Shown: positions 1 through 35,854 of the stretch, piece after piece
Layout of the letters: every line of letters starts with the position of its first letter
How positions within the stretch are numbered: position 1 is the stretch's first letter
From: a virus
Taxonomy: Duplodnaviria; Caudoviricetes
Length of the DNA: 35,854 nucleotides
Virus record (IMG/VR): IMGVR_UViG_3300033406_000367
Location: 1 to 35,854 of that record
Reading direction: 5' to 3' (one strand)
Translations under genes and position numbers: made by a program
The notes under the pieces: generated by a model
Database searches by the model: none
What the model saw: only the letters and a program-made list of their open reading frames with translations
What the model was told of the DNA's origin: nothing

Positions 1-126
1 GGGAATGCGGATCTGCTTGAACTCGACGTCCTCGAACTGGGTCAGCAGGCTGTGGCCGAGGGCCTCGGCGGTCAGGCCGGTGCCGTCGGAGACGAAAAAT
101 ACGGTGCGTTTGATGGGATTTGGCAT
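1..126 (-). CDS. ppsR: Host PEP synthase regulatory protein (kinase/pyrophosphorylase), N-terminal part, runs off the window
   Basis: Manual translation from ATG at 126: [42 protein letters not shown]. The VSDGTGxTAE motif is typical of the PpsR/DUF299 N-terminus. Not in the ORF track. Confidence 0.9.
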
Positions 127-148
127 TTACAAGGCTTCCGGCGGTGTT

Positions 149-168
149 CTTCTACAATTTTGTAGAAG
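149..168. repeat. Perfect 9-2-9 palindrome at the host/prophage junction (candidate attL core region)
   Basis: CTTCTACAA-TT-TTGTAGAAG lies between the ppsR start and the integrase stop. AAGGCTT occurs at 131-137 and 166-172. The att role is inferred from position. Confidence 0.45.
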
Positions 169-170
169 GC

Positions 171-1160
171 TTAATTTTTACGGCGCGATTTTACAGGCTC
201 TACGCGCTCAATCTCACGCTGCTTGATGTACTTGTCCGACATGGACTTCGAGGTGTGGCCGAGCAGCGCTTGATAGTCCTGGCCTTGTTGTTTTGCCTCG
301 GTAGCCGCCTTGCCGCGAATGTCGTGGAAGTGAACATTCTTAACGCCGGCCCGCGTGCATGCCCCATTCCATATCGTGTAGAAAGCCGAGTAGGTGTATG
401 CCTTTCCGCGATTGGTGCAGAGTAGCTGCAGGCCGCGAACAGGGCGGGGCAGCTTTTTTGCGGTGGCAATTACTTCGCGCAACTCGTTTGACCAGGTGAA
501 TAGCTGGCGCTTCCCGGTCTTGTGTTGCTGGATGAATAGGCCGTCATCCTGGCAATCCGCAAGGCGTATCTTCAGCACGTCAGTAATCCGCGCACCGGTC
601 AGGTAAGCAATATCCATTGCGACCTTGACCACTTCATTGCCATTGCTGCGAATCGCGCTGAACTCTTCGTCAGTCAAGTATCGGTCTCGGCCCTTGATGA
701 CGAATTTTGGAACCATCTTTGCAGCATTTTGGCATTCGATGATTCCGCGACGAATGGCATGGTCAAAGACATTCGACAGGATTACCCTGCCGAGATTGGC
801 CTGGGCTTTTGACGTATGCGTGTCCATGAACTGGGCTACATGCATCGGCTTGATTGATTCCATTGGCCCATCGAAAACCTGCGGCAGAAGATCGATTAGC
901 GTCTGGTAGGTTTTCTTCGTAGCCTCTGAGAGCTTTGTGTATTGCTCACTTTTTAGCCACTGCTGAAGAAGCGCAGGGAAGAACGACCCGCCAAGCGGCT
1001 TACCTGTCTCTAGCTGCGCCCATAGGAGCTTTGCGCGAGAAAGGTCTTTGTCGAGCCTTATCCACTTACGCGGCGTCGTGCTGGTCACGTAATAGTACGT
1101 GTCAGCCTTCAGGTGCATGCGCGGCGGCAGCGCGTGGTTTGATTGTCGTTTTCTTCCCAT
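171..1160 (-). CDS. int: Phage integrase (tyrosine recombinase)
   Basis: Catalytic motifs TGARITD, HKTG, HDIR, LGH and KY. N-terminal arm-binding-like region (LPPRMH...YYY). Start taken at MGRKR (alternative 1172). Confidence 0.93.
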   Translation of the reverse strand: MGRKRQSNHALPPRMHLKADTYYYVTSTTPRKWIRLDKDLSRAKLLWAQLETGKPLGGSFFPALLQQWLKSEQYTKLSEATKKTYQTLIDLLPQVFDGPMESIKPMHVAQFMDTHTSKAQANLGRVILSNVFDHAIRRGIIECQNAAKMVPKFVIKGRDRYLTDEEFSAIRSNGNEVVKVAMDIAYLTGARITDVLKIRLADCQDDGLFIQQHKTGKRQLFTWSNELREVIATAKKLPRPVRGLQLLCTNRGKAYTYSAFYTIWNGACTRAGVKNVHFHDIRGKAATEAKQQGQDYQALLGHTSKSMSDKYIKQREIERVEPVKSRRKN

Positions 1161-1173
1161 GGCGCCAAGCATG

Positions 1174-1392
1174 CTAGGCCACCTTCTTCATTGCGGCAAG
1201 ATTCGGAGTCCATACCCGCTCAGTTTCGGCGGACGGCTCGGATAGCCTCGACTCAAGGTGCGACCGAAGGACGATAGGCCTTCCGATTCCTGACACCTCG
1301 AATTTGAAGCCGTGCGATTTGAGCCACCGGCAGCGGTCAGCGTTGCGCCGGTAGCCGGTTAGGTCGAATAGTTCGTCGTCAGTTAGGAACAT
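1174..1392 (-). CDS. Excisionase-like protein (DUF4224-like)
   Basis: MFLTDDELFDLTGYRR...RWL...GRPIV pattern, 72 aa, directly upstream of int. Confidence 0.75.
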   Translation of the reverse strand: MFLTDDELFDLTGYRRNADRCRWLKSHGFKFEVSGIGRPIVLRSHLESRLSEPSAETERVWTPNLAAMKKVA

Positions 1393-1760
1393 TCGGCCGC
1401 CTCCTTTATTCGTCTTGCGCCTTTGAATTCTGGCCGTGACTGATACTGCGTTGGCGCAATCACGTTGGCTAAAATCAGCTTCCAATTTGCGCGATTGTTC
1501 TCGACGCACGGCCCGGCATCGTTGTCATGATGTCCTTTAAGCGGCGGGACGGCTATGGCATCTAGCACCTCGCACGGCACCGCCACATTGCTGCACCCAC
1601 TGTTGTAGTAGCCAAGATGCTGCATGACGCGATCGCGCGGATACTTCCCGGCGCGGCTCAGCGCCCAGCAATACCCACGGTCATCGGGCCGCCATATGGT
1701 GATGTACAGATGGTCGCGCATCGTGTGATGCACGCTGATTACATATAGCATATCGCTCAT
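1383..1760 (-). CDS. Phage hypothetical protein
   Basis: ORF from MSDMLY, overlapping both neighbours, with a GGAGG RBS. Confidence 0.7.
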   Translation of the reverse strand: MSDMLYVISVHHTMRDHLYITIWRPDDRGYCWALSRAGKYPRDRVMQHLGYYNSGCSNVAVPCEVLDAIAVPPLKGHHDNDAGPCVENNRANWKLILANVIAPTQYQSRPEFKGARRIKEAAECS

Positions 1761-2197
1761 GCCGCCTCCTTCAAACAAGCCTCTTCGGCATGCATCGCCC
1801 GGGCCCGGCCAAGCGCCGCCTCCGCATCGACAAACAGCGCTCCCGGCTGCCGTTTCCAAAACTCTTCACTGACATTCACCAGCAACTCAAGCGCCCGCAC
1901 TTCATCGCCCGTCGCCCCAAACTTCTTCTTGTCGAAGTAGCGGTCCTTGATGTTCATCAGCGCCACGCCGGCCAGCGAGCAGACGGAAAGCGTTTCCGTG
2001 TCGTTCTTCTCGGACGCTGCAAGAATCAGCATGTCGCGGCAGTCGGCCAGCACGTTGAAATGCGCACTGGCTGACCAGCCGCCGACGAACGCTTTTACCG
2101 CCATGCGCTCCTGCAGACTCACCTCGGGATTGAGGTGCATCGCTACAATGGTCGGCGCCAGCGCACGGCGCACGATGCGTTTGCATTGCTTTCTCAT
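1757..2197 (-). CDS. Phage hypothetical protein
   Basis: ORF from MRKQCKR, 4-bp overlaps with both neighbours. Confidence 0.7.
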   Translation of the reverse strand: MRKQCKRIVRRALAPTIVAMHLNPEVSLQERMAVKAFVGGWSASAHFNVLADCRDMLILAASEKNDTETLSVCSLAGVALMNIKDRYFDKKKFGATGDEVRALELLVNVSEEFWKRQPGALFVDAEAALGRARAMHAEEACLKEAA

Positions 2198-2484
2198 TTT
2201 GCCAACTCCACCAGATAGCCAGACCGGCGCGGGGTGTATTTCTTCACCAAGCCTTCGGCGATCAGTTGATTGAGGATGTGCCATACTTGGCCGTTTTTCA
2301 GGCCGAACGTTGTTTCGAGTTCCTTGGTTTCGACCTTACGTCCGGCGGCCTTCAGGTGGTCAAGGAACTTCTGGCGGCGTTCGACAGTTTCGGTTTTGAT
2401 CTTGAAACCGCCGTGGTGAGCGTGCTGCTCGAACGTCCACCAGGTTGGGCGCTGGATTTGGTCTAGGGCTAGGCTGAGGCTCAT
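2194..2484 (-). CDS. Winged-HTH-like hypothetical protein
   Basis: TKELETTFGLKNGQVWHILNQLIAEGLV is wHTH-like; coupled within the operon. Confidence 0.6.
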   Translation of the reverse strand: MSLSLALDQIQRPTWWTFEQHAHHGGFKIKTETVERRQKFLDHLKAAGRKVETKELETTFGLKNGQVWHILNQLIAEGLVKKYTPRRSGYLVELAK

Positions 2485-2804
2485 GCTGCACCGCCAGTCT
2501 TGTGGGCGGAGATGGCTTCTTTGGCCGTTAGCACAGCGGCATCGTCGTCGCTGTACTCGATGATTTCTCCGAATGCATCCAGCATCCGATTGTTATCAGC
2601 CTCAAGCTCGGCGATGCGTTCGCGTAGCGGCTTGGCTGCGGAGAGGATGGCGTCGGCGGTATAGAGATTGGAACCAACTTTAAGTCCGCGCCTTTTCGCA
2701 ATCGCGGCAATTGACTCTGCGCCACGGTAGAACAGTTGGAACACCGGCCCGACGTGCGCCACAGGCTCACCAGCCGCCGCAATGATTTGTTCGTCAGAGA
2801 TCAT
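2481..2804 (-). CDS. Phage hypothetical protein
   Basis: Coupled ORF with a short coiled coil (LRERIAELEA). Confidence 0.7.
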   Translation of the reverse strand: MISDEQIIAAAGEPVAHVGPVFQLFYRGAESIAAIAKRRGLKVGSNLYTADAILSAAKPLRERIAELEADNNRMLDAFGEIIEYSDDDAAVLTAKEAISAHKTGGAA

Positions 2805-2995
2805 TCCGCCGACTCCTTAAACGTAGTAACCGTCTTGACCCACTGCACCATATCGCAAGCATTTGCCCCAGCCTCGCGCCGAACCCAAAGCGCGGCGGGC
2901 ATCGTTTCCGGGTGACACTTGCGCTCGGTGTAGCGCTTGCAATTGGTCTTGCTTGGGCAGTTTCCGCCGTCGCAGATGGTGAAGGCGGTTTTCAT
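2801..2995 (-). CDS. Small Cys-containing hypothetical protein
   Basis: MKTAFTICDGGNCPSKTNCKRY..., overlaps both neighbours. Confidence 0.6.
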   Translation of the reverse strand: MKTAFTICDGGNCPSKTNCKRYTERKCHPETMPAALWVRREAGANACDMVQWVKTVTTFKESAE

Positions 2996-3708
2996 TTCGG
3001 CCTCCATTCGGCGCCGCGAACAGCCTTGCCAATCGGAACCAGCGCCAGCACATCGGCGCGGCCATGAGCTCTGGCACTGGACATTGCCGCTGCATGCGCA
3101 CCTTCGGGCTTGCTGCGGATCAGCGAGCGTTTGCCCGGGACGCGGATAAGGTAGCCGATAGCGGCTTCCTTGACGTCGGCCGCTTCTTGGCCGTGCATCA
3201 GTTGCTCGTTGAGCGCTTCGATCTGGATGCGGGCGTGGCCGATGTCAGCCTTCATATTCTCGATGACCTTAGTTACAGACCCGATGCCGTCTTCGTTGAG
3301 CAGAAGCATCATTGTCCGTTCCCACATCAGTACATCGTCGCGGTGCGCGTTGCGGTCGCGGGTAAGTTCTTCGATGCGGTTGCGCAGGTCAGAGACCTCC
3401 TTGCCGGCCGTCGTCGCAACGACCTTGGCCGCATTGCAGCATTCCTTGTCGGTCGGCATTTCTGCGGGCTCAGGCTCGGCTTTGTCGGGCCCGTTCTTTT
3501 CCAGCCAGGCGACACCGTACCGGCTGATTTCGTAGGCCGGCAAGCCGGTGACCGTGTCTTTGCCGGCGTCGACGTGGCCGGCCTTCTTCGCATCGTTGAT
3601 GGCAATGCGCAGCTTGTCGCGCTGGATGCCGGTGCTTTGTTCGAGGTCGTCATAGGTGCTTTTGCCGTGCTTCTGCAGGGCGATTAGTACGGATTGGCGG
3701 TTGCTCAT
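2992..3708 (-). CDS. Hypothetical protein with N-terminal wHTH-like and coiled-coil regions
   Basis: Start taken at MSNRQSV. TYDDLEQSTGIQRDKLRIAI is HTH-like. Confidence 0.65.
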   Translation of the reverse strand: MSNRQSVLIALQKHGKSTYDDLEQSTGIQRDKLRIAINDAKKAGHVDAGKDTVTGLPAYEISRYGVAWLEKNGPDKAEPEPAEMPTDKECCNAAKVVATTAGKEVSDLRNRIEELTRDRNAHRDDVLMWERTMMLLLNEDGIGSVTKVIENMKADIGHARIQIEALNEQLMHGQEAADVKEAAIGYLIRVPGKRSLIRSKPEGAHAAAMSSARAHGRADVLALVPIGKAVRGAEWRPK

Positions 3709-3757
3709 GTTGTTTGTCTCGGTTTGGTGGGGCGGCATGTGCGCCACCCATTGATCG

Positions 3758-5419
3758 TTAAGCCGCCTTCTTGAAGGCAAGCGCCAGCGTGTGATCGGCG
3801 ATCTTTCGGCAGATAACAGGGAACTGCGAGGCCGGGTAAAGCCGGGCGTTCTTCTCGGTCGTTGCTTCAAATCCAAGCGAAGCCAGGAAATCAGCGCTTA
3901 CCGTGTAGCCAAGTCGTGCGCAGATTTCTCCGAGCTTGATGGTCGGTCCAACTGTCAAAGATTCTTTTACGGTTGCCGGCGCCGGCTGGTCGACCATTAC
4001 GAGCGGCTGCTCGATATGGTTTTCGGAAGGCTTGGCATTCTGCAAATCCGCTTGCGCTTGAGCGGCGCGGCGCTCTGCCGCGATCTGCTCTGCAGCCAAA
4101 ATATTGGCCCGCCGCTCTTCCTCGGCACGGATTCGCTCGCGCTCCGCTTCAAGGCGCTTTTCTTCAGCTTCCTTGCGCTGGCCGACGCGCATTGACAGCA
4201 GAGCGGCGAAGTCATCCGGCGCCTTGGTGCATACCTGGGCGAAATCAGGAAACAGGCTCATATCATCAACCGTCTTCCGGTTCGCTTCGATCCGATCGGC
4301 AACGGCATTGGCTTCAACCTTGGCATTTGCCAGTGCAACAGAAACCTTGTCGCGCATGCTGTCGAGAGACTTCAGTCCTTTGATTGCTTCGGCAAAGCTT
4401 CCAATCGCCGGGATTGGAACGCCGACACGCTTCAGCAAACCAGCCAGGTGGTCGGAGAACTCACGGTGCGCGCCCGTGACAATCTCAGCCTTCCGGTTTT
4501 CCTTCTCAGCCTTGACCAGCTTATCCAGCGTCAGGCGCTTGCTGCGCATTTCCGCCTTCAGGCTGTCGATAGTGCGGAACAGTTCGTCGATGCTGGCCGT
4601 CTGCGAAAGCGCCTGCGCCTTGACCAGATCAAGCCGCTTCTCGCCGTCGTCGAGGAACTTAACCATCTTGTCGGCCGTGGCGAAATCGTTGTCGGTGACA
4701 AGGTTGGTGTTTATGGCCTTGATTCGATCAAGAACGACCGACTGGAAGGTTGCAAGATTCGACGAGGTAACCTGGCCGGTGAGTTGAACAGCAAGGGCCG
4801 GCAGGTCTTCGATTGATTCGGCGACGGCGGCCGGCTTTGCTTCGACATGCTGGTAATTCTTCAGGTCGATTTCGAACTGATCCCAGCCGGCGCGCAGTTG
4901 CGCGATCCGTTCAGGCTGCGGGTAATACCAGCAATAGACGAACTTTTCAGGCGTGCCGTCCGAGCAGACAAAAACGATCTTCTCAAAGCCAAAAACGGCA
5001 ATCTGTTGATCAAGCTGCCACTTGTGAGAATCAGGCACATTTCCTTCGCGCACCTGGGCGGCGACGCCTTCATTCCACAGCTTGTGCTCGAAGCCGATAT
5101 TGCAAAGCATCGTGGCCCCGTCAGAACTGGCAAGAAGTCGGCCTTCGTCATCCGTGGCGACGATTGGATAAAGCTCTTCGCCGATGATTGCTTCGACCAG
5201 CGGGCGAGCGTTTGCTTCGGCTTCGTGGCCGGCATTGAAGCGTCCAAGCGTTGCGGCATCCGGCTCAGGAATGATGCCGGTTGCCTTCTGCTTCAGGAGT
5301 TCGGAGCGCGACATATAGGCGCTGACGCCCATCATGGCCGGTGCTTCGCTGGCGTTAAAGCACTTGGCGCGGGCATTCAGCCATTCGCGAGTGCCTTGCT
5401 GAACCTGTAGCTCGATCAT
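3758..5419 (-). CDS. YqaJ/lambda-exonuclease family protein with long helical C-terminus
   Basis: QGTREWL..R...ASEA, GHEAE, ASSDG and EHK exonuclease motifs; adjacent to Bet. Confidence 0.88.
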   Translation of the reverse strand: MIELQVQQGTREWLNARAKCFNASEAPAMMGVSAYMSRSELLKQKATGIIPEPDAATLGRFNAGHEAEANARPLVEAIIGEELYPIVATDDEGRLLASSDGATMLCNIGFEHKLWNEGVAAQVREGNVPDSHKWQLDQQIAVFGFEKIVFVCSDGTPEKFVYCWYYPQPERIAQLRAGWDQFEIDLKNYQHVEAKPAAVAESIEDLPALAVQLTGQVTSSNLATFQSVVLDRIKAINTNLVTDNDFATADKMVKFLDDGEKRLDLVKAQALSQTASIDELFRTIDSLKAEMRSKRLTLDKLVKAEKENRKAEIVTGAHREFSDHLAGLLKRVGVPIPAIGSFAEAIKGLKSLDSMRDKVSVALANAKVEANAVADRIEANRKTVDDMSLFPDFAQVCTKAPDDFAALLSMRVGQRKEAEEKRLEAERERIRAEEERRANILAAEQIAAERRAAQAQADLQNAKPSENHIEQPLVMVDQPAPATVKESLTVGPTIKLGEICARLGYTVSADFLASLGFEATTEKNARLYPASQFPVICRKIADHTLALAFKKAA

Positions 5420-6210
5420 GCTTGCGCTCCTTCAAGTGATTTGACGAATTCGGCATCGATTACGCCGTCGTTATCGACATGCGCCGGCTTGGCGAGGTTG
5501 TAAATTGCTGCCGTTTGCTCGGGGCTAAGCGTGTAGCGGGTGGCAGAGCGGGAAACGATCTGCTCGGGCTTGGCCTTGCCGGCGGCGATTGCTTCACCCC
5601 ATGCGGTCAGGTTTTTAGAAAACTCGGCTTCCGGGTAGGCGGGCAGGGCTTCAATTTGTTTTGGCTCAGTAGCGGAGCGCTGCGGGATCTGGTTGATTTC
5701 AATCTCGCTAATCCGCTCGGCCTCGTCTTGGTCGTAGATTCCACCAAAACCGAACGCCAGGCGTGCGCACTGGATCATTGCCTTGTGGCGCAGCATCCGC
5801 TTCGGGTGGCTGCCCCATGGGCCGACATTCGGGCGCTTGCACTCGCTCATGTACTCGGTGACGGACACCGGGCGGCTGCGGTCCTTGCGGAAGATTCGGC
5901 AAGTGCAAGCCTCTTCGTTCTGGTCGAATTCCATGCCGTCGAATTGCGGGTGGCCGTTCATGATTCGTGACCAGCCATCGACGCCAACAACAGGAACGAT
6001 CCCATTGTTCTTGTCTGGGAAGGCGTAGATTTCCTTCGTCCAAGGGTTAAGGCCGTATTGGTTGGCGACAATCAGTAGCGCGGTCATTTGCGCGTCAGAT
6101 ACCTGGCCTTTAAAGGCGGTTGCCTTCAGGGTGTCGATCAATCCGCTGCCATCGCCAAGCTCGAAACGAGCGGCCAGGGTGTTGGTAAGGGTCATCAATG
6201 CATTGCTCAT
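5416..6210 (-). CDS. bet: Phage recombination protein Bet (single-strand annealing protein)
   Basis: ANQYGLNPWTKEIYAFPDK, VVGVDGW and HPKRMLRHKAMIQCARLAFGF are characteristic of lambda Bet. Confidence 0.95.
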   Translation of the reverse strand: MSNALMTLTNTLAARFELGDGSGLIDTLKATAFKGQVSDAQMTALLIVANQYGLNPWTKEIYAFPDKNNGIVPVVGVDGWSRIMNGHPQFDGMEFDQNEEACTCRIFRKDRSRPVSVTEYMSECKRPNVGPWGSHPKRMLRHKAMIQCARLAFGFGGIYDQDEAERISEIEINQIPQRSATEPKQIEALPAYPEAEFSKNLTAWGEAIAAGKAKPEQIVSRSATRYTLSPEQTAAIYNLAKPAHVDNDGVIDAEFVKSLEGAQA

Positions 6211-6413
6211 GCTGCTCTCCGTGCAGAAACTGCGATAAATTCAGGGTTCTTTTTGGCCGCGTCGCGCTTCGCTTCGTCGGCGTTGTGCGCCTTGACGTAG
6301 GCAATCCGCTTGCGGGCGTTCTGGACTGCGTTCAGTGAGCGATTGCGGTGCATCATTACTTCGAAGTCGTAGATCGGAGCGCGGACCATGTTGGTGAGGT
6401 TGGGCGCCATCAC
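6207..6413 (-). CDS. Small hypothetical protein
   Basis: Coupled ORF in the leftward operon. Confidence 0.55.
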   Translation of the reverse strand: MMAPNLTNMVRAPIYDFEVMMHRNRSLNAVQNARKRIAYVKAHNADEAKRDAAKKNPEFIAVSARRAA

Positions 6414-6718
6414 GCGGCCAGCCTTTCCCGCTCCATGCGCTCAAAGCGCACCGCATCGGAGTACTGCTCAGCCGCAGCCTCAGTCTCGCCATTCCAGTCA
6501 GCGACGCAGGCCGGAATAATCTCGTCCGCGACGTAGTCATCCGCGACCGAGACTTCGACGCCATTGGCGCCGCCAACCTTGATCCAGTAAATCGAAGCGC
6601 TTTCCGGCTCGTTCGGCTCGATGCCGCGACCATTGCGCGGGGTGCGGTACTTGTAGCTGACGGTCAGTTCGACTTCGCCGAGCGGGCCGCATTCGACGGT
6701 GTGGGTACAGATGGTCAT
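6410..6718 (-). CDS. Acidic hypothetical protein
   Basis: Coupled ORF in the leftward operon. Confidence 0.65.
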   Translation of the reverse strand: MTICTHTVECGPLGEVELTVSYKYRTPRNGRGIEPNEPESASIYWIKVGGANGVEVSVADDYVADEIIPACVADWNGETEAAAEQYSDAVRFERMERERLAA

Positions 6719-6720
6719 GA

Positions 6721-6993
6721 TTAAACCCGCCCCATCTCAGAAGCCATGCGGCCATGCAAAAACACCGTCAGAATGGCCGACGACTTGAACGACGGATGAT
6801 GGTGAGCGCAGCGGCGCGAGTCGTATGCCGGGTGCAAAACCCACTTGGCGCCAAGCGTGTTGATGGCGCGAATGCGCTTCGATTCGTTGCTCGCGGCAAG
6901 CCGGGCAATCTGCGCGTCGACGTTCTGCTCGGCGGTTTGCTTCGAGGTTGCCGAGGCGATGACGGCCTGGCGGTGCTTCATTGCGTGATCCAT
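6721..6993 (-). CDS. First gene of the PL operon, hypothetical
   Basis: GGAGGG RBS upstream, directly downstream of the predicted PL. Confidence 0.7.
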   Translation of the reverse strand: MDHAMKHRQAVIASATSKQTAEQNVDAQIARLAASNESKRIRAINTLGAKWVLHPAYDSRRCAHHHPSFKSSAILTVFLHGRMASEMGRV

Positions 6994-7030
6994 GATTCCC
7001 TCCGTTTGCGTTGTTTTGCTGCTGGAGTGA

Positions 7031-7073
7031 ATAATAGGATGACTAATATTAGTGAGTCAATAGCCCGACTGAT
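7031..7073 (-). promoter_or_regulatory. PL promoter with two operators (OL)
   Basis: Minus strand TTGACT (7060-7055), 18 bp spacer, TATTAT (7036-7031). Operators AATAGGATGACTAAT (7033-7047) and AATAGCCCGACTGAT (7059-7073) resemble the OR sites. Confidence 0.8.
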
Positions 7074-7090
7074 ATTTTTTCATTGAACGC

Positions 7091-7112
7091 AAAAAATCCG
7101 CCCAGCTGGCGG
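7091..7112 (-). terminator. Rho-independent terminator facing left, upstream of PL
   Basis: Minus strand CCGCC-AGCTG-GGCGG-ATTTTTT. Confidence 0.6.
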
Positions 7113-7203
7113 CTGATCGGAACGGCTGGTCTTTCCGATGACGCCGCTTGATACGCGGCGCCATGATGTTGTAATCTAGTCGGGCGATCTGCATGGCATG
7201 CAA

Positions 7204-7235
7204 TCGTAACGCGCACTCTTTCAATCGCGTTACGA
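7204..7235. repeat. Perfect 10-bp inverted repeat abutting the recombinase RBS
   Basis: TCGTAACGCG-(12 nt)-CGCGTTACGA; the right arm overlaps GAGGA. Confidence 0.85.
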
Positions 7236-7246
7236 GGACCGCCACC

Positions 7247-7921
7247 ATGACCAAGCGTGCAGCCGTTTTACTGCCGTCGCAACTTCGCCATCTACTTCGC
7301 GTCACCGAAGCAACAAGCCGCCACCCCGAACGGGATGTGCTGATTCTGTGGCTCGGCTTCTCCTGCGGTATGCGCGTCACAGAAACCGCCCGCCTGACCG
7401 TCGCCGACGTTCTGCATCCATCGGGCCGACTGCGCAGCGAAATCAGCCTGCGCGCCGAGATTACCAAGGGCTGCCGGCAGCGCCTGGCCTACCTGACCAA
7501 CCCGAAGCTAATTGCCGCAATGGACCGGTACATAGAGTGGCGCAATGCCAAGCGCTTCGGTTGCTCGCTAGATGGCCGGCAGTATCGCGGCCTGATGCCA
7601 GCGACCAAGCTAATCCTGACGTGGAAGGGTGGCCCCTACGAACTCAATACGAAGCGGGCCAGGAACGCGGCCGGCGAGGTTGTCGAGTACCTGGCGGCCG
7701 ACAGCTTGCAGACTTACATCAAGGGACTGTACCGCGCTGCGGGCCTATTCGATGCCTCAAGCCACTCTGGCCGGCGCACGTTCGCATCCAGGCTCATGGC
7801 GGCAGGCGAATCGCTTGAAACCGTACAGGCGCTGCTCGGCCATGCCGAACTCGATCACGTCATGCCCTATCTGGAAGTCAATCCCGCAACGATGCGAGAA
7901 ATGTTCGCCGAGGTGCTATGA
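7247..7921 (+). CDS. Short (224 aa) tyrosine recombinase, catalytic domain only
   Basis: R (GMRVTE), K (TKG), HxxR (HSGRR), H (LGH) and Y (VMPY) are all present. No N-terminal core-binding domain. GAGGA RBS before ATG 7247. Confidence 0.9.
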   Translation: MTKRAAVLLPSQLRHLLRVTEATSRHPERDVLILWLGFSCGMRVTETARLTVADVLHPSGRLRSEISLRAEITKGCRQRLAYLTNPKLIAAMDRYIEWRNAKRFGCSLDGRQYRGLMPATKLILTWKGGPYELNTKRARNAAGEVVEYLAADSLQTYIKGLYRAAGLFDASSHSGRRTFASRLMAAGESLETVQALLGHAELDHVMPYLEVNPATMREMFAEVL

Positions 7922-7940
7922 TGAAACATTGGTGTTTCAT
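7921..7940. repeat. Palindromic site A
   Basis: ATGAAACA-TTGG-TGTTTCAT, perfect 8-bp arms. Confidence 0.8.
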
Positions 7941-7969
7941 ATGGCGCATGGAAGATGGAGATAGCAACG

Positions 7970-8158
7970 ATGTACGGCGAAGACGCTCAAGCAATCAGGA
8001 AACAGTGCGGACTGACGCAGAGCGAGCTTGGCCTGCTCTGGCGAAAAAGCCGTGTTCAGATCGGCCGGTACGAGAAGGCGCAGCAGGCCGTGGAGCCGCA
8101 AGTTGCGTCTGCTTATCGCGGATTGGCTGCTGAATTATCGAAAAGAAATGCAACATAG
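7970..8158 (+). CDS. XRE-family HTH regulator (62 aa)
   Basis: IRKQCGLTQSELGLLWRKSRVQIGRYEK; GGAG RBS at 7957-7960. Confidence 0.8.
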   Translation: MYGEDAQAIRKQCGLTQSELGLLWRKSRVQIGRYEKAQQAVEPQVASAYRGLAAELSKRNAT

Positions 8159-8167
8159 GTGTTGCGT
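8148..8167. repeat. Palindromic site B, related to site A
   Basis: ATGCAACA-TAGG-TGTTGCGT; 16/20 identical to site A. Confidence 0.8.
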
Positions 8168-8190
8168 TAATGATTCACCAGTGATACATT
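8162..8190 (+). promoter_or_regulatory. Sigma70-type promoter upstream of the small-gene array
   Basis: TTGCGT (8162-8167), 17 bp spacer, TACATT (8185-8190), with extended -10 TG at 8182-8183. Confidence 0.65.
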
Positions 8191-8237
8191 AGAGTCACTA
8201 AAGAAGCATTAACGCAACCAACAAAGGAAAACGCACC

Positions 8238-8522
8238 ATGAAAATCTCTCTGCAAAAGTTGTTGGTCATTCGCCAGCGCGATTTCAATGTCCTGAACCGT
8301 GCATTTTCGGAAGGCCTTGGTGAGCGCTACATGGACCCTGAGTATTCGCTGACGCGGGAAGATGCCAAAAAGGTCGCAGTCGTGATTGAGCGCCTGGCTG
8401 ACGACGCAGACAAAGATGAAGGAATGTTCCCGCTGACGCCTGACCAGAAATGGCAAGCCATCACCGAAGTCAATCAGGCCGCCGAAGCGTTCCGTAGCCT
8501 GCTGGCTGATTTTGATCTGTAG
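8238..8522 (+). CDS. Array gene 1: acidic hypothetical protein (94 aa)
   Basis: ORF preceded by AAGGAAAA. Confidence 0.75.
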   Translation: MKISLQKLLVIRQRDFNVLNRAFSEGLGERYMDPEYSLTREDAKKVAVVIERLADDADKDEGMFPLTPDQKWQAITEVNQAAEAFRSLLADFDL

Positions 8523-8538
8523 CCCAAGGAAAACGACC

Positions 8539-8733
8539 ATGCCGGCCAAAACTCTTCAAGAGCGACAGGTTGACGCAGATGTTCGCTGCCGCCACTGGCT
8601 TGCCTTGGCGACGGACGCGAACGAAGCGGGCGACAGGGCCAAAGCAGAGCGGTGTGAAGACAAAGCGCGATTCTGGAATGATCGATGGAATCATCTGTGC
8701 GGCCGTGGCGAACGCCCGGCGCCGAAAGAATAG
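8539..8733 (+). CDS. Array gene 2: hypothetical protein (64 aa)
   Basis: MPAKTLQERQ..., preceded by AAGGAAAA. Confidence 0.7.
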   Translation: MPAKTLQERQVDADVRCRHWLALATDANEAGDRAKAERCEDKARFWNDRWNHLCGRGERPAPKE

Positions 8734-8744
8734 GAAAACGGACT

Positions 8745-8954
8745 GTGGAAGCCGAACTGACAAAGAGCGAACGTAATCAGATCGCCGAGATTCTCAATCG
8801 CAGAGCCAATGAGATTGCCGGTTTCAGCGGAGACTACAGAAAAGAAGGCAATCACTTCGGCAGCGTAGAGCTTGCGCTGACCCGAGAAATTGAGCGTCTT
8901 CGCCGACTGGCAGAGCGGGTAAGCCCGCATGAGCCTGAAGACGATGGCGACTAA
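8745..8954 (+). CDS. Array gene 3: hypothetical protein (69 aa, GTG start)
   Basis: VEAELTKSERNQIAEIL..., preceded by TAGGAAAA. Confidence 0.7.
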   Translation: MEAELTKSERNQIAEILNRRANEIAGFSGDYRKEGNHFGSVELALTREIERLRRLAERVSPHEPEDDGD

Positions 8955-8972
8955 CAAGGAAAAGGAACCGGC

Positions 8973-9320
8973 ATGAACAAGCAAGAATTTGTTGCGCAAG
9001 AGGTTGCGAAGAACAAGTCAACATTCGGGCGCTGGCACTCGACAAGAAAACGAGACTCGGCTGAACCAATGAAATTGATGTTCGAGCCTGCTCCGAGAAA
9101 CGAACTTGAAGCATTGCAGCATGGCAACGCGCTGGCGAATACCGGAAACTATCCGGTAGGGACAAGCGAGTGTTTCAACGTCGGCATCTCAGGAGGTTGC
9201 GGGCCGGATTGCTTTGTGTATCGCAAGGGTGAATGCGGAGAGCCGCAGGAGATGCTACCCGGACTCGATTCTGACGGCCTGAAACTGCACGCAGAGCTAT
9301 ACGGACCTTACGTTAAGTAA
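8973..9320 (+). CDS. Array gene 4: hypothetical protein with Cys cluster (115 aa)
   Basis: ECFNVGISGGCGPDCFVYRKGEC; preceded by AAGGAAAAGGAAC. Confidence 0.7.
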   Translation: MNKQEFVAQEVAKNKSTFGRWHSTRKRDSAEPMKLMFEPAPRNELEALQHGNALANTGNYPVGTSECFNVGISGGCGPDCFVYRKGECGEPQEMLPGLDSDGLKLHAELYGPYVK

Positions 9321-9336
9321 ACGCCACGGAAAAGAC

Positions 9337-9525
9337 ATGAGCCGCAAATGTTCAGGTTGTCAGCACTTCCAAAAAATGCGCCACTTGGCCGGCAACTCTG
9401 GGCTGTGTTTGTTGCGCGATGGGCGGGTCGACGAAGACGGCGGCTGCCAGCTCTGGAAAGCCATCCCATTTGACCGGGCCGCCGACAAAAAACGCGTTCA
9501 ATCCGAGTTGGCGCAACCTGAATAG
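9337..9525 (+). CDS. Array gene 5: small Cys-rich protein (62 aa)
   Basis: CSGCQHF...GLC...GC pattern; preceded by ACGGAAAA. Confidence 0.7.
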   Translation: MSRKCSGCQHFQKMRHLAGNSGLCLLRDGRVDEDGGCQLWKAIPFDRAADKKRVQSELAQPE

Positions 9526-9546
9526 GAAAAGGGGAATGAAAACGCG

Positions 9547-9747
9547 ATGTTGAAAGAACGTTTTTTAGCTGCGGTTGGTATCAAAACGCTGACCGCTCAG
9601 GTGACGGAGCATTGCAAGTCGCTCGGGTGGCCGGATGATGCTGCGAATGAAGCGGCCACGGACGCCGTTAGGCTTGCACAGGGCAACGAGGCTCTGAACC
9701 CAACAGCGCTCCATGAAGTGCTTAGCGAAGTTTGCCGAACCGCATAA
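9547..9747 (+). CDS. Array gene 6: hypothetical protein (66 aa)
   Basis: ORF preceded by TAGGAAAAGGGGAA. Confidence 0.6.
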   Translation: MLKERFLAAVGIKTLTAQVTEHCKSLGWPDDAANEAATDAVRLAQGNEALNPTALHEVLSEVCRTA

Positions 9748-9768
9748 CGCATAGGAAAATGAAGGAAC

Positions 9769-10506
9769 GTGACAAAGAAACAAGATCTATATCCTCTTCC
9801 GGGGTTTCCGAAAGAGAGCAAATTCACAAATCTCGGCGATGTGTCTGAGTATTTGCACGGAGAAAAGATCACCTGTTTGATTTGCGGCAGATCCTATAAG
9901 GCACTAACCGGACACATCAGCAAGCACGGAATTAGCTCCGATGAATACAAAGAGCGATTTGGCCTTCCGTTCAGGACTGGCTTAACAAGCCAAGGAACAA
10001 AGGCAAAAAACAAAGAGAATGGCGATAAAAACGTGCTTCGTCTTGGCGTCATGCGATCAATGATTGATCGTGCAGCGCAGAGTGCAGCCACAAAAACACA
10101 AAGAACAAGCGCAGCAAAGGTTCTTCAGTCAAAGATAAATGTTTCTAAAGCACCAGTTTCCGAATCTCCTTTTTCCATTGGAGATGCCATCGCTATTTTT
10201 AAGCACATGGTTGATTTCAATGTCTCGTTAAACAGTGCAGTAAAGGCGACTGGAATTATGGGAATGACCGCCTTCTGGAAGATGCTTAGTAGGCATCCGG
10301 AAGAACTCATTCCAGAATACGAGGAAGCTCGGTCGCGGGTATCAAAAGGAAGAACCAATCCTTTGATTAAGATTCAAGACGTAATAGCCGATGTTCGAGG
10401 GCAGCGATTGGCCGGTGTTCCACGGGGCGTAATAGCTGAGAAGTATGGAATACATGTCGAATATGTCTCAATCCTTGAGCGCGGTTACGACAAGCGAAAT
10501 AGATAA
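9769..10506 (+). CDS. Array gene 7: Ros/MucR-like zinc-finger protein with C-terminal HTH-like segments
   Basis: ITCLICGRSYKALTGHISKHGISSDEYKERFGLP matches the Ros/MucR finger. GTG start. Visibly AT-richer than its neighbours. Confidence 0.7.
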   Translation: MTKKQDLYPLPGFPKESKFTNLGDVSEYLHGEKITCLICGRSYKALTGHISKHGISSDEYKERFGLPFRTGLTSQGTKAKNKENGDKNVLRLGVMRSMIDRAAQSAATKTQRTSAAKVLQSKINVSKAPVSESPFSIGDAIAIFKHMVDFNVSLNSAVKATGIMGMTAFWKMLSRHPEELIPEYEEARSRVSKGRTNPLIKIQDVIADVRGQRLAGVPRGVIAEKYGIHVEYVSILERGYDKRNR

Positions 10507-10520
10507 GAAAAGGAACGACC

Positions 10521-11000
10521 ATGGGATTGGATTGCTCTCACAACGCTTGGCATGGTGCATACGGCGCGTTTATGCGGTGGCGAAAGATGCTGGCGGAAGT
10601 GGCCGGATTGCCGCCTCTTGAGCTGATGGATGGGTTCTACTCCAAACTGGGCAGCAAAGGCCCGGGAATACCGACTCTGTATCACGGGATTAATACAAAC
10701 GAGCCTGCTTTTGGTCATGAATCTCGGCCGCACCTGGCGGAAATTGATGACCATCTGCCGATCCAGTGGGATTGCTTAAAGCCTAGCCCGCTCCATGAGT
10801 TGCTTTACCACAGTGATTGCGATGGCGAAATTGCAGCCGAGAACTGCGGACCGATTGCTGACGCGCTTGAAGCGCTCATTCCGCTTCTTCCAGATGAGCA
10901 AGCCGGTGGACACATTTGTCATTGGCGCGAAAAGACACAACAGTTCGTTGATGGCCTTCGGGCTGCTGCTGCTGCCGGCGAAGCGCTTGATTTTCACTAG
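10521..11000 (+). CDS. Array gene 8: hypothetical protein (159 aa)
   Basis: MGLD...LLYHSDCDGEI pattern; preceded by TAAGAAAAGGAAC. Confidence 0.75.
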   Translation: MGLDCSHNAWHGAYGAFMRWRKMLAEVAGLPPLELMDGFYSKLGSKGPGIPTLYHGINTNEPAFGHESRPHLAEIDDHLPIQWDCLKPSPLHELLYHSDCDGEIAAENCGPIADALEALIPLLPDEQAGGHICHWREKTQQFVDGLRAAAAAGEALDFH

Positions 11001-11026
11001 CAACTAACACCACGGAAAAGAACGCC

Positions 11027-11206
11027 ATGATTTTTGACGACATGCGTCGGGAGGTGAAGGAGTTGCTGGCCCTGGTCCGCAAGGATGAGCAGTATTGCGC
11101 TGCGGTGATGTCGGGAGAAGTTGATCCGAGCGCCGAGGCCGTTGCCGAGCATGTCCGCCGCGCCACTCGCATTGCTGAACTCACTGACCACTACGGTCTG
11201 CGCTAA
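11027..11206 (+). CDS. Array gene 9: hypothetical protein (59 aa, absent from the ORF track)
   Basis: Manual translation MIFDDMRREVKELLALVRKDEQYCAAVMSGEVDPSAEAVAEHVRRATRIAELTDHYGLR; fills the gap between two GGAAAA motifs. Confidence 0.7.
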   Translation: MIFDDMRREVKELLALVRKDEQYCAAVMSGEVDPSAEAVAEHVRRATRIAELTDHYGLR

Positions 11207-11224
11207 CCAGGAAAAGGAACGGTG

Positions 11225-11479
11225 ATGGAATGGCAACCGATTGAAACTGCGCCGAAGGACGGGACTCTGTTCCTAGGATGGGTTGGCGCAGAGAGGTGGA
11301 GTAGCCCTGACGGCGAATGCTCAAGCTGCGCGCATGACGTATCGCAAGTTGATTTTTGTTGGTGGCGCGCGGCGCATGAGTCAACAGAAGGCGGGTTCTT
11401 TGATAATTCATCTGGCCAGATAGGCGATGCGCAAGACGTAACCCACTGGATGCCACTGCCGGCACCGCCTTCTAACTGA
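11225..11479 (+). CDS. Array gene 10: DUF551-like phage protein
   Basis: WQPIETAPKDG...VTHWMPLPAPP signature. Confidence 0.8.
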   Translation: MEWQPIETAPKDGTLFLGWVGAERWSSPDGECSSCAHDVSQVDFCWWRAAHESTEGGFFDNSSGQIGDAQDVTHWMPLPAPPSN

Positions 11480-11493
11480 CTAGGAAAATGATC

Positions 11494-11763
11494 ATGGCTG
11501 ACCTTCACCTGAACCTGAAAGGCGAATACTTCGACCAGATCAAAGCCGGTACGAAGCTGTTTGAATTTCGCCTGGTGTCGAAGTGGGCAAAACGCCTTGA
11601 AGGAAAGTCATTCGACCGAATTTTCATCAAGCGCGGATATCCGAAAACCGGCGATACCGAACGGATCATTGAACGACCATGGCGCGGCTTTGAGTTACAG
11701 ACGCGAATGCACCCGCACTTTGGCCCTGATCCGGTTGAAGTCTTCGCAATCCGCGTCAATTGA
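11494..11763 (+). CDS. Array gene 11: ASCH/PUA-like domain protein
   Basis: LHLNLKGEYFDQIKAGTKLFEFR (GxKxxExR motif). Confidence 0.8.
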   Translation: MADLHLNLKGEYFDQIKAGTKLFEFRLVSKWAKRLEGKSFDRIFIKRGYPKTGDTERIIERPWRGFELQTRMHPHFGPDPVEVFAIRVN

Positions 11764-11787
11764 ACAGAAGGTAAAACGCGAAATCAC

Positions 11788-11819
11788 AGCCCGGCGTCCT
11801 CACGGATAGCCGGGCTTTT
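11788..11819 (+). terminator. Terminator closing the array
   Basis: AGCCCGGC-gTCCtcacGGAta-GCCGGGCT-TTT. Confidence 0.65.
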
Positions 11820-11821
11820 AA

Positions 11822-12085
11822 ATGGCAACTATGACTAAGGTTATAATTCTGCCAATGAGACGACGCGGCCCATACGCAATCAATGCAGTACGTTCAACCG
11901 AAACGGCACAAGTTCTTCGCGAACTAGCCGACCTCGCCGAACGCGGGGAGGTAATTGGTATAGCATATGTTGCAATCCGTCCGAATCGAAAAGTCATTGC
12001 CGCAACCGCTGGCGTTGCTACCGCCGATCCTCCACTAGTGACGCACTGGCTTGCAAAGCTGTCCCATGTTCTACTTGAATCCTAA
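11822..12085 (+). CDS. Hypothetical protein convergent with cI
   Basis: 87 aa ORF containing VLRELADLAERGEVIGIAYV; start uncertain. Confidence 0.6.
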   Translation: MATMTKVIILPMRRRGPYAINAVRSTETAQVLRELADLAERGEVIGIAYVAIRPNRKVIAATAGVATADPPLVTHWLAKLSHVLLES

Positions 12086-12160
12086 AAAGCAAACGGCAGG
12101 CTTCCACCCCGCCGTCTCCGCGCGCAGCCACTGCAAACCCAAGAAGTTTGCCCCGCCGGA

Positions 12161-12769
12161 TCATTGCTCTCCCTCAGCCCGCTTTCGCGGGTTTTTTTTT
12201 GCATCCGGCGCATCGCTATCAATTAGTAGGTGACCAAGAAATCGATTCGACGATGGGGAGGATTCTGCCACCACTACCGGTTTTCCGGTATTAGACGAAC
12301 GGCATAGTTTGCCGGATATTTCAGATTCTACAGCGCGCTCATTTGGCACCAGATCGGAATAGTCGAGGCCAAAGGCTTTCAGCACGCCACTCACCGCCGC
12401 CTTGATCTGTGCATAAGTAACGGACGGCACTTCATTGGAAACAGAAGGCGGCGCAGACAGTGATCTTGATAGCACCCTGTTGGCGGCCGTTGCCTTTATC
12501 GAGCCAGAAATCACCATTGTCGACGCAAGCGATGGGCTTATTTCCGCCGGATCAACTTCCATCGCTTCGGAAAACTTGCACAGCGCCGGAAGATTGAGCG
12601 GGATTTTCCCGTTCATGTACTGGCTGACCGTTCCCTGCGTTTTCCATCCGCAAGCCTCGGCAAGCGACTCCTGGGTCAGATTCTTGTGACTTTTCTTCTC
12701 GCGGATAAAGACGGCTTTCAGTCTTTCTGCGTCGGCGAGTTGCTCTTCAGTTAGTGGTTGTGCTGGCAT
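12161..12769 (-). CDS. cI: CI-like repressor (lambda-CI-type N-terminal HTH, no recognisable S24 peptidase domain)
   Basis: PLTEEQLADAERLKAVF...LTQESLAEACGWKTQGTVSQYMNGKIPLN...EISPSLA closely parallels the lambda CI N-domain; divergent from cro. Confidence 0.85.
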   Translation of the reverse strand: MPAQPLTEEQLADAERLKAVFIREKKSHKNLTQESLAEACGWKTQGTVSQYMNGKIPLNLPALCKFSEAMEVDPAEISPSLASTMVISGSIKATAANRVLSRSLSAPPSVSNEVPSVTYAQIKAAVSGVLKAFGLDYSDLVPNERAVESEISGKLCRSSNTGKPVVVAESSPSSNRFLGHLLIDSDAPDAKKNPRKRAEGEQ

Positions 12770-12778
12770 GGTTGGATT

Positions 12779-12845
12779 ATCAGCCTCGCTAATGAGCAAA
12801 ACAAACAGTCAGACTATTGACGTGCAACAATAGTCCGACTAATAT
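12779..12845. promoter_or_regulatory. OR operators (three, 25-bp spacing) and PR promoter
   Basis: ATCAGCCTCGCTAAT (12779), AACAGTCAGACTATT (12804), AATAGTCCGACTAAT (12829). PR is TTGACG (12817-12822), 17 bp, TAATAT (12840-12845). Confidence 0.85.
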
Positions 12846-12871
12846 TCGTGGGCCAATCATTAGGACCGCCC

Positions 12872-13081
12872 ATGAAACTCAACGAATTCCTTGATGTGAA
12901 GAGCCTGTCGCAATCGGACTTTGGCGCTCTTCTTAAGCCGCCCGTGTCGCAGGGCTTGGTCAGTCAATGGATCAACGGCACGACTCGCGTAACGCTTGAA
13001 CGCGCCATTGAGATCGAAGACCTGTCGGCCGGCGACGTTACAACCCGCGACTGCTTCGAAATGTACAAGGCAGCCGCCTAA
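12872..13081 (+). CDS. cro: Cro-like HTH regulator
   Basis: LSQSDFGALL...VSQGLVSQWING...AIEIE...G.VT pattern; first gene after PR. Confidence 0.8.
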   Translation: MKLNEFLDVKSLSQSDFGALLKPPVSQGLVSQWINGTTRVTLERAIEIEDLSAGDVTTRDCFEMYKAAA

Positions 13082-13126
13082 TGCTTTCCATGATGTCTCC
13101 CTCCTGCGGTGTGACACCCGCGCTTG

Positions 13127-13162
13127 GCCCGGTCGGCTTAAACGCTGGCCGGGCATCTTTTT
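13127..13162 (+). terminator. tR1-like terminator
   Basis: GCCCGGTCGGC-TTAAAC-GCTGGCCGGGC-ATCTTTTT. Confidence 0.6.
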
Positions 13163-13218
13163 GGTTCGGTGGTCGTTTCGCATGGCTGCCTTCCTCCTTG
13201 ATTGCAGAGTAGGGCGAT

Positions 13219-13488
13219 ATGAGCGCAATCGATAGCAACTCCGAATTGCTGATTCGCCGGGGTATTGCGGGTCGTACCGGAAAACAGGTAGCCGAGGCCA
13301 TCGGCACGGACGACACGTTCATCAGCCGATTCCTGTCCGGCGAACGCGGCCTGAAGATCGATCAGATTGGCCCGGCGCTTGCCGCCATGGGCCTGAAGCT
13401 GGTCGATGCCGAAGAGCAGACGATTAACCCGAAACGCCTTGAGGCTCTGGAATACCTGGCCGGCGAATCGCTTGGGGTCACGAAATGA
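13219..13488 (+). CDS. CII-like transcriptional regulator
   Basis: KQVAEAIGTDDTFISRF resembles the CII HTH; located after cro. Confidence 0.65.
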   Translation: MSAIDSNSELLIRRGIAGRTGKQVAEAIGTDDTFISRFLSGERGLKIDQIGPALAAMGLKLVDAEEQTINPKRLEALEYLAGESLGVTK

Positions 13489-13604
13489 CCGTACAGATTG
13501 AAGAATTCATCCTGGGCGCGATCTGCGTTGCGCCGTTCGTTGTTGTCGGCTGTGGCCTGCTTTACATCCTGCTGGCCGGCGATCAATGCGAGGAGGAGGG
13601 CTGA
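13485..13604 (+). CDS. 39-aa single-TM peptide
   Basis: Manual translation MTVQIEEFILGAICVAPFVVVGCGLLYILLAGDQCEEEG; ATGA overlap with the upstream stop. Confidence 0.55.
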   Translation: MTVQIEEFILGAICVAPFVVVGCGLLYILLAGDQCEEEG

Positions 13605-13606
13605 TT

Positions 13607-13801
13607 ATGTTCGACACCTCCGCCCAAGTCCTTGCGCTGAAGCGCATCGCCACCGACGAGAGCCATTCGAAGATGGCCGGCGTTAATCAAATTCCATCGC
13701 TGACGCGCTGCAAATGCTGCGGCGGACGGCGTACTACTCGCAGCGGATCGTTTGATGCTGGCGGTGCTTTTACGTGCCACGGGTGCGGGAGGAAGGCATG
13801 A
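13607..13801 (+). CDS. Small zinc-ribbon protein
   Basis: CKCC...CHGC; GGAGG RBS. Confidence 0.6.
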   Translation: MFDTSAQVLALKRIATDESHSKMAGVNQIPSLTRCKCCGGRRTTRSGSFDAGGAFTCHGCGRKA

Positions 13802-14436
13802 AACCTACCGAAATCATTGGCAACTGCCATCTGTATCTCGGCGATTGCCGGGAAATTCTGCCGCATATTCCGAAGGTTGATCTTGTGCTTACAGATCCAC
13901 CTTATGGGATTGGCATGGACGGTGGGAATGTTGGGTACAAAGGATTAAATGATTTTGAAAAACTTGATTGGGATAAGCAACCGCCATCAAAAGAACTGAT
14001 TGATAGCGTCGTTTCTCTTGGTTCAAGCGCAATTCTTTGGGGTGGAAACTACTTTGAACTTCCGCCTTCTCGCTGCATTTTGGTTTGGGATAAGGGCGCT
14101 GGGTTTAAGGGGAGAACCTATGCAGAGGCAGAACTAGCATGGACGTCGATGGATGCAAATGTCCGCGTGATTTCACATGACCCGCTGGCGAATCGGGATT
14201 ACAGCGGGAAGTATCACCCAACAATGAAGCCAATCCGAGTCATTGAATGGTGCATAGATTTGGCACCAAAAAACACGGATACCGTAGCCGACCCATTCAT
14301 GGGAAGCGGCACCACAGGCGTGGCATGCGCCAACATGGGCAAGACCTTCTACGGCATCGAGCGCGAACCTAAGTATTTCGACATCGCCTGCAAGCGCATC
14401 GAAGCCGCCTATGCACAAGGGAGGTTATTCGCATGA
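13798..14436 (+). CDS. Orphan DNA methyltransferase (N6-A/N4-C, beta class)
   Basis: TDPPY precedes DPFMGSGTT; HPTMKP motif. Confidence 0.92.
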   Translation: MKPTEIIGNCHLYLGDCREILPHIPKVDLVLTDPPYGIGMDGGNVGYKGLNDFEKLDWDKQPPSKELIDSVVSLGSSAILWGGNYFELPPSRCILVWDKGAGFKGRTYAEAELAWTSMDANVRVISHDPLANRDYSGKYHPTMKPIRVIEWCIDLAPKNTDTVADPFMGSGTTGVACANMGKTFYGIEREPKYFDIACKRIEAAYAQGRLFA

Positions 14437-14678
14437 CCCTGAACGTCGTCAAATTCCCCGAGCACTACGCCGCGCAGAACATTCCGGAGGCTTTGCGCAT
14501 TCTTGCTGATGCTATTGAGGCCGGCGAACACGGCGCGGCGCACACGCTGCTATGGGTGATCGATGCCGGCGATGGCGAGATTGATATCGGTCTGTTGGGT
14601 AAGGCTGGGGAGACTGGAATCACCGCGCATTTCCTGGCGGCTGTAGCGCAGCGGAAGATTGAAGGGGGGATCGGGTAA
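14433..14678 (+). CDS. Hypothetical protein
   Basis: Coupled ORF, 81 aa. Confidence 0.7.
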   Translation: MTLNVVKFPEHYAAQNIPEALRILADAIEAGEHGAAHTLLWVIDAGDGEIDIGLLGKAGETGITAHFLAAVAQRKIEGGIG

Positions 14679-15517
14679 TGGCCGCCCTCCCATATATTCA
14701 ACTTTACGTTGCTGACTATTTGGCTGACACGGCGCACCTTAACGCGGCCCAGCATGGAGCTTACCTGCTCCTAATAATGAACTACTGGCAGCGAGGAAAG
14801 CCACTCGACAACCGCAACGAACGTTTAGCGAACGTTGCACGAATGTCAAACGAAGAATGGCAACAAAACCGCGACGACATCGCCGAATTCTTCGTCATCA
14901 ATGGCGATGAATGGTCGCACCCGAGAATTGATGCTGATCTTGCTGCGGTTGGTGCCAAATCAACCAAAAACAGCGAGGCAGGCAAGGCTTCTGCTGCTGC
15001 AAAAAAGGCGAAGAAACAACAAGCGCTCAACGAGCGTTCAACGAACGTTGAACAAACGTTCAACCAAGCAGAAGCAGATACAGAAGCAGATACAGATATA
15101 AAACCCCTACCTTCTAGCGTGTCGTGTACTCAACCGGTGAACGGCACGCGCAAAGGCTTGGTCTGCGGACTACTCCGCAAGGCCGGAATGGCTGACGCCG
15201 CTCCGCACTACCTCGATGAATCGACCTGGGGGCAGATTCTCGCCAAGCGCACCAACGAGGAAATCATCGAGGTGGCGAAAGCCAAGATGGCCGCTATGCC
15301 GAACCAACGAATTGGCCTGAAGTACATCGCCAAGGCCTTGCTGGATGACCCGCAACAAATCACCGCCAACGCCCGCGCCTCTCCGACTCGACGGCAAACC
15401 GTATCCGACGAACGAAAAGCCGCATCGATGATTTTGACCGGGAGAAGCCCAAGCCATGAACGACCGACTGCCAACACTGAACGCGATATCACCGCCGATT
15501 GCCAGCGCATTGCCTGA
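14678..15517 (+). CDS. Replication initiator-like protein (DUF1376/YdaU family)
   Basis: LPYIQLYVADYLADTAHL...HGAYLLLIMNYW signature; internal iteron-like repeats. Confidence 0.85.
   Translation: MAALPYIQLYVADYLADTAHLNAAQHGAYLLLIMNYWQRGKPLDNRNERLANVARMSNEEWQQNRDDIAEFFVINGDEWSHPRIDADLAAVGAKSTKNSEAGKASAAAKKAKKQQALNERSTNVEQTFNQAEADTEADTDIKPLPSSVSCTQPVNGTRKGLVCGLLRKAGMADAAPHYLDESTWGQILAKRTNEEIIEVAKAKMAAMPNQRIGLKYIAKALLDDPQQITANARASPTRRQTVSDERKAASMILTGRSPSHERPTANTERDITADCQRIA
15028..15100. repeat. Candidate replication origin repeats
   Basis: 11-bp tandem units CAACGAGCGTT/CAACGAACGTT/GAACAAACGTT followed by AGAAGCAGATAC x2. Confidence 0.6.
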
Positions 15518-16052
15518 CAACTGGATTTCGAAAATCTTCTCGAAGTTCGAGGCCCGGTATGGCTCGCTGTTCATCGACCGCTGGCGCGATTGCGACATGG
15601 AGAACGTCCGCGAAACGTGGGCCGAAGAACTGGCCGGCTTCCGAGACCAACCGGAGCGCATCGCCTACGCACTGCGGGCCTTGGGAGACCAGCCATTCCC
15701 GCCGACGCTTCCCGAGTTCATCGCTGCGTGTCGCCGGGCGCCAGCTACGCAGTCTGGCCTGGCGCTGCCCCACAAGCCAACCGCCGACGAAATCGAGCGC
15801 AACCGGGAGATGGCCGAGAAGGTCGCTGCATCCGTCAAGGCCAAGCCATCGGACGGCATCGACACGCATTGGGCAACGCATCCGCGAGGATCAATGCACC
15901 TGAAACTCATTTTCGACGCAGCCAAGCGTGACCAGCGCTTCGAGCCGTGCATTGCCGAGATGGTCGAGAAGGGCATCTGCACCGATGACGGACATCTGCT
16001 GAAGGTCTATCGAGATCGCCAGTGGCAACCGGTTCAGAGGCGCGCAGCATGA
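15456..16052 (+). CDS. Replication protein P-like (helicase loader)
   Basis: IF..FEARYG...W...L...PFPPTLPEFIAACR pattern; follows the initiator. Confidence 0.65.
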   Translation: MNDRLPTLNAISPPIASALPDNWISKIFSKFEARYGSLFIDRWRDCDMENVRETWAEELAGFRDQPERIAYALRALGDQPFPPTLPEFIAACRRAPATQSGLALPHKPTADEIERNREMAEKVAASVKAKPSDGIDTHWATHPRGSMHLKLIFDAAKRDQRFEPCIAEMVEKGICTDDGHLLKVYRDRQWQPVQRRAA

Positions 16053-16210
16053 CCAACGCCCAGCGCCACGAACTTGCCCGCGAGCTTTTCGAAGAACGCG
16101 CCGCCGTCCTGCAGTTCGAGGCTGGCATGCCGAAGGACGAGGCCGAGCAACTTGCCCGGAACGAAACGGCGGAATGGCTGAAGGCGCATCCGGTCGAGGT
16201 GGTGAAGTGA
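16049..16210 (+). CDS. Small phage hypothetical protein
   Basis: FEERAAVLQFEAGM motif; coupled. Confidence 0.65.
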   Translation: MTNAQRHELARELFEERAAVLQFEAGMPKDEAEQLARNETAEWLKAHPVEVVK

Positions 16211-16380
16211 TCGGAAGCCGCCTCCCCAGCATGACCGAGGCTGTCGAGATCATCGGGCAACAGCTATCGCGCAGCGGCCAGGCTCGCCAGTTGCGCCACA
16301 TGCGGGAAACGCAGGGCGAAGAATTCGCTCAGCAGGTCAAGGCAAAGGCCGTTCAGGCCGGAAAGGTTCGAAAGAAATGA
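16207..16380 (+). CDS. Small hypothetical protein
   Basis: GTGA overlap start; coupled to rusA. Confidence 0.55.
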   Translation: MIGSRLPSMTEAVEIIGQQLSRSGQARQLRHMRETQGEEFAQQVKAKAVQAGKVRKK

Positions 16381-16793
16381 TCGTGAAATTCACCGTTCCC
16401 GGTGCTGTAGTCGGCAAGGGCCGCCCGAGGTTCGCCAAGCGCGGCGCGTTTGTCTCGACTTACACGCCGGAGAAGACCGCGAACTACGAAAACCTCGTAA
16501 AGCTCGCCGCGCATCGCGCCATGGATGGGCAGGAACCGTATGCAATCGCTGTCAGATGCACGATTGATGTCTCGGTAATGCCTGCGCTTAGCTGGAGCAA
16601 GAAAAAGCGAATAGAAGCGCTTTCTGGCGTTTCGCGTCCGACGAGTAAGCCGGATTTGGACAACGTCGCCAAGGGCATTCTCGATGCGATGAACGGCGTC
16701 GTGTTCAAGGACGACTGCCAGGTTGTCGAGTTGGTGTTGCGCAAGCGGTATGCGGAGACGGCGCAGGCTGTTGTGGAGGTGGTCGAAGCATGA
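16377..16793 (+). CDS. rusA: RusA-family Holliday junction resolvase
   Basis: GKGRPRF and KPDLDNVAKGILDAMNGVVFKDDCQV. Confidence 0.92.
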   Translation: MIVKFTVPGAVVGKGRPRFAKRGAFVSTYTPEKTANYENLVKLAAHRAMDGQEPYAIAVRCTIDVSVMPALSWSKKKRIEALSGVSRPTSKPDLDNVAKGILDAMNGVVFKDDCQVVELVLRKRYAETAQAVVEVVEA

Positions 16794-16996
16794 AGGCACT
16801 CCCAGCCCGCGCCTACCGCGACCCGCTCGAAGTCCTGATCGGCAAGGAAAACGCCGTCGAGAACCGAATCGCCGGCTGCAAAGGATGCAAGCACCTGAGC
16901 TTTGATGCCTCAGGGGAAAAGATTTACACCAGTTGCGGACGTGGCCGGAAGGTAGGACGCAAGGGGAAATGCACGCTTTACAGGGAGATGGAATGA
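16790..16996 (+). CDS. Small Cys-containing hypothetical protein
   Basis: YRDPLEVL...GCKGCKH...C...C; coupled. Confidence 0.6.
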   Translation: MKALPARAYRDPLEVLIGKENAVENRIAGCKGCKHLSFDASGEKIYTSCGRGRKVGRKGKCTLYREME

Positions 16997-17388
16997 GCCT
17001 CACGACAAAGCAGGAAAAGTTCGCGCAGGAAGTGGCGAGCGGGAAGAGTCAGGCAGATGCGTACCGGGCGGCTTTTGACTGTGCGCGGAGTAAGCCGGAG
17101 ACGGTCATCAAGCGGGCTAGCGAACTGATGACAAACAGGGATATTGCGGGGAGGGTCGATGAACTCAAGGCCCAGCTGTCGGAAAAGTCGCTATGGAAGC
17201 GCGAAGACAGCGTCCGAATCCTTGCTGATATCGCCACCGACGCCGATGCCAGCCGGAAGGATAAAACTGCTGCCGTGCGCGTCCTGAATGACATGCATGG
17301 GTTCAATGAGCCGCTGAAGATCGAGCACAGCGGCACCGTGACCGCCATTACCCGGCGCGTGGTTGATAAGAAGGCGGGCGGCCAATGA
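16993..17388 (+). CDS. terS: Terminase small subunit
   Basis: LTTKQEKFAQEV.SG.SQADAYRAAF N-terminal HTH; precedes terL. Confidence 0.8.
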   Translation: MSLTTKQEKFAQEVASGKSQADAYRAAFDCARSKPETVIKRASELMTNRDIAGRVDELKAQLSEKSLWKREDSVRILADIATDADASRKDKTAAVRVLNDMHGFNEPLKIEHSGTVTAITRRVVDKKAGGQ

Positions 17389-18617
17389 CCGAGCTAGTAA
17401 TCGACACTCCCCGCGTCTATCTCCCGCTGCTCGGCCCGGCCCGCTACAAAGGCGCCTGGGGCGGCCGAGGCTCCGGAAAATCACACTTCTTTGCCGAATG
17501 CATTGTCGAGGAATCGCTTGCTGCGAAGACTGATATCGTCTGCATCCGCGAAGTGCAGAAGTCGCTCAATCAGTCGGTCAAAAAGCTGATCGAGGCCAAG
17601 ATTGAAGCGATTGGCGTGCAGAGTGAATTCCGTGTCCTGAACACGCACATCGAGTCGGCGAATGGCGGGCGCATCATCTTTCAGGGCATGCAGAACCACA
17701 CGGCCGACACGATCAAGTCGTTGGAGGGCTATCGCATCGCCTGGGTGGAAGAAGCGCAGAGCTTGAGCCAGCGCAGCCTTGACCTGTTGCGCCCGACCAT
17801 TCGCATGGAAGGCTCTGAGCTTTGGTTTTCATGGAACCCGCGCAACAAGACCGACCCGGTCGACGCGCTGCTGCGGAGCGATTCAACGCCGCCAGGCGCG
17901 GTCGTGGTCAATGCCAACTATTCGGACAATCCGTTTCTGCCGAGCGTGCTGCTTGCCGAAATGGAATATGACCGCAACCGCGACCCGGACAAATACGCGC
18001 ATGTCTGGCTCGGCGGCTACGAGCAGCACAGCGAGGCCCGCGTGTTCAAGAACTGGACTGTCGAGGAATTCGAGGCACCGGCCGGCGCCGTGTTCAGGCT
18101 GGGCGCTGACTGGGGCTTCTCGGTCGATCCTTCGGTTCTAATCCGCTGCTATCTCGAAGGCCGGCGCCTGCTGGTCGATTACGAGGCGTACATGGTCGGC
18201 TGCGAAATCGATCAACTGCCCGACCTGTTCGACCGCGTGCCGGATTCGCGCAAATGGTTCATCACCGCAGACTCAGCCCGGCCAGAAACGATCAGCTACA
18301 TGCGCAAGCATGGCTTCCCGAAGATCAACAGCGCAATCAAGGGCGCCGGCAGCCTGGAAGAAGGCGTCGAGTTCCTGAAGTCTTACGACATCGTTGTGCA
18401 TCCGCGCTGCACGCACCTAATCGACGAATTGACGCTCTACAAGTACAAGACCGACCCGCTCACCGGTCAAGTGCTGCCGATTCTCGATGACAAGGACAAC
18501 CACGTAATCGACGCGCTGCGCTATGCCTGCGAAGGCGTGCGCAAGGCCAGCAAGCCGGCCGAGAAGAAAACCATTGTTCGCCGGCCAATGGGTGCCGGTA
18601 GCTGGATGGGAGGCTGA
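17385..18617 (+). CDS. terL: Terminase large subunit (PBSX family)
   Basis: GGRGSGKS Walker A, WVEEA Walker B, GADWGF and NHVIDALRY. Confidence 0.95.
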   Translation: MTELVIDTPRVYLPLLGPARYKGAWGGRGSGKSHFFAECIVEESLAAKTDIVCIREVQKSLNQSVKKLIEAKIEAIGVQSEFRVLNTHIESANGGRIIFQGMQNHTADTIKSLEGYRIAWVEEAQSLSQRSLDLLRPTIRMEGSELWFSWNPRNKTDPVDALLRSDSTPPGAVVVNANYSDNPFLPSVLLAEMEYDRNRDPDKYAHVWLGGYEQHSEARVFKNWTVEEFEAPAGAVFRLGADWGFSVDPSVLIRCYLEGRRLLVDYEAYMVGCEIDQLPDLFDRVPDSRKWFITADSARPETISYMRKHGFPKINSAIKGAGSLEEGVEFLKSYDIVVHPRCTHLIDELTLYKYKTDPLTGQVLPILDDKDNHVIDALRYACEGVRKASKPAEKKTIVRRPMGAGSWMGG

Positions 18618-18618
18618 T

Positions 18619-18978
18619 TTGATCGCGCACATCGACATGCTGCTTTCGCGCTGGGCGCGGTGGTCCATATCGACGGAATCGCGTGCGGTTGGTTACCCGA
18701 GCACGTCGCCGATGTTCAGGGATTCGCCGTCATCTGGCGTGTTCAAGTCGGCTGAGCCGTTCGGGATTGGCGCGTCTGATTTCGGCGACGTGACGCGCGC
18801 CGTCGATTCCCTGCCGATCCTGCTAAAGCATTGCGTCATCGAGTATTACAAGCGCAACGGCGGGGCTGAAGCGGTGGCCGGCCGGCTTGGGATCAAGAAA
18901 AGCGTGATGTTCAAGTATCTGCATACCGCCCATGAGCAGATCGGCGTGTTTATTGATGCAATTGCGGTTGGTGGGTAG
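18619..18978 (+). CDS. Antiterminator Q-like protein
   Basis: LLSRWARW...GYP N-terminus and C-terminal HTH (AVAGRLGIKKSVMFKYL); TTG start with GGAGG RBS. Confidence 0.65.
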   Translation: MIAHIDMLLSRWARWSISTESRAVGYPSTSPMFRDSPSSGVFKSAEPFGIGASDFGDVTRAVDSLPILLKHCVIEYYKRNGGAEAVAGRLGIKKSVMFKYLHTAHEQIGVFIDAIAVGG

Positions 18979-18982
18979 GCAG

Positions 18983-19330
18983 ATGGTTATAGAACAGATT
19001 GCCCACAAGAAAATGCATAGACACGCCCCGAGCCTGCGAGTTAGGTGGGCGTTGGAGCGGATCAGTCGTGACAGATGGATACCGGGGATGGAAATTAAAC
19101 GAATTGCGTTTTCGCTAAGCAAATGCGCATCGCCTTGCTCGTGGGCTGCTGTAGAGAAGGCTGCTCTTCCCCTTGAGTGCTGGACCATTGGAATGCTGCG
19201 CGGAAAACCACCTGCCAGCCGTTATGACCGTGACTTTTTTGACTTCGTTAGGGTTTTGTATAAAAAGAAATTCACCGGGGTATCTGGCGAATATCAAATA
19301 TTTTTACTTTTAAGCCGGAGATTGAAATGA
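18983..19330 (+). CDS. Hypothetical protein (AT-richer)
   Basis: ORF between the Q-like gene and the next gene; start uncertain. Confidence 0.5.
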   Translation: MVIEQIAHKKMHRHAPSLRVRWALERISRDRWIPGMEIKRIAFSLSKCASPCSWAAVEKAALPLECWTIGMLRGKPPASRYDRDFFDFVRVLYKKKFTGVSGEYQIFLLLSRRLK

Positions 19331-19587
19331 GCAATGAAATTATTACTGACGTGCGGAATTTTGGAGATGCAAGGCGGCTGATTATCCAGACGATAATGCA
19401 GATCCGCGACGGAGGCCTAGATGTTTCGCAAGGTATGGCAATCGCCGCAAATATGAAGGTTCTGAACGACAACATTCAGTGCGAAATAAACGCTGCAAAA
19501 CTCTGCTTGCAGGCCGAAGAGCGCGGCCATAGCTTCGGGAGGATTGTGACGATGGGCCAGCGCGCAATCGGAAGCAATGAAACCTAG
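19327..19587 (+). CDS. Hypothetical protein
   Basis: 86 aa, GGAG RBS, ATGA overlap. Confidence 0.65.
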   Translation: MSNEIITDVRNFGDARRLIIQTIMQIRDGGLDVSQGMAIAANMKVLNDNIQCEINAAKLCLQAEERGHSFGRIVTMGQRAIGSNET

Positions 19588-19602
19588 AGTGTAAAATAGC
19601 GT

Positions 19603-19650
19603 TTGACTATTACTATCAGTGTGACTATAGTTCGAACAAATCGATAGTAT
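19603..19650 (+). promoter_or_regulatory. Late promoter (pR'-like) with -10-like pause element
   Basis: TTGACT (19603-19608), 17 bp, TATAGT (19626-19631); second -10-like TAGTAT at 19645-19650. Confidence 0.75.
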
Positions 19651-19660
19651 CCAGTCAATG

Positions 19661-19693
19661 CGCCCGGAGGCCACAAGCCTACCGGGCGTTTTT
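19661..19693 (+). terminator. tR'-like terminator before the portal gene
   Basis: CGCCCGG-AGGC-CACAA-GCCT-A-CCGGGCG-TTTTT. Confidence 0.75.
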
Positions 19694-19711
19694 GCGTCAA
19701 CGGGGCCAGAA

Positions 19712-21940
19712 ATGAGCGAGTCAGCGAAGAAAACCGGCGATGAGAAGATCATCGAAGAGGCGCTGAAACGCTTCAAGTATTGCGAGGAAGCGGAGAACGA
19801 AAACCGCACTCGCGCGCTTGAAGACCTCAAGTTTTCGCTGGGTGAGCAGTGGCCCGATGAAGTGCGCCGGGCCCGCGAGAACGACCCGAACGGCGCTCGC
19901 CCGTGCCTGACCGTCAATAAGCTCGGCCAATACGTGCGCCAGGTCGTCAATGACTCGCGCCAGAACAAGCCGGCGATCAAGGTTCGCCCGGTAGATTCCG
20001 GCTCTGATCCCGAAGTTGCTGACATGCTGCAGGGGCTTGTTCGTCATATCGAGGACAACAGCCGGGCCGACATCGCCTACGACACGTCCATCGAGTTCGC
20101 TGTCCGCGCCGGGTTCGGCTTTATCCGCGTACTGACCGACTACGCCGACGACGAGTCATTCGAGCAGGATGCATTTATCAAGACGGTGCGAAATCCGTTC
20201 TCCTGCTACCTCGACCCGGATCATGTGAATGTCGACGGTAGCGACGCCCGTTACGGCTTCTGCTTCGATGACATTCCGCGCGACGTTTTCGAGGCCGATT
20301 ATCCGAACGCTGACCCGTGCCCGTTCGATGACAACGAGAAGTCCGGATCGGGATGGATTGGCAAGGACACAATCCGCATCGCCGAGTATTTCCGCATCGA
20401 GGAAAGCCCGGCCACAGTCTGGCAAGCCGCAGACGGCACCATTTCACGCATCGAGATCAAGGGCGCCCCGTCGCGCACAATCCGGCAGAAAAAGGTGGTC
20501 TGGTACAAGCTGACCGCCAACGAGGTGCTTGATCGCCAGGAATTCCCCAGCAAGTTCATTCCGATTGTCCCGGTGTATGGGCACATCATCGACGTTGCCG
20601 GCCAGCGCCAGGTTACCGGCCTGATCCATGACGCCATCGACGGCCAGCGCATGTACAACTACAGCGTGTCGGCCTACGTCGAGCGCGTGGCGCTTGTCCC
20701 GAAGGCGCCTTTCATCGCCGCTGAAGGCCAGATCGAGGGCCACGAAAGCGAGTGGGCCAACGCCAATACATCGAATATGCCGGTCCTGACCTACAAGCCG
20801 ACCGACATCAACGGCACGCCAGTTCCGCCGCCGCAGCGCCAGCCCGGCGCCGACGTGCCCACCGGCTGGCTGCAGGCCATGCAGATGACCGAGCACGACA
20901 TTCAGTCGGCGCTCGGCATGTACAACGCCGCCATCGGGGCGCCGTCCAACGAGAAGAGCGGCAAAGCCATCATGGCCCGCCAGCGCGAAGCGGACAACGC
21001 AACGTTCCACTTCATCGACAACCTGTCCCGCTCCATTCGCCAGGTCGGCCGCATTCTGATTGATCTGATCCCGAAGATTTACGACACGCAGCGTGTCGTG
21101 CGCATCCTGGGCGAAGACGGCAGCGTGGAGACGGCGGAAATCAATCCGGACAGCGAGGCGCCGATGGTTGAGCGCACGGACAACGCCGGCAACGTGATCG
21201 CCAAGATTTACAACCCGACGCTTGGCAAGTACGACGTTTCAATTACCGTTGGCCCGGCCTACACGACGAAGCGCCAGGAGGCGGCCGATTTCATGACGCA
21301 GGTTGCGCAGGCCAATCCGCAGATGATGCAGATCATCGGTGACCTGATGTTCAAGGCGATGGACATGCCATACGCCCAAGAAATCGCCGAGCGCCTGAAG
21401 CTGATGCTGCCGCCTGAAATCAAGCAACACGAAGAGGGTGAGAAGCAACAGCAGCAGCAACAGGTTCCGCCGCACGTTCAGCAGGCAATCATTGTTGCCG
21501 GTCAGCAGATCGAGCAATTGCAGGCCGCGCTGCAGCAGTCGCAGCAGCAGATTGAGGCAATGGCCGGCGACAAGCAGGCCGAGCAGCAGAAGCTGGCAAT
21601 CGACGAGCAGAAGCTGCAGATTGAGAGCTACAAGGCCGAAACCGACCGCATGCAGGTTCAGCTTGAAGCCATTCAGCGCCAGAACGAAGCGAGTGCTTCA
21701 CCGGTTGAAGGCCAGGCGCATGAGGCGCAGGAATCCGCTGTTCTGCAGGCGCTGATGGAGCGCATTGATGCCATCGCTCAAGCCATTGCGCAGCCGCCGC
21801 AACAACCGGTTCAGGTATTCGTTGAGGGCGGGCAGAAGCCAGTCATAAAGCGCAGCAGGGCCGTAAAGCAGGGCGACGGTTCATGGGCAATGGAGAGCTT
21901 CGAAGAGCCAATCCAAGAACAGGAGCCGGTCAATGTCTAA
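19712..21940 (+). CDS. Portal protein (P22 gp1-like)
   Basis: GEQWP...RPCLTVNKL, SGKAIMARQ, GKYDV.ITVGPAYTTKRQEA and a Gln-rich coiled-coil tail. Confidence 0.92.
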   Translation: MSESAKKTGDEKIIEEALKRFKYCEEAENENRTRALEDLKFSLGEQWPDEVRRARENDPNGARPCLTVNKLGQYVRQVVNDSRQNKPAIKVRPVDSGSDPEVADMLQGLVRHIEDNSRADIAYDTSIEFAVRAGFGFIRVLTDYADDESFEQDAFIKTVRNPFSCYLDPDHVNVDGSDARYGFCFDDIPRDVFEADYPNADPCPFDDNEKSGSGWIGKDTIRIAEYFRIEESPATVWQAADGTISRIEIKGAPSRTIRQKKVVWYKLTANEVLDRQEFPSKFIPIVPVYGHIIDVAGQRQVTGLIHDAIDGQRMYNYSVSAYVERVALVPKAPFIAAEGQIEGHESEWANANTSNMPVLTYKPTDINGTPVPPPQRQPGADVPTGWLQAMQMTEHDIQSALGMYNAAIGAPSNEKSGKAIMARQREADNATFHFIDNLSRSIRQVGRILIDLIPKIYDTQRVVRILGEDGSVETAEINPDSEAPMVERTDNAGNVIAKIYNPTLGKYDVSITVGPAYTTKRQEAADFMTQVAQANPQMMQIIGDLMFKAMDMPYAQEIAERLKLMLPPEIKQHEEGEKQQQQQQVPPHVQQAIIVAGQQIEQLQAALQQSQQQIEAMAGDKQAEQQKLAIDEQKLQIESYKAETDRMQVQLEAIQRQNEASASPVEGQAHEAQESAVLQALMERIDAIAQAIAQPPQQPVQVFVEGGQKPVIKRSRAVKQGDGSWAMESFEEPIQEQEPVNV

Positions 21941-22634
21941 GTCACTTCCCCGAGGAATCCGCAACAACAACCCGGGCAACATCGAGCGCGGGAAAGATCG
22001 CTGGCTTGGCATGTCTGCCGACCAGTCTAGCGACCAGCGCTTTTTGGTGTTCGACAAGCCAGAAGCCGGCCTGCGAGCCATCATGCGCGTACTGATCAAC
22101 TACCAGGAGCGCCACGACATCAAGACCGTTCGTGACGCGGTTAATCGCTGGGCGCCGCCTGGAGAGAACAACTCTGGCGCCTACGTACAGCATGTTGCGC
22201 GCTTGACCGGGCTTGATCCTGACGAGCCGGTTGATTTCCTCGATGAGTACATTTGCACATCGGTTACCCGGGCAATCGTCAGGCATGAGAATGGCGACCC
22301 GCGAAGCTACGGCAAGGATGACTGGTTTGGCGATGACGTGTATCAGCGCGCCGCCGTAATGGCGGGGTTTGATCCAAAGGCAAAGCCGCTGACGCAATCG
22401 CGCACGGTTGCGGGCGCCGTAGTTGCCGCGGCGGGAACGGTTGGCACGGTGATTGCCGACCAGGCGTCAGGCGGGCTTCCGATCAATGCGCAGGACGTTT
22501 CGGCAGCGGTACAGGTCGTTGCTCCGTTCCTTGGTGCGTCCGTGATGGCCGTCCTTTCTCCAGTGGCAACGATTATCGGCCTTGGCCTGACCGTTTATGC
22601 CCGCTGGGACGATGCTCGCCGGAAGATTCGCTGA
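21933..22634 (+). CDS. Lysozyme-like protein (probable endolysin) with hydrophobic C-terminus
   Basis: PRGIRNNNPGNI...RWAPPGENN...AIVRHENG; two hydrophobic stretches at the C-terminus. Confidence 0.65.
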   Translation: MSKSLPRGIRNNNPGNIERGKDRWLGMSADQSSDQRFLVFDKPEAGLRAIMRVLINYQERHDIKTVRDAVNRWAPPGENNSGAYVQHVARLTGLDPDEPVDFLDEYICTSVTRAIVRHENGDPRSYGKDDWFGDDVYQRAAVMAGFDPKAKPLTQSRTVAGAVVAAAGTVGTVIADQASGGLPINAQDVSAAVQVVAPFLGASVMAVLSPVATIIGLGLTVYARWDDARRKIR

Positions 22635-22972
22635 TGATCGAGCAAAATCGAAGCGCCCATGACGGCGTTGCTGCTGAAATCAAAGCGTTCGTGCACGACG
22701 AACTGGCAGAACACGAAGCCCGTGAGGCGAAGTTCATTGCTGAGCAAATCGACAAAGTGATGGCCGCTTTTCCGAACAAGGATTTGGAAGGTCACTGCGA
22801 TTTTCACCAGGCCAAGATCGATGCCGCCAAGGCTGAAGAAAAGTTTTGGTCCGAACTGAAGCTCGACCTCGCCAAAAAAGGCCTTTGGGGAATAATCACG
22901 GTGCTGGCCGGGATGATCGTCCTGGGCTTTGGCGCATGGGTCAGCACGATTTCGCACGGGGCGGTTAAATGA
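22634..22972 (+). CDS. Membrane protein, holin-like candidate
   Basis: Single C-terminal TM segment (GLWGIITVLAGMIVLGFGAWV); follows the lysin-like gene. Confidence 0.45.
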   Translation: MIEQNRSAHDGVAAEIKAFVHDELAEHEAREAKFIAEQIDKVMAAFPNKDLEGHCDFHQAKIDAAKAEEKFWSELKLDLAKKGLWGIITVLAGMIVLGFGAWVSTISHGAVK

Positions 22973-24402
22973 GTACGAATTTCCCGGGCGCGCTCGATGC
23001 GCTGACCAATCCGGCCGCAACCGATGGGCTGACCGGCCACGCAGCGCAGCACTCGAACGCCAATGATGCGATTGAGGCGCTGCAGGCAAAGGTAGGGGTT
23101 GATGGCTCGGCCGTACCAACGTCGCTCGATTACAAGGTTGCCGCGCTCGCCTCCGGGAAAGAGGACAAGACGAGCAAGGGTGTTGCTGGCGGATATGCCG
23201 GGCTGGATGGGTCGGGGAAGATTCCATCCTCGCAACTGCCGAGCTATGTTGACGACGTGCTTGAGTTCGCCAATCTTGCCGCGTTCCCGGCAACCGGTGA
23301 GGCTGCGAAAATCTACATCGCGCTCGACACTAACAAGATGTATCGCTGGAGCGGCTCGGCTTATGTCGAGATCGTTTCTTCGCCGGGGACTACCGACTCT
23401 GTAACCGAGGGTTCGACGAACCTGTATTTCACGTATCAGCGGGTACGCGATACGGTTTTGACTGGGCTGTCGACGGCGACGAATGCAGTTATTGCGGCCG
23501 GGGATAGCGTTCTTGCTGCGCTCGGGAAACTGCAAGCACAGATTTCAGGTAAGCAAGATACGCTTGTTTCTGGCGTCAATATAAAGACCGTGGGTGGCAG
23601 TTCCATTCTTGGAAGTGGGAACATAGCCATATCCGGGGGGACTGGTATTTCTACGGTTGTCGGAATTAGAGGGATGAATAATTCCACGACACCAAATACG
23701 AAATACGATGTTATTGCCTCCCAGGTTCAATGCCGAGACGTAAGCACTGGGCAAGTTTCCGGAATCTCAAATCCGGCAACGATAACAAATGATATTTCAG
23801 CAGCCGGGCCGGTAGCCAATGGCAGAGATCAATCTGGCGCATTTTCAAATTCAAGCTGGATTCATTTGTACTACATCTACAATGGAAGCGCGCTAGCTAC
23901 TATTTCAAGCGCCTCTCCGCCATCTACAGGACCGACACTTCCGTCTGGATACACGAGCTGGTCTTATATCTGCGCCCTGCGGATTAACGGGTCTGGTCAG
24001 ATAGTAAAAAGCAGGCTTTGCGGTTCTTTCGTGGCTTATGAGTCAAGGCAGGTTGTGCTTGCCTCTGGGACGGCAAGTACAGAAACATCGATTGATATAT
24101 CTCCGTTTGTTCCGCCAAACGCATTGCAGGCTCAATACGAGATGTATAACGAAGGCATTGCAAGCTCTTCTGGCGCAATCGATGGAACAATTATTTTGAG
24201 GATAGTTCCAGGAAGTAATTTTTTCGCGTCACTGATCCGCATGAGCGGGCTTGCAAATTCGGCCGAGTCAATTAACTTCCCGGCCGTAAGTATTATTCCG
24301 AACATATCACAGACCTTGTATTACTTGGTTTCAGTGACAGCCGGAACGCCAAGGCTCTCGCTTGTAATTGAAGGGTATTACATACCCAACGGTGATTCTT
24401 AA
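22969..24402 (+). CDS. Tail fibre / receptor-binding-like protein
   Basis: GYAGLDGSGKIPSSQLPSYVDDV, TDSVTEGSTNLYFT and KQDTLVSGVNIKTVGG fibre motifs; Ser/Thr/Gly-rich. Confidence 0.7.
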   Translation: MSTNFPGALDALTNPAATDGLTGHAAQHSNANDAIEALQAKVGVDGSAVPTSLDYKVAALASGKEDKTSKGVAGGYAGLDGSGKIPSSQLPSYVDDVLEFANLAAFPATGEAAKIYIALDTNKMYRWSGSAYVEIVSSPGTTDSVTEGSTNLYFTYQRVRDTVLTGLSTATNAVIAAGDSVLAALGKLQAQISGKQDTLVSGVNIKTVGGSSILGSGNIAISGGTGISTVVGIRGMNNSTTPNTKYDVIASQVQCRDVSTGQVSGISNPATITNDISAAGPVANGRDQSGAFSNSSWIHLYYIYNGSALATISSASPPSTGPTLPSGYTSWSYICALRINGSGQIVKSRLCGSFVAYESRQVVLASGTASTETSIDISPFVPPNALQAQYEMYNEGIASSSGAIDGTIILRIVPGSNFFASLIRMSGLANSAESINFPAVSIIPNISQTLYYLVSVTAGTPRLSLVIEGYYIPNGDS

Positions 24403-24614
24403 TGACCATTTACGACGATCCGCTAGTAACCTACGACGGCGCCCCAACCGACGCAACGTTCAACCAGATGAACGACCGCATCACGGAAGTATGGGGTCGC
24501 CTCGGTCTAGATTGGTCCGCGCCGCTCGCCCAAACGGAAACCCGAATCGAATTCGGCGCCGTCCGCATGGTCGTCTCAGAAAACGACACAACGGTCACCG
24601 TCACCCGAACCTAA
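24402..24614 (+). CDS. Hypothetical virion-associated protein
   Basis: 70 aa coupled ORF (YDDPLVTYDG). Confidence 0.6.
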   Translation: MTIYDDPLVTYDGAPTDATFNQMNDRITEVWGRLGLDWSAPLAQTETRIEFGAVRMVVSENDTTVTVTRT

Positions 24615-25040
24615 ATGCTCAACGCGCGCTCAATCGCCACGCTCGGTATCGGGTTCGGGGCGGGGCAAGTTGCGCGCATTGGTTTGTGGCCGACCGGAGA
24701 GCGACCGAAGAAGCCCAGCGTTGAACTGCTGGGAGGCGGCGGATCGTATCGCCCATTCAGCGGGCCGCAAAGTGAGGCAGAAAAGCGCGAAGAGCGCGAG
24801 CGCCTTGGGATCATCCCGGCCGAGGCAAAGCGGGCAATCGAAGTTGTCGCCCGCATCGAGGCGCGCAGCGTCAATGCCGAGACTGAACAGCGCGCACTTG
24901 AAGCGCTGGCCGTTGAGATTGAGCGAATCGAGCTTGAATGGCGCGACTACTACGCCGAATTGCTGCGCGATGCACTGCGCCGGGTGATTGCCGAGCAGGA
25001 CGAAGAGCAGGCGATTTTGCTGCTGTTGAGTGAAATGTGA
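24615..25040 (+). CDS. Hypothetical protein
   Basis: 141 aa, ends in DEEQAILLLL. Confidence 0.65.
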   Translation: MLNARSIATLGIGFGAGQVARIGLWPTGERPKKPSVELLGGGGSYRPFSGPQSEAEKREERERLGIIPAEAKRAIEVVARIEARSVNAETEQRALEALAVEIERIELEWRDYYAELLRDALRRVIAEQDEEQAILLLLSEM

Positions 25041-25056
25041 ACAAGGACAATCGACC

Positions 25057-26514
25057 ATGATGATTCGTTACATCGGCACTGCGGCCGTTCAGGAATACAA
25101 ATACACGGGCGTGAATGCGCTGTGGCAGCCTGGGCAGAGCGCTATTGTTGATGGAGACAGGCTGAGCAAGTTGCTGGCGGTTTCCGGGTTTGTTGATGAC
25201 GAAATCGGGAGCGACGAGGTTGATGCTACTGCAAAGACTGATTTGCTTACCGGGGTAATTGATTTGTCGGCGGGCGCCCAGAAGCTCGGACCAATGAAAC
25301 GCCGGATTGCCCGATCGCTGATCGGTTCGCGATCGGTATTCCACGGCGCTGGCTTTACCGCTATTGGCGCGGCATACACGATCAACCATGAAATCGAGGC
25401 ACCGGCTCCGTTTGATTTCGTACGCGCTATCGTTTCAAACGGCGGTGCATCAGCCTACACGCTGGGTAATATCAAGTTCGCTGCCGCTGCCGCGTTCGGC
25501 GACGACGGCGCATCCCTAACTTGGGTTCAGGGTTCGTTTTCGGCGAATGGCTTGAAAAGCATGCCGCCGGCTACTGCTCAGACGCCGACCTCGTTTTCCA
25601 TCCCCGCCAAACAGTCAGGCTCTGGCTCCAATGTCGTGCCGGGTATCGCTCTGTCTGACTGGGCGCAGGTATCAAGCCTTGATCGCACTGATGGTGGGAA
25701 AAATCACATAATTCAATGCCGAGTGGCATTGCCGTCCGGCGCGAACATCATCTCTGTGTCTGGCGCGAATGAAGCCGCCGTCTTTGACGCACAAGCCGCC
25801 TCATCTGGTTTTCGCTTCCGGTCGTCGCTCGCGGCTGGCGACAATGTAACGACCATCGCAGCGCAGGCGGCAATCGCAAGCAATGGCTGGTTCGGCATTC
25901 AAGGGATTGAGTTTCTGCACCGCTCGGCAGCAGTACAGATCAGCGAATTTGGTGACTCGACGCAGCGAGGCCAAGGATGGACCGACCAGAATACAGGGCA
26001 CGTATCGCCAGGGTTCCTCGCTCAAGCGTCAATGAGTTCGCAGAGCAACCCGCTGTTTTACGCGAATCACTGTGTATCTGGTCAAACGTCTGCCGCGTCT
26101 CGGGCGACCGCTAAGTGGCATATCGCCAACGCCAATATTGATGTAGCGATTATTCCGTCTTGGTCAGCGAATGACACAGGTTCTGCCATCTTGTCGCAAT
26201 GGCCCGACATTCTGGCAACCGTAAATTATGCTCTGTCGCTTGGCGTTATCCCTGTGATCGTCAATGCGCTGCCTGAATACACGCTGACACTTTCGCAGGA
26301 TAACGAACGAAAAGCGTTGAATGCTCGGTTGCTGGCGCTTCGGTCTATTGGCGCCCTAGTAATTGACCGTGATTCCGTCATTACAGACAACGGCGCCCCG
26401 GCTCGACAAATTGCTGCGCTGACAACAGAGGGCCGCCATCCAAGCGCGGCCGGATATCAGCTTATCAAGGACAAGTACATTTTTGTGTTCAATCAAATTC
26501 AAGCGTCATCCTAA
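25057..26514 (+). CDS. SGNH/GDSL hydrolase domain protein (possible virion esterase)
   Basis: FGDS, SG, SAND and EGRHPSAAGY blocks; AAGGA RBS. Confidence 0.75.
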   Translation: MMIRYIGTAAVQEYKYTGVNALWQPGQSAIVDGDRLSKLLAVSGFVDDEIGSDEVDATAKTDLLTGVIDLSAGAQKLGPMKRRIARSLIGSRSVFHGAGFTAIGAAYTINHEIEAPAPFDFVRAIVSNGGASAYTLGNIKFAAAAAFGDDGASLTWVQGSFSANGLKSMPPATAQTPTSFSIPAKQSGSGSNVVPGIALSDWAQVSSLDRTDGGKNHIIQCRVALPSGANIISVSGANEAAVFDAQAASSGFRFRSSLAAGDNVTTIAAQAAIASNGWFGIQGIEFLHRSAAVQISEFGDSTQRGQGWTDQNTGHVSPGFLAQASMSSQSNPLFYANHCVSGQTSAASRATAKWHIANANIDVAIIPSWSANDTGSAILSQWPDILATVNYALSLGVIPVIVNALPEYTLTLSQDNERKALNARLLALRSIGALVIDRDSVITDNGAPARQIAALTTEGRHPSAAGYQLIKDKYIFVFNQIQASS

Positions 26515-26543
26515 TTTCAAAAACATTCCGCATGAACAAAACC

Positions 26544-26566
26544 AACCGCCTCCGGGCGGTTTTTTT
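26544..26566 (+). terminator. Rho-independent terminator
   Basis: AACCGCC-TCCG-GGCGGTT-TTTTT. Confidence 0.8.
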
Positions 26567-26614
26567 ACGCCTACCGATTGGCCTTAATCGGGTTTCTGAT
26601 CTTGGAGAAAGTCC

Positions 26615-27421
26615 ATGTCCGAAGCAGTAGAACTGCAACAGGCCGCAGTTGAACAAGCGCCTGCAAATGCCGAGCAACAACCGGAAACGGCACCGGAACT
26701 GCAGACCAACGCTGATACAGCGGAGCAGGCCAAGCAGGGCGACGATGACGAACATCGCGTTCCGAAGGGCGTGCAAAAACGTATCGACCGACTGACGCAG
26801 GAGAAATACCGACTCCGCGCCGAGCTTGATGTTTTGCGGCAGCAACAGCAGCCGCAGACGCAGCAGCGCCAGGAGCCGGCGCAGCAGAGCCAAGCCCCGA
26901 AACTGGAGCAGTACGAGAGCATTGAGGAATATCTCGACGCCCTCGCCGAACACAAGGCCGCGCAGAAAGCCGACAAGGTTTTCAAAGAGCGCGAGGCCAG
27001 CGAACGGCAACAGCGCCAGCAAACGGAACAGGCGAAGCTGCACGAAGGCTTTACCAAGCAGACCGAGCAAGCACGGCAGGCTTACGACGATTTCGACGAT
27101 GTTGTGGATAACCCCGACCTACCGATTTCTCAGGCCATGGCCGAGGCCATCATGCGCAGCCAGAACGGCGCAGACGTGGCCTATTACCTGGGCAAAAACC
27201 CTGAAGAAGCTCACCGCTTGGCAAGCCTCGATCCGTTCTCCGCGGCCGTCGAAATCGGGCGCATCGCGGCAACCGTTGTAAGACCGCAGCCCCGCAAAGC
27301 CTCAAATGCACCGCCGCCGATTCAGCCGGTCGGTACTCGCGCAGCCCCGGTGAAAGACCCGGAAAAGATGAGCACCGAAGAATGGATGAAATGGCGTAAC
27401 GACCAGTTGCGCAAGCGCTGA
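26615..27421 (+). CDS. Scaffolding protein
   Basis: Acidic, Gln-rich coiled coil (VQKRIDRLT; VAYYLGKNP) immediately before the coat gene. Confidence 0.8.
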   Translation: MSEAVELQQAAVEQAPANAEQQPETAPELQTNADTAEQAKQGDDDEHRVPKGVQKRIDRLTQEKYRLRAELDVLRQQQQPQTQQRQEPAQQSQAPKLEQYESIEEYLDALAEHKAAQKADKVFKEREASERQQRQQTEQAKLHEGFTKQTEQARQAYDDFDDVVDNPDLPISQAMAEAIMRSQNGADVAYYLGKNPEEAHRLASLDPFSAAVEIGRIAATVVRPQPRKASNAPPPIQPVGTRAAPVKDPEKMSTEEWMKWRNDQLRKR

Positions 27422-27444
27422 TCGACAACTGCAAACCAATCAAT

Positions 27445-27466
27445 AACCCGCTCCGGCGGGTTTTTT
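27445..27466 (+). terminator. Rho-independent terminator
   Basis: AACCCGC-TCCG-GCGGGTT-TTTT. Confidence 0.75.
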
Positions 27467-27485
27467 CATTTCAGGAGCAATACAA

Positions 27486-28673
27486 ATGCCGAATAGCATC
27501 CTTACCGCCCAGCAGATCACCCGCGAATCCCAGCGCATCCTGCACCAGAAGCTGAACTTCGTTGGCTCGATCAATCGCCAGTACGACGACTCTTTCGCCA
27601 AGACCGGCGCCAAGATCGGCGATACGCTGAAGATTCGCCTGCCGAACGAATACACCGTCCGCACCGGTGCCACCCTGGCCGCGCAGGACACCAACGAAGC
27701 GAGCGTGTCCCTCGCTGTTGCGACGCAGAAGGGCGTCGACATGAACTTCTCGACCGCCGAACTGACGCTGTCCTTGGACGACTTCAGCGAGCGGATCATT
27801 GCCCCGGCCATGTCCGTGCTTGCCGCGAACATCGAAGCCGATGCGCTGAGCATGGCGCTGGACGTGTATCAGGTGGTCAATAACATCGGCTCGGCAATCA
27901 CGCTCAAGAGCGCGCTGACCGCTCGCAAGCTGCTGGTCGATGCGCTGGCCCCGGGCGATGCCCGCACGCTGCTGCTGAACACGCAGGACAATCTGGACCT
28001 CGTTGATGCGCTCAAGGGTCTGTTCCAAGACTCGAGCGAAATCTCGAAGCAGTACCGCGAAGGCAAGGTCGGCCGTACCGCCGGCTTTGGCGATATCTAC
28101 GAGAACACGCTGCTCAACAGCCAGGCCACCGGTACCGCACTGAGCGCCACGACCTACACGGTCAACGGCGCCAATCAGACCGGCTCTGGCGTGATCGTGG
28201 CGACCGGTGCGACCACGTTCAAGAAGGGCGACGTTGTGACCTTTGCCGGTTGCAACCGCGTCCATCCGGAAACGAAGGTCGATACCGGTGTTCTGCAGTC
28301 GTTCGTGGTCACAGCTGACTATGCCGGTGGCGCTGGCACCCTGGCGATTTCGCCGGCAATCGTCACCTCCGGCGGCCGTCAGAACGTCGCAGCCTCGCCG
28401 ACCAACGGCGGCGCTGTCGTCAAGGTGGGTGGCGCTTCGGCGATCTACCGCCCGTCGCTGGCGTATCACCGTGACGCCTTCGCGTTCGCCTCTGCTGACC
28501 TCGAAATGCCGGAAGGCGTGCATTTCGCCGCCCGCGAGCAGGTCGATGGCCTGTCCATGCGGATCGTGCGTCAGTACGATATCAACAGCGACAAAATCCC
28601 GGCCCGTATCGATGTACTGTACGGCTACAAGACCCTCCGCGCTCAACTGGCAGCCCGCATCCTGTCCAACTAA
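27486..28673 (+). CDS. Major capsid protein (P22 coat family)
   Basis: N.ILT...IT, KIGDTLKIRLP, LAYHRDAFAFA and RIDVLYG. Confidence 0.92.
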   Translation: MPNSILTAQQITRESQRILHQKLNFVGSINRQYDDSFAKTGAKIGDTLKIRLPNEYTVRTGATLAAQDTNEASVSLAVATQKGVDMNFSTAELTLSLDDFSERIIAPAMSVLAANIEADALSMALDVYQVVNNIGSAITLKSALTARKLLVDALAPGDARTLLLNTQDNLDLVDALKGLFQDSSEISKQYREGKVGRTAGFGDIYENTLLNSQATGTALSATTYTVNGANQTGSGVIVATGATTFKKGDVVTFAGCNRVHPETKVDTGVLQSFVVTADYAGGAGTLAISPAIVTSGGRQNVAASPTNGGAVVKVGGASAIYRPSLAYHRDAFAFASADLEMPEGVHFAAREQVDGLSMRIVRQYDINSDKIPARIDVLYGYKTLRAQLAARILSN

Positions 28674-28689
28674 GCGCCAGCGCTGAACC

Positions 28690-28714
28690 AAGCCCCTCTT
28701 TGGAGGGGCTTTTT
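28690..28714 (+). terminator. Rho-independent terminator
   Basis: AAGCCCCTC-TTTG-GAGGGGCTT-TTT. Confidence 0.8.
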
Positions 28715-28732
28715 CATTTCAAGGAGCCGAGA

Positions 28733-28933
28733 ATGAACAACGAATACCCGAAGCAGCTTTACCGCAAAGGCTGGGATGACCTGAGCGACACCATCGTGGT
28801 GCGCAACGAGGAAGAGGAAGGCGATGTACGCGCCGAAGGCTTCCGCATGCTGTCCGAGCCGGAAGACGAGCAGCCGGAAACCCCGGAAGTAAAGCCGGCC
28901 CGCGCCGGCCGCAAGCCCAAGGCCGCCGAGTAA
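28733..28933 (+). CDS. Small protein downstream of the coat gene
   Basis: MNNEYPKQLY...; AAGGAG RBS. Confidence 0.7.
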   Translation: MNNEYPKQLYRKGWDDLSDTIVVRNEEEEGDVRAEGFRMLSEPEDEQPETPEVKPARAGRKPKAAE

Positions 28934-28939
28934 CCCGCC

Positions 28940-29635
28940 ATGACGACAGCGAACGACATCATTAACCGTGCGCTTCGTTCGCTGTCCGTGATCGGGCAGG
29001 GCGAAGCGGCAGACGCCGACCAGGCCGCCGATGCGCTTGTTTCACTGAATGACCTGGTGAGTTCGTGGGCGAATGAGTCCCTGATGCTTTTCCAGGTCGT
29101 GCAGGACGTTGTGATGCTCACGCCTGGCAAGAAGGATTACACCATTGGCGAGGGCGCTTTCGACATCAACACGGTTCGTCCGGTTGCCATCGATCAGGCT
29201 TTCATTCGGCTGAACAGCGCCGACTACCCGGTCAAGATCATCGATCGGCAGCGCTACCAATCCACGACACTCAAGTCGTCGGAGAGCAATATCCCGTCCT
29301 GGCTCTACTACGACACCGGTTACCCAGCATCGACCATTCGACTGTGGGCGGTGCCGACGCAGGCAAACGCCCTGCACATCGACTCGCAGAAGCCGCTGTC
29401 GTCGTTTGCCAGCCTGGGGGCTGTCGTATCGCTGCCGCCTGGCTATGAGCGCGCCTTGCGCTTGAACCTGGCTGCCGAACTGATGCCTGAATATCAGGTC
29501 CGCAACGACAAAATCGATGCGATGGCGCGGGAGGCCAAAGCCGGCATCAAGCGGGTGAATTACACGCCTGTGCATGCTACTACGCTTGGCATCGGCGAAC
29601 GCCGCCGCTACTCCATTTACTCGGACTCGCAATAA
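28940..29635 (+). CDS. Head-tail adaptor (P22 gp4-like)
   Basis: TANDIINRALRSL...DALVSLNDLVSSW...NLAAELMPEY. Confidence 0.75.
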   Translation: MTTANDIINRALRSLSVIGQGEAADADQAADALVSLNDLVSSWANESLMLFQVVQDVVMLTPGKKDYTIGEGAFDINTVRPVAIDQAFIRLNSADYPVKIIDRQRYQSTTLKSSESNIPSWLYYDTGYPASTIRLWAVPTQANALHIDSQKPLSSFASLGAVVSLPPGYERALRLNLAAELMPEYQVRNDKIDAMAREAKAGIKRVNYTPVHATTLGIGERRRYSIYSDSQ

Positions 29636-32391
29636 TGCGCCTACCTCTCGCCTCCGACCTCAAGTCCCGCGACGGCACTACCACCCGCGACGCCGGCAGC
29701 AAAAACGCGATCATCGAAACGAGCGGCGAATCGTCGGCGCTGCTCAAGCGGCCCGGCGCGCTGGCGCTTGGCGGCGTTGGTGTTGGTGAGGGCCAGCTTC
29801 TGGCCTGTTACAACAACGAATTGCGGGCGATTGTTGGCAATACGCTGGCCGATATCAGCATCACTTCAGGAATCGAGTACGGCAACAACTACGCCCTCCC
29901 GACAAGTAGCGGCCATACCTGGACCTCAATTGCGTTCGGAAACGGTATTTTTTTGGCAAAGGAGCAAAGCGGCGAGACGTGCGCCATTTCGTCCGATGGG
30001 AAAACGTGGTCGGCCGGCTCGGATGTCAGCTTTGTTTCTGATGGCATTTGGGATTCAATGGCTTTCGGGGCTGGTATTTTTGTTGCCATGACGTTCAACG
30101 ACTCGGGCGACAGGTACGCAACAACGCCCGATGGAATCACATGGACAACGCGAACCTTCCCGGCAAACCTGAATGCATCGGCGCTTCGGTTCCTGAATGG
30201 ATTGTTCGTCCTAGGCAATTCGTCCGGAGGCGTATATACATCGCCTGACGGGATAAACTGGACCGCGCAAACGCTTGCCGGATACCCGGGCGGCTCGCCA
30301 GTAGCCAAGGACTTTACGTTTGGGGCGGGCATCTATGCCATGTACGGATTTTCATCAACGTCACCGGCAAGCAGGTACGTTTCAAAAACAGCCGATTTCG
30401 TTACCTGGACGCATACGCTTGTTCCATACGCTTGCGAAAACATCGTCTATGACGGCGCATTCATCCTGCCCGGATCGGCCTATTCATACGACTGCGTCAC
30501 ATGGTCGGCGGCCAGCGGAATTCCGGGTGCGATTTCCAATGTCGCCGAGTGTGCCGCCGCGCTCAATGGCTCAATTGTCGGAATGTTCGGTGACATTGAT
30601 GACAATGCATATTCCTACATCTCGACAGACTCGGGCGCAACGTGGAGCCAGCTAAAGGCATACGGTAGTTCGAACTGGTGGATTGCAATTGCTGCCGGAA
30701 CCGTCGGCGGCCTGGATACGTTTGTCGCCGTTTCTGACTTTGGCGACTGGGCAACGGTAGCCCTGCAAGGTAGTTCCGAGCCCGCCGCCGTAGTTGATAG
30801 CTCTCAGCCAATCACCAGCCTTGAGCCATCGCTGCGCTTCTTCGCCGAAGTGTCCGGCCAGGCGCAGAGCCAGAACGTAATTTTCCTGAAGAACCGGAAA
30901 GAGGCCTGGACCTACGACGGCACGACGCTGACCAAAGTCACGGATGCCGATTACCCGGGCTGGTCGGTTGTCACGCCGACAAGCATTACGCGCTCCGGCG
31001 CCGTTGCCACAATTACGCTGCCAGCCGCAGTGAATTGGCAATCCGGCTCAAGCGTTACCGTAGCCGGCTGCGATCAGGCCGAGTACAACGGGACGCACGT
31101 TATCAACGTGACCGACGCGACGCATTGCACCTTCCCGGTGACTGGCACGCCGGCCACGCCGGCAACAGGCACGATTACCGCAACCGGTGGCCGGACGACG
31201 GTTCCTGGCGTGGTCTATCTCGACGGCTATTTCTTCGTGATGGACGAGGACGGCACGATCTACAACAGCGGCCTTGGCGATGCTACAGCCTGGGGTGCGC
31301 TGGATTTCATCACCGCCAACATTGAGCCGGGCAGCGGCATTGCCATCGCCAAGTCGCAGAACTACGTCATTGCCTTGAAGGCGTGGTCGACGGAATTCTT
31401 CTACGACGCAGGCAATGCAACCGGCTCTCCGTTGTCGCCCGTGCTGTCGGCCTTTACGCTAGTCGGTTGCGCCTCGGGCGATTCCGTCGCCAACATCGAC
31501 GGCACGGTCGCCTGGGTCAGCAAGACGCGCCAGAAGGGCCGGGCGGTGCATCTGATGAACGGCCTAACGCAGACTAAGGTCAGCACGCCGGACATCGAGC
31601 GCATCCTGAACGCCGACACGCTGGCAAACGTCTATTCCTACGGTGTGAAGATTTCCGGCCATACCTTCTATGTTCTCGGCCTGAAGGCCTCGAATATCAC
31701 GCTGGTCTATGACCTGACCTCGGGGCTGTGGACGCCGTGGACCAGCCTGACGGCGCGGACGGCGAAGGCCTGCACGATTGTTTCGGATGGTGGCGTTGCA
31801 ACGGCGACGTGCGCCGACCACGGACTGTCAGACGGTGACCCGGCGAAGATTGCCGGCGCGGCGCAGGCGGAATACAACGGCGATGTGCAGGTCCGCGTGA
31901 TCGATGCCAACACCTTCCGCTATGCAATCGAAGGCGCGCCGGCCAGCCCGGCGACCGGCTCGATTACCGCCACCGGTTACGACGAGACATATTTCAAATT
32001 CACGAAGTACGCCTACTGCTCGGGTCGCGATCTGGTGCTGCACGAAACAAGCGGCGAATTGTTCGAAATCACCGAGTCGCAGTATTCAGACGGCCCGGCG
32101 CCGATCAACTTCATGTGCCGCACCGGCAAGATCGATGGCGACAGCATCGAGCGCAAAACGAATTCTCAACTGAAGGTGATCGGCAACAAGAGCGGTGGTA
32201 TTGCAATGGTGCGTTGGTCCGACGACGACTACACCACGAACGGGGCATTCCGGCCCGTAAATCTATCGTCTGAGCAGGCGCGGCTATCGCGCCTCGGTTC
32301 ATTCCGGCGCAGAAGCTACGAACTGCGCCACGTCGGCAATGCGCCCGTACAGGTCGCGGCGCTGGAACTCGAAATTCAGCAGGAGAAATAA
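29635..32391 (+). CDS. Tail hub / packaged-DNA stabilisation protein (gp10-like) with inserted domains
   Basis: VYLDGYF, GHTFYVL, TLVYDL...W and VRWSDD...RLGSFRRR motifs; Asp-box-like repeats and a duplicated insert. Confidence 0.75.
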   Translation: MRLPLASDLKSRDGTTTRDAGSKNAIIETSGESSALLKRPGALALGGVGVGEGQLLACYNNELRAIVGNTLADISITSGIEYGNNYALPTSSGHTWTSIAFGNGIFLAKEQSGETCAISSDGKTWSAGSDVSFVSDGIWDSMAFGAGIFVAMTFNDSGDRYATTPDGITWTTRTFPANLNASALRFLNGLFVLGNSSGGVYTSPDGINWTAQTLAGYPGGSPVAKDFTFGAGIYAMYGFSSTSPASRYVSKTADFVTWTHTLVPYACENIVYDGAFILPGSAYSYDCVTWSAASGIPGAISNVAECAAALNGSIVGMFGDIDDNAYSYISTDSGATWSQLKAYGSSNWWIAIAAGTVGGLDTFVAVSDFGDWATVALQGSSEPAAVVDSSQPITSLEPSLRFFAEVSGQAQSQNVIFLKNRKEAWTYDGTTLTKVTDADYPGWSVVTPTSITRSGAVATITLPAAVNWQSGSSVTVAGCDQAEYNGTHVINVTDATHCTFPVTGTPATPATGTITATGGRTTVPGVVYLDGYFFVMDEDGTIYNSGLGDATAWGALDFITANIEPGSGIAIAKSQNYVIALKAWSTEFFYDAGNATGSPLSPVLSAFTLVGCASGDSVANIDGTVAWVSKTRQKGRAVHLMNGLTQTKVSTPDIERILNADTLANVYSYGVKISGHTFYVLGLKASNITLVYDLTSGLWTPWTSLTARTAKACTIVSDGGVATATCADHGLSDGDPAKIAGAAQAEYNGDVQVRVIDANTFRYAIEGAPASPATGSITATGYDETYFKFTKYAYCSGRDLVLHETSGELFEITESQYSDGPAPINFMCRTGKIDGDSIERKTNSQLKVIGNKSGGIAMVRWSDDDYTTNGAFRPVNLSSEQARLSRLGSFRRRSYELRHVGNAPVQVAALELEIQQEK

Positions 32392-32393
32392 CG

Positions 32394-33173
32394 ATGGCTA
32401 TCAATGCGCCTTACCCGGTGGCAAAGCGGGCGGCTGTAACGGCGAAGCTGCCGAATTCTGGTGTCGATACGGCGCTGGCGTCTCAATTCGGATGGACGGA
32501 TCAGGGCAATGGCGTTTTTCGTAAGGGCGCCATGACCATGACTGCCGGCGAACTGAAGCCGCAGCTTCAGCGCTGGTCGGCAATTCAGAACGCTTCCAAT
32601 CCGGCCAGCTATAACGCTGGGGTGGATTATCAGGCAGCGGTCAGCCCGTACCTGTCGAACGCGACGAATCAACTCAGTGCGGCCACTTCGCTGATCGGCA
32701 GCGGGCCGGCGGCAGTGACGATGAATAACGAGTACGAAACCCGCCTTCGTCAATTGCTCGAAAACCCGGACTCCGTCGCCAACACGGGCGCCTATAAGTT
32801 CGCCTTCAACCAGGGTCAGCAGGCGATTGAGCGTAGCGCCGCAGCCAAGGGGATGACCGGCAGCGGCAACGTGCTGGCCGAGCTATCGAAATACGGCCAG
32901 GGCATGGCCTCGCAGCAGTACGACAAAGAAGCCGACCGCCTGGCCGGGCTGACCGGCACGCAGAACAACTACCTGCTCGGCCTGCGCTCTGCCGCGACGA
33001 ACGACTACAACGCCCGGGTGAATGCTGCGAACAGTGGCACCAATAGCCTGGCCAGCCTCGGCAATCTGGCACTAAATGCCGCCAAGGCCAAGTCGGAGGA
33101 CTACTGGAACGCCAACCAGCTTGCCTCGAATAACCTGCTGTCGTCCGGCTACGGCAAGCAATCCGTCTGGTAA
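32394..33173 (+). CDS. DNA ejection protein (gp7-like)
   Basis: YKFAFNQGQQAIERSAAAKG..GSGNVL.EL.KYGQGMASQQY. Confidence 0.7.
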   Translation: MAINAPYPVAKRAAVTAKLPNSGVDTALASQFGWTDQGNGVFRKGAMTMTAGELKPQLQRWSAIQNASNPASYNAGVDYQAAVSPYLSNATNQLSAATSLIGSGPAAVTMNNEYETRLRQLLENPDSVANTGAYKFAFNQGQQAIERSAAAKGMTGSGNVLAELSKYGQGMASQQYDKEADRLAGLTGTQNNYLLGLRSAATNDYNARVNAANSGTNSLASLGNLALNAAKAKSEDYWNANQLASNNLLSSGYGKQSVW

Positions 33174-33183
33174 GGGGAGAGCC

Positions 33184-34074
33184 ATGAACTACCTACGCAA
33201 CAACATGACCGGCAAGCAATACGAATTCGACTCGGTGCCGGCCGGCGGCCAGCAACAGAATGCCTTGATGCCGGACTACTCGCAGCCGATCGACATTGGC
33301 GGCATGGGCAAGGGCTACCGCGTCAAGGGTGATCCGTATTCGGTCATGCTGCAGGATGGCCGCGCCGTGCAAATCGGCGTCGATGCCGAGGCGACGAACG
33401 CGCGCCAGAAGCAAAACCTTGAGCTTGAGCGGTCGCGCCTTGGGAATAAGCTGCTTGAAGCGCAGATTGCCGCGGCCGGGCAGAAGGATGCCCCGACGTT
33501 TCAGCATGTCGATACGCCGAATGGCGCGATGGCATTCAACCCGAAGACCGGCCAGATGATGCCAATCACGGCGCCGGGCGGAGGCGCCATCCCGAACAAA
33601 GAGCAGATGCAGCGCGGCAACGACGCGACGGCCGTTATGGAACTGACCGACCAGGCCGGCCCGCTGATCGATAAGGCGCCCGGCAGCTACCTTGGCGCTG
33701 CAGCCAACCAGGCCGGCCGCGTGTTCGGCCTCGATACCGATGCGACCAAGGCGCAGGCGCAGCTCGACGTGCTGTCCGGCTCGCTGGTTTCGAAGATGCC
33801 GAAAATGTCGGGCCCGCAATCCGACAAGGATGTTGCGCTGTATCGGTCGATGGCCGGCAACTTGAACGATCCGACGCTGCCGTCGTCGGCCAAGCAGGCG
33901 GCCATGAAGACGCTGCGCATGCTGAACGAAAAATATGCGACCGGGTACAAGCCCGGGGCGGCCGCTGAACAGCCGGCTCAATCCGGCGCGATGCGCCCGG
34001 GAAGCGTCGAAGATGGTCATATGTACCTTGGCGGCGACCCGGCGAGCCCGGCAAGCTGGAAGCGGGTGCAATAA
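33184..34074 (+). CDS. Probable DNA ejection protein
   Basis: Position, Ala/Gln/Gly-rich composition, GPQSDKD and C-terminal GH.YLGGDP..P.SW motif. Confidence 0.6.
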   Translation: MNYLRNNMTGKQYEFDSVPAGGQQQNALMPDYSQPIDIGGMGKGYRVKGDPYSVMLQDGRAVQIGVDAEATNARQKQNLELERSRLGNKLLEAQIAAAGQKDAPTFQHVDTPNGAMAFNPKTGQMMPITAPGGGAIPNKEQMQRGNDATAVMELTDQAGPLIDKAPGSYLGAAANQAGRVFGLDTDATKAQAQLDVLSGSLVSKMPKMSGPQSDKDVALYRSMAGNLNDPTLPSSAKQAAMKTLRMLNEKYATGYKPGAAAEQPAQSGAMRPGSVEDGHMYLGGDPASPASWKRVQ

Positions 34075-35636
34075 TGGCCGGCCCATGGGAAAAGTACAGC
34101 GCCCAGCCGGGCCCGGCCGCCGGGCCGTGGTCGAAGTATTCGGCCAAGGCGCCCGAAGCAACAGGCGAAGACCCGGCCGAAGGAATGACGCTGAATGTGG
34201 CCGGTTTTGATACGGGCGTTGCGCTTCCTTCGTCGGTTGCCCGTGGCCTGGCTGGCGCCGGTAAGGCGTTCATGGATGCCGGGCGCGGCCTTGGCCTTGT
34301 CGATTCTGCCGATGAAGGCACAAAGGCCGCCGAGGCGAAGCTGATGGAAACGACGGCCGGCAAGGTTGGAAACTTCGCCGGCAATGCCGCGCTGCTTGCG
34401 CCAACCGCGCTAATCCCTGGCGTGAATACAATTCGCGGCGCTGCATTGGTCAATGGTGTAGCCGGCGCGGCACTGACCGAAGGTGACATTGCGGATCGAG
34501 CCAAGGCCGCAGCCATCGGCGCAGCCGGTGGCGCTGGTGGTCAGGCAGCAATGAACGCCCTGGCTCGCGTTGTCCGACCGAACACGGCCGCCGACGTTCG
34601 TCAGCTACTCGATGAAGGAATCAGCCTGACGCCGGGCCAGATTCTCGGCGGTACGGCACGGCGTACCGAAGACGCGCTGACCAGCGTCCCGATCATCGGC
34701 GATGCAATCAAGTCGGCGCAGCGCCGAGGCATCGAGGACTTCAACCGCGTAGCGATTGGCCGGGCTGTTGATCCGATTGGCGGCCAGGTTGAAGGCGTCG
34801 GCCGCGATGCGGTCGCCAGCGCCAAGGCTCAGCTCGGCAAGGCATACGACGACCTTCTACCAAACCTTCAGGCCGATGCGCTCGATCAGCAGTTTGTCGG
34901 TAATCTGGCGAACCTGCGCGGCATGGCTCAGTCGATGCCAGCCAAGGAAGCGCAGCAGTTTGATTCGATCCTATCCCGTGAGCTTGACCAGCGCCTGGCG
35001 CCGAATGGCGTCATTTCTGGCGACAACCTCAAGGCGGCACAGGCCGGGCTACGCAACCAGGCCGAAGGCTTCGCAACGGCGACCGATGGCTATCAGCGGC
35101 AACTTGGGCAGGCGCTGAAGCAGGCAGAAAAGGAGTTGCGCCATCTTGTTTCTCGGTCGAATCCATCCAATGCATCTGAACTCGCAGCAATCGACAAAGG
35201 GTACGCGAATTTCAAGCGCACCCAGCGCGCAGCGGCCGGCGTAGGTTCCCAAGATGGCGTATTCACACCGGCACAACTTCAGTCGGCTGTGAAGGCGCTC
35301 GACAAGTCGAAAGACAAAGCGCGGTTTGCTCAAGGCGATGCGCTGATGCAGGATTTGACCGATGCCGGCAAGGCTCGGCTCAGTCAGACCGTCCCGGACT
35401 CCGGCACGCCGTTCCGGCTGGCGACCATGGCGGCTGTCGGCGCCGGCGCAATCAATCCTCTTGTTTCACTATCGGCTCTTGCCGGTGCCGGTCTTTACAC
35501 AAAAACAAGCCAAAAAGTTCTTTCAAAACTACTCGCCGAACGCCCGGAGATGGCAAATCAGATCGCCGCAATCATGCGCAAGCAGGGGGCTATTTCTGCG
35601 CGCACGGCAGGCGGCGCCGCAGCATTGTCTGACTAG
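34074..35636 (+). CDS. Probable DNA ejection protein (gp16-like position)
   Basis: GPWEKY/GPWSKY N-terminal repeat, Ala/Gly-rich helical sequence, LTPGQ and PDSGT motifs. Confidence 0.6.
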   Translation: MAGPWEKYSAQPGPAAGPWSKYSAKAPEATGEDPAEGMTLNVAGFDTGVALPSSVARGLAGAGKAFMDAGRGLGLVDSADEGTKAAEAKLMETTAGKVGNFAGNAALLAPTALIPGVNTIRGAALVNGVAGAALTEGDIADRAKAAAIGAAGGAGGQAAMNALARVVRPNTAADVRQLLDEGISLTPGQILGGTARRTEDALTSVPIIGDAIKSAQRRGIEDFNRVAIGRAVDPIGGQVEGVGRDAVASAKAQLGKAYDDLLPNLQADALDQQFVGNLANLRGMAQSMPAKEAQQFDSILSRELDQRLAPNGVISGDNLKAAQAGLRNQAEGFATATDGYQRQLGQALKQAEKELRHLVSRSNPSNASELAAIDKGYANFKRTQRAAAGVGSQDGVFTPAQLQSAVKALDKSKDKARFAQGDALMQDLTDAGKARLSQTVPDSGTPFRLATMAAVGAGAINPLVSLSALAGAGLYTKTSQKVLSKLLAERPEMANQIAAIMRKQGAISARTAGGAAALSD

Positions 35637-35854
35637 GGCCTGAAGTAGCGCTTCTTCAGCATCGCTTCGCGTTCTGGGTCCATGGGCGACGGCTCGCCGA
35701 CGCGCATCAGTAGGATGCGTTTAAGCGGGCCGTCTTTCATCTTCTGGACGCGGCGACGCACCGGCCAGCCGATAAGCCAGCACATGCCGAACAGGAAAAA
35801 CGGCGCAGCCATCGCCGCCAGGAATTTGATAAGCATCGAACCATTATAGGACAT
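35633..35854 (-). CDS. Small membrane protein convergent with the late operon (may be truncated by the window edge)
   Basis: N-terminal TM segment followed by basic residues; 4-bp overlap of stop codons. Confidence 0.55.
   Translation of the reverse strand: MSYNGSMLIKFLAAMAAPFFLFGMCWLIGWPVRRRVQKMKDGPLKRILLMRVGEPSPMDPEREAMLKKRYFRP

Follow-up and report, generated by a model that had tools for sequence, protein, structure and literature searches.

Integrons are the textbook platform for gene capture, and the origin of their cassettes is an open question. The two-armed pdif sites, of about 28 bp, are served by the host XerC/XerD, whereas in the Rci shufflon an element-encoded tyrosine recombinase acts on repeated sites with one conserved arm and inverts segments. 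Tn916/Tn1549-type integrases possess both arm- and core-binding domains and are not known to maintain an array of cassettes, and poxvirus topoisomerase IB cuts just 3′ of its recognition pentamer. That pentamer is the short, one-sided (C/T)CCTT (PMC2666729); integrons are described in terms of IntI, attI, attC and Pc (PMC4792948; bioRxiv 10.1101/2022.09.11.507474), and dif (pdif) modules are documented from Acinetobacter plasmids (PMC10132070). The account of 'integron-like elements' in rulB describes three large recombinases (385, 525 and 535 aa), block movement into rulB and no attI found by its authors (PMC4542609).

Our literature search found no description of the system that we report here, from a 35,854-nucleotide stretch of a Caudoviricetes genome (IMG/VR record IMGVR_UViG_3300033406_000367; hereafter the window). 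The original prediction had recognized a second, short tyrosine recombinase, an HTH gene behind it and 11 co-oriented, non-overlapping genes of uneven base composition, and all of these are present. The recombinase gene, separate from the phage's own 333-aa integrase gene (171–1172), is followed by the HTH gene and then by 11 unrelated small ORFs (8238–11763 in the ORF list), which share one orientation, have no mutual overlap and range in GC content from 0.45 to 0.60, with gene 7 the lowest (0.449). The block also separates cI from OL as described, with OL-like repeats at 7030–7079, which match OR (12798–12861), some 5.1 kb from the end of cI.

GGAAAA lies on the plus strand at 8226, 8528, 8733, 8958, 9328, 9525, 9754, 11014, 11210 and 11483, that is, once ahead of gene 1 and nine times across the ten intergenic gaps; no plus-strand copy falls inside an array gene, and the gaps, of 10–25 nt, make up 173 of the array's 3,526 nt. 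The junction motif said to be shared by these genes precedes 10 of the 11, and the remaining gap (10506, after gene 7) has the variant AGAAAA in its place; GGTAAA stands at 11770, 3′ of gene 11. With gene starts that we chose from the ORF list, the hexamer precedes 1 of the 41 other phage genes (Fisher p = 7e-9). Window-wide it is only mildly enriched (33 observed, 22 expected), so the signal is its position.

Table 1 Features of the array locus in the window; cassette bounds are derived from the crossover rule
Feature	Position	Strand	Basis
Inverted site, GGAAAG; likely left end of the platform	7131–7136	−	Homology to L004 begins at 7129
Predicted −10 of recombinase promoter, CATGAT	7162–7167	+	Fixed spacing from inverted site, alignment by eye
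Leader hairpin, 10-bp stem, into recombinase ribosome-binding site	7204–7235	+	Single-sequence folds
Catalytic-domain-only tyrosine recombinase, 224 aa	7247–7921	+	PF00589 only
Palindrome 1, ATGAAACA-TTGG-TGTTTCAT	7921–7940	.	Sequence; similar dyad in L005
HTH regulator	7955–8158	+	PF01381; 82% to L005 gene
Palindrome 2, GCAACA-TAGG-TGTTGC, overlapping array −35	8150–8165	.	Identical in L005
Predicted array promoter, TTGCGT-17-TACATT with TG	8162–8190	+	Sequence; not listed by consensus scan
First site, GGAAAA; conserved platform ends here	8226–8231	+	Window/L005 homology stops at 8231
Cassette 1, ORF 8238–8522, 94 aa, closed by its own site	8232–8533	+	ORFs, motif
Cassette 2, ORF 8540–8733	8534–8738	+	ORFs, motif
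Cassette 3, ORF 8745–8954	8739–8963	+	ORFs, motif
Cassette 4, ORF 8973–9320	8964–9333	+	ORFs, motif
Cassette 5, ORF 9337–9525	9334–9530	+	ORFs, motif
Cassette 6, ORF 9547–9747	9531–9759	+	ORFs, motif
Cassette 7, ORF 9769–10506, Ros/MucR zinc-finger, GC 0.45; ends in AGAAAA	9760–10511	+	PF05443, E 3e-12
Cassette 8, ORF 10521–11000	10512–11019	+	phrog_11026
Cassette 9, ORF 11027–11206	11020–11215	+	ORFs, motif
Cassette 10, ORF 11222–11479, DUF551	11216–11488	+	PF04448
Cassette 11, ORF 11494–11763; ends in GGTAAA	11489–11775	+	phrog_625
Predicted array terminator, 13-nt loop	11788–11819	+	Sequence; not listed by consensus scan

The recombinase retains R43, K74, H173, R176, H199 and Y208, the full R-K-H-R-H-Y set on an integrase fold, and carries in addition a YRG loop and an 18-aa β-hairpin insertion; both insertions are absent from array-less relatives. 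The catalytic set is complete in 22 of the 24 members of its clade and invariant in 40/40 close homologues. Tn1549 Int is among the structural fold matches, by PDB title, and longer forms of the protein are rare, on the weak evidence of two matches.

Ahead of this gene the inverted site lies 25 nt upstream of a −10-like hexamer, which by its fixed spacing may be the recombinase −10. Of the 24 clade members, 23 have TTTCC about 110 nt upstream of the recombinase start codon (8/107 of the others), and homology between close pairs begins 2–5 nt upstream of the inverted site. The leader folds with z < −2 in 22 of 27 homologous leaders, taken as single folds, and RNAalifold, run on an out-of-register alignment, gave no consensus; the hairpin likely damps recombinase translation. 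Palindrome 1, which follows an extended −10 at the recombinase stop, and palindrome 2 are both likely operators of the HTH protein. In other loci the HTH slot holds another HTH gene, a TrfB/PapB-like regulator or a type II toxin–antitoxin pair.

The promoter and terminator of the original prediction can both be read in the sequence, and neither appears in the list from the consensus scan. The predicted promoter sits within a 24-bp inverted repeat (8161–8218), with a counterpart of stronger consensus, TTGACG-17-TATATT, at the equivalent position in L005; the terminator is 95% identical in another phage (L340), where it forms the right edge of homology to the window. An Rfam search returned nothing above chance. 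The platform comprises inverted site, recombinase, regulator, promoter and first site; each unit behind it consists of a short leader and a single ORF, then a few bases that lead up to the unit's own hexamer. The break at the first site recurs in L093/L094/L081/L109 and L100/L098. Across lineages this site has no extra conserved sequence, and we found no distinct attI-like site.

Outside the window, cassette 8 has an 86% homologue in another phage, without sites, and cassette 11 a copy of 94% DNA identity in L340; cassette 11 with its terminator stands behind the lysis genes of another phage. A 61-nt indel after cassette 11 in L340 is not a neat fit to the crossover rule. Four virus records with homologues of gene 8 or 11, three of them fragments, contain no recombinase of the family. 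PADLOC gave zero matches for any cassette gene, a search with the array DNA found no match in plasmids and three short ones in phages, and viral contigs contained no match to a leader pattern. To find an empty site in a related phage we used cI and Bet as queries; none of the 85 loci recovered contains the platform or shows DNA similarity that spans the flanks of the block.

Homologues of the recombinase do head arrays of variable gene content, as had been anticipated: on plasmids and contigs of beta- and gammaproteobacteria, its clade stands before arrays that have this motif in common and differ in their genes, and loci of Azonexus, Aromatoleum, Burkholderia, Pseudomonas, Aeromonas and Vibrio repeat the anatomy. 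By our own score, the downstream DNA is junction-rich in 17 of 24 clade members (7 were scored as not) against 10 of 110 other short recombinases (p = 1e-9). The underlying tree is a quick version with SH-aLRT only, 53 of 192 rows having been dropped for less than 2.5 kb downstream, and it places the Vibrio row and a degenerate clade unsurely. Most occurrences of the system are on plasmids, and the phage studied here is one of the places where it has landed.

Among related arrays, near-identical cassettes reappear beside new neighbours in constant orientation. One array (L004) contains an X-Y-X duplication (99.5% over 364 bp), and the sister plasmids L324 and L229 present one junction in empty and filled forms (1.9 kb). 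Sister arrays differ mostly near the promoter and conserve their far ends: by successive fifths, L329 covers 0, 0, 0.68, 0.81 and 1.0 of L328, and L332 covers 0.33, 0.26, 1.0, 1.0 and 0.89 of L331; the polarity is less clean in L327/L329 and L329/L330.

Among the ends of shared cassettes, 52 of 68 on the left and 47 of 60 on the right coincide with the motif, against 26% for a random position; 29 of the 128 alignment ends were scored away from any motif, some inside genes. Breakpoints had been expected exactly at GGAAAA. Their location at the motif stands, while the hexamer reads GGAAAN rather than a fixed GGAAAA and the crossover maps directly 3′ of it. Where Pseudomonas pairs share the downstream unit, identity rises from 16/44 at base +5 to 43/44 at +6, and where they share the upstream unit it is 34/41 at +5, 24 at +7 and 12 at +8; these ends, which represent 109 distinct junctions, cannot be counted as independent, and their source is Pseudomonas rather than the lineage of the window itself. 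The hexamer mostly accompanies the upstream unit. A logo of 249 sites conserves only (A/C)GGAAAR, a single arm of 6–7 nt, with no enrichment of a TTTCC partner arm within 120 nt on either side.

Minimal sites in place of attC hairpins, as first proposed, are borne out by folding: no attC-like hairpin emerged on either strand when 88 of 176 strict sites were folded in each test (mean z −0.3 to +0.25). The window's gaps hold no attC core heptamer, and the one GTTRRRY, at 9312, falls at the end of gene 4. Microhomology of one base from junction to neighbouring junction is unsupported (79/105 at +6, 77.7 by permutation). Purging of the hexamer from cassette ORFs looked strong in one set (4 copies, 10.5–15.1 expected) and proved weaker and non-specific on re-test with an annotation-based set (7, 11.3–13.6 expected), in which a control motif was also depleted; we give this depletion no weight. 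Since the hexamer is not clearly purged, the bare hexamer may not suffice as a site.

The array thus consists of single-gene units, which in related arrays change places precisely 3′ of GGAAAN; the recombinase at the head probably cuts and rejoins them there. The recombinase would bind the hexamer as a half-site, cut the top strand after its sixth base and hold the 3′ end as a phosphotyrosine, the cut strand then being swapped with a second site. Excision would release a circle carrying one gene, and insertion, with a preference for sites near the promoter, would bring a gene under the HTH-controlled promoter. One conserved arm, with DNA 3′ of the cut that is unrelated between partners, points to exchange of a single strand, resolved by replication as for IntI, to which we give slightly less than an even chance. 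More tentatively, new units might originate in operons of phages and plasmids, where ribosome-binding sites look like the hexamer. The inverted site on the left likely either lets the whole platform move or represses its own promoter.

The proposal of recombinase-driven capture or shuffling of accessory genes is supported by the variable homologous arrays and their motif breakpoints. Cutting by the cis-encoded enzyme is what we infer, and it is complicated by a conserved sister clade without the catalytic tyrosine that heads equally variable arrays. These proteins lack R43, K74, H173 and Y208 (6 of 6 copies examined), retain the left site, head GGAAAN arrays and occur in 82 plasmid records at E 1e-25; one plasmid with a degenerate copy (W02) has no other copy of the family and an array that differs from those of its 99%-identical sister plasmids. 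Together with arrays that have no recombinase (L233, L324), they speak for an explanation in which the units are real and mobile, a host or plasmid enzyme cuts GGAAAN, and the recombinase-fold protein merely binds as adaptor, repressor or lock. We consider this unlikely, however: the window's clade retains its six catalytic residues, the cassettes common to active- and degenerate-headed arrays (L328/L332) are 98–100% identical, which fits action in trans, one plasmid bears both types, and no second gene common to all loci examined was found.

The platform might instead be a small transposon-like unit with TTTCC and GGAAA as left and right ends; on excision any hexamer downstream could serve as the right one, genes would be picked up with each hop, and arrays would be records of these hops. 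The sharp homology edge at the inverted site, the varied contexts (phage immunity region, behind lysis genes, many plasmid spots), the concerted change of left and array motifs in Vibrio (TTTTCCCCC and GGGGAAA) and the Tn1549 Int fold match agree with this, yet hops would add genes at the far ends, which are conserved, single cassettes are duplicated or show indels within arrays, no empty platform site was found (85 cI/Bet loci, viral contigs), and the fixed distance to the −10 hexamer equally fits an operator. As an alternative it is quite improbable; such hopping might rather be a further activity of the same enzyme. Far less probable is that GGAAAA is a ribosome-binding motif only, with illegitimate or short-homology recombination swapping genes and selection keeping breaks at gene edges: its Shine–Dalgarno-like place, 9–22 nt ahead of start codons, would suit that role, but hardly any other phage gene uses it, several array leaders have a second GGA nearer the start codon, the motif travels with the upstream gene with identity switching at one base, it tracks one recombinase clade, and of 10 homologues of genes 8 and 11 that lie outside arrays in phages, none is flanked by it on both sides. 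The least probable reading is a plasmid or phage dimer resolvase with a toxin–antitoxin or HTH stability module, the array being a by-product at secondary sites. Type II toxin–antitoxin pairs behind the recombinase in many loci, and dyads upstream of its gene, recall such modules, but the upstream region yielded no long conserved site with two arms, its dyad is variable in sequence and folds over the ribosome-binding site, and arrays reach about 60 genes, ordered and promoter-polar.

If the head recombinase does exchange these units, an integron-type layout has been reached with an enzyme of half the size and a site of six bases, and a recombinase needing one short arm would be mechanistically interesting. 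Among the system's hosts are well-sequenced plasmids, including Aeromonas salmonicida pAsa5, Pseudomonas fluorescens pA506 and P. aeruginosa conjugative plasmids, whose copies are annotated merely as 'site-specific integrase' and runs of hypothetical genes; it would account for the small-gene blocks on these plasmids. It would also define a mobile accessory gene pool common to plasmids and phages (members include NinX-like, AbiJ-NTD4, RhuM, GNAT, Ros/MucR and DUF551 genes), which could be screened for defence and counter-defence. A more doubtful extension is that gene capture has here a second widespread platform of independent origin, whose half-size recombinase would read a ribosome-binding-site-like hexamer as a half-site, cut whole genes from ordinary operons of phages and plasmids and stack them under one promoter, with the dead sister as non-cutting subunit or lock; if true, it would offer a direct, testable route for the birth of gene cassettes.

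Compared with the systems outlined above, the rulB ILE and GInt elements (for GInts, PMC5385486) share the name and, as published, tyrosine recombinases beside variable cargo in Pseudomonas; we rejected them because one 224-aa gene stands here against their three or more large ones. Poxvirus topoisomerase IB has, in its published description, the same catalytic fold and a short one-sided site, but relaxes DNA without a cassette array and is an analogy only. Tn916/Tn1549-type elements have inverted end arms and tolerate unrelated flanks, which could describe the platform's left end, whereas the enzyme here has no core-binding domain and a cassette array is present. Like pdif modules, these are gene modules on plasmids bounded by short recombination sites, but with a single conserved arm and an element-encoded recombinase; a pdif/XerCD module was rejected on the one-armed logo and the unenriched TTTCC. 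The Rci shufflon likewise combines an element-encoded tyrosine recombinase with one-armed repeated sites, but here whole genes are gained or lost and no inverted shared segment was seen; a shufflon or invertase was rejected because array sites are all direct repeats and 16 array sequences gave no minus-strand match with one another.

Integrons, in the descriptions cited, come closest. In both, a tyrosine recombinase heads one-gene cassettes (promoterless in integrons, putatively so here), each closed by its own site, in single orientation, with promoter-near change and orphan arrays; crossover follows an A-rich stretch, in IntI a 5′-AAC-3′ triplet; and the cassettes here are mobile as single-gene units with site-bound ends. 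The recombinase insertions occupy the region of the IntI4 insertion in the HMM alignment, which is the one source of the suggested kinship. The enzyme differs from IntI (about 320 aa) in length and in having no core-binding domain; it scores 38.8 bits on TIGR02249 against a cut-off of 265, and its predicted model has no long helix at 110–130, the place of I2, with local pLDDT of just 62–67. The sites neither fold as attC nor, in the gaps, show its cores (RYYYAAC/GTTRRRY), the recombinase is co-oriented with its array, with a regulator or toxin–antitoxin pair between, and an inverted site at the left end and a degenerate sister clade are further departures. With no attC hairpin and an enzyme that is not IntI, this is likely integron-like gene shuffling built from different parts: a system that works like an integron but is not one.

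The window, a complete virus record, is a lambdoid phage with integrase, excisionase, exonuclease, Bet, cI, cro, cII, terminase and portal genes, and carries its array in the immunity region (coordinates tabulated below). The 11 listed array ORFs encode 59–245 aa and show no overlaps. GGAAAA precedes gene 1 and recurs in 9 of the 10 intergenic gaps; the remaining gap reads AGAAAA, and GGTAAA lies 3′ of gene 11. The motif is found 5′ of 10/11 array genes versus 1/41 other phage genes. The predicted array promoter and terminator are weak against consensus, yet conserved in homologues.

The same layout, with different genes, heads arrays on other replicons. The closest named homologues are on Azonexus and Aromatoleum plasmids (82–83%), where the layout is identical, and Burkholderia, Pseudomonas, Aeromonas and Vibrio loci follow the same plan. 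The platform comprises an inverted left site, recombinase, regulator, promoter and first hexamer, and platform-to-platform homology stops at that hexamer. The slot 3′ of the recombinase holds an HTH gene, a TrfB/PapB-like regulator or a type II toxin–antitoxin pair. The array of one Pseudomonas aeruginosa plasmid has ~60 annotated genes, and a site lies ≤40 nt from the stop codon in 47 of 60 gaps.

Coordinates of the window array and of features noted in or near arrays (L-numbers are comparison loci)
Feature	Location	Strand	Description
Array block	Window, between OL (7030–7079) and cI end (12161)	+	Recombinase (7247–7921), HTH gene, 11 ORFs
ORF between array terminator and cI	Window: 11822–12197		84–87 aa, weak phrog_35043; terminators on both strands; beyond the L340 homology
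HTH-plus-promoter units	L004:13882–14140; L005:14212–14530		Within arrays, with own palindromes; resemble promoter cassettes
Small genes 5′ of Azonexus recombinase	L004:5500–7560		Split by another repeat (GCGTTACGA / GCGTATTCCGAG type) similar to the leader hairpin's 3′ arm; may represent a regulon or a second array
GC-rich long tandem repeats	L229:6342–6887; L324:6044–6903; L230:15154–16067; L235:2300–4850; L236:7630–9630		Close to arrays on a number of plasmids from Pseudomonas and Aeromonas; units ~104–110 bp in L229, L324 and L230
~90-nt leader after site	L238:6311–6405; L326:2683–2757; L326:3973–4066; L327:7999–8087		Common to some Pseudomonas cassettes; may act as an internal promoter or fold as a structured RNA
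Anti-CRISPR genes	L324:20358–20974		~10 kb from an orphan array
Pycsar defence pair	L331:571–3122		Directly upstream of platform
Insert in phage L340	L340:230–290		Palindrome, no gene
Sister-clade recombinase copies	L328:6821–7483; L234:5053–5715; L333–L336		Two adjoin SOS-response peptidase or imuA genes

Comparison of 16 array sequences gave 96 matches at ≥95% identity, none on the minus strand, revealing units that move in a single orientation. Match ends fall ≤15 nt from a motif in both sequences for 52/68 left and 47/60 right ends, against 26% for a random position. Individual rearrangements were also recovered: an X–Y–X duplication in the Azonexus locus L004 and another in L235, and one junction present in empty and filled form (L324/L229). 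In the pairs L328/L329 and L331/L332 the far ends of sister arrays are conserved and the promoter-near parts differ; other pairs are less clean. The original observation of co-oriented, non-overlapping genes with a common junction motif is upheld, and its expectation that homologous loci would vary in gene content, with breakpoints at the motif, holds for most ends.

The window cassettes themselves have phage connections. Another phage (L340) has, 3′ of its lysis genes, cassette 11 (at 94%) followed by the terminator (at 95%), with a 61-nt insert between the two; homology ends at window position 11819. Of the homologues that genes 8 and 11 have in an ordinary phage setting, 0/10 carry paired sites (one has GGAAAA downstream), which fits recruitment out of phage operons. 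No empty platform site was found among the related-phage loci searched, and a search for sequencing reads over 7100–11900 found none.

Conservation across 249 sites is limited to (A/C)GGAAAR, a core that the motif list used to call them partly builds in. Neither folding nor a partner arm was found for array sites, and depletion of the motif inside cassette genes was not upheld on re-test. The switch in identity within Pseudomonas pairs lies between +5 and +6. Where they share the downstream unit, identity rises from 16/44 at +5 to 43/44 at +6; where they share the upstream unit, it falls from 34/41 at +5 to 24/41 at +7 and 12/41 at +8. A unit therefore begins after one hexamer and closes with the next, as mapped from non-independent crossover ends (109 distinct junctions) drawn partly from arrays headed by a degenerate sister clade.

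The window recombinase is a 224 aa tyrosine recombinase consisting of the catalytic domain alone, with R43, K74, H173, R176, H199 and Y208 invariant in 40/40 aligned close homologues. By fold it matches archaeal XerA best, followed by IntI4 and Tn1549 Int; every NCBIfam model scored far under its cut-off. Homologue searches placed 751 of 1,734 candidates at E 1e-30 or better; at E 1e-20 there were 204 matching plasmid records (sister clade and fragments included). Of 192 short recombinases found, 53 had too little downstream DNA and were dropped; a quick tree of the remaining 139 puts the window protein in a clade of 24 (SH-aLRT 98). This clade is tied to the arrays: the inverted motif ~110 nt upstream is present in 23/24 members versus 8/107 other relatives, and junction-rich downstream DNA in 17/24 versus 10/110. 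Array-linked proteins share a YRG loop and β-hairpin, both absent from array-less relatives. Short tyrosine recombinases (~30% identity) also occur in large alphaproteobacterial phages, phiCbK-like and related (H1–H39); those in the tree have no arrays and, save one exception, no left-end motif. Six non-clade short recombinases (L206, L209, L026, L028, L190 and L067) have 6–9 junction-like motifs downstream, which could be more array lineages or AT-rich background.

Counting against a cutting role for the recombinase at the head of an array, the conserved sister clade (82 plasmid records) heads arrays of the same kind, although it lacks R43, K74, H173 and Y208 in 6/6 copies examined; R176 and the left site are retained. 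One plasmid with a degenerate copy has no further family member. Cassettes are common to arrays of active and degenerate type, and one plasmid carries both, making action in trans on degenerate-headed arrays plausible.

From these sequence comparisons, the recombinase probably acts in cassette exchange, and would cut after the hexamer. Tyrosine recombinases retain the 3′ end beside the bound arm, which matches a GGAAAN arm with a cut after N. Since there is no second arm and the DNA past the cut is unrelated, one exchange plus replication would be the simplest route; IntI likewise resolves a single exchange by replication, according to PMC4792948. Two similar palindromes are likely the operators through which the HTH protein represses both the array promoter and its own, and the leader hairpin (fold z below −2 in 22/27 leaders) likely holds the recombinase scarce. 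The inverted left site, an edge of homology, may serve platform movement or autorepression.

Full-text literature searches yielded no description of this cassette system, which a plasmid genome paper may still mention in passing, nor is there one in passages of PMC4542609, PMC6354349, PMC2666729, PMC4792948, bioRxiv 10.1101/2022.09.11.507474 and bioRxiv 10.1101/542381, whose supplements could carry a subgroup label for the clade. The proposal of an integron-like array stands as to a real cassette system, integron-like in its working, with a likely role for the recombinase. The recombinase does not test as IntI; the sites do not test as attC, in agreement with the proposed minimal sites in place of attC hairpins. 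In an HMM alignment the YRG loop and β-hairpin of the array-linked recombinases overlie the insertion region of IntI4, a possible sign of kinship.

Follow-up and report, generated by a model that had tools for sequence, protein, structure and literature searches.

What is the purpose of the short word that stands at every gene junction of a phage array? The phage DNA analysed here (IMG/VR record IMGVR_UViG_3300033406_000367; the whole 35,854-nt stretch is called the window, and it entered the family comparison as locus L004) carries eleven small genes on one strand, separated by GGAAAA or a near variant. The first-pass annotation had read this word as the core or scar of a crossover, with a shared translational-control site as the alternative. 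The array consists of the following features.

8226..8231, + strand: junction site 1, GGAAAA; homology with L156 stops here
8238..8522, + strand: cassette gene 1, 94 aa
8528..8533, + strand: junction site 2, GGAAAA
8539..8733, + strand: cassette gene 2, 64 aa
8733..8738, + strand: junction site 3, GGAAAA, overlapping the TAG stop
8745..8954, + strand: cassette gene 3, 69 aa
8958..8963, + strand: junction site 4, GGAAAA
8973..9320, + strand: cassette gene 4, 115 aa
9328..9333, + strand: junction site 5, GGAAAA
9337..9525, + strand: cassette gene 5, 62 aa, Cys-rich
9525..9530, + strand: junction site 6, GGAAAA, overlapping the TAG stop
9547..9747, + strand: cassette gene 6, 66 aa
9754..9759, + strand: junction site 7, GGAAAA
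9769..10506, + strand: cassette gene 7, 245 aa, ROS/MucR domain; unit of lowest GC (0.45)
10506..10511, + strand: junction site 8, variant AGAAAA, overlapping the TAA stop
10521..11000, + strand: cassette gene 8, 159 aa, phrog_11026
11014..11019, + strand: junction site 9, GGAAAA
11027..11206, + strand: cassette gene 9, 59 aa
11210..11215, + strand: junction site 10, GGAAAA
11225..11479, + strand: cassette gene 10, 84 aa, DUF551
11483..11488, + strand: junction site 11, GGAAAA
11494..11763, + strand: cassette gene 11, 89 aa, phrog_625 (annotated as RNA-binding protein on plasmids)
11770..11776, + strand: last junction, variant GGTAAAA
11788..11819, + strand: predicted array terminator, hairpin and T run (direct reading; common to L244)

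All ten exact copies reported earlier (8226, 8528, 8733, 8958, 9328, 9525, 9754, 11014, 11210 and 11483) were found, as were the variants AGAAAA at 10506 and GGTAAAA at 11770, 3' of the last gene. Direct reading bore out the second Shine-Dalgarno-like words at 8964, 9531, 9764, 10512 and 11216, and the overlap of the upstream stop codon with the motif at 8731, 9523 and 10504. TAAC, which had been described as a further junction element, is not supported as such: it is exact at only 5 of 12 junctions, four of these being the upstream TAA stop followed by C, and the family profile (315 sites) contains little information upstream of GGAAA. In the window's array, the word ends 3–16 nt before each start. 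No long repeats were found at the window junctions, and the five junctions that were folded form no hairpin and fold no better than shuffles.

On the + strand, 10 copies of GGAAAA lie in the 3,555-nt array, compared with 13 in the remaining 32,299 nt. An exact copy is located at most 35 nt upstream of the start in 10 of the 11 array genes, versus none of 43 other window starts, and the 5-mer GGAAA precedes 3 of those 43 (array versus other window genes, Fisher p = 5e-10 and 1e-7; the 43 comparison starts were hand-picked from the ORF list, and one is wrongly oriented). Window-wide, the hexamer is only mildly over-represented (33 copies against 22.0 ± 4.6 in shuffles); the signal is its position. 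Only three boundary observations bear directly on the window. The match to the Aromatoleum EbN1 plasmid locus L156 runs no further than the final A of the first GGAAAA (8231); phage L244 has an extra 60-nt unit between two motif variants at the junction matching 11770; and a 36% homologue of cassette gene 9 in a Cupriavidus array (L045) likewise ends before GGAAAA. Homologues of window genes in ordinary phage operons are without the word, among them an 86% homologue of cassette gene 8 that has no motif at either end (L241).

Which protein might act at these sites? The region upstream of the array contains a candidate, together with its presumed control elements.

7116..7139, + strand: left site; the inverted junction word TTTCC at 7132-7136 is the right arm of an 8-8-8 dyad
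7148..7177, + strand: predicted recombinase promoter (-35 at 7148-7153, -10 at 7172-7177; read by eye)
7203..7236, + strand: leader dyad, with arms resembling those of the left site and overlapping the recombinase RBS
7247..7921, + strand: tyrosine recombinase, 224 aa, catalytic domain only (domain matches, homologue alignment)
7921..7940, + strand: perfect 8-4-8 palindrome (direct reading)
7970..8158, + strand: HTH protein, 62 aa (domain matches)
8162..8190, + strand: predicted array promoter (-35 at 8162-8167, 17 nt, -10 at 8185-8190; read by eye)

The 224-aa protein contains a PF00589 domain with the catalytic R-K-H-R-H/W-Y set, which places it in the tyrosine recombinase superfamily, and residues R43, K74, H173, R176, H199 and Y208 are invariant in 25 homologues. 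Its alignment begins at residue 106 of IntI4 and at about residue 114 of XerD, indicating that the N-terminal core-binding domain is missing. A structure model of low confidence (pLDDT 60) matches IntI4, Cre and Xer, IntI4 being the only solved structure that matches in one stretch. The -10 positions of the recombinase promoter are conserved in alignment A2 and the array promoter region is conserved in L005 and L156; a consensus scan lists neither promoter. We predict that the palindrome is the operator of the HTH protein and that this protein represses the array promoter, which is overlapped by a 6-of-8 look-alike of the palindrome (8170-8189). Homologues of the HTH protein, 82–89% identical, hold the same place in L005 and L156. 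The leader dyad is a predicted accessory or autoregulatory binding site; no compensatory changes were seen in it among 19 Burkholderiaceae leaders. Similar arms flank the recombinase's own promoter and RBS, and in SPbeta-like phages a protein with an integrase-like fold serves as a repressor, according to the available portion of 10.1101/2025.11.27.690993. It is conceivable from these features that the protein is a DNA-binding regulator with GGAAA as its operator along the operon. However, the catalytic residues are invariant and a regulator leaves the breakpoints at the word, described below, unexplained; we give this idea hardly any credence.

Relatives of the recombinase are found on plasmids and chromosomes from Rhodocyclales to Vibrio, with the same layout as in the window: an inverted TTTCC site, the recombinase, a regulator or toxin-antitoxin pair, and a GGAAA-jointed array. 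The family comprises 849 protein clusters at E ≤ 1e-20, and occurs on 139 PLSDB plasmids at E ≤ 1e-30 and in 17 of 400 genomes of one family sample. The largest arrays have up to 35 sites in 17 kb. At L023, the cassettes are inverted relative to the recombinase. No recombinase of the family was found near arrays L257, L225 and L187 within the 7–13 kb stretches covered. Across 69 loci, including the window, 192 junction-type GGAAA sites lie downstream on the recombinase strand in 259 kb (0.74/kb), compared with 6, 6 and 2 in the other three strand and side classes and 0.05/kb in 80 RecT-phage control loci. Among the 43 loci with 5 kb of downstream sequence, 40 have at least one such site and 26 at least three; three have none. 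With independent annotation, GGAAA is present at 88 of 122 array junctions.

These counts bear on the alternative that the word is a shared translation signal (an A-rich Shine-Dalgarno sequence with stop-restart coupling) at which RecT/Red or other microhomology exchange happens to fall, with the recombinase as a passenger. GGA belongs to the Shine-Dalgarno sequence, the word is often at the corresponding distance from the start, as in the window, the phage encodes RecE/RecT, and GGAAA also occurs at 9 of 33 neighbouring control junctions (p = 4e-6 against the array junctions). However, the word keeps to a single strand downstream of this one recombinase family on plasmids, chromosomes and a phage, and is rare at the junctions of the RecT-phage loci. 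Among 26 gaps of at least 40 nt, 18 have the first motif closer to the upstream stop; in 20 it lies over 20 nt from the following start, and 13 of these 20 contain a separate Shine-Dalgarno sequence. Because it remains by the upstream stop in most long gaps, the word must be more than a ribosome-binding site. It also bounds 8-nt units and units in which no gene is called, and it recurs in inverted form at the module boundary, a place where no gene begins. We consider a translation signal alone an improbable explanation.

If the word is a crossover point, homology between arrays should break there. Of 152 alignment edges between arrays, 53 coincide with the motif in each of the two sequences (null 1.5 ± 1.2, never above 5 in 300) and 99 lie away from it; with each edge counted once, 40 of 92 are at the motif, and at ≥90% identity 30 of 46. 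Mismatch drops from 61–89% to near zero across the word in pairs that open there (n = 18) and rises from near zero to high within 2 nt of it in pairs that close (n = 27). In B. glumae BGR1, plasmid 1 carries three units in the order A-B-C; on plasmid 4, units 97–99.9% identical to them follow the order A-C-B, every break being at GGAAAAC except one at GGAGAAC. Units with the motif at both ends occur as exact duplicates within arrays L155, L159, L164, L172 and L188. Several related array pairs diverge at the first junction, and changes also occur deep in arrays. By these alignments, segments running from GGAAA to GGAAA are the units that move between arrays, are copied within arrays and are reordered, with breaks at the word. 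We looked for a word equally common before ordinary genes and for homology boundaries that do not coincide with it, and found neither: the motif is enriched at array genes over other window starts, neighbouring junctions and control loci, and boundaries coincide with it in the family and in the window. As an account of the places at which exchange took place, the crossover-core reading is therefore supported. The adjacent recombinase as the agent of these exchanges, acting on the junction words, is our own inference and did not feature in the first-pass annotation.

Our preferred reading, to which we assign a probability of roughly 0.7, is that GGAAA(A) is the crossover point for cassette exchange, duplication and reordering, with cutting likely carried out by the minimal upstream tyrosine recombinase: an integron-like platform with a 5–7-bp word and no attC hairpins. 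The enzyme would bind the word as a single half-site and cut at its 3' edge. Two junctions in direct orientation would then recombine, needing about 2 nt of identity after GGAAA. Among 20 re-joined pairs, 16 agree at base +0 after GGAAA (11.2 expected; p = 0.008) and 13 at base +1 (8.8 expected; p = 0.035), with no excess at +2 (4 of 20) and no run of six shared bases after the word. Recombination would release a circle of one or more cassettes, which could then integrate at any of the remaining junctions, whether in cis or on a second replicon. A single strand exchange resolved by replication would explain both the copies left behind and the absence of a 6-bp coupling sequence. One regulated promoter would drive the whole array, and each re-joined gene would keep a usable start because the word resembles a Shine-Dalgarno sequence. 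This likeness may also provide the first route by which ordinary phage or plasmid genes are recruited. Against this reading, a non-palindromic word of 5–7 bp turns up by chance every few kb, and neither a second half-site (350 family junctions) nor a hairpin (five window junctions) was found that would confine recombination to the arrays.

It is probably through the left site that the module can move or invert as a whole. In 69 of 78 representative loci a TTTCC-type motif was picked about 100–130 nt upstream of the recombinase, and conservation falls to its left. L010 and L020 share an identical 150-nt flank and only 73–76% identity from TTTTCC onward, and in several other locus comparisons the same left flank is followed by different content from the motif onward. 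A P. syringae-group flank continues into an element, into the suffix of a related array without left site or recombinase (L187), or into an inverted array end (L225, and likewise L226 and L227). In these comparisons one inverted copy of the word marks the left boundary of the module, and the window's left site is likely its left end. The arms of this site (7116-7123 and 7132-7139) are 7/8 complementary; the dyad with spacer 8 is present in the window's clade and absent from 53 other loci. In that clade the left site reads GGAAAG and the junctions GGAAAA. Co-variation between left site and junction word, with kinship ignored, is weak (-1, p = 0.003; -2, p = 0.012; +1, p = 0.095), and at +2 the match is below chance.

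An inverted copy at a sharp boundary is also what a Tn916-like transposon would have: one left end (TTTTCC) used in every event, and stacked alternative right ends (GGAAAA). The element would lengthen by taking in adjacent DNA as far as the next GGAAA, and shuffling would arise when it inserted into other arrays and then lost its front part. L187 resembles such a loss of left site, recombinase and front cassettes, L179 contains, between two motifs, 89 nt that look like the insertion flank in reverse complement, and Tn1549 and CTnDOT need merely 1–2 nt of identity (available text of PMC5871717). However, A-B-C against A-C-B and the non-adjacent duplicates would take several steps, where the preferred model needs one circle; the re-joined pairs are without the six-base run; L179 and L188 share both ends and differ in their interiors; and tandem GGAAA-N-TTTCC junctions are only at chance level in 64 left flanks (one perfect, spacer 8). 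As an account of the arrays this is unlikely, and it may describe movement of the whole module.

In a shufflon-like system, the recombinase would invert the DNA from the left site to any one of the array sites, in the way FimB or Rci act between inverted repeats, and order changes would result from successive inversions. FimB-type invertases are short tyrosine recombinases, comparable in size to the 224-aa enzyme. The left site and the array sites are mutually inverted, and L225, L226, L227 and the cassettes of L023 show inverted arrangements. Inversion does not, however, copy units; inverted junction-type sites are at background (2 in 209 kb upstream, 6 in 259 kb downstream), and left-site neighbours match junctions at chance at +1 and worse than chance at +2. 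We regard it as very improbable.

How does this proposed platform relate to known systems? The pdif modules rely on host XerCD, which acts at dyads of 28 bp; the PeSLs of T4-type phages are long repeats that carry promoters and are not known to have a dedicated recombinase. In both, short repeated junctions likewise make genes modular. Two dif-like half-sites around a 6–8-bp spacer are absent at the family junctions compared here, the only dyad being at the left site in the window's clade. Integrons, as described in the accessible parts of PMC8946536 and PMC8138268, likewise place a tyrosine recombinase beside one promoter (here predicted by eye) and a co-oriented array of small genes, with units exchanged, duplicated and reordered, and with orphan arrays. 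However, integrons use attC sites, imperfect palindromes that fold into hairpins as single strands, whereas the family site is 5–7 bp without a dyad at junctions; the recombinase here is upstream of and co-oriented with the array; the conserved site is inverted and upstream of the recombinase; and the enzyme lacks the core-binding domain that IntI has beside its catalytic domain. In integrons, new cassettes enter at attI, between integrase and array; here, the first junction is the point at which several related pairs diverge, the conserved site lies elsewhere, and changes deep in arrays occur as well. No second half-site was found at any spacing in 350 family junctions. The recombinase scores 38.8 bits against the integron integrase model TIGR02249 (cut-off 265) and forms a clade (97/89) separate from two IntI-like rows in a 40-row tree; it carries an insertion at the position of the IntI-specific one. 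With no attC hairpin, no second half-site and an enzyme that is not IntI, we rejected identity with integrons.

Tn916/Tn1549 and CTnDOT likewise have outward-facing inverted end words (compare TTTCC on the left and the putative right-type GGAAA), many insertion sites and 1–2 nt of joint identity; the excerpted account in PMC5871717 gives them 11-bp ends, a 5–7-nt coupling region and a large integrase. Here, in contrast, one left site faces many right-type sites of 5–7 bp, and internal units move alone. No 5–7-nt coupling sequence was seen, identity ending at +1 in the re-joined pairs, and no arm- or core-binding integrase domains, excisionase, conjugation or mobilisation genes were found at the examined loci. 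SE-6945/SE-6283 (PMC9345347) and GInts (PMC5385486) are tyrosine-recombinase elements in which one strand is copied out and the donor stays intact, resembling what we propose for the cassettes; the available portions of these papers describe four core genes, two recombinases and a single element boundary, and no internal cassette array. FimB/FimE and the multi-site Rci shufflon (Rci: PMC8138268, in part) likewise use short or core-binding-poor recombinases on short sites, but invert fixed segments, whereas array sites here are all direct and gene content is open-ended; apart from isolated inverted cases, no segments were found in both orientations. A literature search found no description of such a system.

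The integron is the textbook case of a gene-cassette platform driven by a recombinase, and the neat exchange of small accessory phage and plasmid genes at gene boundaries is largely an open question. The locus would probably be a gene-shuffling system akin to integrons but assembled from other components; its family is common and lacks the IntI and attC features that integron finders seek. If a recombinase without a core-binding domain can pair such short sites, the requirements for a tyrosine-recombinase site would also change. More tentatively, and at slightly less than even odds, the family may capture genes widely across Proteobacteria: a stand-alone catalytic domain would work on single 5–7-bp half-sites that double as RBSs, recruit ordinary phage and plasmid genes at natural RBS boundaries, shuffle and copy them via circles within and between replicons, and move the whole module via one dyad left site. 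On that reading, no smaller site for cassette shuffling by a tyrosine recombinase would be known, and the mosaicism of accessory genes in plasmids and phages would have a concrete mechanism. The arrays are also a mineable stock of small genes without known function. For one B. glumae array, 14 full-length copies among the matches listed (of 52 records, ≥80% cover) are 99.9–100% identical, indicating that shuffling is rare in that lineage.

The window holds a P22-like temperate phage, with integrase, excisionase, RecE/RecT, cI, cro, cII, terminase, and P22-type portal and coat genes. A rightward block lies between its leftward promoter and cI:

near 7030-7060, minus strand: leftward promoter; a sequence within it (7060) has a second copy between cI and cro (12830)
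7247-7921, plus strand: tyrosine recombinase, 224 aa
between recombinase and array, plus strand: HTH gene, 62 aa
8238-11763, plus strand: eleven small genes, then a terminator-like hairpin

The motif GGAAA(A), here called the word, stands at the junctions of these small genes and delimits units of 196-752 nt. Re-reading the sequence confirmed every motif coordinate in the first-pass annotation, and its link between motif and array is borne out: exact GGAAAA stands before 10 of the 11 array genes and before none of the 43 other starts (Fisher p 5e-10). The TAAC element that it placed, exact or as a near variant, upstream at most junctions fared less well, being exact at 5 of 12 and mostly a stop codon followed by C; for this reason TAAC was rejected as an integron-like inverse core. 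Where homologues of window genes 8 and 11 sit in ordinary phage operons, their ribosome-binding sites are of the usual kind and the word is missing at both ends. The match between the window and the Aromatoleum EbN1 plasmid locus stops at 8231, at the motif. Another phage locus (L244) shares the window's last array gene (94%) and its terminator, with 60 extra nt between two word variants. PADLOC gave no defence annotation for cassette genes (0 of 12).

We also note the position of the whole module (7076-12160), between the leftward promoter and cI and opposed to the early leftward operon, the slot occupied by rex in lambda. A solitary rightward gene at 11855-12085 (76 aa) has its own TATAAT promoter and terminator (11822-12120) and no relatives among viral contigs. 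For the 202-aa cI-like repressor (12161-12769), the Pfam matches cover the HTH only, with none for a peptidase domain. A search for a version of the window phage with an empty site found none.

The recombinase matches 849 protein clusters at E <= 1e-20 and, at E <= 1e-30, 139 plasmids in PLSDB. Loci were drawn from metagenomes, GTDB genomes, viral contigs and PLSDB (28 plasmid regions in total, chosen by eye). After removal of other recombinases (L001-L003, L042, L043, L069-L072) and 19 near-duplicates, the family set comprised 78 loci, including the window's own. The matches of two further scans were dropped: those from scanning viral contigs with the single protein were 3 spurious ones of 24 residues, and those of a leader-pattern scan were 11 chance matches, none with the recombinase. 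Annotated loci share a layout in which a regulator or toxin-antitoxin pair comes after the recombinase, and a row of small co-oriented genes after that. Junction-type GGAAA occurs downstream 192 times on the recombinase strand and 6 times on the opposite strand in 259 kb, upstream 6 and 2 times on the two strands in 209 kb, and 55 times in 1,087 kb of control sequence (80 RecT-phage loci). By NCBI annotation, GGAAA is present in 88 of 122 array junctions versus 9 of 33 neighbouring ones. Of the 43 loci that extend 5 kb downstream, three lack junction-type sites altogether.

The first-pass annotation proposed to check whether homology ends at the motif, and in the family homology boundaries do coincide with the word. 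Comparison of 79 downstream regions gave 92 alignments (100 nt or longer, identity 80% or higher). Of their 152 internal edges, 53 lie at the word in both sequences (-6 to +14 nt), compared with 1.5 +/- 1.2 for random homologous positions. With each edge counted once the figure is 40 of 92, and 30 of 46 at 90% identity or more. Among the edges elsewhere are regulator-module ends, gene starts and tandem repeats. The transition is abrupt: across 18 opening pairs, most mismatch values are 61-89% through the base preceding GGAAA and ~7% well past it, and in 27 closing pairs it leaps to ~80% at the third base past GGAAA.

Units flanked by the word on either side recur far apart inside L155, L159, L164, L172 and L188 (94-99.5% identical); within-array duplicates in L190 and L185 have one matching end. 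B. glumae BGR1 has the unit order A-B-C behind the recombinase on plasmid 1 and A-C-B on plasmid 4. The copies are 97-99.9% identical, and the breaks fall at GGAAAAC, in one case at GGAGAAC. This change of order would be the outcome of a two-unit circle re-entering via its internal junction. Units A and B are each found alone, word-bounded, on plasmids from a different strain and a different species. Among the matches listed, the 14 B. glumae copies that cover one array in full length are 99.9-100% identical, which speaks against strong activity. Judged by these sequence comparisons, the motif is real and is a crossover point. We infer, at a probability of roughly 0.7, that the exchange of cassettes, junction by junction, is the work of the adjacent recombinase family.

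Could the word be only a ribosome-binding site? In short gaps, those of the window included, it probably doubles as one. Across the 26 annotated gaps that contain the word and measure 40 nt or more, the first copy is closer to the upstream stop in 18 and lies more than 20 nt before the next start in 20, of which 13 have a separate SD. The word also bounds units without a called gene, as well as 8-nt units. It is thus more than a ribosome-binding site, as the first-pass annotation had suspected.

Alignment of the recombinase begins at IntI4 residue 106 and XerD residue about 114, and the protein therefore has no core-binding domain. R43, K74, H173, R176, H199 and Y208 are invariant across 25 aligned homologues. 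It has an insertion at the same position as that of IntI, and scores far under the integron-integrase cut-off. A tree of 40 rows, 23 of them from the family, groups the members in a clade of their own (97/89), separate from two IntI-like rows; its outgroup branches are long, and it includes none of the short FimB-like proteins. The structure model is weak (pLDDT 60) and carries little weight. The closest named relatives of the recombinase are in Aromatoleum and Azonexus (82-85%), and the phage host is therefore probably a Rhodocyclales bacterium. No GenBank phage record matched at E 1e-15; 29 distant ones matched at 1e-8 with ~31% identity, and the phiCbK-like records H257-H271 (Caulobacter and Brevundimonas phages) have short tyrosine recombinases ~31% identical across the whole query. 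A distant subfamily (~33% identical) comprises L178, L191:3194-3856, L259:3587-4246, L202, L208 and L088:20005; L178, L191 and L259 have the same left word and GGAAA arrays, and the L088 member sits in a RecT phage.

Re-joined pairs share the two bases past GGAAA in 16 and 13 of 20 cases, versus 11.2 and 8.8 expected, with no clear sharing beyond. This is consistent with a mechanism in which the enzyme would cut where a single half-site ends and ligation would need ~2 nt of pairing. Passages of PMC5871717 give ~2 nt for CTnDOT and 1 nt for Tn1549. The single exchange would be resolved by replication, which is described for integrons in parts of PMC8946536. A 6-bp coupling sequence was not seen in re-joined pairs, and a partner half-site at junctions or in left flanks was found at chance level only. 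The 5 window junctions folded hold no attC-like hairpins, and no known RNAs lie at junctions (one Rfam match, E 0.72, outside the array).

The left end is marked by an inverted, TTTCC-type word ~100-130 nt upstream of the recombinase start in 69 of 78 loci; 9 have no scorable left end, the picks for L028, L040 and L041 are doubtful, and that for L031 was revised. Its consensus is (T)TTTCCGAGGA, with conservation falling off to the left. L010 and L020 share an identical 150-nt flank and are 73-76% identical from TTTTCC onward. In the window clade, an 8-8-8 left dyad is present in 8 of 11 loci at 5/8 matches or more (7/8 in the window, 7116-7139), versus 3 of 53 loci outside it. A second dyad, over the recombinase ribosome-binding site, has arms similar to those of the left site. 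The leader as a structured guide RNA was rejected on 19 Burkholderiaceae sequences, none of 5 predicted pairs having a compensatory change; in the window clade, where the hairpin folds at z -2.4, it may yet be one. Left site and junctions show suggestive co-variation in Acidovorax, Shewanella, Vibrio and Pseudomonas, but it is weak across the family and does not appear in the window clade.

Two insertion hotspots were seen, one 3' of an SOS-response-associated peptidase gene in P. syringae-group plasmids (L179:6705-6884) and one upstream of a divergent gene in Paraburkholderia (left flank of L169). Both are occupied by differing elements. The P. syringae-group flank is followed by an element in L179, L189, L192, L193 and, with a different recombinase, L191; by a 99%-identical internal L179 cassette, without left site or recombinase, in L187; and by an inverted array end in L225. 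At the Paraburkholderia hotspot, several loci keep TTTTCC without the recombinase, so it may partly belong to the insertion target. For the candidate empty sites (L224, the first copy in L188, L204, L209-L215), no right flank could be paired.

The system would work like an integron, yet membership tests place it outside integrons, and outside Tn916-like transposons and shufflons as well. Passages of two tyrosine-recombinase surveys (PMC3414803, PMC8138268) contain no catalytic-only family with cassette arrays; SE elements and ILEs are described as multi-gene elements in parts of PMC9345347 and PMC4542609, respectively. A literature search, mostly outside subscription journals, returned no description of the system, whose members may be listed under another label in the supplementary tables of the two surveys.

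Several arrays have features of their own. Minimal units, with two GGAAA 8 nt apart, recur in Burkholderia (L157:17251-17264; L257:6256-6269 and 7508-7521; L259:6538-6551). In L023, cassette-like units with GGAAAA junctions are inverted relative to the recombinase, one of which matches a unit in forward orientation in L038 at 98% identity. Many Pseudomonas units open with a related 60-100-nt non-coding leader containing a GC-rich hairpin (L179:8518-8608, 9159-9250, 9622-9700 and 9904-9990; also L186 and L190). In five plasmid-like Rhodocyclales-clade loci, other small genes, upstream of the recombinase, have a second motif at their junctions, stop-AAA-N(2-6)-GTTACGA (L007:350-640, L008:850-1085, L009:4059-4640, L031:4570-4812, L155:9450-11530). 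Its right part is identical to the arm of the leader dyad, and the motif may represent another kind of array or an operator.
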